Of a stretch of DNA of 38,474 bases, positions 1 to 38,474 are shown piece after piece. Positions within the stretch are counted from its first letter, which is position 1; each line of letters starts with the position of its first letter. Source of the DNA: a virus (lineage: Duplodnaviria > Caudoviricetes); the IMG/VR virus record IMGVR_UViG_3300015203_000016, positions 1-38,474 of that record; one strand, given 5' to 3'. Under the pieces are notes generated by a model. The model was given only the letters and a program-made list of their open reading frames with translations. It made no database searches and was not told the origin of the DNA. Both the position numbers and the translations under genes were made by a program.

Positions 1-242
1 CAGCCGTGACCTTGTCGTACTCGGCCCACGCCGGAGCCGTGACCTTGGCGTACTCGGCCCACGCCGCAGCCGTGACCTTGTCGTACTCGGCCCGCGCCGC
101 AGCCGTGACCTTGTCGTACTCGGCCCACGCCGCAGCCGTGACCTTGGCGTACTCGGCCCACGCCGCAGCCGTGACCTTGTCGTACTCGGCCCGCGCCGCA
201 GCCGTGACCTTGTCGTACTCGGCCCGCGCCGCAGCCGTGACC
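1..242. repeat. 33-bp tandem repeat, 7 full units plus a partial unit
   Basis: unit cagccgtgaccttgtcgtactcggcccacgccg with few substitutions; no spacers. Confidence 0.97.
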
Positions 243-442
243 GGACGCATGAGTCGGAGTCGAAGCGCCTGCTCCTTCTTTGGCTTGTCGCTGAGGATGT
301 AGGCGATCCGGTTCTCGATTGGCTCGGCCAGCTCCTCGGCCACCGTCTCGTGGTGGATGTGGACACCGGCCGTGGCCTTCGGCATGGCAGCCCACGCCGC
401 CCGACAGGCGGCGGCTTCCTTGGCGATGGATTGGAGCTTCAT
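1..442 (-). CDS. 11-aa repeat protein, N-terminal part (continues across the contig junction into 38308-38474)
   Basis: ATG at 442 with GGGAG upstream; reads MKLQSIAKEAAACRAAWAAMPKATAGVHIHHETVAEELAEPIENRIAYILSDKPKKEQALRLRLMRPVT then A(A/P)A(W/R)AEY(D/A)KVT repeats, open to the window edge; not in the ORF track because it has no stop in this segment. Confidence 0.75.
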   Translation of the reverse strand, partial: MKLQSIAKEAAACRAAWAAMPKATAGVHIHHETVAEELAEPIENRIAYILSDKPKKEQALRLRLMRPVTAAARAEYDKVTAAARAEYDKVTAAAWAEYAKVTAAAWAEYDKVTAAARAEYDKVTAAAWAEYAKVTAPAWAEYDKVTA

Positions 443-494
443 CGACACACTCCCGTGCTGCTATCTGTGAAGGTCTTGCCCGAGATCGGCAGGC

Positions 495-713
495 TCACGG
501 CTTGGTATTCCCGGAGAGGGCGGCGCGGGCCTGTTCGAGCGCGGCGTCTAGTTCGACTCGCCCGCACTCGCAGCGGATGACGGGCGGATCGCCAGCCTTC
601 CAGCCAGCCGCCGCCGTCCTGATCTCGCAGCGCCAGTCGTGGTCATAGCGAGGCGAGTACCCGGCCGCGTCACATACGAGTTGTTCCAGCGCCACGCGCA
701 CGGCGTCGCTCAT
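495..713 (-). CDS. hypothetical small early protein (Cys/His-containing)
   Basis: ATG 713 overlaps the upstream stop (ATGA); GGAGGAG SD; MSDAVRVALEQLVC...HDWRC...CECG...RAALSGNTKP. Confidence 0.7.
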   Translation of the reverse strand: MSDAVRVALEQLVCDAAGYSPRYDHDWRCEIRTAAAGWKAGDPPVIRCECGRVELDAALEQARAALSGNTKP

Positions 714-1027
714 CGGGGCTCCTCCTGTGACCCGAGGGCGGCGCGCCACGCTTCGACGGGAGCGACCAGCCGGTCGAGGATGAACCCGTGGTCGGGGTCG
801 CCCATCCAGTCGTTCGCCACGGTCACGGCGACTCGACCGACCTCTTGGAGCAGCGCGTCGAGGGCTGGTACTGGTAGGGCAGCCCCGGCTTCGATCCGCA
901 AGATGTGATCGGCTAGGTATTCGGGACTGATCTCAACCACGGGATAGGCGGGGGTCGTAATGTCACGGGTCATCGCCAGCAGCGCCCGTCCGGCCTCGGT
1001 TCGCGGTTCGGGTCGTTCAGCGGTCAT
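710..1027 (-). CDS. modular small early protein (EPRTEAGRAL / AALPVPALDAL / AALGSQE family)
   Basis: GGAGG SD, ATG 1027; shares DNA modules with genes at 36949-38307. Confidence 0.8.
   Translation of the reverse strand: MTAERPEPRTEAGRALLAMTRDITTPAYPVVEISPEYLADHILRIEAGAALPVPALDALLQEVGRVAVTVANDWMGDPDHGFILDRLVAPVEAWRAALGSQEEPR
720..741. repeat. gene-junction module C (AALGSQE, contains SD), identical to 38021-38042
   Basis: tcctcctgtgacccgagggcgg at both loci. Confidence 0.9.
851..895. repeat. intragenic module B (AALPVPALDAL) copy 1 of 4
   Basis: core gggctggtactggtagggcagcc also within 37623-37656, 37876-37903 and 38158-38202. Confidence 0.92.
980..1010. repeat. gene-start module A (EPRTEAGRAL), 30/31 identical to 37234-37264
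   Basis: cagcgcccgtcc(g/c)gcctcggttcgcggttcg. Confidence 0.88.
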
Positions 1028-1280
1028 CGGAGCCTCCAAACTGCGCGAGATAGTCTAGGAGGATCGGGCGCGCCTCGCGGCCGTGCTCGGTCTTCCACTG
1101 GTGATGCCCGACGCACAGGGCCGCGAGGTTGTCCTCGGTCGTCCGCGACTTCAGCCCGAGTCCCCCGGAGGCCCGGACGTGATCCAGCGTTAGCCGCCCG
1201 ACACATTCCCCCGGAAGCCTGCGGAAGCCGACGCAACCCTGATCCCGTTCGAGGATGGCGAGGCGGAGCTCAGCGTCCAC
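1017..1280 (-). CDS. small HNH endonuclease
   Basis: RDQGC...C...LDHV...NLAALCVGHH; start uncertain (GTG 1280 or upstream to 1331). Confidence 0.85.
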   Translation of the reverse strand: MDAELRLAILERDQGCVGFRRLPGECVGRLTLDHVRASGGLGLKSRTTEDNLAALCVGHHQWKTEHGREARPILLDYLAQFGGSDDR

Positions 1281-1407
1281 GATGGTTCCGGTGCCACGCG
1301 TCCTCGCGGCGCTGGTGTTCCTCCCACGCATCGGCCGCGAGGCCGCCCGCGAAGAGGAGGAGGCAGCCGACGCCCACGATGAGCAGGATCACGGCCCAGT
1401 CGCTCAT
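1270..1407 (-). CDS. small membrane protein
   Basis: MSDWAVILLIVGVGCLLLFAGGLAA hydrophobic helix; ATGA overlap with the upstream gene. Confidence 0.6.
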   Translation of the reverse strand: MSDWAVILLIVGVGCLLLFAGGLAADAWEEHQRREDAWHRNHRGR

Positions 1408-1616
1408 CGATTGCCGTCCAGTAGCCGGTGCTCGGCCTCGGTGATCCTGATCCAGCGGATCGCGGAGCCCGGCGCGTACTTCGAGACGAGGTGCGCCACG
1501 GCCCCCTCGTCCTGCGCCCGGAGGGTGAGGTTGCCGGGAAGGGCCACGGCCCACTCGCGGGCGATGTCATTCCAAGTGGCCTCGATGGTCGGCATCGTGC
1601 GGATCGAGGGGGTCAT
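1404..1616 (-). CDS. hypothetical protein
   Basis: ATG 1616 overlapping the upstream TGA; MTPSIRTMPTIEATWNDIAREW. Confidence 0.6.
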   Translation of the reverse strand: MTPSIRTMPTIEATWNDIAREWAVALPGNLTLRAQDEGAVAHLVSKYAPGSAIRWIRITEAEHRLLDGNR

Positions 1617-1786
1617 AGCGGCATGACCTTCGCGGGCAGCCCGATCCGGTCCATGCGCTTCCGCCACTCCGGGCGGGCATCCGTGAAGCCCCACGTGTGG
1701 CTCCCCCGTCGATGCTGGTCGTGCTCCGGGGTCGCCGGCAGCTCGCAGCGGTCGCCTCGGAACGTGTCGTTACAGCGGCGGTTCAT
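1613..1786 (-). CDS. hypothetical 57-aa protein (C..C..H..H)
   Basis: read by hand: MNRRCNDTFRGDRCELPATPEHDQHRRGSHTWGFTD...; ATGA overlaps at both ends. Confidence 0.6.
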   Translation of the reverse strand: MNRRCNDTFRGDRCELPATPEHDQHRRGSHTWGFTDARPEWRKRMDRIGLPAKVMPL

Positions 1787-1956
1787 GCTTGGTCCCCTTT
1801 CGTCTTGACCTCGGTCCGGTACCGCTCGACTTCCTCGGGCGCGACGTACCAGTCCCGAGACACCTTCCGTGCCCGGAGGCGTCCGTTCCTGATCTGGTGC
1901 CGAAGGGTCGCGGGCTTGAGCCCGAGACTCGCGGCGGCTTCCTGAAGGGTCATCAC
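1783..1956 (-). CDS. helix-turn-helix DNA-binding protein (excisionase/HTH_17-like), probably leaderless
   Basis: MTLQEAAASLGLKPATLRHQIRNGRLRARKVSRDWYVAPEEVERY; GTG 7 nt after the -10 box. Confidence 0.85.
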   Translation of the reverse strand: MMTLQEAAASLGLKPATLRHQIRNGRLRARKVSRDWYVAPEEVERYRTEVKTKGDQA

Positions 1957-1963
1957 GGCAGTC

Positions 1964-1992
1964 ATCCTATACACGGTGCGTGTACACGTCAA
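1964..1992 (-). promoter_or_regulatory. sigma70-type early promoter with an operator-like inverted repeat
   Basis: TTGACG-17 bp-TAGGAT; spacer holds TACAC-N5-GTGTA (1970-1984) and the palindrome cgtgtacacg (1979-1988). Confidence 0.75.
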
Positions 1993-1996
1993 CCGG

Positions 1997-2242
1997 ATGG
2001 TCGTCCCCTGCTGCCGCGAGTGCAACTCCCTAGCGGGCGCCGTCTATGACCATACCCTAGGAGACAGGCGCCGACGGATCGCCCGGAAGTTCGCCCGACG
2101 CTACCGCCGGAAGATCGAGATGCCGGATTGGTCTGACACGGAACTGATGTCCCTCCGCGACTCGTTACGGGGCTATGTGCTCTGGGGACTGCGAGAACGG
2201 GAAGTCGCCCGTCGCCGACTGAAGGCGCTCCAGCGCGGATGA
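1997..2242 (+). pseudogene. 5'-truncated HNH-type endonuclease remnant
   Basis: VVPCCRECNSLAG plus a helical tail resembles the C-terminal half of an HNH; the CxxC/DH first half is absent, replaced by the divergent promoter. Confidence 0.55.
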
Positions 2243-2246
2243 GGGC

Positions 2247-2290
2247 AACAGAAAGGCCCCGTCCTGCCACGGGGGCAACAGGACGGGGCC
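2247..2290 (-). terminator. intrinsic terminator of the late/lysis operon
   Basis: 12-bp stem ggccccgtcctg (2255-2266)/caggacggggcc (2279-2290), followed on the minus strand by TTTCTGTT. Confidence 0.8.
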
Positions 2291-2305
2291 GGGCACTGGG
2301 AGAGG

Positions 2306-2608
2306 CTACGGGGCGGGCGGAGCCGTGACGGGGACCGGCGCCTGATCCGCTGCCGGGGGGGTCGCCACGGTCGTGACGTAGTTGGGTTGGCCCTTCGGGG
2401 TGACGGTCGTGAAGGTGTCGCCGATGTTGAGGCTCGGAGGCTGGTTGGCGATCAGCGCCACGAGAGCGCCGAAGGCGAGCGTCACCGCGCCGACCGCGGC
2501 GGAGGGGATGACGATGGGATTGGGGAGCACGCCGAGGATGACCACGACGGCACCGAGGAGCGCCGTGAACGCGCCGACGATGAGGTTGGTCGGCCTACCG
2601 AGGATCAT
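2306..2608 (-). CDS. holin-like membrane protein
   Basis: two TM helices, GGGAGGG SD, downstream of the endolysin. Confidence 0.65.
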   Translation of the reverse strand: MILGRPTNLIVGAFTALLGAVVVILGVLPNPIVIPSAAVGAVTLAFGALVALIANQPPSLNIGDTFTTVTPKGQPNYVTTVATPPAADQAPVPVTAPPAP

Positions 2609-2617
2609 GATCCCTCC

Positions 2618-2818
2618 CTATGGGGTGAGCGTCGTGCGCCCGGTGAAGAATGAGTAGAGGGCAGCCAGGAGTCCGAGGACCCACGCCCACTGAACGAGGA
2701 ACGACCCGATCGTGACGACGAACGGGATGCCGATGGTGGCGAGCAGGCTGCCCAGCAGCAGGCACACCAGCCCGACCACGACGCCGATGACGACGGCGAC
2801 AACGAGGCGATTGAGCAT
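2618..2818 (-). CDS. holin-like membrane protein
   Basis: 66 aa, two hydrophobic helices, GGGAGGG SD, directly after the endolysin. Confidence 0.7.
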   Translation of the reverse strand: MLNRLVVAVVIGVVVGLVCLLLGSLLATIGIPFVVTIGSFLVQWAWVLGLLAALYSFFTGRTTLTP

Positions 2819-2829
2819 CTGTTCCCTCC

Positions 2830-3840
2830 CTAGACCGGCTTGACGGATAACGCGGCCTGTTGGACCGCACTGATCCCGGCGTTGTACCCGTTCTTGCGGG
2901 CCGTCTCGATGGCCGCCGGGTCCGCTGTCAACGGAGGCCGAGGGCGATAGTTTGTCATGTGATCCTGGCCGACGTAGACGAGCGCCCGGGCGTTCGGCGG
3001 GGTCGGCTCGTAGAGGTTGACGCAGACGTTCGGTGACGCGAAGTGCTGCGCGTTCGCGGTATCGAGCCCGACCACCCCGATCGAGACGCCGCCGCCCCAG
3101 TTCGCCTCGAAGACGACCGTCCGCGCGGCATCCCGGTAGACCGTCGCGCCGGGCGTGAAGTCGGCTACCCCGCTGGTGAGGATGGACGGATCGAGCTGCA
3201 CTTCTACCTCCATGCCCGCGAGGGCCTTCAGTTCATCGAGCGTGCCCCGGAACGCATCGAGGTCCACGTTGCCCGCGATCCCCGGAACCGCGCCCTTGGA
3301 GCCGTACTGCCAGATCGTGGGTCCGGTCCAGCCGTTGAAGCCCCGCGTCCACTGCGCCGCTGCGTCTCCTCCGCGCCCGGCGTAGACCGACGCAGGATCA
3401 CCCGCGGCGTTCGCGCCGTAGTCCGCCAGCCACAGCGGCCCATCCGCGGAGGTCGTGGTCTTGCCGAGCGGCCCGTACCGGCCGCCGTACATGAGCAGCG
3501 TCCGGGTGTCGAGGGAGCGCCATCGGGCGACGAACGCGTCCACGTCGGCGGTCGTCGGGGTATTGGTGGGGTCCTCGATGTCGAGCATGACGATCCCCGG
3601 CCCGGCGATGTCGTGGAAATGGTCGGCCTGCGCTGCGGCTGCGCCGGCGATGAGCCAGTGGTAGGAGCCGGGGATCAGTCCGGCTGCCGGGATGGCCGCG
3701 GCGTTGGCCGCGTACTTCGGGTCGATGTACCCGGTGCCTTCCGTAGCCTTCGCCACGACGAACGTGATCCCCGAACCCGCGACCTGCGCGTAGTTCGGAA
3801 GCCCCTGGTACATCGCCACGTCGAGGCCGAAGAGCGTCAT
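2830..3840 (-). CDS. endolysin, GH25 lysozyme with a C-terminal domain
   Basis: GLDVAMYQG, KATEG, GSYH, LDIE, WLADY, IWQY, GNVDLD. Confidence 0.93.
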   Translation of the reverse strand: MTLFGLDVAMYQGLPNYAQVAGSGITFVVAKATEGTGYIDPKYAANAAAIPAAGLIPGSYHWLIAGAAAAQADHFHDIAGPGIVMLDIEDPTNTPTTADVDAFVARWRSLDTRTLLMYGGRYGPLGKTTTSADGPLWLADYGANAAGDPASVYAGRGGDAAAQWTRGFNGWTGPTIWQYGSKGAVPGIAGNVDLDAFRGTLDELKALAGMEVEVQLDPSILTSGVADFTPGATVYRDAARTVVFEANWGGGVSIGVVGLDTANAQHFASPNVCVNLYEPTPPNARALVYVGQDHMTNYRPRPPLTADPAAIETARKNGYNAGISAVQQAALSVKPV

Positions 3841-3841
3841 G

Positions 3842-4024
3842 TCAATCTCCCCACAGTAACCAGACGAGCATAGCGATCCCGACCACCGCGCAACAGACGA
3901 TGAGGAGGACCGCCGCGCCGATCATGGCCGTGTGGTCCGGCGGCGCCGTGACGACCGGGCACCGATACCACAGGCCCTCGTAGCCGGGGCAGGTGTACGG
4001 TGGGAAGTCCGGTGCCGGTGACAT
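3842..4024 (-). CDS. small membrane protein
   Basis: C-terminal hydrophobic helix; fills the gap in the lysis region. Confidence 0.55.
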   Translation of the reverse strand: MSPAPDFPPYTCPGYEGLWYRCPVVTAPPDHTAMIGAAVLLIVCCAVVGIAMLVWLLWGD

Positions 4025-4522
4025 TCACGGATGCGCCGCGACGTAGGTGGCGATGGCGAGGAGGACCCCGATGATCGAGGCCGCGAGGAGGATCGTCACC
4101 CGGAGGTCACTGAAGACCGTCCGGGTCGTGCGCCGCTCGACCTCCGCCCCGATCCGGGCGTCCTTCAGCGGCTCGATCTTCTCCGAGAGCCGGTCGTTGA
4201 CGGCGGAGACCCGCTGGTCGAGGGTCCTCGCCAGCACTTCGATCCGGTCTTCGAGGGCGCCGTGCTTCGCCTCGTACTCCGTCCGCGTGAGCATCCGCGC
4301 CGAGAGGTCGTTGAGGGTCTGGCGCCACTCGTTGCTGCTCACCTTGTATTCCCGCAGCGACTCGCGGAGTTCGATGTGGAGCGCGTCGTGCGCCTTCCAC
4401 CGCTCGTCATCGAGGGTCCAATGGCCGTCCATCCGCTCTCTGAGCTCGTCCCTCGCGTGGTCGATCCGCTCGGTGAGCAGCGCCGCCAAACCCCCGAGGT
4501 GGGCATCGTCAGGCTCAGGCAC
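4025..4522 (-). CDS. coiled-coil protein with a C-terminal membrane anchor (lysis region)
   Basis: heptad-rich body plus TILLAASIIGVLLAIATYV; GAGGAG SD. Confidence 0.75.
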   Translation of the reverse strand: MPEPDDAHLGGLAALLTERIDHARDELRERMDGHWTLDDERWKAHDALHIELRESLREYKVSSNEWRQTLNDLSARMLTRTEYEAKHGALEDRIEVLARTLDQRVSAVNDRLSEKIEPLKDARIGAEVERRTTRTVFSDLRVTILLAASIIGVLLAIATYVAAHP

Positions 4523-4573
4523 GTCATCTCCTCGAAGAGATAGTAGGACCGGCGAGGATCGACCAGTCGAAGG

Positions 4574-5635
4574 TCATGTGATCGACGTGTAGCCGTTGTT
4601 CGTGCATTCACCGCCGACGACCAGGCGGGTCATCGAGCTGGAGTTGATCGCCTTCGCCGGGGCCGGGACGACGTTCGTGGCGAAGGCAATCTGGTTGATG
4701 ATGACGTCGTGGTTGCCTGAGAGATTGAAGGCGTAGCCGGCCGTGGGCGAATACATCGCCATCTCGATGTTGCTGAACATCTGCGACCCCCACTCTCCCG
4801 TCGATCGGATGGCGTCGATCCCCCAAGCCTCCATAGCGCAGTTCGAGACAACGAGCGAGGATGTTGAGCCATCGCCCACGATGTCGAGGTAACGGTCGCA
4901 CAGCCCGATGGTGGCAATGAAGTTGCAGGCCGTGATCTTCCCGCCGCCCGACGACTCCAGGCGGATGAACGCCGCCGTCGCATAGCTGCGGCTGTAGGTC
5001 AGGAAGTAGCAGTTGTTGATCGACCACATACCCCAGTCGGGGTTCGAGAGGTTGCGGATGCGGATGCCGTAGCGGACGGCGTTGAAGAAGCGGCACTTGA
5101 GGAACGTCCAGAACGTCCCTCCCTGCTGGTCCACGTTGTCGTAGAAGCCGTCCACCATGACGTTCGTGAGGTCGAGTACGCCCTTCTGGTCGATCGTCGC
5201 GGCGCGGGTGTAGGCGATCCCGGCCCCGGCTGTTGGGGTCGTAGCGTTGTTGTTGCGGATCACGAGATCCTCGATGAGGAGATCGGCGCTCGTGATCGTG
5301 AAGGCGGTCCCGGTCCCGGTGTCGTACTGGATGACGGTCGAACCCAGTCTTCCGGCCCCTGTGTCCTGGCCGGGGATGACCCCAGCGCCGAAGATCATGC
5401 CGGACGAGGTGATCGTCGTGAGGTTGCTCGTGATCTTGTAGTGGCCGGTCGGGAAGTAGAGGGGCACGGCGGGCGAGGCCGAGTTGAACTGCGCGATGGC
5501 CGCGTTGATCGCAGCCGTGTCGTCGTGCGAGTTGTCCCCGACGGCGCCGTAGTCCTTGACGTTGATGATCGGGATGCCGCTCACGGCAGTGAAACCTCCG
5601 CCACCAGCGAGCATGAGGAGCTTGCGAAGGGACAC
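4574..5635 (-). CDS. tailspike / beta-helix depolymerase (pectate_lyase_3-like)
   Basis: INVKDYGAVGD..DDTAAINAAI..LYFPTGHYKI followed by parallel beta-helix repeats. Confidence 0.85.
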   Translation of the reverse strand: MSLRKLLMLAGGGGFTAVSGIPIINVKDYGAVGDNSHDDTAAINAAIAQFNSASPAVPLYFPTGHYKITSNLTTITSSGMIFGAGVIPGQDTGAGRLGSTVIQYDTGTGTAFTITSADLLIEDLVIRNNNATTPTAGAGIAYTRAATIDQKGVLDLTNVMVDGFYDNVDQQGGTFWTFLKCRFFNAVRYGIRIRNLSNPDWGMWSINNCYFLTYSRSYATAAFIRLESSGGGKITACNFIATIGLCDRYLDIVGDGSTSSLVVSNCAMEAWGIDAIRSTGEWGSQMFSNIEMAMYSPTAGYAFNLSGNHDVIINQIAFATNVVPAPAKAINSSSMTRLVVGGECTNNGYTSIT

Positions 5636-5637
5636 AT

Positions 5638-6603
5638 CTAGACCCCGACCAGGCGGTACGACATTGCCGCTGCGGGCGTGGAGAGCACGCCGGGTGAGAG
5701 CGTCTTGGCTGCCTCGAGCTGGACGATCGGATACGTCGCGGGGGTGTAAAGCGCCCCAATGGCCGTGACGGACTTGATAACCGTGTTCGCCGCGTCTGCG
5801 CTGGTGTTGTGCGTCGCAGGCGTCGAGGAGGTCGAGAAGTCGCTCTGATATTTGACGACGCTGACCGTCCAGAAGTTGGTGCCGTTATTCGTCGTCACGA
5901 CGTAGGTCGAGAGGTAGAAGTTAACGAGCCAGAGGTCGAAGTCAGCCGCCCACGGCGTCCAGCGTCCGATACTCGCAGCGGCCGAGAAGGCCGTCTGCGG
6001 CGCGACAGGCATCGTGAGGCTCTCCCGATAGAGCGTCGTCGAGAGCCAGCGCGTGCCGTCCCAATAGAACTCGAGCCCGAGGTCGGTCCGCCAGTAACGG
6101 TCGTTCGTAGCCTTGGAGGCCGGGAAAGCTGTGCCGGCGTTCCAGATCGGTACGCCGTTGCCCATCGCCACGACGCCGCCAGCCGCACCAGCCGCCAGCC
6201 GCGCCGGGGTCGAGCCTGACGACGAGTAGATCATGTCGGCAGTGGTCGTCATCGGGTTCGTCATGCCCGAGCCCGACACGGCGACCCACGTCCCCGGCGA
6301 CCCCGCGACGGTGCAGATGTAGATGCCGCCCGCCTGGGTGATGACAAAGTCACCGACCGCGAACGTGCCGGTCGTCGGGGCGACCGAGGCCGTGCCGCCG
6401 ACGTAGCGCGTCGCGGAGACGGCGCCCGTCAGCCCCAACGGCTGGCCGGTGGCGAGGCGGACGACGGACGACGAGTCCTTCCATTTGAGCAGGTGGTCCG
6501 CAGAGTCAACGTAAACTCGATCCTGCCCGGCAGCCGGTGCGGCGGGCGCACTCCCCTCGACAACGAGGACCGAAGGGAACGGGTTATTGCTGCCAATCGC
6601 CAT
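5638..6603 (-). CDS. tail fibre / minor tail protein
   Basis: G/S/T/A-rich; ICTVAGSPGTW, MTNPMTTTADMIY, YWDGTRWLS fibre motifs. Confidence 0.75.
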   Translation of the reverse strand: MAIGSNNPFPSVLVVEGSAPAAPAAGQDRVYVDSADHLLKWKDSSSVVRLATGQPLGLTGAVSATRYVGGTASVAPTTGTFAVGDFVITQAGGIYICTVAGSPGTWVAVSGSGMTNPMTTTADMIYSSSGSTPARLAAGAAGGVVAMGNGVPIWNAGTAFPASKATNDRYWRTDLGLEFYWDGTRWLSTTLYRESLTMPVAPQTAFSAAASIGRWTPWAADFDLWLVNFYLSTYVVTTNNGTNFWTVSVVKYQSDFSTSSTPATHNTSADAANTVIKSVTAIGALYTPATYPIVQLEAAKTLSPGVLSTPAAAMSYRLVGV

Positions 6604-6612
6604 CAGAGTCTC

Positions 6613-6882
6613 CTACAGGGCCACGTAGATATCGCAGGTCGTGATCCCTGCTGCCGTCATGTAGACATTTGTGCCATCGGCCGCTTGGCTCTCATAGACG
6701 AACGAGACACCACGCGGGCTGATGATGACCACCGTGGGCGTACCAGATAACCCGTGCGCGATTGTTGTCTGCGTGATCTGGATCGTCTGTGCTGTGAGCT
6801 TCGTCAACCCAGCTGCCGCCGGTCGTTGCGCGGATGTGAGGATACCGTCCCCTCCGAGCGTGGCGTACTGTCGTGTCGTCAT
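6613..6882 (-). CDS. small tail fibre-associated protein
   Basis: TTIAHGLSGTPTVVII motif, between fibre genes. Confidence 0.65.
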   Translation of the reverse strand: MTTRQYATLGGDGILTSAQRPAAAGLTKLTAQTIQITQTTIAHGLSGTPTVVIISPRGVSFVYESQAADGTNVYMTAAGITTCDIYVAL

Positions 6883-6885
6883 CGT

Positions 6886-7953
6886 CTAGCCGCCGTAAAG
6901 CCAATCTGTGCCGTTCTCAAGCGTCATGGGTTCCGGCGGAGAGACGATCCCGTCCACCATCAACACCTCACCACTACTCGCAGGCGCCGCCGGCATCCCG
7001 TGGAGGTGATCGCGCCGCGCTGCCTTGCCCGCCGAGCCCGTGGCCGCCGCATCCCCGAAGGCTTGCGTCGTCGGCACCGTGGCATCGAAAACCGCGATCG
7101 TCGCGTCAGTGAGAACGCCGGTCGTCGCGGAGCCCGTGCTGTTGGTCGTGGAGAACGTCAGGGCCGGAGTGCCACCAGCGACCCCCCCGCCCGCCCACGC
7201 CCAGACCCAGTTCGTCCCGCCGTCGATGCTCTCCATGATCGCCCGCTGCGTCGTTCCGAGGGTCGTGTCGTGCGTCCCCTGAACCGTCACGGAGCCCGCG
7301 AAGGCGACCGTCCAGCCGCCCGTCCCGTTCTCGGTGACCCAGAACTCCATCGAGGCCGACCCCGAGCCGACCGGAGCGCCCATTGTGATCGTCAGGTTCG
7401 CTGTCAAGGTCAGGGTGACGACGTTCCCGAGCGTCGGATCAACGGTGGTGGTCGCACCCACGGAACCGATGGGGTTGATCGTCTCCTGGCCGCCCTCGAT
7501 CGTCAGGACATACGTCCCGGCAGGGATGCCGCCCGATCCCCCGATGACTCGCCATCTCGCCGAGGTCAGGTCGTACTGGAGCCACACGTTGGTATCCGGG
7601 GAGAGTGCGAGGTCAACGTCGCCCGGCAGGAGGAAGCGGTTGGCCGCCGTCGAGGTGACGTTGTGCTTGAGCGTGATCGTGAACGTCCCGATGTTGTCGA
7701 GGATCAGGATGCGGTCCGTGACGGGAGCGACGATGCCGGTGAGGTTGTAGGCCGCCGAGGACGACAGACGGATGATGTCGGCGGTGCTGAGCCCGGTCGG
7801 GTTCCAGTTGTCGGTGTTCGCGGCGAGGGCCGTGGGGGTGATCGTGACCAGCGCGAGGGTCGTGAGCGAAGCGGTTCCGACCGCAGCTGTACCAGCCACG
7901 CGTCCCCGGACGATGGCGTGCGGGTGGTCCCAGCCGTAGTTGGCGACCTTCAT
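6886..7953 (-). CDS. tail fibre / minor tail protein
   Basis: ATG 7953 overlapping the upstream TGA; Thr/Gly-rich beta protein, ARRDHLHGMP motif. Confidence 0.75.
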   Translation of the reverse strand: MKVANYGWDHPHAIVRGRVAGTAAVGTASLTTLALVTITPTALAANTDNWNPTGLSTADIIRLSSSAAYNLTGIVAPVTDRILILDNIGTFTITLKHNVTSTAANRFLLPGDVDLALSPDTNVWLQYDLTSARWRVIGGSGGIPAGTYVLTIEGGQETINPIGSVGATTTVDPTLGNVVTLTLTANLTITMGAPVGSGSASMEFWVTENGTGGWTVAFAGSVTVQGTHDTTLGTTQRAIMESIDGGTNWVWAWAGGGVAGGTPALTFSTTNSTGSATTGVLTDATIAVFDATVPTTQAFGDAAATGSAGKAARRDHLHGMPAAPASSGEVLMVDGIVSPPEPMTLENGTDWLYGG

Positions 7954-9704
7954 GCGTTCGGAAGGCTCACGGCCATAGCACCCCATTCGACAGAGGCCCC
8001 GCTGACCTGAATGACCGGGTTGGTAGTGGCCTGCATCTGATAGGAGGCGGGGTGTCCGGCACTGTTCACGGTCTGCTGCGTGACCGTCCAGCCCGTTCCA
8101 TTGGTCTGCGTCCCGCTCGATCCGGTGTCAAGCAGGAAGATCGAGCATTGGATATTCGTGGGCGTCCCGAACGACCCCAGACTCTTGCCGACCGAGGCAG
8201 CCTGCGATGACAGGGCCACGACCTGTGCTCCCGTATAGTCCGCCCCGGAGATTTCCCAGATCGTGAACTGGAGACGGGTGTTCGACACGTAGAGATGTTG
8301 CTCGTCGCCCGTCGCTATCCGATACCCGACGACTGCGCCGTCTGGTCCGGCAATGTCGCCAGCCCGAATGATCGAGGATGTCGGCGCCCCGAAAGGGGTG
8401 AAACTACGAGCAGGACCCACTGGGTTGTCGCGGTTGATCGCATTGAGGTATGTCTCCATGTTGGAGAGGTTCCCCTGATTGCGTCGTGCCATCGCAATGA
8501 CCAGCAGATTGCCCGCCGTGACGGGGGAGGCGAAGTCCACAGTGACCCCGATAGCGACGTCAGTCTGCCCGATGACGTGCTGAACGAACGCGGCCACGTG
8601 AGTGGCTGGCGAAAGTACCAACGGCATCGCGTAATACTGGTCCGTCTCGTCCGGCTGGGAGAGGGACCGCTGGAGAACCCGGAACGGCTTGTACGTCACG
8701 TAATCGGGGAGCGCGGTGTTCTTGTACTGCACGAGCTGCCCGGCTCGGATCGCGTTCGCCTGCTTGGCCGCCACCTGGATCGTGCAGTTGATCCGAATGT
8801 CCTCGGTCGCGTTGTCGGTCAGGAAGTTGTTCGCGACAACCGTCGCCGCGGCATCGCTCTGGACGTTGGCGTTGGGGGCCGAACCGTCCCGCGCGGTGAA
8901 GTTGCTGCTGATCGTGGAGTTGGTCAGGTAGACGTGGCCCTTCGCGTACGGGAGGTACACCCCGGAGTAGGCGCGGGTGGGGTCGTACTCCGCCGACCAG
9001 TCGGGATGCGCCCAGAAGACCGACGCGGTGCCCGCATCGACCGCCGCCTGGTTGATATCCGTCAGGACATTGCTGATCGCCATCCCCGAGTCGTAGTTGG
9101 TCGAGGTGTTCGAGTCATCGAACCAGAGCGAGGGGACGTTGGTCGCCGGGTCGGCGTACACGAAGTGGTTGAAGTGCGCCGCGAGGGCGCAGTCCGCGAT
9201 CACCGATGACGTGTTCTGGCCGGTGTAGTCGTTGGCATCGAGCGCCACCGTGGACGCCGCGACGAAGCCGTTGTTGGCCACCAGCCCCGAGAGGTAGGTG
9301 GAGGCGAGTATCCAGGTGATCCGGGCTGAGACGGTCTCGGCGGGGCGGACGCCATCGGTGCCGGTGATGATGTGCCGGGCGAGCCGTTCGTTGAGGTCGT
9401 TGACATCGACCTCGATCTCGTTCCCTGCCCCGGTACGGATCGACGTTCGGGGGCCGGTCCCGCGCCGGAAGACGCGCTTCACGGCGGTCCCGGTGTAGGT
9501 CCGGGTGTTGCCTGAGATGAGGCCCTCGTCCACCGAGAAGGTCTTCCACGCCGCGACCGTGACCGAGCCTGCGGGGTTGTCGATGATGATCGTCGAGGTC
9601 CCGACCGCCCCGTTGTCGGCCATCTCCGTCCAGCCGGGCTCCTGCCCAAGCCGGACGGCGGCTTGCCCGAGACTGACCCCGTTGCTCTTGAACGTCTGGC
9701 TCAC
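7950..9704 (-). CDS. minor tail (hub/tip) protein with a C-terminal carbohydrate-binding-like domain
   Basis: 584 aa directly after the tape measure; TAGNLLVIA motif in the C-terminal part. Confidence 0.7.
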   Translation of the reverse strand: MSQTFKSNGVSLGQAAVRLGQEPGWTEMADNGAVGTSTIIIDNPAGSVTVAAWKTFSVDEGLISGNTRTYTGTAVKRVFRRGTGPRTSIRTGAGNEIEVDVNDLNERLARHIITGTDGVRPAETVSARITWILASTYLSGLVANNGFVAASTVALDANDYTGQNTSSVIADCALAAHFNHFVYADPATNVPSLWFDDSNTSTNYDSGMAISNVLTDINQAAVDAGTASVFWAHPDWSAEYDPTRAYSGVYLPYAKGHVYLTNSTISSNFTARDGSAPNANVQSDAAATVVANNFLTDNATEDIRINCTIQVAAKQANAIRAGQLVQYKNTALPDYVTYKPFRVLQRSLSQPDETDQYYAMPLVLSPATHVAAFVQHVIGQTDVAIGVTVDFASPVTAGNLLVIAMARRNQGNLSNMETYLNAINRDNPVGPARSFTPFGAPTSSIIRAGDIAGPDGAVVGYRIATGDEQHLYVSNTRLQFTIWEISGADYTGAQVVALSSQAASVGKSLGSFGTPTNIQCSIFLLDTGSSGTQTNGTGWTVTQQTVNSAGHPASYQMQATTNPVIQVSGASVEWGAMAVSLPNA

Positions 9705-11830
9705 GAGGCCACCATGCCGCCCCGGTTGACGGTGGACCCGGTGCCATAGGCTTCCTTGAGCGCCGCCTTCGTCGTGACGTTCGCCACGCCGATCGTGATG
9801 TGCATCGCCTTGGCGAGCGCCTGGATCGCCGCGACGATGGCGTTCTGGCTCGTCTGCACCGCCTTGGTCGTGGTGTCGATCTTCGTGGTCGTGGCGACCT
9901 TGGCGTAGTCGATCTTGCTCGCGGTCGTCTGGCCGGTCTGGCGGAGGATGCGATTGTTCTCGCGGGTGTCACCTTGCCGCTGGTCCGTAATCGTCGAGGG
10001 AAGGGCGAGGTCATCGGCCCGCTTGCCGGCTCCTTGGAGTTGCTTTGCCACGTCCTCCCGCATCGACCTGAGCTCGTCGAGCGCCGACCCCTGGACGAGG
10101 ACCATGAGCGGGTTGGAGGTGATCTTCTCGATGCCTGTGTCGATCGCGGCGAGTTGCGTGCGGAGGTCGGCGTCCGAAGCGGTCGGGAGGTTCTTGGTCA
10201 GGGTGGAGTGGATGTCTTTCGCCTGTGCGCTGGATTGCCCGCTGATCGCCTGCTGTGTCTCGAAGACGGCTCCGAGCGCCAGTCCGGTGATGGCACCCGC
10301 CGCCGCGACCTTCATGAGGCCCCCACCGAGCCCGCCGGCGGCACCGCCACCGAGCCCGCCGACCGACGTGACCCACATCGGGTTCGCGGGTGAGCCGCGG
10401 CCGAGGAACTGCTGGAAGAGGCCGCCGCCCGCGCCCTTGAGCAGATCCACCCCGATATTGATGACCGCCCCGCCCGAGAGCTTGTTGAGGCCGTACAACC
10501 CGAGCAGCAGCCCCTTCGTCTCGGTGGGGAGGGCGCCGAAAGCCCCGACGAGCGACTGGACGAACCCGGCGGCGGTCCTGAGTCCGAGGGCGATGGCGTT
10601 CCAGTCGAGTGACTTGAACCACTTCACCGCGTCCCGGACTCCTGAGCCGAGGTTCTCCCCGAACTTCTTGAGCTCGTCCTGGTGACCTGCGAGGAAGTCG
10701 GCCAGTTCCTTCGACAGGTCCGCGAGGGGCGGGAGGAGGTAGTTGCCGATGGTGATGCCGACGTCGTGGACGTTCGCCTTGAGCCGGTCTAACTGGTAGC
10801 TGAAGCCCTGCTGCCGCTCGGCGGCCTGCTTCGCGGCCATGCCCGTCGAGTCATCCACCCGACCGAGCTCGGCGATGTAGTTGTTGAAGGCCGGGCCCGT
10901 GGTCTGGAGGGCGAACTTGTAGCCTTCGAGGCGTCCGAACAGGGTCTGGAATGGGACCCCGGCCTTGTCGGCAGCGACGCGCATCGCTTCGAGCGCGACG
11001 ACGAGGCCCTTCTCCCGCGCCATGTCAGCGAAGTTGGTCTTGGTCGTCTTCTGGAGGTCGATGAGGTCCTTGTTCGGCTTGATGAGCTCCACGATCGCCC
11101 GGTTCATCTCGGTCGTGACCTCGGCCGCCGGGACGCCCTGCGCGGTGAGGTCGCCGTAGGCGGCGGCGATCTGGTCGATGCCGATGCCCGCGGCCTTGGC
11201 GATCGAGGCGACGTTGGCGAAGGTGGCCGAGATTTCCGACACCTTGACCTTGCCGTCGGCAACGGCCTGCGCGAACATATCCGTCGCCTTGGCGGACCCT
11301 GCTGCATCGAGCCCATAGGCGTTGACCGCCGTGGTCAGGAGGTCCACCGTCTCGGTCGTCGTGCCGAGGGCTCCGATGCCCAGTGTGACGGCTTGGTCGA
11401 GGATGGTCTGCGCGTCCGCGACCTTGATACCGGCGGACAGGAGGTCGTAGTAGGCGCCGGTCAGGTCCCCGAGGTCCTGGCCGGAGGTGCGTGCCACGTT
11501 GCGGATGCCGTCGCCGATCGCCTTGAGGGCGTCGGGCGTGGCGAAGGCGATGGTGTTGATGGTGTTGAGCTGGGCCTGGAAGTCGCCCGCCCACTTGACC
11601 GCCGCCGCCCCCGCGCCGATGGCGAGGCCGCCTGCCACGAACGTCAAGCGTTCGATGTTCTGCGCGGACGTGCGGATACCCTTTCCGAGATCGTTGCCGA
11701 TCTTGGAGGCGGTCTTGCCGATCGTTGCGTTGAGGTGCGAAAGGCTCGACTCGGCCTTGCCGATCTGGCTCTGGAAGTTGCCTTCCAGCGACAGGTGGAC
11801 CGCGAGCTTGGCGGTGTCAGCGAATGCCAT
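9701..11830 (-). CDS. tape measure protein (TP901-like core)
   Basis: 709 aa Ala-rich helical; AYYDLLSAG, LLTTAVNAYG, VADGKVKVSE motifs; position. Confidence 0.9.
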   Translation of the reverse strand: MAFADTAKLAVHLSLEGNFQSQIGKAESSLSHLNATIGKTASKIGNDLGKGIRTSAQNIERLTFVAGGLAIGAGAAAVKWAGDFQAQLNTINTIAFATPDALKAIGDGIRNVARTSGQDLGDLTGAYYDLLSAGIKVADAQTILDQAVTLGIGALGTTTETVDLLTTAVNAYGLDAAGSAKATDMFAQAVADGKVKVSEISATFANVASIAKAAGIGIDQIAAAYGDLTAQGVPAAEVTTEMNRAIVELIKPNKDLIDLQKTTKTNFADMAREKGLVVALEAMRVAADKAGVPFQTLFGRLEGYKFALQTTGPAFNNYIAELGRVDDSTGMAAKQAAERQQGFSYQLDRLKANVHDVGITIGNYLLPPLADLSKELADFLAGHQDELKKFGENLGSGVRDAVKWFKSLDWNAIALGLRTAAGFVQSLVGAFGALPTETKGLLLGLYGLNKLSGGAVINIGVDLLKGAGGGLFQQFLGRGSPANPMWVTSVGGLGGGAAGGLGGGLMKVAAAGAITGLALGAVFETQQAISGQSSAQAKDIHSTLTKNLPTASDADLRTQLAAIDTGIEKITSNPLMVLVQGSALDELRSMREDVAKQLQGAGKRADDLALPSTITDQRQGDTRENNRILRQTGQTTASKIDYAKVATTTKIDTTTKAVQTSQNAIVAAIQALAKAMHITIGVANVTTKAALKEAYGTGSTVNRGGMVAS

Positions 11831-12116
11831 CAGCCGCTCCTACTGCCGCCGCCGCGAGGGCATCCTCCTGCGCCCGCGCCTCTACTGCCGCGCGGTAGCG
11901 GGCAGCGCCGATCCGTTCCTCGGCGAGGTACTGGAGGGCGAGGCGCATCTCGGCGAAGGTCATACGGTGCGGACCACGGACAGCTTCCCATCCGAAGGTC
12001 GCCCCGATGATCGTTTCGAGCGCCTCGGGGGCGTCTTGCCAGAGTTGCTCGGTGCTGATGTCGAGGTAGGCGCGGGACCATCCGGCGAGCGTGTCGAGAA
12101 CTTCCTGACGAAAGGG
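11817..12116 (-). CDS. tail assembly chaperone, frameshifted (T) segment
   Basis: -1 frame after C CCT TTC reads PFRQEVLDTLAGWSRAYL...FGWEAV...MTFAEMRLALQYL and overlaps the TMP start. Confidence 0.65.
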   Translation of the reverse strand, partial: PFRQEVLDTLAGWSRAYLDISTEQLWQDAPEALETIIGATFGWEAVRGPHRMTFAEMRLALQYLAEERIGAARYRAAVEARAQEDALAAAAVGAADGIR

Positions 12117-12520
12117 CGGAACACGTCTTCGCCGTAGAGCGCGTTCGCGGCCTCCAGGACCTCGAAGCCCCCCTGACCGAACGGCAGCCATCGCTCGACG
12201 AGGGCGGTATCGACGGGCTCCCCGATCTCGACCGGGCCCGTTCGATCCGTGAACGTCCAGCGGGCGATGCCGTAGCGGAGGAAGACGAGCCCGAGCTCGG
12301 ACTGCATGGCGATCTCATCGCCCGCCGCGAGGCGGAGGACGGTGGAGGTCGCCATGCCCATCCGGTTCGTGACCACCGGGCGGAGGGTCACCACGTCGTA
12401 GGGATGCGGGGTTCCCGGACACGGGCACGCCACGTGGACGACGTGAGGCGACGGGGAGGCCGGGATCGCGGCCTCCCCGTCAGGGGTGGCGCTGGTCGAT
12501 CCCCCAGCGGTGTCAATCAT
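11960..12520 (-). CDS. tail assembly chaperone (G)
   Basis: between tail tube and TMP; AGGAG SD; S/T/P-rich tail after the slippery site. Confidence 0.75.
   Translation of the reverse strand: MIDTAGGSTSATPDGEAAIPASPSPHVVHVACPCPGTPHPYDVVTLRPVVTNRMGMATSTVLRLAAGDEIAMQSELGLVFLRYGIARWTFTDRTGPVEIGEPVDTALVERWLPFGQGGFEVLEAANALYGEDVFRPFVRKFSTRSPDGPAPTSTSAPSNSGKTPPRRSKRSSGRPSDGKLSVVRTV
12110..12116 (-). other. -1 programmed frameshift slippery site C CCT TTC
   Basis: X XXY YYZ heptamer in the correct register linking the G and T frames. Confidence 0.6.
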
Positions 12521-12529
12521 CGGTGGCTC

Positions 12530-13543
12530 CTAGTACGCGCTGAGGTTGTTCGTCACCACGGCGGTGAACGGGTACGTCAACGTCTGGTCGAGGACGCCCC
12601 GGCACACGAGGTCGATGGTCGCGTTGGCGGTGCCGTAGGTGGACTCGGTTCGGGTGAACCAGTAGCCGCCGAACCGGAGGACGAGGCTGTACGGGGTGGA
12701 GGTCGTCGGGACGTTCGTGACCGAGGTCGTCTCGACCGACACGAACCGCTCCGTCGCGTTGGTATTCAGCCACTTGGCCGCCTCGGCCACGCCAGCCGTG
12801 GACTTGGCGAACTTGAACTGCGCCTCGAACGTGCGGGCGCCGCGTCCGTAGCCCGCCACCTGGAAGCGGGTGTTGGAGCCGTTGGAGAAGCGCTTCACGT
12901 CGAGTGCGTTGTTGATCGTGATCGTGGCCGAGTGCATCGTGTTCGTGAGCGCCGTGGTCCCGATGGCGCCCGCGGTGTCGTTGAAGAAGAGCTTCGTGTC
13001 GGCAGCGTAGGCCCAGACGGGCGAGGCATCGACCGAGAGCGCCTGCTTGGTCTGGGGGTAGACGACCGACCCGAAGCGCCAGTTGGCCGTCGTCTGGATC
13101 GGCCCGAGGTCCTCGGGGTAGGTGAGCACGAGGGAGTCGAGGACCCCGTCGCCATAGCTGAAGTTGTCGGTGGCGACGTCATCGCCCCACTCGCCGGAGA
13201 AGAGCTCGAAGATGTCCTGGCTGGTGGACGCCGGGGTGTAGGTCCAGACGTGCGCGGCCGGGGTGATGCCGCCCTTGATGAGCGCCCCGAACGAGTACGG
13301 GAGGTCGTCGAACGCGGTGGGCCCGGTGGCGGCGCCGGTGATGTCCGTCGCCATCCGGTACGGGGCCAGCGCGTTGTCGAGCGTCCCGGTGTCGCTGGTC
13401 GGGAACGTCCAGTGCGGGTCGAGGGTGGGCGCGTAGGAGAGCCCGAAGCGCCGGGTGGCGACGACGGGGGTGCCAAAGGTCGTCTGTTTTCCAATCTGAA
13501 ACGCTCGAAGCCGGACGTTGCCCGGCAGTGCTGCAACGGTCAT
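12530..13543 (-). CDS. major tail tube protein
   Basis: FQIGKQTTFGTPV N-terminus; ITINNAL, RTFE; 337 aa; position. Confidence 0.85.
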   Translation of the reverse strand: MTVAALPGNVRLRAFQIGKQTTFGTPVVATRRFGLSYAPTLDPHWTFPTSDTGTLDNALAPYRMATDITGAATGPTAFDDLPYSFGALIKGGITPAAHVWTYTPASTSQDIFELFSGEWGDDVATDNFSYGDGVLDSLVLTYPEDLGPIQTTANWRFGSVVYPQTKQALSVDASPVWAYAADTKLFFNDTAGAIGTTALTNTMHSATITINNALDVKRFSNGSNTRFQVAGYGRGARTFEAQFKFAKSTAGVAEAAKWLNTNATERFVSVETTSVTNVPTTSTPYSLVLRFGGYWFTRTESTYGTANATIDLVCRGVLDQTLTYPFTAVVTNNLSAY

Positions 13544-13568
13544 GGGTGCGCGTTGTCCTTTCCGGGCA

Positions 13569-14030
13569 TTAGTCTCGCCCCTGTTGAACGACGTACTCGA
13601 AGTCGAGCACGAGATGCATGAAGCCGGTCAGGGGACCCTGACTGGCAGGCGCCTCAGCGAGACGAGTCTGCTGAAGGATGCCGTTGGTGAGGACCCGCGC
13701 GTTGGCCGTGAAGAGCTCGCGCATATAGTCCGCAAAGATGTTGGCGCGGGTGTTCGCCTCCTCGTTGTCGGGGGAGGTGTCGATGTACCCGATCGAACCC
13801 GAGTACGTCGTGCCCCGAAGGCCCTTGTCGTGGAGGATCGTCTCGGTGATCGCGTCGAGGTAGACCAGCGGCACCTCGCCGGTCATGGACGCGGGGATTT
13901 CGGAATACTGGACGCGGATGACGTTCGGCACGACCGCCTGAAACGCGGCGATCATCGCCGTCAGGGCGTCGTTGAGGTCCTGGCGGTTCGTCTCCCACTT
14001 CGTGATCGGGACGACGGGTGAGTACGGCAT
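13569..14030 (-). CDS. tail terminator-like protein
   Basis: 153 aa, directly before the tail tube. Confidence 0.6.
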   Translation of the reverse strand: MPYSPVVPITKWETNRQDLNDALTAMIAAFQAVVPNVIRVQYSEIPASMTGEVPLVYLDAITETILHDKGLRGTTYSGSIGYIDTSPDNEEANTRANIFADYMRELFTANARVLTNGILQQTRLAEAPASQGPLTGFMHLVLDFEYVVQQGRD

Positions 14031-14506
14031 CAGGCGGCGCTATTCCAGATCGACACGATGGTATCGGCGCCGGACTTCTGCACGGCGGCCTTGCTGCCCT
14101 CGATGACGAACGGGTAGGGCTTCGTGCCGGGGTGGTGGACGACCCTGGCGAAGTGGAGATTGCCGCTCCGCTGCGCGGCTTTCGTCGGGGTGCCCGTGAG
14201 CCTCGCGCCGCCCGTTCCCGCCCAGCGGAGCGCCTTTGCCGCGTTCGGGGTGATCGTGTGGGGCTTGGAGCCGAACTGGAAGACCGCCGCGTAGTTGGCC
14301 GACGCCTCGATGGTCACGGACGTTGCCGTGACGGCCGCGACGTGGACGGTTCGTCCGAGGTTGCCGGTCCTCCGGTGCGGCGCTTCGAGGAGCTTCGACT
14401 CGCTGACGGCGGCCATTCCGAGCGTGCCCATGAGCGATTTGGAGCCCGCGCCGTTGAGCGCCTTGAAGCGCGCCATGAGCTGCTCGTATCCCCGCAGGTT
14501 AGCCAT
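14030..14506 (-). CDS. neck protein, HK97 gp10-like
   Basis: APHRRTGNLGRT, YAAVFQFGSKPH, VHHPGTKPYPF. Confidence 0.8.
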   Translation of the reverse strand: MANLRGYEQLMARFKALNGAGSKSLMGTLGMAAVSESKLLEAPHRRTGNLGRTVHVAAVTATSVTIEASANYAAVFQFGSKPHTITPNAAKALRWAGTGGARLTGTPTKAAQRSGNLHFARVVHHPGTKPYPFVIEGSKAAVQKSGADTIVSIWNSAA

Positions 14507-14636
14507 GAGCGATGAGCCCCCGCATGGTCGCGATCATCTGCGCCGGGCCGTGGACGCGGCAGAGCCACAGGGAACGCCCAATCAGCGGCATCTGGACGAG
14601 TCGCGCCTTGCGATGGCAGACGATGCAGGTCGGCAT
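14499..14636 (-). CDS. 45-aa zinc-finger-like protein
   Basis: read by hand: MPTCIVCHRK...WLCRVHG; fills the gap between neck genes. Confidence 0.5.
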   Translation of the reverse strand: MPTCIVCHRKARLVQMPLIGRSLWLCRVHGPAQMIATMRGLIAHG

Positions 14637-15365
14637 CTAGACGCTCACGGCCTGCTGTCCGCCGATCTTGTTGTCCGCGATGAACGCGACGACCTCAGCG
14701 GGGAGGGAGGTGTAGTTCAGCACTCCCCCGGCGGGGGTGATCGCCACGTCCGCGAGGATCGAGGCCGGGCGCATCGTGTAGAAGGCCGCCAGCACCTTGA
14801 GGGCATGGGTGAAGTCCTCGGGGTAGCCGGGTGCCGTGTCGATGGCGACGGTCGAGTCGTAGCCGCCGTCCCCGACGATCACGAGGTCGTCCGGGAGCGA
14901 CGTCCACGCGAACCCACCCCCGAGGTTGCCGGGGTAGTACGGGGAGTCGTTGAGCTGGTCGAACCAGTTGGGGTTCGCGAGCCACCACGGGCGGTCGTTG
15001 TCGGCTCGCCATGCCCGGAACTGCAAGGCCACGTAGACGCCGGTATTGAGCGCGTCGGGGATCGCCCAGCACGAGGCACTACCACCCGGAGCGAAGCCCA
15101 CCGTGAGGGACGAGCCGCCCCACGTCACCGCGGTGAACTGGCGGAAGCCGGGGATCGCGACCTGCGCCTGGAGCATTGTCGCGCCGGGGATCGTCCACGT
15201 CACCTGCGGGCGGTCGAGGAAGAAGCGCCCCGTCCGGCGTTCGAGGAAGCGGGTTGCGGCGCGGATGTTGCTGCCGATCGTCGCGTCCGAGTACGTCGAG
15301 GTCGAGCCGGGGGTGTTGAGCCGGAGGTACTCGCGGACCCCATCGGTGCTGATGATGAGACTCAT
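14637..15365 (-). CDS. head-tail adaptor (gp6/gp15-like)
   Basis: VREYL..AATRFLERRTGRFF..PEDFTHALKVLAAFY..LPAEVVAFI; ATG 15365. Confidence 0.8.
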   Translation of the reverse strand: MSLIISTDGVREYLRLNTPGSTSTYSDATIGSNIRAATRFLERRTGRFFLDRPQVTWTIPGATMLQAQVAIPGFRQFTAVTWGGSSLTVGFAPGGSASCWAIPDALNTGVYVALQFRAWRADNDRPWWLANPNWFDQLNDSPYYPGNLGGGFAWTSLPDDLVIVGDGGYDSTVAIDTAPGYPEDFTHALKVLAAFYTMRPASILADVAITPAGGVLNYTSLPAEVVAFIADNKIGGQQAVSV

Positions 15366-16624
15366 GCGGCTATCTCCACGCGTGCGGGCGAGAGCAGTTC
15401 GATGAACTGGCGGGCCTTGTCCGCCCATGCGAAGTTCGTCTTGACGTGCAGGGGACCCTTGCCGCCCATGACCTGGCGGCCGGGGGTGTCCTCGACGAGC
15501 GAAGCCACGGCAGCCCCGAACTCGCGCTCGTTGGCGAGGGCCCAGAAGTACGAGTACGGGTTGTCGATGAGGCCACCCGAGACGGTGACGCCGGCGGGCC
15601 CGATGACCTCGGGGACGGCGGAGAAGTCCAGCCCCACCGCCGGGGTGCCGCAGGCGATCGCCTCCGCGATGGTGAGCCCGAAGCCCTCGGCGGAGTTACT
15701 GACGTAGATGTCCGCGGCGTTGTAGAGGATCGCCAGCACGTCCCGGCTGACCTTCCCACCTTGCATCGTGAGCCCGATCCTGCCCCGGAGGTCGGGGTAC
15801 TTGGAAAACTCGTGGCCGATCCCCGCCGGCATCCCCTCGTCGTGGTCGCGGCAGTGGAAGAGCGCCGACACGTTCGGATGCGAGCGCAGGACCGGCGCGA
15901 GGCTCCGCAGGAGCGAGGGGTAGCCCTTGCGCGGCATGAGGCGGTCGGCCCGGTACAGCCAGACGTGGCTGGGGTCGGGTCCGGGGTCGATCATGGCGTG
16001 GACGAACTGCTTGCAGTCGGCCTTGCTGCGGAGCTTGATCTTCTTGGTCCCCGTGTCGATGACGATGGGCGACCACGGGTAGACCGGGTGGAAGATCGAG
16101 GTATCGACGCCGTGGTAGATGACCGGCGGGCGCTTGCCGGTGACGCGCTCAATCTCCGTCGCCCCGGCTTCGCTGATCGCCACGGGCGGGAGCTTCGCCC
16201 AGGTACGCCCCCACGAAGGAGGGAGCCCGACGCCCTCGATGGGGACGTAGTGGACGGCGGGGAAGCCGTCGGGGATGAGATCGACCACGGGACTGATGTC
16301 GAGCGAGCCCATATCCCCGAGGATGATCGCGGCGGTCGGCTGCCAGCCATCCGCGAAGAGGCCGCCCGTGAACATCCCCGTGATCTTCTCGTAGGCCGCT
16401 GCCAGCGCCTCGCGGTGGCTCTCGGGACCCGACACCAGCCAGCCGGACGGGATGCCGAGGTCGGCGGTCCTGCCTTCGAAGGGGTAGCCGAGGTCCGTGC
16501 CGGGCTGCTCGTTGATCGACATGAAGCGGACGTCCACGCCCTCCGCGATCAGTGCGGAGCCGAGGTCGCGGGTGACGTTGCCGAAGCCAGTCGCCGCGCT
16601 GTCCCCACAAAACAGGAGCCTCAC
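15362..16624 (-). CDS. glycosyltransferase, GT-B (GT4-like)
   Basis: TGFGNV, IYHGVD, RKG, LYNAADIYV..EGFGLTIAEAIACGTP; GTG 16624. Confidence 0.92.
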   Translation of the reverse strand: MRLLFCGDSAATGFGNVTRDLGSALIAEGVDVRFMSINEQPGTDLGYPFEGRTADLGIPSGWLVSGPESHREALAAAYEKITGMFTGGLFADGWQPTAAIILGDMGSLDISPVVDLIPDGFPAVHYVPIEGVGLPPSWGRTWAKLPPVAISEAGATEIERVTGKRPPVIYHGVDTSIFHPVYPWSPIVIDTGTKKIKLRSKADCKQFVHAMIDPGPDPSHVWLYRADRLMPRKGYPSLLRSLAPVLRSHPNVSALFHCRDHDEGMPAGIGHEFSKYPDLRGRIGLTMQGGKVSRDVLAILYNAADIYVSNSAEGFGLTIAEAIACGTPAVGLDFSAVPEVIGPAGVTVSGGLIDNPYSYFWALANEREFGAAVASLVEDTPGRQVMGGKGPLHVKTNFAWADKARQFIELLSPARVEIAA

Positions 16625-17544
16625 ACGAGCACTCCTTCCGCGCAGGCGACCATGCGTGCCACGAGCGCCTGCGGGGTGTGGAAGCGTTCGACGTGCTCCT
16701 GCCCGATGCCGCCCCACTTGTGGCGCAGGTACTCGTCGCGGACCAGTGCCTCGACTTCGGTTTCGAGGGTCGCACGGGTGGCGTTCACGAACGGCAGACG
16801 CCCGAAGTCGCGGAGCATCCGCCCTTCCGTCTCGGGATCGGCGATGCCGGACACGACGGGGATGCCCATCGACCAGCACTCCAGGGCGTTGAGCCCGTAG
16901 CCGAGCGTCAGTTCGTCGATGAAGATGTCGGCGGTCGCCTTCCTTCGGAGACATTCGGCGTTCGGGACGCGCTCGATCAGGTCGAAGGTGATCGGGTACT
17001 TCTGCGAGAGTCGGTCCACCACGTCCACGATCACGTCCGTGCTCTTGATTGCCCGGTCGGTTGGGGCGTGGGCGATCCTCACCACGTCAGATGCATGATA
17101 GAGGTCGGCACGGAGCGCGGCTAGAGGTTCGGGGTCGATGACGTCCGGCAGCCAATCCTCGACGCCGAAGCGCATGAGGTCGTGCATATCCACCACCTCG
17201 CGGGCGTGGATAGCCTGGCACTGGGAGTGGACGAGCTCGGGCTGGCGTCGGTACCACGTCCCGAGGTGCCAGACGATGAGGTTCGGGTGCGGCGGGAACA
17301 GGCTCGCCGCGAGGGGGCGCTCGATGAGGACGACGCAATCCGCCTCGGTCCAGAGGCGCATGACCTCGGCGGTCTGGTTGGGGTCGTCGCGGTTCCACTG
17401 GATGTCGCAGCCGTAGTCGAGCCACGAGTTCTCGCACCGGACGTGGCGCGCGGAGTGCTCCCCGCCGTACTGGTCGAAGGCGCGCTTCATCCCGATCCCG
17501 AGGCCCGCGGTATCGACGGTCTGCGAGAAGAAGAGGATCTTCAC
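16621..17544 (-). CDS. glycosyltransferase, GT-B
   Basis: IAHAPT..KST, ADIFIDEL..GYGLNALECWSMGIPVV. Confidence 0.85.
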   Translation of the reverse strand: MKILFFSQTVDTAGLGIGMKRAFDQYGGEHSARHVRCENSWLDYGCDIQWNRDDPNQTAEVMRLWTEADCVVLIERPLAASLFPPHPNLIVWHLGTWYRRQPELVHSQCQAIHAREVVDMHDLMRFGVEDWLPDVIDPEPLAALRADLYHASDVVRIAHAPTDRAIKSTDVIVDVVDRLSQKYPITFDLIERVPNAECLRRKATADIFIDELTLGYGLNALECWSMGIPVVSGIADPETEGRMLRDFGRLPFVNATRATLETEVEALVRDEYLRHKWGGIGQEHVERFHTPQALVARMVACAEGVLV

Positions 17545-18278
17545 GACAGCGCCGCCCGGATCGTCGCGGTGCGTTCTGTCAACGCGTCACGGTCCTCGAC
17601 CAGCCCGGCACGGAACGCCCGGATGCGATCGGCGTCCCAGCCGTAGCCCGCACACTGCTCGGCGACGGCCCGGTTGTGCTCCACGACCTCCGCCCGGTAG
17701 GCGGAGCCGAAGCCGGTCGCTGGATCGTGCGTGAGCGAGCCCTCGCGGATGCGCTTGTGATAGCCGGGGATGGTGTTCCACTTGATCGGCGCGAAGTGCG
17801 GCAGGATGTCCTCGAAGAGCAGGGTGTCCTGCCCGCATCGTCGATCCGCCCCATAGCCGCCGACGGAGCGCAGGAGTTCGGCATCGAAGACGCCGAACTC
17901 CACCATCGCCCGATCGTTCGTGCGCAGGTGCATCGAGTCGGGGTAGTGCCACCAGACTGCGCCCGAGGCTTTCGCGGGACCATCAATCGCCATGAGGTTC
18001 GCGAGGTAGTCGGGATCGGTCCAGTCGTCCGCCCCGTGCGGGGCGTACCACTCGAAGGGGTTGCCCATGAGCATCGCCTGCTGCGTGAACGGGGCGCCCC
18101 GGTTGTCGGGGAACGTCACCACGGCGAGACGGTCGTCGGTGATCGTGAGCGGTGGCATCTCCCCGTCGCCCGCGACGAGGCACACGAGGTCGCGGTAGGT
18201 CTGGGCGAGGACGTGGCGCACCGCCTGCTCGATGTAGTCGGCGCAGCCGTAGAACGGGATCGCCACCATGACGGTCAT
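17541..18278 (-). CDS. glycosyltransferase, GT2-like
   Basis: VMVAIPFY..YIEQAV..VLAQT, GADD, VGGY, GQD. Confidence 0.85.
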   Translation of the reverse strand: MTVMVAIPFYGCADYIEQAVRHVLAQTYRDLVCLVAGDGEMPPLTITDDRLAVVTFPDNRGAPFTQQAMLMGNPFEWYAPHGADDWTDPDYLANLMAIDGPAKASGAVWWHYPDSMHLRTNDRAMVEFGVFDAELLRSVGGYGADRRCGQDTLLFEDILPHFAPIKWNTIPGYHKRIREGSLTHDPATGFGSAYRAEVVEHNRAVAEQCAGYGWDADRIRAFRAGLVEDRDALTERTATIRAALS

Positions 18279-18949
18279 GCGTACTCCGCGATGGCTTCGC
18301 GTCGGAGCTCCGCGAACCGCGGCTCCCGGACCAGCGGCAGCGGCCCGCTCATGTTCTGGTGGTGGCGGCGGTACAGCCACGTCGGCTCGGTGATCGTCGT
18401 GAACCGTGCGCCCTTCGAGGCGAGGGCCAGCCAGAGGGTGAGCATCATGGCGCGCTCCCGCTCCGGTCGTAGAAGCCCCTCAGCCACCGAACGTCGAAGG
18501 AGCGCGCCATCATTGACCGCCACGATGTCGGCCTTCAGGTCCTCGAAGGTGACGGGCGGCAGGATGTAGGGCTGGCGGAAGTCTAGGTCCGGCCCGACGA
18601 GGTTGTACGAGTTCGCCACCACGTCGGCGTCCTCGATCGCGGCGAGGTTGAGGGTGAACCAGTCCGGCAGCATGATGTCGTCGTCGCCCCAGAACGACGT
18701 ATACGTGGAGTCGGACGCCTCGAAGCCCGCCGCGAGGGTCGCAGCGACCCCGCCGTTGACATCCCGGCGGATGTAGTCGGCCCCGAACCGCCGCGCGGTG
18801 TCCTCGGCCGACGAGAGCCCGGCGTCATCGACCACCAGCACCCGGATGCTGGCATCGGTGCGCTCACGGGCGACGTTGATGCTCTCCAGCTCCTCGGCCA
18901 GCCATCGCGGGCGGTCGTAGGTGGCCACGATGATCGTGACGTCAGTCAT
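18275..18949 (-). CDS. glycosyltransferase, GT2
   Basis: VTIIVATYDR, VVDDA, GDDD, LYRRH. Confidence 0.9.
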   Translation of the reverse strand: MTDVTIIVATYDRPRWLAEELESINVARERTDASIRVLVVDDAGLSSAEDTARRFGADYIRRDVNGGVAATLAAGFEASDSTYTSFWGDDDIMLPDWFTLNLAAIEDADVVANSYNLVGPDLDFRQPYILPPVTFEDLKADIVAVNDGALLRRSVAEGLLRPERERAMMLTLWLALASKGARFTTITEPTWLYRRHHQNMSGPLPLVREPRFAELRREAIAEYA

Positions 18950-19016
18950 CGCCGGCTCGCAGGTAGGCGATGCCCACGATGACCGCCGACACCGCGTAGA
19001 TCACCAGGACGATCAT
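18942..19016 (-). CDS. 24-aa membrane peptide
   Basis: MIVLVIYAVSAVIVGIAYLRAGDD; overlaps both neighbours. Confidence 0.4.
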   Translation of the reverse strand: MIVLVIYAVSAVIVGIAYLRAGDD

Positions 19017-19546
19017 GTGAACTGCTCGTGGTAGATCGAGAGGTTGCCCGCCGCCGTCCGTCGGGCGTTGGGCATGAGCGCCCGGTAGTCGTGGGCGTAC
19101 TGGTAGGCGGTCGATTGCCCCGTCTCGTCCCAGTCCATGACCACGAGATCCCGCCGCGCCCACGTCCGCATCCGGTCGAGGACCGCGCCCACGTCCTCGC
19201 GGTGCAGGTGGCCCAGGACGGAGATGGCGAGCACGAGGTCCCACTGGCGGTCGCTGGTGAAGATGGCGAGGTCGGAGCAGATCACCTCCGCGTCGGGGAA
19301 CCGCGACTGCGTCGTCGCCACGAGGTCGGGCGAGACATCGACCCCGGTGTAGGCGGCCATCGGGTTGAGGCGGGCGATGTTCGCGGCGATGCGCCCGTAA
19401 CCGCAACCGAGGTCGAGCACGGTATCGAACGGGATCAACCCCAGCAGCATTGAGAGCGCGGGGTCCTCCGCGTTCCAGTTCTCGGGGTGCTCGGACGCGA
19501 AGGTCTTCCCCCGATCCGTCCAGTAGGTGACGGGATCGTACGTCAC
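19013..19546 (-). CDS. class I SAM-dependent methyltransferase
   Basis: VLDLGCGYGR, YTGVDVS, WDLVLAISVLGH. Confidence 0.9.
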   Translation of the reverse strand: MTYDPVTYWTDRGKTFASEHPENWNAEDPALSMLLGLIPFDTVLDLGCGYGRIAANIARLNPMAAYTGVDVSPDLVATTQSRFPDAEVICSDLAIFTSDRQWDLVLAISVLGHLHREDVGAVLDRMRTWARRDLVVMDWDETGQSTAYQYAHDYRALMPNARRTAAGNLSIYHEQFT

Positions 19547-20172
19547 GCGTTCACCACGATCCGCTCGTAGGCGGCGATCTTCTCAGCCGAGTCGGCCACG
19601 CGGGAGTGGATCAGCCACGCTGCTCGGGGGGCCTTCGGCATATACGGCGACTCCCGGAGGTGGTCCTCGGGCTTGCCATAGATCGACACCTGCTCGTGGA
19701 TGGGCTTGTACCACCGACCAGCCTCGCGGCGGAAGAGCCGGACGTGCCAGTCCTGCTCGTCCCAGTTGTCGTCGAGGCGCCCGTCGTAGTAGTTGCGCGT
19801 CCAGAAGAGATACGCGCGGGGGTAGACGTGCGGGGTGCCCTGCCACGTCGTGTCCCGGACCTCGGACGCATCCACGGCCCGGATGAAGTCGATCATCGCG
19901 AGCGACGGCATCTCGTCGGGGTCGAGGTGGAGTATCCAGTCGCCCGTGCAGTGCGGGAGCGCCGCGTTGCGGGCGGTGGCGAAGTCGTCCACCCAGCCGA
20001 ACGGAACGAGCGTCACGTTCGGCCAGGTGGACATGGTGGCAACCGTCTCCGGCGCCGTGCGGTCATCGACCACGATCACCGTCTCATGGACGGCTGGCCG
20101 CAGCATCTCCAGTTGGAGTGCGAGGCGGTCGAGTGGCGGGTCCTTGACCAGCATGGCGACGGAAACGGTCAC
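19543..20172 (-). CDS. glycosyltransferase, GT2
   Basis: VSVAMLVKD, WVDDFATARN..CTGDWILHLDPDE, RLFR, IHE. Confidence 0.9.
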   Translation of the reverse strand: MTVSVAMLVKDPPLDRLALQLEMLRPAVHETVIVVDDRTAPETVATMSTWPNVTLVPFGWVDDFATARNAALPHCTGDWILHLDPDEMPSLAMIDFIRAVDASEVRDTTWQGTPHVYPRAYLFWTRNYYDGRLDDNWDEQDWHVRLFRREAGRWYKPIHEQVSIYGKPEDHLRESPYMPKAPRAAWLIHSRVADSAEKIAAYERIVVNA

Positions 20173-20190
20173 GGGTCGATCCTCCCGAGG

Positions 20191-20370
20191 TTACTTCTGC
20201 GGGGCCTCGGACTCCTTGACGGAGCCGGTCTCGCTGGCTGGTCCCACGCCCTTGATGCCCTGCTGGTCAGTCTTGGGCGGGTTGGGGTTGGCGGTGCCGG
20301 GGAGGTCGCTCGTCGGGAACTGCGTCCCCGTCGGGGTCTTCTCGGAACCTGTCGGCTTGATGTCTGCCAC
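20191..20370 (-). CDS. 59-aa low-complexity (P/T/S/G/K) protein after the capsid gene
   Basis: read by hand: MADIKPTGSEKTPTGTQFPTSDLPGTANPNPPKTDQQG...EAPQK. Confidence 0.55.
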   Translation of the reverse strand: MADIKPTGSEKTPTGTQFPTSDLPGTANPNPPKTDQQGIKGVGPASETGSVKESEAPQK

Positions 20371-20387
20371 GGGAGCACTACTTTCGG

Positions 20388-20419
20388 GTGTGGGGGGAGG
20401 ACTTAGCCTCCCCCCACGC
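20388..20419 (-). terminator. strong hairpin after the capsid gene (attenuator or mRNA stabiliser)
   Basis: gtggggggagg (20390-20400)/cctccccccac (20407-20417); no U tract. Confidence 0.55.
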
Positions 20420-20423
20420 TAGG

Positions 20424-21941
20424 TCACGGGATGGTGCTGGTGATGAGCTGGAGAGCGCCCACGGACACGGCCGAGGATGCGTTGAAGCCGATCTCCTCCT
20501 CGCCACGGAAGCCGATCAGGTTCAGGTCCCAGCGGGTGCCAGCCTGATCGGACGTGTCGATGCGGAGCTCCATGCCACGGTAGAGCTTGAGCTGCGACCA
20601 CTCGCCACCGATGGCGATCTTGGTCGTGCCGGTGTTGGTGTTGAGGTTGGCGTCGTAGTAGACCGGGACGCCCCAGTAGGAGAGCGCGCCCGAAGCGGTG
20701 CGGGTGAAGCCGGTCGGGCCACCCGCTGGATTGACCCAGAAGCCCGCCGTGTCGGAGCCCTGGTCGATGGCGGTCCAGAACGTGGTCGAGTCCACGACCC
20801 ACGCCTCGGGCTCTCGGGATCGGCTCGCCAGCGCAGACGACGCGCTGGTCAGGGCCGATGCGAACGAACCGGCGAGGGTGGAGTTGGACGCGGCCGCGAA
20901 CGCCGTCTTGTAAGTGTTGGAGCCCGAGTTGAGGGCGGTGTAGACGCCCGTTGTCGGGTCGCCCGTGTAGCCGCCCGTGCCCGTGCCGGCACCGGCGATC
21001 ATGTAGTAGTTCTCGCCGAGGATGATGCCTCGGGTCACTTCGTCCATGACATCCTGCTCGGCCGCGCCTGAGCTGAACCGGGCGAACTGCTTGCCGATGT
21101 CGTAGATGATCGCGATCGTGCCGAGGTACGCGCTGTACGTGCCGTAGGCAAGGTTCACGTTCGTCTTGGTGGTGCCCCAGTCCTGGAACGTCGCCCGCTG
21201 GGCGGCCGAGGTTCGGTACGGCTGATCGACACCGCGGACGGCCACGCCGTTGATGACGGTGACGAGCTGCTGGAGGACCGCCCGCTGGGTGGCGGGCTTC
21301 AGGACCCGATCGACGAGGTTGTTCGGCAGGACGAACCCGCCGGCCGCGCCGGTCGTGCCGAGGGTGGCCTTGTTGACCGAGCCGTCGCTGTTGAACGACG
21401 CCTTCGCGTCGAACACGCCCTGACCCGCGGTGGACAGCGACGGCAGGCCGTCGAAGTAGCCGAGGGACAGGTTGCCGAGGCTGGCCTTGCCGGTCTGCAT
21501 CAGCGACGGGTCGAAGTGACCGTCGTAGCCGACGCCGCGGGCGTTGAGCAGGGCGTCGAAGAACGTCCCGCCCTCGTAGCCGTCTTCGAAGGCCGCTTCC
21601 ATGAAGGAGGACGCCTTGACGGCGGAACGCGGGCGGAGGCCGACCGGGCCCTTCGGGGCCGGCTGGCTGCCACCGACGATGCTCGCCTTGCTGGCGGAGC
21701 GGTTGTCGTGCATCAGGCGAGCCATCGACTCGACCTGCGCTTCGAGGGTTTCGAGCCGCTTGGCCTTGATCGCCGCGAGTTCGCGGTCCTCGTCGGCGGC
21801 GGTCAGCTTGTCCGCGATCTCGGCCTGCCCATCGAGCGCGGCGGCCTTGCGGCCCCCGTCCCCGTCGGCGGTTTCGAGCCGCTCATTGACCTTTCGCATC
21901 TCGCCCAGGAGGGCCTCGATGCGCTCTTCGGGTGTGGACAC
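20424..21941 (-). CDS. major capsid protein, HK97 fold with an N-terminal scaffold-like segment
   Basis: coiled N-terminus, GGFVLP, YWGVPVYY, AIGGEWS, RWDLNLIGFRGEEEIGF. Confidence 0.92.
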   Translation of the reverse strand: MSTPEERIEALLGEMRKVNERLETADGDGGRKAAALDGQAEIADKLTAADEDRELAAIKAKRLETLEAQVESMARLMHDNRSASKASIVGGSQPAPKGPVGLRPRSAVKASSFMEAAFEDGYEGGTFFDALLNARGVGYDGHFDPSLMQTGKASLGNLSLGYFDGLPSLSTAGQGVFDAKASFNSDGSVNKATLGTTGAAGGFVLPNNLVDRVLKPATQRAVLQQLVTVINGVAVRGVDQPYRTSAAQRATFQDWGTTKTNVNLAYGTYSAYLGTIAIIYDIGKQFARFSSGAAEQDVMDEVTRGIILGENYYMIAGAGTGTGGYTGDPTTGVYTALNSGSNTYKTAFAAASNSTLAGSFASALTSASSALASRSREPEAWVVDSTTFWTAIDQGSDTAGFWVNPAGGPTGFTRTASGALSYWGVPVYYDANLNTNTGTTKIAIGGEWSQLKLYRGMELRIDTSDQAGTRWDLNLIGFRGEEEIGFNASSAVSVGALQLITSTIP

Positions 21942-21949
21942 TGGTTCTC

Positions 21950-22759
21950 CTACGATGTTCGAAGGGTTGGATACCGCTCTTGCAAGCGGCCGAGCAGCGC
22001 CTCGACTTCCGTGAGCACCGCGTCGTAATCGAGTTGCCGGGCCTTCGCCGCGGGATCGCCGGCGCTCTCGCGCAAGGTCTCCCGAAGGTCGGTGCCAAGG
22101 TCGTCGATGCCGGCGACGGCCGCACGGATGGCGGCGACGCTAACCTCGTCGAAGGGAAGGTCCGCCGAGAGCACCGCCTTCAGGGACGGGACCACGGCGT
22201 AGATGTTCTGCGGTGAGGTGCTGATGGTGTGGCGGATCACCGGCCACTGCTCGACGTGCCCGTCGGTCGCCTTGCGGATGGCGCTCCCGATGGCCTGCGA
22301 GCTGCCGAAGATCGCGGTGCCGCGTGCTTGGAGGGCCTTGATGAGCGCGAGCCGCTTCTCGCCCGCCTTCGCCCAGAAGTCCGCGGCCACGCCCTCGTAG
22401 TCGCCGTCATCGGCGGCCAGCGTCGAGGGGCCTTCGTCGAGGGTGATCCGCCCGAGGATCGCGCCCTTCATCGAGGGGACGGAGCCCGGTACGCCCTCGG
22501 TCTGGTCGTGGTGCCAGTCCACGATCCGGTCGCGGTTGGCCCGGAGGAACGGGAACGGCCCGTAGAGGTCGGTCGCCTCGTCGAAGTAGTCGCCGTCGAG
22601 GTCGAGCCCCGACTTGCCACCGGGAAGGGGGCCGCCGAAGGGGATCACCATGATCCGCCGGGAGCGTTCACCCGCCAGCCACGAGTTGAGCTCCTTGCTG
22701 GTGAGCGGTGCGGCCTTGAGTTCGCGCATCGTCTTGGCGGCGCTGGTCATCTGTGCCAT
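21950..22759 (-). CDS. prohead maturation protease (putative)
   Basis: IPFGGP..DLDGDYF..DWHH..GSS..ISTSP; directly before the capsid gene. Confidence 0.7.
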   Translation of the reverse strand: MAQMTSAAKTMRELKAAPLTSKELNSWLAGERSRRIMVIPFGGPLPGGKSGLDLDGDYFDEATDLYGPFPFLRANRDRIVDWHHDQTEGVPGSVPSMKGAILGRITLDEGPSTLAADDGDYEGVAADFWAKAGEKRLALIKALQARGTAIFGSSQAIGSAIRKATDGHVEQWPVIRHTISTSPQNIYAVVPSLKAVLSADLPFDEVSVAAIRAAVAGIDDLGTDLRETLRESAGDPAAKARQLDYDAVLTEVEALLGRLQERYPTLRTS

Positions 22760-22768
22760 GTCAGGCTC

Positions 22769-23209
22769 CTACGTTGTCGCCAGCCCGACCTTGGTGTAGG
22801 CCGAACCGTTCCATGCGTACAGACCGCCGGTCGTGGCGGCGGTATCGAAGTAGAGGAGGCTCGTAAATGTCGCGCCGGGTGCCCCGGAACCCGAGGTGAG
22901 AACTTCGGACAGCCACATCACACCGACCGACGTGTCGGGACTGTCCGCCCCGGCAAGGATTTGGCCGATCCCTGCGAAGTGCCCCGTTCCCCCTGCGGTC
23001 CCCCCCTTGCTCTTGACGATGAGACCGCCCTCTAGCCCCGCTGCGTCACCTTCCCCGCCCTGCGTAATGATCCGAGCCCCATTGACGCCGTTAGGCGACG
23101 TGGCACCTCCGATAGCCACATCACCGCCGTAGCCGTTGGGATTGTCGGAACCTGCGCTCGCATTCACGTTGGCCCCGAACGGGCTGTTCGTGATGGATGA
23201 GTTGCCCAT
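22769..23209 (-). CDS. Gly-rich virion protein (head fibre/decoration-like)
   Basis: ends LYFDTAATTGGLYAWNGSAYTKV; between portal and protease. Confidence 0.55.
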   Translation of the reverse strand: MGNSSITNSPFGANVNASAGSDNPNGYGGDVAIGGATSPNGVNGARIITQGGEGDAAGLEGGLIVKSKGGTAGGTGHFAGIGQILAGADSPDTSVGVMWLSEVLTSGSGAPGATFTSLLYFDTAATTGGLYAWNGSAYTKVGLATT

Positions 23210-23217
23210 TGCATTCC

Positions 23218-26097
23218 CTAGATCACTGGCAGGAAGTCGCGGGTACAGTTCGTTACCACGAAGCCGCTGCTACAATAGAGGCTATCTACGGCGGAGGCGT
23301 CATAGGCCCAGCCGATCCAGTGGGTCGCCTCGATGGCGACGATCGGGAGGAGTGCGAAGTGACCAGCACCGGCGCCGCTCATGCCGCCAGACGCGGCCAG
23401 AAGGACTCGCTCCTTACTCGGGAGCGACGCGCCCTTGCGCGCTTCCGTCGCCAGTTGGGCACCGGCACCCGCGAGGACCAGTTCGCGGCTCTCCTCCGCG
23501 ATGCCGAGGTCCCATTCCTGCGCCAGTTTCCCAGCGGGCCATACAACATCGACTTCGCCCTGACAGAACACTCCGTCGTGGTGGAAGTCGTCACCGGCGG
23601 CGGCAATACGAACGTGGCGGCGGCCCGGAAGGATCGACTCGAATACCTGCTCGATCGCTGGAACCTGTTCGAGCTCCAGTTCTCCGGTGCGCAGCGCGCG
23701 GAGCAGGTCATCGTGGCGAAGGTCATAGACGAGTTGCTGGCCTTCCTCCAGGAGACGCGCCGGAGTCATGCCGTGTTCGGCAAGCATCGGGTGGTTCGGC
23801 CCGATGGTCACCGTCCGATCCCCCGCAAGCGTCACCCGCATGGCGGGCCCGTCGTACCACGCGCGGCGCATCTCCAAGAGCCCGCCGTAGGGGATGAAGG
23901 TCGATCCGCCTAGCACCGCGTTCGGATGGCCCAGTTCGTCGGGAGCCTCGGTGATCGGCACGGTCACGTCGGCCCACGGGGCGCAGATGTCGTCCCCGTC
24001 GCCGTCGAGGACCTGGATCATCTCGATCCCGAAGTCCGAATACGACCCGAGCGCGGCGGCGTTGTACGCGGTGCCAGTCTCGGTGCGGGCGATGAGCTCG
24101 CTGCGGTACTCGTCGAAGCCCGACCACGCCTCGATGGCGTCCCCGAGCTCGGCCGGGCCCATGCCCTGCTCGATGCCCTGAACCACGAGGTCGTTGATCC
24201 CGTCGCGGGTCGTCTTGTTGATGCCCGTGACCTTCGCCGCGCCGCGGGTGAGGACGGACGTGATCGCGCCGTTCATGACGGGGTTGCCGCTGCTATCGAC
24301 GAGCGGATCGGCCTTGCGCCCGCGCATGACCGTATCCCCGACGTGGGTGCGGACGTGCTCCGCCACTCCGAGGAGCGCGGGCTTGATCGCGGCGACCATC
24401 GCCTCGTCCCACTTGGCGTTCGGCGGCCACCACAGCGTCGTATCGGACGGCTTGGCCTTGATCCGCTCGTACTGGCCTCGCACCCGCCCGGCGATGTCGC
24501 GCTTCTGGGCATCGAGGACGAGCGACACGCTACCGCGCATCTGCGGGATCACCCGTGCGCTGAGGTTCTGCTTCAGCGCACGCATCGACCGCTGGTAGCC
24601 CGCGAGCGGCCCGCCGGTCACCGCGTCAAGGGGCAGCGGGTCGGCCTTCATCGGTTGCGCCATGACGGGCTTCGCGGTGTCGATCGGGGACAGCGCCGGG
24701 GTGGACTCGTTGGAGACGATCTCCGCCGACTCGGGTGCCCATGATGGGACGGACACGCTGCGCGGGATGTAGTTCGGGGTGGCGGCGGTCGGTCCACCGA
24801 CCGGGAAGATGCTGATCCCCGTCCAGACCTCGCCGCCGAGGGGCTTGCCGGTCGGTCCGATCAGTTCCTCGGGGAGCGGATCGAAGCCGATGAGCCCGCG
24901 ACGCTCGTCGTTGGTGAGGGCGATGAACTGCGCCTTCTGGACCTTGTCGTAGCGGGGCGAGTCGTCGTCGAACTCGGGGATGTCGAACTCGATGGTCGGC
25001 GCCCAGCCCAGCATCGTCTCGAAGGTGTCGAGGATTTCGGTGATCGCCACGCTGATCCGGGACAGGCGCGGGGTGATCGCGTTCTCCCAGAGCGCCGCCT
25101 TGTCGTACTTCCGCACGTCGCCACTGTTGAGGCCGGCGGGGGATGAGCCGCCGATCTGGCTGAGCGGGACGCGCCACAGCGCCAGCAGGTCGTCGCGGTT
25201 CTTGGTCATCAGGTCCACGAGCGCCAGTTCCGCGATGGTCGCCGCGGTCTTCGTGAAGTCGATCGGCGCCCGGACCACCTGGAGCCGCCGCGCGGAGTCG
25301 GGCTGCTCGGTGATGTTCCGCCAGTCGCGGGTCATCTGGTTGAAGATGCCGTCGTCGTCGATGAGGCCGGTCTTGGGCGAGAGGATGCCCGCCAGCCGTC
25401 CACCGGATTGCAGGACGCTGCTGAAGTGGCGGTCGATGGCGCCGTTGAGCATCGCCTTCGTCATGGCCGACTCGACGAGGCCCGGACTCCACACGCCCAT
25501 GTCGGGGGTCTGGAGGTTGATGATGATGATCTCGTTCGGCTCCAGGCGCGTCCCCTCGTAGCCCGGACGGCGGTCGAGCTGCCAGTGGTCGAGCTGGTTG
25601 TTGCTGCTGGTCGCGTAGACCGGGGTCAGGCGGTCGGGCCGGACGTAGATGATCGCCTTGGGGGTGCCGAAGGTGTTGATGCCGTCGAGGTACCACGCAC
25701 CCTGCCCCGCGAGGCCCATGTGCCGGCTGGTGATCTCCCACTGCGCGTTCCGGGACTGGATCACCCCCACCTCGGCGCGGTCGAGGGTGCCCATCGGGTT
25801 CGTGATGAGCTCGTACGCTTCCTTCGCCCGCGGATCGCCGGGGTAGGCGGCGTCGATCGTCTCCTCGTCGGGGTCTTCGAGGTGCCAGGCCACGCCCGCG
25901 AGCGGGTCCGCGATCTGCCCGCCGATGGTCGCCTCGGCCGCGCGGATGTACCCGACCTCCGTGCCCATCTGGACGTACTTCGCCATACGCTGGTTGGCAT
26001 CGCCGGTCAGGACGTTGGGCAGCAGGTACTCGGTGTTGAGGACGCCTGCGCCGGGACCGATCGGGCCGGCCTTGCGGTTCGGGACGTAGATCGCCAT
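23218..26097 (-). CDS. portal protein fused to a MuF/SPP1 gp7-like head morphogenesis domain, containing an intein
   Basis: portal motifs (GQGAWY, RPDR, LWRVP, ITPRL, TNDERR) in about aa 1-420; MuF motifs (INKTTRD, IARTET, DDIC, HPN|C) from about aa 500. Confidence 0.9.
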   Translation of the reverse strand: MAIYVPNRKAGPIGPGAGVLNTEYLLPNVLTGDANQRMAKYVQMGTEVGYIRAAEATIGGQIADPLAGVAWHLEDPDEETIDAAYPGDPRAKEAYELITNPMGTLDRAEVGVIQSRNAQWEITSRHMGLAGQGAWYLDGINTFGTPKAIIYVRPDRLTPVYATSSNNQLDHWQLDRRPGYEGTRLEPNEIIIINLQTPDMGVWSPGLVESAMTKAMLNGAIDRHFSSVLQSGGRLAGILSPKTGLIDDDGIFNQMTRDWRNITEQPDSARRLQVVRAPIDFTKTAATIAELALVDLMTKNRDDLLALWRVPLSQIGGSSPAGLNSGDVRKYDKAALWENAITPRLSRISVAITEILDTFETMLGWAPTIEFDIPEFDDDSPRYDKVQKAQFIALTNDERRGLIGFDPLPEELIGPTGKPLGGEVWTGISIFPVGGPTAATPNYIPRSVSVPSWAPESAEIVSNESTPALSPIDTAKPVMAQPMKADPLPLDAVTGGPLAGYQRSMRALKQNLSARVIPQMRGSVSLVLDAQKRDIAGRVRGQYERIKAKPSDTTLWWPPNAKWDEAMVAAIKPALLGVAEHVRTHVGDTVMRGRKADPLVDSSGNPVMNGAITSVLTRGAAKVTGINKTTRDGINDLVVQGIEQGMGPAELGDAIEAWSGFDEYRSELIARTETGTAYNAAALGSYSDFGIEMIQVLDGDGDDICAPWADVTVPITEAPDELGHPNAVLGGSTFIPYGGLLEMRRAWYDGPAMRVTLAGDRTVTIGPNHPMLAEHGMTPARLLEEGQQLVYDLRHDDLLRALRTGELELEQVPAIEQVFESILPGRRHVRIAAAGDDFHHDGVFCQGEVDVVWPAGKLAQEWDLGIAEESRELVLAGAGAQLATEARKGASLPSKERVLLAASGGMSGAGAGHFALLPIVAIEATHWIGWAYDASAVDSLYCSSGFVVTNCTRDFLPVI
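23268..23276 (+). promoter_or_regulatory. extended -10 antisense promoter inside the intein
   Basis: TGcTACAAT, formed by AT-rich intein codons TAT TGT AGC A; about 80 nt upstream of the nested gene. Confidence 0.55.
23359..23913 (+). CDS. DUF559/Vsr-like PD-(D/E)xK endonuclease nested antisense in the intein (putative homing endonuclease), 184 aa
   Basis: GGAGG 23346-23350, GTG 23359; AAHAARRGQKDS..RA basic helix, then E..F..LL...RQFPSGPYNIDFA..VVVEV..RLEYLLDRW; TAG is the complement of the intein CTA codon. Confidence 0.75.
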   Translation: MTSTGAAHAARRGQKDSLLTRERRALARFRRQLGTGTREDQFAALLRDAEVPFLRQFPSGPYNIDFALTEHSVVVEVVTGGGNTNVAAARKDRLEYLLDRWNLFELQFSGAQRAEQVIVAKVIDELLAFLQETRRSHAVFGKHRVVRPDGHRPIPRKRHPHGGPVVPRAAHLQEPAVGDEGRSA

Positions 26098-26100
26098 CGG

Positions 26101-26262
26101 TTACTCCGGGTTACGGTAGGCGAGGAAGGCCGAGAGCCCGAACCAGCACGCGGCAACGGCAAGGGAGATCGCGGCGCCGACGGGGTTGCCCGTGACGATC
26201 GAGCCCGCGGCGACGGTGAGGGCAAACGCGGCATCGAGGACGCTGACACCGGGGAGGGTCAC
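26101..26262 (-). CDS. small two-TM protein between terminase and portal
   Basis: GTGA overlap with the terL stop; hydrophobic. Confidence 0.6.
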   Translation of the reverse strand: MTLPGVSVLDAAFALTVAAGSIVTGNPVGAAISLAVAACWFGLSAFLAYRNPE

Positions 26263-27593
26263 GACACGCCGCCCGCGCTCTTGCCCGCCAGCCCGGCCCA
26301 CGGGTTATCCGCCACGACCATGAGGTGGGTGAGCGCCCAGACCAGCGCGTCCATGCGGTCCGGCGACTTCTCGCCGGGCACCCACGAGCACATCTGGTCC
26401 TCCATCAGCTCGAAGGCCCCGACGTGGTGGACGCGGCTCTGCTCGTAGAGGGCGCTGATCGGCTCGGCCCGCGTCACCTTGCCCCGCGAAGCATGAACGG
26501 CGGTGTAGGGGACGGAGGGGTCGATGCTGTGGATCACGTACTCCACCATCTCGCCACCGTTGTTCACCTCAGCCACGATGCGATCCGCGTGGTGGCGATG
26601 ATACGCGTCGATGGCAGCCCGTGCCCATGTTGCAGGCGAGGCGCGCATGGAGATGTCCTCCAGCACGTAGCCGTGCTTCGTGATGCCGGTGGTGCCCATC
26701 GCCGTCGAGATGCCCGCGATGACGATGCCCGCCTCATCCGCGCTCTCGGTGGACGTGGCAGACGGGTCGATGGCGACCACGATCCGGTCTAGGGAGGGGG
26801 AGGTTCCGACCCGTGAGCGGTCGATGCGGTCCCGCTGCCACAGCGCGCCCGGCACGTCGTCGAGGATTTCCCCTTCGAGCTCCTGCCGGCCGAGGGTGGT
26901 GCCGCCGTACTTCGCGTACAGCTCTGCCAGCAGCGCGGGGTCGAGGTTCTGGGCGTTGTCGCTGGTCTTGAGGAGCGTCTTGTTGACCGCTCCGTCGGCC
27001 ATGAGCGCCCGCACCAGCGGATGCCCACGTTTGGGCGTGCCCGTGGCGACGATCCGTGCCGGGGACAGGCGCACGGCGTAGCGGATCGACTCCTCCCATG
27101 CCTGCTGCCACTTCCGCCACAGGCCTACCTCGTCGGCCCAGAGGCCGCGGAGGTTCTTGCCCTGGATCGTCGGCGCCCCGTCGTCGGCACCATCGGCGTA
27201 GATGACCGAGCCGTTGCGGAGGCGGAGGATCGCGGAGGACTGGTTGTACGAGAGGACCTTCTCGGACGCGCCGCGCTTGATCTCGGCGAGGTTCGTCCCG
27301 AGAGCGTGGATGATCCCCGACGGCCCCTCGATGCAGACGTCCCGGACCGCGGAGTCCGTGGGTGCCACCACGCCGTACTCGCCGGGGGAGGCGAGGGCCA
27401 TCTCCGCGAGGGTGTTGCCGCCGGTCCAGGTCTTGCCGCTGCCCCTACCACCTCGCACGTACCACGTACGCCATTCACCCTCGGGTGGCAGTTGCTCCGG
27501 GCGGGCCTTGTCGCGCCACGTCAATAGCTCGTCGAGGAGGGCGCGGAGGAGTGGCTGAGGGAGTGCCCGGACCCGATCGACGGCGAGGGTCAC
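26259..27593 (-). CDS. terL: terminase large subunit
   Basis: GGRGSGKT Walker A, LWADE Walker B, TGTP, RQELEGE, VAIDP, AEVNNGG, SPDRMDALVWA. Confidence 0.96.
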   Translation of the reverse strand: MTLAVDRVRALPQPLLRALLDELLTWRDKARPEQLPPEGEWRTWYVRGGRGSGKTWTGGNTLAEMALASPGEYGVVAPTDSAVRDVCIEGPSGIIHALGTNLAEIKRGASEKVLSYNQSSAILRLRNGSVIYADGADDGAPTIQGKNLRGLWADEVGLWRKWQQAWEESIRYAVRLSPARIVATGTPKRGHPLVRALMADGAVNKTLLKTSDNAQNLDPALLAELYAKYGGTTLGRQELEGEILDDVPGALWQRDRIDRSRVGTSPSLDRIVVAIDPSATSTESADEAGIVIAGISTAMGTTGITKHGYVLEDISMRASPATWARAAIDAYHRHHADRIVAEVNNGGEMVEYVIHSIDPSVPYTAVHASRGKVTRAEPISALYEQSRVHHVGAFELMEDQMCSWVPGEKSPDRMDALVWALTHLMVVADNPWAGLAGKSAGGVS

Positions 27594-28021
27594 GCCGGTT
27601 CGCGGACGGCTTCGAGGAGCAGGTCGTGGAGCGCCGCGCGTTCGTGGTCGTTCATGCCACCCGTGACCGTCTCGGTGCGGTGCGTCACCTGCCCGGAGAG
27701 GAGCTGACCCTTGTCGATGGCGATCCCGTAGATCACGGCGAGGTCCCGTGGTTCGACCTCTCCGGCTAGGACTTTCCGCTGGAGTTCGGCCTGCGCAAGG
27801 TTGGCGAGGACGATGGAGCCCTCCGCCAACTGCTCCCGGGTTTTGGCGCGAAGAGCCGCGAACTGCGGGTGGTCCATCCAGTAGGCGATCGTCTTGGGGG
27901 GGATGCCTAGCGTCTCGCTCGCGGCCTCCATGTTCGTCCGCTCAGCCTCGACGACCGCGGCGGCTTTCGTGCGCTTGTCGTAGCGGCGCCGCTTGGTACC
28001 GATCGGCACCACGTCGGCCAT
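27590..28021 (-). CDS. terS: terminase small subunit (HTH)
   Basis: RRYDKRTKAAAV..ASETLGIPPKTIAYW HTH; GIAIDKGQLLSG; GTGA overlap with terL. Confidence 0.75.
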   Translation of the reverse strand: MADVVPIGTKRRRYDKRTKAAAVVEAERTNMEAASETLGIPPKTIAYWMDHPQFAALRAKTREQLAEGSIVLANLAQAELQRKVLAGEVEPRDLAVIYGIAIDKGQLLSGQVTHRTETVTGGMNDHERAALHDLLLEAVREPA

Positions 28022-28091
28022 CAGTGGAGCCATCCGATCACGAGGTACGCGGGCTCGCGCATCCACCCGATCAGGGACAGGATGGCGTGCT

Positions 28092-28307
28092 TCACTCGCC
28101 CCAGCCTAGTCGGGTCAGGAGCCATGCCGCGCTCGATTGCGTCAGGCTCGGCTCGTTCATGCTTCGAAGGACGCGCACCTTCGCCTCGAACGCCTCCGAC
28201 TCAGCGTGCTCTCGGGCTTCCGCAAAGCACTTCCCGCACAGCGGGCGTCCTGACTCATCCGCGAAGCGGGAGAGGATACGGTGACGCGGGCAGGTGATGT
28301 CCTCCAT
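28092..28307 (-). CDS. small zinc-binding protein
   Basis: CPRH..CGKC; TAGACT 7 nt before the ATG suggests a leaderless start. Confidence 0.55.
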   Translation of the reverse strand: MEDITCPRHRILSRFADESGRPLCGKCFAEAREHAESEAFEAKVRVLRSMNEPSLTQSSAAWLLTRLGWGE

Positions 28308-28338
28308 CCGCGCGAGTCTACACCTGCTCCGCAAGTGG

Positions 28339-29340
28339 TCAGACAGTCACCTCGTCATCCATGACCTCGGACTCGTGCATTGCCTCGATCCAGGACAGTT
28401 CCTCAGTCTGCTCCCCGTCGAGCGTTTCGAGGTTCTTGACGGCCTGCCGGTAGTACGAGGGCTTGAGTTCGGCCCCAATCCCGAGTCGGCCGGCTTTCAC
28501 CGCCGAGTAGACCTCCGATCCGACACCCATGAATGGGGTCAGGATGCGCTCGCCGGGGTTCGACCACAGCACGATCGTTCGGTCGATCACGTCGAGCTGC
28601 AGCGGGTGGACGTGCTTCTCGTCTTCCTCGTCCCGCGCCTCCCGGAATGGCAGCACCCGATCAAGCCGCACGTCATCCCAGAACGCGGACGCGTACTGCC
28701 TCCAGATCCAATGGCTGTAGCGGTTCTCGATCTGGTTGCCCTGCCAGTTCCGGTAGCGCAGGAGTTCGGTCGGGATTGGCCGGTCGCCGGCGTACTCCAT
28801 GAGCCCGTGCGGGTGGGCGATCGGCACGGGGTTGTCGCCCTTGCGTCGGAACACGAGCAGGTAGTCCGCCGATGCGACGGCGCATTTGCTTGAGTCGTCA
28901 ACGATGGTCTTGTGGGCGAGGGCCTTGACCATCGTTCGGTTGCGGACGGTCAGCGGCTCCTTCCAGACGTGATACCGGGCGACATAGGTGAACCCCACCC
29001 GCTCATGCATTCGGATGATGTCGCCGGGAAAGTCCCGGAGCCCGTCACCCTTGCCGGTGTTCGAGGTCGGCACGTCCATGCAGTGAACGGCGGTCATCCG
29101 TCCCGGCATCGTGGTCCGGTAGAGCTCGTGCACCACGTATTCGTAGTGCTCGAAGAACTCCTCGTAGCCGCCCGAGTTGGACAGGTCCCGCTCGTCCGAG
29201 CTGTAGATGTAGAGCCCCGCGAACGGCGGCGAGTAGACCGACAGGTGGATCGACGCGTCCGGCAGGCCAGCCATGACCTCCATGCAATCGCCGTTGTATA
29301 GCGCGTATCGGTCGGTGATCTTCTGATCTAGGAGAGCCAC
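28339..29340 (-). CDS. DNA methyltransferase (N4-C/N6-A, beta class)
   Basis: YNGDC, SPPF catalytic motif, HVHP, TPFMGVGS, GAELKPSY; GTG 29340. Confidence 0.9.
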   Translation of the reverse strand: MALLDQKITDRYALYNGDCMEVMAGLPDASIHLSVYSPPFAGLYIYSSDERDLSNSGGYEEFFEHYEYVVHELYRTTMPGRMTAVHCMDVPTSNTGKGDGLRDFPGDIIRMHERVGFTYVARYHVWKEPLTVRNRTMVKALAHKTIVDDSSKCAVASADYLLVFRRKGDNPVPIAHPHGLMEYAGDRPIPTELLRYRNWQGNQIENRYSHWIWRQYASAFWDDVRLDRVLPFREARDEEDEKHVHPLQLDVIDRTIVLWSNPGERILTPFMGVGSEVYSAVKAGRLGIGAELKPSYYRQAVKNLETLDGEQTEELSWIEAMHESEVMDDEVTV

Positions 29341-30731
29341 GCGGGAACCTCGACTTTCTGCACCCCGATCCGGGAGCGGTTGATCGACAGCGCATCGTTC
29401 ATGTGACCCACCAGCGCGTCGAACATCTTGTCGGCTTGGGTCGCCTTGCGTTCGAGGTTGTCGAGCGCGTTCTTGCCGCCTTCGGTGGTCACGATGTCCA
29501 CGACCACGGGCGACTTCTGGCCGAACCTCCACGACCGTCTGACGGCTTGGTAGTACTGCTCGTAGGAGTGGCTCGGGAAGAACGTCATCCGGTGGCAGTG
29601 CTGCCAGTTGAGGCCCCACGCGCCGATGATCGGCTTGGTCACGAGCACTCGGATCTGCCCGTGCGTGAAGGCTGCTAGGGCTTCTTCCTTCGCCTCGATC
29701 GAGTCGGAGCCCGACACCTGGACGGCACCGGGGATGAGTTTCGAGAGAAGGTCGCCCTCGGGGTTGAGATAGCACCACGCGACCGCCGACTCGGCGCCAG
29801 TCAGGAGCTCGGCCACTTGCTCGCAGCGCTCGGGGATCGTCCGGCGCATCTCTGCTCGCTCCTCGTGGATGCCGATGGCCGGGAAGTCGAACAGTGTTCC
29901 CTCGGCCTTCGTCCGGGAGTCGATGATGTGCTGGCGGTGGATGAGATCCGGCAGGATGAAGCCGTCATCCTCGAAGTCCATGTCGGAGGGTCGGCGGAGG
30001 GCTCGGGCCCATGAGCAGACCCAGCGCCAGAAGGGGTCCTCGGCGTGACCCTTGAACCTCCACTTCCCTTGCTTGAGATTACCGCCATCATCTCGGGCCG
30101 TATTCCACCGTCCGGGCCGGCGCATCCGAACCGCATTGCCTTCGTCGTTCTTGAAGAAGCGGCTGAGCATATCCATGTGCCCGAGGTAGCCCAACGCCTC
30201 CGAACTGGTCCCGAGTTCGATGTAGTCGTTCGGCGCGGCGGTCGCCGTGGCGAGCAGGCGATACCGCACCTTCCGCATGAAGTCGGTCACTTCCTGCCGG
30301 CGCACCCCGTCGAAGCTCTTGATCGCACTCGACTCGTCGCAGACCACGCCCCCATAGTCCGTCCAGTCGAAGAGGTGCAGCCGATCGTAGTTCGTGATCG
30401 TGATCCCGGCGACGACATGGCCGGTCCGGGAGACTGCGGCCTCGATGCCAAACTTGGCCGCCTCTTCAGTGGTCTGGATCGACACGGCCAGCGGGGTCAG
30501 GATGAGCACCGGCTTGCCCGTCTTGCGCCGGACGTTCTCGGCCCATACCAGCTGCATCGGCGTCTTGCCGAGTCCACAGTCCGCGAAGATCGCCCCGCGC
30601 CCCTTGCGGATCGCCCACTCCACGAGCGCCCGCTGGAACGGGAAGAGGAAGTCGGGTATCCACAGCGGCTCGAACCCATCGAGCCCGTCGAGTTGCGTCT
30701 TGCGCTCGAGGAACTCCGCGTAGTCGATCAT
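29328..30731 (-). CDS. SNF2-like superfamily 2 helicase
   Basis: FPFQ, DCGLGKT, DESS, TATAAPN, GLNWQ, YYQAVRRSWRFGQ. Confidence 0.92.
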   Translation of the reverse strand: MIDYAEFLERKTQLDGLDGFEPLWIPDFLFPFQRALVEWAIRKGRGAIFADCGLGKTPMQLVWAENVRRKTGKPVLILTPLAVSIQTTEEAAKFGIEAAVSRTGHVVAGITITNYDRLHLFDWTDYGGVVCDESSAIKSFDGVRRQEVTDFMRKVRYRLLATATAAPNDYIELGTSSEALGYLGHMDMLSRFFKNDEGNAVRMRRPGRWNTARDDGGNLKQGKWRFKGHAEDPFWRWVCSWARALRRPSDMDFEDDGFILPDLIHRQHIIDSRTKAEGTLFDFPAIGIHEERAEMRRTIPERCEQVAELLTGAESAVAWCYLNPEGDLLSKLIPGAVQVSGSDSIEAKEEALAAFTHGQIRVLVTKPIIGAWGLNWQHCHRMTFFPSHSYEQYYQAVRRSWRFGQKSPVVVDIVTTEGGKNALDNLERKATQADKMFDALVGHMNDALSINRSRIGVQKVEVPAWLS

Positions 30732-31432
30732 GCCTCCCCCTTCGATGCCAGCATCTGCGCCAGCTCGTATTCCACGGTCCCAGGACGGAAGCCCCGCCTC
30801 TGGCTAGACCGTCGTTGCTTCGCCTCGGTCTCGGCTTTCTCTGCGTCCTGCTTCGCCTCTCCCCGGAACGTCCGGAGGTCGGCCATCAGCGCGCCCATCG
30901 GGTCGTCCGGCTTTCCCAATATCACCCCCGCCGCGCGCTCCGAGCCCGTCACATCGAAGACTCGGAGGTAGGCATCGATCACGTCCTGTTGTCGCACGGT
31001 CGGCATCCGGTACTTCACCGAAAGCCACGCGGCAAGCCATCGCGGTGTCGTCTCTGTCTCGTCTCTGTCTCCGTCTAGTCTCTGTCTATCCTCCGTGGAC
31101 TCCGCCGGACTCCGTGGACTCCGCCGTACTCCGTCACTCGGATACTTCGGACGGGGACGGGGGCGCCACTTCTCCCATGACCGGACGGGTACCCCAGCGT
31201 CATCGAGCAGGCCGCACGTTCGCAGCGCGTCGAGGCTCTTGGTCGAGCCCGCCTCCGCCTCCGCGTCGATCTCGTTGGTCCCGTAGCGGTAGCAGCCGGC
31301 GAGGACCATCGTCCAGGTTCCGACCGCGTGGAGGAAGTCGTCCACGTCGAGCATCCGGGCGAGCTTGCGGAACTTCGGGTCGGCGGGGAAGTTCGGATCG
31401 AGTTGACCGAACGCGAGTCCCGAACGGGCCAT
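30728..31432 (-). CDS. replication initiator-like protein (lambda O/DnaD-type architecture)
   Basis: N-terminal DPKFRKL winged-helix-like domain, WEKW, repeat-encoded linker, helical C-terminal domain; upstream of the helicase. Confidence 0.6.
   Translation of the reverse strand: MARSGLAFGQLDPNFPADPKFRKLARMLDVDDFLHAVGTWTMVLAGCYRYGTNEIDAEAEAGSTKSLDALRTCGLLDDAGVPVRSWEKWRPRPRPKYPSDGVRRSPRSPAESTEDRQRLDGDRDETETTPRWLAAWLSVKYRMPTVRQQDVIDAYLRVFDVTGSERAAGVILGKPDDPMGALMADLRTFRGEAKQDAEKAETEAKQRRSSQRRGFRPGTVEYELAQMLASKGEA
31049..31145. repeat. putative origin iterons and a pyrimidine tract inside the initiator gene
   Basis: gtctctgtct repeats (31050-31088), then ctccgtgga-ctccgccg(g/t)a twice plus degenerate copies (31091-31145). 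Confidence 0.6.
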
Positions 31433-31521
31433 GCCTCGAACCTCTAGTCCAACGACCCGAGCCGGGTCAGGCGAGGCGGCCGGGCCGGCCACCGGGGACT
31501 AGTCCGGGACCGACCCGCCGC
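31433..31521 (-). promoter_or_regulatory. structured 5' leader of the initiator gene
   Basis: long hairpin with loop ACUAGUCC; complementary GGACUAG at 31450-31444 next to the SD; second hairpin 31454-31468. Confidence 0.5.
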
Positions 31522-31591
31522 GTCATGTGCACCATCCCGGGGGAGGAAGGATGCGACCTCATCGTACGATACTGACCGATGCCCGCGCTAC

Positions 31592-32074
31592 TCATGTCTG
31601 CTTACGCTTCCCGTAGCGTCCTCGGCCCTTCGCGTCCCGGTCGTGCATGTTGTCGGCCGGCGTGCCGAGCCAAAGGTGATCCGGTCGCGTACACGGGGGA
31701 TTGTCACAGTGGTGCAGAACCTGGAGACCATTCGGGATAGGCCCGTTGTGGATTTCCCACGAGAGACGGTGCGCATAACCCTTTCGTCCGCTATACCCGA
31801 TCTGTCCGTACTGGTAGGCTCCGGGCAACTTCGGTCCTTTCCAATCCCAGCATTCAGGACCGACGACTACATGGCTCCAGAAACGCTGCTCCCGAGATGG
31901 GCGTTTCGGCACCCGAGGAGGCCGAGGCGGGCGAGGAGGAGTTGGCCGAGGGTACCGACCATCGTCGGTCCCGATCTGCCATACACGCTGGAAGCTGATC
32001 GAAAACTCACGACCCAGCACTCGCGCACTTTCTCCGTTCCTAAACCTCGCCCTGATCTCGTCGTCTCTTCTCAT
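31592..32074 (-). CDS. HNH homing endonuclease with an N-terminal HTH
   Basis: RFWSHV..CWDWKG..YG..AHRLSWEIHNGPIP..VLHHCDNPPCTRPDHLWLGT..DNM. Confidence 0.93.
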   Translation of the reverse strand: MRRDDEIRARFRNGESARVLGREFSISFQRVWQIGTDDGRYPRPTPPRPPRPPRVPKRPSREQRFWSHVVVGPECWDWKGPKLPGAYQYGQIGYSGRKGYAHRLSWEIHNGPIPNGLQVLHHCDNPPCTRPDHLWLGTPADNMHDRDAKGRGRYGKRKQT

Positions 32075-32424
32075 GCCGCACCGGTAGCCTGCTCGTCTAC
32101 CTCGAAGCGCTTACGCCATCGCTCCGCGAAGTACGCCCGGCGGCGCTCCCGGATCTCGTCTCGGTGACGTTCCCGGTAGCGTTGCTGGCACTCCCGGTTG
32201 TTCTTGCGCCGAGTCTCCCCGATGGGCAGGAGCCGCGGGACGGGGATGGCCTCGCCTGGAGTCCCGTTGCAGCGCCCGACCGCCCGCATCTCGTCCGAGA
32301 AGGCGAGGGTGCAGTCAAAGCACGGGTCAACCGTGTTCGTCTTGTTCGACCAGTTGGCCCGCAGGTACTCGGCCTGGGCCCGCCACAGCGCCAGCTCGTC
32401 GGGTGTCATGCACGGTCGCTCCAC
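32071..32424 (-). CDS. Cys-containing hypothetical protein with a basic C-terminus
   Basis: PCM..PCFDC..RCNG; GGGGGAG SD. Confidence 0.65.
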   Translation of the reverse strand: MERPCMTPDELALWRAQAEYLRANWSNKTNTVDPCFDCTLAFSDEMRAVGRCNGTPGEAIPVPRLLPIGETRRKNNRECQQRYRERHRDEIRERRRAYFAERWRKRFEVDEQATGAA

Positions 32425-32536
32425 GTTCTCCCCCTTCGCAGTCGTGAGCCCCTGATCGTTGGCCGGGGTCGCGCCATCGCTTGCCGTTCCATACCACCGG
32501 GAGGCGGCAGCCCTGACAGATGCCGGGTAGGTTCAC
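32327..32536 (-). CDS. hypothetical zinc-ribbon-like protein
   Basis: CQGC..VVW..HDC; GTGA overlap upstream but about 100 nt overlap downstream. Confidence 0.4.
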   Translation of the reverse strand: MNLPGICQGCRLPVVWNGKRWRDPGQRSGAHDCEGGERGATVHDTRRAGAVAGPGRVPAGQLVEQDEHG

Positions 32537-32769
32537 AGCGCGAGAACCAGTTGCGCCGGTTCGCGCCTCACCAGTCGGTACCGCGCCACGGTCTTCCGTG
32601 ACGGGAGGTGGACTCGCTCGGCCACGATCTCCTCATCCGGGGCGAGGAGCTTCTTGGCGTCGTCGATCCGTGCTGCGAGGCGTGAGGAGCCGTACAGCTT
32701 CAGGGCGTCCAGTTGGGTAATCCTTCGTCCCGCGCGCAGGTCAGCGAGGATGGCGTCGGTCTGGCTCAT
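32533..32769 (-). CDS. winged helix-turn-helix protein (HTH_39-like)
   Basis: MSQTDAILADLRAGRRITQLDALKLYGSSRLAARI..VARYRL. Confidence 0.85.
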   Translation of the reverse strand: MSQTDAILADLRAGRRITQLDALKLYGSSRLAARIDDAKKLLAPDEEIVAERVHLPSRKTVARYRLVRREPAQLVLAL

Positions 32770-32999
32770 GGCAGTTTGTCGATCGCTGCGATCGCATCTC
32801 GGAACGCGCCCGCGCGGGTCATGCGGTCGTAGGCCGCGCGGAGCAGAGCCCGTCGGTCCATGCCCGCGAGTAGATACGCCTCCGCCAGTTGATCGCGGTC
32901 CCATATCTCGGCGGAGGGGCTCGGTCGTGCGTCGCCCCATTCGCGGTCACGTTGGAGAAGTTGGGCGAAGGCGATCCGGTTTTGTTCAGTCAGGTTCAT
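32766..32999 (-). CDS. hypothetical protein
   Basis: ATGA overlaps on both sides. Confidence 0.6.
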   Translation of the reverse strand: MNLTEQNRIAFAQLLQRDREWGDARPSPSAEIWDRDQLAEAYLLAGMDRRALLRAAYDRMTRAGAFRDAIAAIDKLP

Positions 33000-33316
33000 G
33001 GCTGTGTCAGGAACGTGGCGTCGAGGTCATCCCGGACATAGCCGAGATACTTGTCAGTCCATTCGGCTAGTTCCTCACGGCCAGCCTTGACTAGCAGGCC
33101 GCTGATCTCGTGCCATCGGATGTTGTCGAGCTCATCGATAGCCGACTGAATGCTCGTGTGCATGGTCACGATCTCGTTCAGTAGTGCGCGGCGATCTCCC
33201 ACGAGAGTGTGGACCGACTCGATCCCGACGGAGGCCGAACGTTGGTAGAACCGCTTCCGGCGCTCATGCCACGAGGCGTCGCGCTGGCGGATAGCCGTGA
33301 GCTCTTTTAGTGTCAC
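32996..33316 (-). CDS. hypothetical protein
   Basis: GTGA/ATGA overlaps; lower-GC codon usage. Confidence 0.6.
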   Translation of the reverse strand: MTLKELTAIRQRDASWHERRKRFYQRSASVGIESVHTLVGDRRALLNEIVTMHTSIQSAIDELDNIRWHEISGLLVKAGREELAEWTDKYLGYVRDDLDATFLTQP

Positions 33317-34161
33317 AGCGGGATGGCGTCCAGTTCGCTCTCGGTGTCAGCGTCGAAGAGGCCCGGCCCGGTCTGTCGCGGTGCGGGGTACTCCCAGTCG
33401 TCCGCGACGATCCGCTCGGCGTTCACCCGCTGGTAGCGGATGATCCGGTCGGCCACGTGGTCCTCGGCCTTCTCCACCGGCCCGTAGACCTTGAGGGCGA
33501 TCCCCGGTCGGAGGTCGCGGTTGTCCTCCGCGATGGCGAGGGCCATGTCATCGAGGACCAGGACCCGGACCCACTGCCGCGGCCCGGTCGTCAGGTTGAA
33601 GCCCAGCGCCCAGCCGGTCGGGGTCTCGCGGAGCTTCCCGTCCGACTGGTTCGACTGTCCGATCGACAGGATGCCGGTGACCTCGACGCGCTCCACCACG
33701 GCGCTGCGCGCGACCGCTTCCTCGCGGGTGAGGCTCGCGGGGCCAGCCTTGTTGAAGGTCGCCTTGTTCCCGGCTGCGCGGTTGCCGTCGTCATCTTCCT
33801 CGGCCGCGATCCCGAGCAAAGCCTGGAGCGCATACCGGCGCAGGTAGGTGATCGCGGACCCGTAGGCTTGGACGCCCTCGGCGGCCGGGATCGGGGTGCG
33901 CCCCGAGATGATCGCGCCGCTCTCATGGAGCAGCGACGTGACCAGCACGTCCTCGTCGAGCAGTTGGAGGATGGCGAGGCCGTTGTCCGCCAGCGGTTGA
34001 CGGACGGCGGCGAGGATCACGTCCAGGGGCGCGTACTTGAACTTGTACTCCCCGCCCGTCTTCGTCTTGACGATCACTTCTTTCTCGCGGGTGATCGTCC
34101 CGAACGAGGCTTGCGCCTTCGAGAGTGCCGCTGCGAGCGGTCCGTAGTCGGTGTCAGCCAC
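33313..34161 (-). CDS. erf: Erf-family ssDNA annealing protein with an OB-like C-terminal domain
   Basis: LAAALSKAQ, FKYAPLD, TSLLHESG, QAYGSAITYLRRYAL..EDDDGN. Confidence 0.93.
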   Translation of the reverse strand: MADTDYGPLAAALSKAQASFGTITREKEVIVKTKTGGEYKFKYAPLDVILAAVRQPLADNGLAILQLLDEDVLVTSLLHESGAIISGRTPIPAAEGVQAYGSAITYLRRYALQALLGIAAEEDDDGNRAAGNKATFNKAGPASLTREEAVARSAVVERVEVTGILSIGQSNQSDGKLRETPTGWALGFNLTTGPRQWVRVLVLDDMALAIAEDNRDLRPGIALKVYGPVEKAEDHVADRIIRYQRVNAERIVADDWEYPAPRQTGPGLFDADTESELDAIPL

Positions 34162-34543
34162 GGTGTCCCCCTTCGTGCTTCGCCATGATCTGGTCGTCGC
34201 GGTACTGCTCGAACCGGCGGTCCTCTTCCTCGGCCTCGGCCTCCCGCTCTTCCTCGGTGGGCCCGAAGTCGGGCGTTGCGGCGAGCAGCCGCTCGATGCG
34301 GTGGTCCACCTCCTGGTGCGCGAACGTCCCTTCGAGGCCCGTCCAGCGTCCGCAGACGGAGCACTTCGGGTAGGTGAGGCAGTCGGAGCAGCCGTAGGTC
34401 CCGGCCTCGTCGCGCCCGAGGCGGGCGGGCATCCGCGAGCCGCACTTCGGGCAGGACGAGTGGTCCTTGAGCTGGTCCCGGAGGAAATCCCAGTCGGGGA
34501 TGCCGCTGGTCACGTCGTCGTCGTAGAACTCGTCGCCGGCCAT
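34154..34543 (-). CDS. zinc-finger protein
   Basis: CPKC, CSDC, CSVC motifs; acidic tail. Confidence 0.65.
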   Translation of the reverse strand: MAGDEFYDDDVTSGIPDWDFLRDQLKDHSSCPKCGSRMPARLGRDEAGTYGCSDCLTYPKCSVCGRWTGLEGTFAHQEVDHRIERLLAATPDFGPTEEEREAEAEEEDRRFEQYRDDQIMAKHEGGHRG

Positions 34544-34740
34544 CACTTCGCAGCCTCCGCGATCTTCTCCAGGCACACGAGCCGGATGCGGTGCTCCGCG
34601 TAGAGGTCCGCCCATCGCTCCACGAACTCGGGGTTGCGGTCGTACCACTCGGAGGTGATCCGCTCGTCGTGGAGGGCTTCCTCGAAGGCCACGCGGGTCC
34701 GGTGGTCGGCGGCGATGCGGTCGATGGTATCGAGTGTCAT
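34543..34740 (-). CDS. hypothetical protein
   Basis: GGGGAG SD; 65 aa. Confidence 0.6.
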   Translation of the reverse strand: MTLDTIDRIAADHRTRVAFEEALHDERITSEWYDRNPEFVERWADLYAEHRIRLVCLEKIAEAAK

Positions 34741-34757
34741 CTTCTCCCCCTTCGGTG

Positions 34758-34961
34758 CTACTTGGTGCGCTTGGGCTTCGGTGCGGGCGTGAACCGGATC
34801 GTCGAACTGATGCCCGGTTCGATCTTGGGATACTCGACCGCGTCAGGTGTCCACGTCCCGATGATCTTGACGTAGCCGCCCTCGCCTCGGGTGGAGACGG
34901 TGACGGGCTCATCGAGGGTACGGAATACCTCTCGGAAGGCTCGGGCGCTGATCTGCTTCAT
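34758..34961 (-). CDS. Phd/YefM antitoxin-like DNA-binding protein
   Basis: MKQISARAFRE.F..LDEPVTVS N-terminus; AGGAAGG SD. Confidence 0.55.
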   Translation of the reverse strand: MKQISARAFREVFRTLDEPVTVSTRGEGGYVKIIGTWTPDAVEYPKIEPGISSTIRFTPAPKPKRTK

Positions 34962-34984
34962 GCGTTTCCCTTCCTGTGGAAGCC

Positions 34985-35037
34985 CGACCCGCGCGAGCCA
35001 CCCGTGAGATACGGTCCTCTCACTGGGGCGCGGGTCG
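34985..35037. other. long imperfect hairpin
   Basis: cgacccgcgc/gcgcgggtcg outer stem and gtgaga/tctcac inner stem. Confidence 0.6.
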
Positions 35038-35064
35038 CGTTACCGGATGGCGCGGCTCCTTCGT

Positions 35065-35361
35065 TCATCGGACGGCTCGCTTGAGGCAGTTGAGGCAAGT
35101 GACCTGCTCGGCGTATCCGAGTGATACCGGTCGTACTGGTCGTCGGCTGCTGCATACGGGGCTGATCCCGTTGACGTTGCCGCTGATCCATTCGGTCTGA
35201 CGAACCGCGTGTGCCTGCGTCCCGTCGATGTTCCCGGTCGTGTAGGTGATCGAAACGATGTCGTCGCGGTTGGCCATGAGGTACTGGTCGGTGACGGTGA
35301 GGAACTGTTCAGTAACCATAGCGGTGGCCTCTACCTTAGTAGCAGTAGTTGTAGTGTTCAT
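35065..35361 (-). CDS. leaderless zinc-finger-like early protein
   Basis: ATG 6 nt after the -10 box; H..C..VTCLNC motif. Confidence 0.7.
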   Translation of the reverse strand: MNTTTTATKVEATAMVTEQFLTVTDQYLMANRDDIVSITYTTGNIDGTQAHAVRQTEWISGNVNGISPVCSSRRPVRPVSLGYAEQVTCLNCLKRAVR

Positions 35362-35367
35362 GGTGCC

Positions 35368-35396
35368 AATATGGGCCAAACCGTACCCGTTGTCAA
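35368..35396 (-). promoter_or_regulatory. sigma70-type promoter
   Basis: TTGACA-17 bp-CATATT. Confidence 0.75.
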
Positions 35397-35402
35397 CACC
35401 CT

Positions 35403-35411
35403 TTATCCACA
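35403..35411 (+). promoter_or_regulatory. consensus DnaA box
   Basis: TTATCCACA, 6 bp upstream of the -35 box. Confidence 0.5.
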
Positions 35412-35415
35412 ATCG

Positions 35416-35886
35416 TCAGGGAGTGGTGCGCCAACGCACCGTCACCTTCACGACGCCACGCGACAGCGGCGCGAGCAGCGCGAACGACCGTGCGTCCAAG
35501 TCGATCACCCGCGCTCCATAGCACTGGCACCAGTCGGAAAGCACGACCCGGACGCAGCGCGAGGCGCAGACCGTGACGATCCGGCCCCGCCAGCCCTGCC
35601 CGAGTGCCTGTCTCAGAGCAGGGCCGGCGGCAGCCTCCCCGGCGGTGTAGCGGTACCACGAGGCTATCCCCGACACGGACGCGCCTTGCGGCGTGGGCTT
35701 CGTGGTGTGCCCCATCGAAGCCGTCGGGAGGGTGACTACCGGGAACGCCACCCGGACGGGAGTATACGGTCCCGTGTACACCGGATGCGAGGGTGGCTCG
35801 CCCTTCACGGCAGCATTCAGCGGGGGGAACCACGCAAGGCCGAACGTGAGGAGGAGCCAACCCGCGAGGATCGCGAACCTACGCAT
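35416..35886 (-). CDS. secreted RlpA-like double-psi beta-barrel protein (lytic transglycosylase-like)
   Basis: signal peptide; GIASWY..AAAG..V.LSDWC..RVIDL..SFALLAPLSRGVVKV. Confidence 0.85.
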   Translation of the reverse strand: MRRFAILAGWLLLTFGLAWFPPLNAAVKGEPPSHPVYTGPYTPVRVAFPVVTLPTASMGHTTKPTPQGASVSGIASWYRYTAGEAAAGPALRQALGQGWRGRIVTVCASRCVRVVLSDWCQCYGARVIDLDARSFALLAPLSRGVVKVTVRWRTTP

Positions 35887-35989
35887 ACCAGGGGTCTTCC
35901 CACCACTCCGGGCGGCTCTCGACGTACCGGGGACGACGGAGGTATGCCACCAGGAGGAGGAGGGCGAGGGCGGCGAGGGCTCGGGTCAT
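35879..35989 (-). CDS. 36-aa membrane peptide
   Basis: read by hand: MTRALAALALLLLVAYLRRPRYVESRPEWWEDPWYA; overlaps both neighbours. Confidence 0.45.
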   Translation of the reverse strand: MTRALAALALLLLVAYLRRPRYVESRPEWWEDPWYA

Positions 35990-36531
35990 CCGACGAGGCC
36001 CATCTCGGCCTGCGAGGCAGCGAACTCGGGCGCCTCGTTGCCCCATGCGTCCCAGCCATAACGACGGCGGCGGGCAAACATCTCCAAATAGGGGCCGGGA
36101 CTGACGCGCTCCACCATCTCATAGAACTGGTCGGGCTTGACGGAGTGAGCGCCCCGCGGCCAGCGATGCCAAGTCCCCACGGAGCGAGTAGTGATGGGGA
36201 GCGAGGGACCACGGACTCCGAAGATGACGTATTCGCAGGTCTGCCGGAACCTGGCCCCCGGACCAAGGCCGGGCTTCGCCCAGACAATCACCTGACGCGG
36301 CTCGAAGCCCCACGCCTCTACGATCGAGAAGGAGTGCCGGAGAACCGTCGTCACCGTCCACAGGTACAGATGCGCCGACTTGTCGGCCATCGCGCCAACG
36401 GGCAAGGCTGCGATCTCCTCCATGCCCATCACCGGATAGGGCAAGGCCGCAACCGAGCCGGCACGCCACCCGGCGTTCACTCTCCCAAGGTCCCAAGGCG
36501 GGTCCGCGACGATGGTCCGATAGGCGGTCAT
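35986..36531 (-). CDS. MT-A70 family N6-adenine methyltransferase
   Basis: YRTIVADPPW, YPVM, LYLW, AWGF, HSVKP, YLEMFARR..GWDAWGNE. Confidence 0.93.
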   Translation of the reverse strand: MTAYRTIVADPPWDLGRVNAGWRAGSVAALPYPVMGMEEIAALPVGAMADKSAHLYLWTVTTVLRHSFSIVEAWGFEPRQVIVWAKPGLGPGARFRQTCEYVIFGVRGPSLPITTRSVGTWHRWPRGAHSVKPDQFYEMVERVSPGPYLEMFARRRRYGWDAWGNEAPEFAASQAEMGLVG

Positions 36532-36824
36532 CGCGGCGACTTCGGGTCAAGGGCAAGGCGGGCTTCGCGGGTCGCATGACGCAGCGGTTCCATCGCTGTG
36601 AACAGGCCGATGGGGATGGTCGCAAGGCGTGCATCGGCGTCGCGTGCATCAATCGCGATGTCTCCCGCCTCGATGCAGCGCTCCAGAGCGACCCGCAGTC
36701 CTTGTATCTCGGCATCCAATGGAGCACGCGCCTCGGCCTCGATGAATGAGAAGCCTTCGCGGAGTAGGTCAGCGCCACCCTCGTTGCGGGCAAACAGGCC
36801 GATGAGCCTGTCCTGAACGCTCAT
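36528..36824 (-). CDS. small early protein (IEAEA family)
   Basis: ATGA overlaps; FIEAEARA..LRVALE..ARLALD. Confidence 0.65.
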   Translation of the reverse strand: MSVQDRLIGLFARNEGGADLLREGFSFIEAEARAPLDAEIQGLRVALERCIEAGDIAIDARDADARLATIPIGLFTAMEPLRHATREARLALDPKSPR

Positions 36825-36952
36825 AGCTGCCAACCTCTCATGCAGGGGCAGCCCCGCCTAGCGATGGGGCAGACAACATGAATAGCTTCGCGCCATGGAG
36901 TCCGCATCCAGAGACGCCGCCAAATGAGGGATAGCCGAGCGCGAACCGTCAT
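36821..36952 (-). CDS. 43-aa hypothetical protein
   Basis: read by hand: MTVRARLSLIWRRLWMRTPWREAIHVVCPIARRGCPC...; ATGA overlaps on both sides. Confidence 0.45.
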   Translation of the reverse strand: MTVRARLSLIWRRLWMRTPWREAIHVVCPIARRGCPCMRGWQL

Positions 36953-37269
36953 CTCGGGACCGCCTTCTCGGTGGCGGCACGGATATCGGCGAGTTGCTCC
37001 TCCGAGTAGTTGATGAGATCGCCGTCGATAGCGTCATAGCAGACTTTGAGAAGCGACCGCAGTTCGGCGATCTTGGCATCAGCGGCAACGACGAGAGCGT
37101 TGTCGTACTCGGCTTGGAGGCGGACGGCTTCGTCGTGTCCTTGCAGCCAAGCCTCGCGCTCGATGGCAGAGATCACGGGCTCGGTCACGTCCGCGTCACA
37201 CTTCCCGTTCCGGTACAGGGCGTGGTCATGCACCAGCGCCCGTCCCGCCTCGGTTCGCGGTTCGCTCAC
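36949..37269 (-). CDS. modular small early protein (EPRTEAGRAL family)
   Basis: GTG 37269 in a GTGA overlap with GGAGG SD; module A. Confidence 0.75.
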   Translation of the reverse strand: MSEPRTEAGRALVHDHALYRNGKCDADVTEPVISAIEREAWLQGHDEAVRLQAEYDNALVVAADAKIAELRSLLKVCYDAIDGDLINYSEEQLADIRAATEKAVPR

Positions 37270-37481
37270 TTCACGTCCTCCCCGAGGGCGGCGCCCCATT
37301 GCGCCACTGCGAGGTCCGCTAGATGTTCGGCGGCTTCCCTGGCAGTCGGATGGCCTTCCCCGATGGGGTGGCACCATGCGCGCCGGAAACTGCCGTCCTT
37401 GCCGCCGTCGGGAGGTGCAAGGTCGGGGCCGACATAGGCCATGTAATACGGCTTCTCGAACGGGCCGAACTCGTAGATCAC
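37266..37481 (-). CDS. small early protein ending AALGEDVK
   Basis: bracketed by identical 28-bp junction repeats. Confidence 0.7.
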   Translation of the reverse strand: MIYEFGPFEKPYYMAYVGPDLAPPDGGKDGSFRRAWCHPIGEGHPTAREAAEHLADLAVAQWGAALGEDVK

Positions 37482-37505
37482 TTCACGTCCTCCCCGAGGG
37501 CGGCG
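37266..37505. repeat. two identical 28-bp junction repeats (37266-37293, 37478-37505)
   Basis: tcacttcacgtcctccccgagggcggcg = AALGEDVK plus SD, stop and next start. Confidence 0.92.
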
Positions 37506-38014
37506 TGCTCGGCGTCGCGTCGGGCGCGGTAGTCACGGGCGATGCCGATGAGGTCGGCGATGACGGCCTCCTCGAAGGCGCGAGCCTCGTCCATCAGGTC
37601 CATCCACGCCCGCTCATAGGTGAGCGCGTCGAGGGCTGGTACTGGTAGGGCAGCCCGTATCGGTCCCGTTTCTTCGCGCTCGACCCGAGCCGTGATCTTC
37701 CGGGAGGAGTGGAGGTTGAAGTTCAGCCGCGTCCCGTCGTTGAGGTAGACCGCGAACCACCAATGGCCCGAGTCCATGCGCTCGACGTGGAATGAGTCGA
37801 TGCCACCATTGACGAACAGATCGTCCAGGTCGCCGTTCGCCTCCGGGTCCTCGGTGATGACTGGCACAGCCTGTGGGGCTGGTACTGGTAGGGCAGCCCC
37901 GGCCGGGAACATTCGCAGCAGCTGTTCGAGTTCGTTGGACGCCTCGTCGAGAGAGGTCCCACGCCAACGATCACGGAGGATGGCGAGAAACGGTCGGAAG
38001 TTCGGTTCGCTCAC
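37478..38014 (-). CDS. modular early protein with two AALPVPA modules flanking an inserted domain
   Basis: GTG 38014; module B at 37876-37903 and 37623-37656 brackets a HVERMD..HWW domain. Confidence 0.75.
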   Translation of the reverse strand: MSEPNFRPFLAILRDRWRGTSLDEASNELEQLLRMFPAGAALPVPAPQAVPVITEDPEANGDLDDLFVNGGIDSFHVERMDSGHWWFAVYLNDGTRLNFNLHSSRKITARVEREETGPIRAALPVPALDALTYERAWMDLMDEARAFEEAVIADLIGIARDYRARRDAEHAALGEDVK

Positions 38015-38307
38015 GTCACGTCCTCCTGTGACCCGAGGGCGGTGATGAAACGCTGGACTCGGACGTTGCCTGCCGCCGTGTGCCACTCGCAGGGAATGTC
38101 GCCCGTCGCGTGACCCGACCCGGCGATCTCCGACCGGCAAACGGCTTCCTCGATCCGCAGCGCGTCGAGGGCTGGTACTGGTAGGGCAGCCTCGGCTTCG
38201 ATGGCGCGGATTGCCTGTCGTAACGCTTCTCTGCTCCAGCTGCGACGCGCCCACGCTTGGAGCATCGCCCTGCCCGCGTCTGTTCGGGGTTGCTCGGGCT
38301 GGGTCAT
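38011..38307 (-). CDS. modular small early protein (QPRTDAGRAM / AALPVPALDAL / ALGSQE)
   Basis: paralogous in architecture to 710-1027. Confidence 0.75.
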   Translation of the reverse strand: MTQPEQPRTDAGRAMLQAWARRSWSREALRQAIRAIEAEAALPVPALDALRIEEAVCRSEIAGSGHATGDIPCEWHTAAGNVRVQRFITALGSQEDVT

Positions 38308-38474
38308 CTAGAAGATGCTCCCGTTGGCCCACGGGCAGTCCGGGGTGGGGCAGATGACCATGTGCGCCGCAGCCGTGACCTTGTCGTACTCGGCCCGCGC
38401 CGCAGCCCTGACCTTGTCGTACTCGGCCCACGCCGGAGCCCTGACCTTGTCGTACTCGGCCCGCGCCGCAGCCC
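38308..38474 (-). CDS. C-terminal part of the 11-aa repeat protein
   Basis: ...AEYDKVTAAAHMVICPTPDCPWANGSIF*; same repeat as 1-242. Confidence 0.75.
   Translation of the reverse strand, partial: AAARAEYDKVRAPAWAEYDKVRAAARAEYDKVTAAAHMVICPTPDCPWANGSIF
38370..38474. repeat. 33-bp tandem repeat, 3 full units plus a partial unit
   Basis: same unit as 1-242. Confidence 0.95.

Follow-up and report, generated by a model that had tools for sequence, protein, structure and literature searches.

An intein in the portal-MuF gene of a tailed phage (Duplodnaviria; Caudoviricetes) carries, on its opposite strand, a conserved gene for a predicted Vsr-like nuclease, which is probably the homing endonuclease (HEN) of that intein. 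The locus lies in a window of 38,474 nucleotides, the whole stretch of DNA that was analysed (positions 1 to 38,474 of IMG/VR virus record IMGVR_UViG_3300015203_000016). A preliminary description, made from the sequence of the window, knew of no account of this arrangement; one exists, since anti-sense VSR-like HENs in full inteins are described in the accessible text of Gosselin, Arsenault and Gogarten (bioRxiv 10.1101/2025.01.02.630785). The antisense layout is thus already known, and the new part is a class-2-like clade of inteins that begin with alanine (Ala1) and carry a compact, His-less nuclease. The features of the locus are listed below, where the ratio is that of nuclease-synonymous to intein-synonymous codon differences.

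23218..26097, minus strand: host gene, 959 aa with the intein counted, in which a portal protein is joined to a MuF-like minor head domain
23248..23919, minus strand: intein, 224 aa, with borders equal to the empty HPN|C site of relatives
23779..23919, minus strand: intein blocks A and B, overlapping the last strand, tail and stop codon of the nuclease; ratio 0.16-0.19
23542..23589, minus strand: sense DFHHDG..EVDVV segment (DFHGDG in the family), antisense to the nuclease core
23248..23310, minus strand: intein blocks F and G, ratio 0.12, with a candidate promoter on the opposite strand
23218..23247, minus strand: C-extein, 9 aa from Cys+1, plus stop
23268..23276, plus strand: candidate extended -10 promoter (predicted), TGCTACAAT
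23346..23350, plus strand: candidate Shine-Dalgarno (SD) sequence GGAGG, 8 nt upstream of the GTG
23359..23913, plus strand: predicted antisense Vsr/DUF559-like endonuclease gene, 184 aa, without a helix-turn-helix (HTH)

The host gene matches Pfam Phage_portal (E 2.7e-15) and Phage_Mu_F (E 3.8e-5) and is flanked by terminase and capsid genes in a phage head module. The intein interrupts this fusion at HPN|C, starting with Ala and ending with TN|C. Its borders are set by intein-free relatives, in which HPN is joined directly to CTRD, and the C-extein residues of the window are those that follow HPN in the intein-free locus L090. The window protein ends 9 aa past the intein, and the intein-free L090 and L091 run on for about 110 aa. 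The sense intein is predicted to adopt a Hint fold (AF2 pLDDT 81.8; Z 12.0 to Hint domain 1at0), so that, according to the model, the window holds a contiguous intein frame with a Hint splicing domain; Pfam Intein_splicing is matched by 48 of 63 homologues, and the window's own intein has no match to it. The intein had been described as having splicing blocks at both ends and a featureless middle: the blocks stand, while the middle is modelled at pLDDT 90-95 over residues 91-130 and is disordered only over 131-180. Elsewhere on the minus strand, the virion module after the capsid gene includes glycosyltransferase (two PHROG matches) and methyltransferase genes (15362-19546), and an N6/N4 DNA methylase and a helicase-like gene lie upstream of the terminase (28339-30731), where the long ORFs 28339-29778 and 29328-30731 overlap.

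The antisense ORF lies in exact codon register with the intein frame, from a GTG start at 23359-23361 to a TAG stop at 23911-23913, provided by the strand opposite the CTA codon for Leu at intein residue 3. All of the landmarks first reported for it, namely the -10, the GGAGG, the GTG, the TAG, the length of 184 aa and the CTA codon, check. Its proposed DUF559/Vsr-like identity is supported by structure prediction. The model (AF2 pLDDT 87.4) finds its best structural matches in Vsr, NGO0050 and I-Bth0305I, with VIA Z scores of 11.1 to Vsr 1cw0 (rmsd 2.6, 111 aligned), 10.1 to 3hrl and 9.7 to I-Bth0305I 3r3p, the last of which is also the top Foldseek match (E 2e-4). In profile searches the ORF matched DUF559 below the cut-off (Pfam E 0.004; NCBIfam PRK09767 E 9.6e-5), and Pfam MTES_1575 was matched by 47 of 63 nuclease homologues.

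The family was surveyed from both strands. A tblastn search with the sense intein matched 31 phage records, and 8 of these, chosen without reference to the nuclease, served as the sense-found test set. In all of these named loci (8/8) the antisense frame is open, in register and carries the YNxD..VAVE nuclease motif, as the preliminary description had proposed checking; most of them carry N-terminal HTH-like repeats on the nuclease, two are at about 50% GC, and the antisense gene is annotated in none of the 8 records. The search with the nuclease alone gave 92 IMG/VR relatives, and in the best 80 of the 92 the opposite frame was open with an intein block-B-like motif in 80/80. Taking out 10 duplicates and 5 loci that were incomplete or unparsed left 74 complete inteins (the window, 8 named and 65 from IMG/VR), with 72 different ones in the tree. 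Their middles contain 0 antisense stops in 16,514 codons against 383.5 expected, a count that is partly circular for the 65 loci found via the nuclease. A profile search returned 931 clusters at E <= 1e-30, counted by match alone, a number that HTH parts may inflate. The family hosts include Escherichia, Cronobacter and Pseudomonas phages. Searches with the sense intein found nothing in IMG/VR or in a protein collection covering lengths 123-392. Several members are unusual: L084 (2075-3043) begins with Ser1, the N-terminus of the sense-frame intein of L030 is apparently disrupted, and L004 (Virus Rctr197k, KX853510.1, 2111-3463) has a family intein with its antisense nuclease in a 'putative head morphogenesis protein'. 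The extein of L004 shows an HxE...PCxxC pattern, which we take to be dCMP-deaminase-like, and may represent a switch of host gene.

The strand under selection can be read directly, as in an in-register overlap the wobble position distinguishes the two strands. Among the 13 members of the Ala1 clade, the ratio is 0.16 (residues 1-37), 0.19 (38-68) and 0.12 (188-224) at the ends and 2.7 (69-110), 1.5 (111-150) and 9.6 (151-185) in the middle, against 0.37 in the extein control; across all 74 inteins the six segments in order give 0.24, 0.43, 1.7, 2.9, 4.5 and 0.32, all of these being pairwise counts that are phylogenetically non-independent. The pattern is unchanged by which frame is aligned. 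The middle of the intein therefore evolves under the nuclease frame and both ends under the intein frame, which upholds the dual coding first suggested for the window. A related contig from run X3 differs at 47 positions over 611 bases, and among the 39 differences listed, 11 of the 15 codons that changed within nuclease residues 1-105 leave the nuclease protein unaltered, 8/13 changes in residues 106-140 alter it, and 5/6 changed codons in the tail are intein-synonymous. The DFHGDG segment is constrained in both frames across the family (pLDDT >90): sense H113, G114 and D115 are kept in 69, 70 and 71 of 74, and the opposite nuclease codons are nearly fixed. The window departs from HGD with His114 (1/74). 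This HGD constraint in the sense frame, together with the modelled fold at residues 91-130, indicates that the nuclease core is dual-coded.

On one side of a well-supported branch (SH-aLRT 100; quick tree, midpoint root) stand the window, Rhodococcus phage REQ3 and 11 IMG/VR inteins, and these 13 form the Ala1 clade, which is nested among Cys1 MuF inteins. Nuclease residues E39 (23473), D65 (23551), E76 (23584), N83 (23605) and R93 are invariant in 13/13 of them. In the alignment with 3r3p, E39 falls on the motif Glu and D65 on D196, while N83 occupies the column of H213, the putative general base of I-Bth0305I according to the accessible part of PMC3239194. The suspicion that the His after the ExxG-like motif was absent is thereby confirmed for the window as Asn83. 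In the family profile the D222 column, the last Asp of EDxHD, holds a basic residue. Because the His column is Asn throughout the clade, the nuclease is best called Vsr-like and not strictly EDxHD. It shares with I-Bth0305I the predicted fold (Z 9.7; HMM E 2.4e-5), the motif Glu and the first Asp, but differs in having Asn for His, no last Asp and, apart from two helices, no separate domain for DNA binding at its N-terminus. The Ala1-clade nuclease is short and without the HTH domains that most of its kin have. Within the clade, the nuclease of L014 (2264-3016) is extended at its N-terminus by a CxxC...CxxC segment that may be a zinc finger, and the inteins of L011 (2348-3190) and L024 (2255-3166) have an insertion of about 50 aa between blocks A and B, which in L024, read antisense, resembles by eye an HTH at the C-terminus of the nuclease.

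Candidate expression signals lie within the intein borders. A -10 hexamer of at least 5/6 occurs in 2% of synonymous recodings of the window's intein end. In the Ala1 clade, -10-like hexamers are found in 9/13 against 3.4 expected from such recodings and TG-extended ones in 6/13 against 0.9, and the other family members show -10-like hexamers in 45/61 against 11.4. A scan with a program that needs a -35 gave 0 sites and no -35/-10 pair. GGAGG or AGGAG is barely enriched in the clade (5/13 against 2.9 expected). In four members, namely the window, L012, L013 and L022, the nuclease begins at the 37th codon counted from the intein end and is preceded by an SD, the last three using ATG; L015 has an ATG with a weak SD, the remaining Ala1 members are without an SD, and L010 has no ATG, GTG or TTG in the expected start zone. 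In Cys1 members the start often complements the block-F His codon, and this His is missing from the Ala1 clade; the codon is CAT in 33/39 Cys1 members versus 153/453 of the His codons in exteins, and SD-like sequence lies opposite the residues next to it. The stop falls within intein residues 2-28 in 70/74. An in-frame ATG farther upstream, at 23197, was rejected as the nuclease start: it precedes the -10 and falls beyond the intein border, and 6/12 Ala1 kin (L001, L015, L019, L020, L024 and L011) have an antisense stop at most 27 codons from the intein C-end. A terminator-like site at 24195-24212 on the plus strand is at chance level (1 versus 0.8).

As anticipated in the preliminary description, the element shows signs of mobility, in the form of empty sites in its closest exteins. 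The HPN|C site is empty in 5/6 extein relatives, and the sixth, a distant one, is likewise without the insert. The closest exteins are empty (L090, 81% identical over 100 aa and 150/177 nt; L091, 60%; L092-94, 40-43%), whereas the exteins of intein-bearing kin are only 17-38% identical to that of the window, with intein identities of 27-49%. The distribution is thus patchy, with empty alleles, and the contrast between empty close exteins and divergent intein-bearing ones fits horizontal spread, as judged from these alignments. The contigs of 4 DNA runs contained no clean intein-less joint. Positions 22769-23209 (minus strand), which separate portal-MuF from the following head gene, hold a 146-aa Gly-rich ORF that matches nothing in Pfam or PHROG; contigs of runs X1 and X2 switch to other sequence at 23217, X2 being without cover over 22769-23209, and this stretch is likely a variable module.

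Under the reading of the antisense gene as a HEN, its transcription by the sigma-70-type polymerase of the host would start from the extended -10 facing blocks F and G and would not depend on the late head operon. The enzyme would then nick or cleave HPN|C where a co-infecting phage has this site empty, and the intein would be copied in during the repair that follows.

Three other explanations were weighed. That the antisense ORF is a mere shadow of a conserved sense domain in a GC-rich genome was rejected and retains almost no probability. An earlier caveat on chance antisense ORFs was well placed, as the chance of an open frame in the window alone is about 0.5 under extein codon usage, and the sense frame conserves HGD and is confidently modelled over residues 91-130; the window ORF taken alone is weak, and it is the family evidence on which the gene is judged real. 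The 8/8 open sense-found loci, low-GC phages included, contradict a shadow, as do the strand-selection ratios, with wobble on the antisense frame over residues 69-185, and the match to a nuclease fold with the catalytic acids in place. It is also quite improbable, though far less remote, that the gene of the Ala1 clade is real but has become a remnant, catalytically dead or in need of a partner, which persists for DNA binding or targeting after losing its HTH and His. The Asn in 13/13 and the missing last Asp would suit such a remnant, as would the shortened distance from D65 to the C-end (100-136 codons versus 140-217 in the other 61) and the lack of a recent-homing signature, since no near-identical intein in a divergent extein was found among the family. 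However, the acidic triad E39/D65/E76 is invariant in 13/13, purifying selection goes on in the close relative from run X3, and the His is present in only 44/74 family members, so it is not obligatory in this nuclease family. The compact nuclease, which has no HTH and an Asn in the His position, probably represents a subfamily that is being maintained and not a relic.

The third explanation concerns the intein itself, which might not ligate its exteins, undergoing C-terminal Asn cleavage only or staying in the head protein, tolerated because the C-extein is short or MuF dispensable. The clade has no N-terminal nucleophile, WCT, Thr B7 or penultimate His, changing Cys F4 to Asp in an Ala1-type intein yielded nothing but precursor and C-terminal cleavage according to the accessible text of PMC2807308, and the C-extein of the window is just 9 aa. 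This too is unlikely, given that Ala1, His B10, Asp F4, Asn and Cys+1 persist in 13/13 over exteins of 17-38% identity, the longest C-extein has 793 aa (L019), and the host domain is here fused to the portal protein.

If the Ala1 inteins do splice, their residues bear on the route. Every member of the clade combines Ala1 with Gly B7, His B10, Asp F4, Asn and Cys+1, and none has Trp B12, WCT or an invariant Cys column; the window has Met B12, Asp F4, Val G5 and Thr G6, and the penultimate residue of the clade is Ser in 7, Lys in 5 and Thr in 1, never His. The C119 column is Cys in 11/13, and this partly conserved residue may be an alternative nucleophile. Class 1 was rejected because it needs Cys, Ser or Thr at position 1, and class 3 because it needs Trp B12, Cys F4 and Thr G5, which are absent in the window and in REQ3. 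In their accessible texts, Tori et al. (PMC2807308) state that class 3 requires WCT and that class 2 has neither WCT nor an N-terminal nucleophile, Mills et al. (PMC4031507) that every class 2 intein is an orthologue of KlbA and requires Thr B7, and PMC7765530 gives KlbA as the class 2 example. With class 2 KlbA inteins the clade shares Ala1, the lack of WCT, His B10, Asp F4, a non-His penultimate residue, Asn and Cys+1, but its host gene is MuF and not KlbA, it sits among Cys1 MuF inteins, it has Gly in place of Thr B7 in 13/13, and the window has Thr where Ser G6 is expected. By its signature residues the clade looks class-2-like yet outside KlbA, and the rare class 2 route, in which Cys+1 would attack the N-terminal amide directly, is its likely way of splicing. 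We advance more tentatively, as something short of an even chance, that it represents a second, independent origin of class-2-type splicing, in which a phage MuF clade would have replaced Cys1 by Ala and, jointly with it, Thr B7 by Gly, would splice without the use of an internal Cys, and would spread by means of a small Vsr-like nuclease that has no His and has its promoter, ribosome site, catalytic core and stop codon all in the reverse strand of the splicing domain. In the accessible literature, which includes few subscription journals, no paper turned up that treats phage MuF inteins with Ala1 and no WCT.

The closest known systems are the actinobacteriophage inteins of Gosselin and colleagues (bioRxiv 10.1101/2025.01.02.630785), which agree with the window in layout, nuclease fold and type of host gene. 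According to the accessible text of that paper, minor-capsid inteins carry only non-canonical HENs, anti-sense LAGLIDADG intein HENs are cited from 1998, and the REQ3 minor capsid intein has 225 aa and is labelled class 3, yet REQ3 and the window are both without WCT. REQ3 is the best named match to the window (38% sense and 44% antisense identity over full length) and a member of the same Ala1 clade. No analysis of promoter, start codon or strand selection was found in the same accessible text, where the word 'promoter' has 0 occurrences. In anti-sense LAGLIDADG inteins, such as those of cyanobacterial dnaX (bioRxiv 10.64898/2026.09.14.751524, accessible part), the HEN likewise lies outside the intein frame, but nuclease family and host gene differ from those of the window. 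EDxHD HENs lie in an intron or between split-intein halves, and free-standing Vsr-like HENs between split inteins are described in the available text of Dassa et al. (PMC2677866); the window nuclease, by contrast, is antisense within an intact intein.

The antisense layout is abundant and invisible to standard annotation, and the literature covered, some of it in part, yielded no bench test of it. The family offers a clean natural series for the study of exact in-register overlapping genes. If splicing-competent, the Ala1 clade would supply intein chemists with new small inteins, and, since all class 2 inteins are KlbA orthologues according to the accessible text of a 2014 review, such a clade, if derived from Cys1 ancestors, would show how inteins change from class 1 to class 2.
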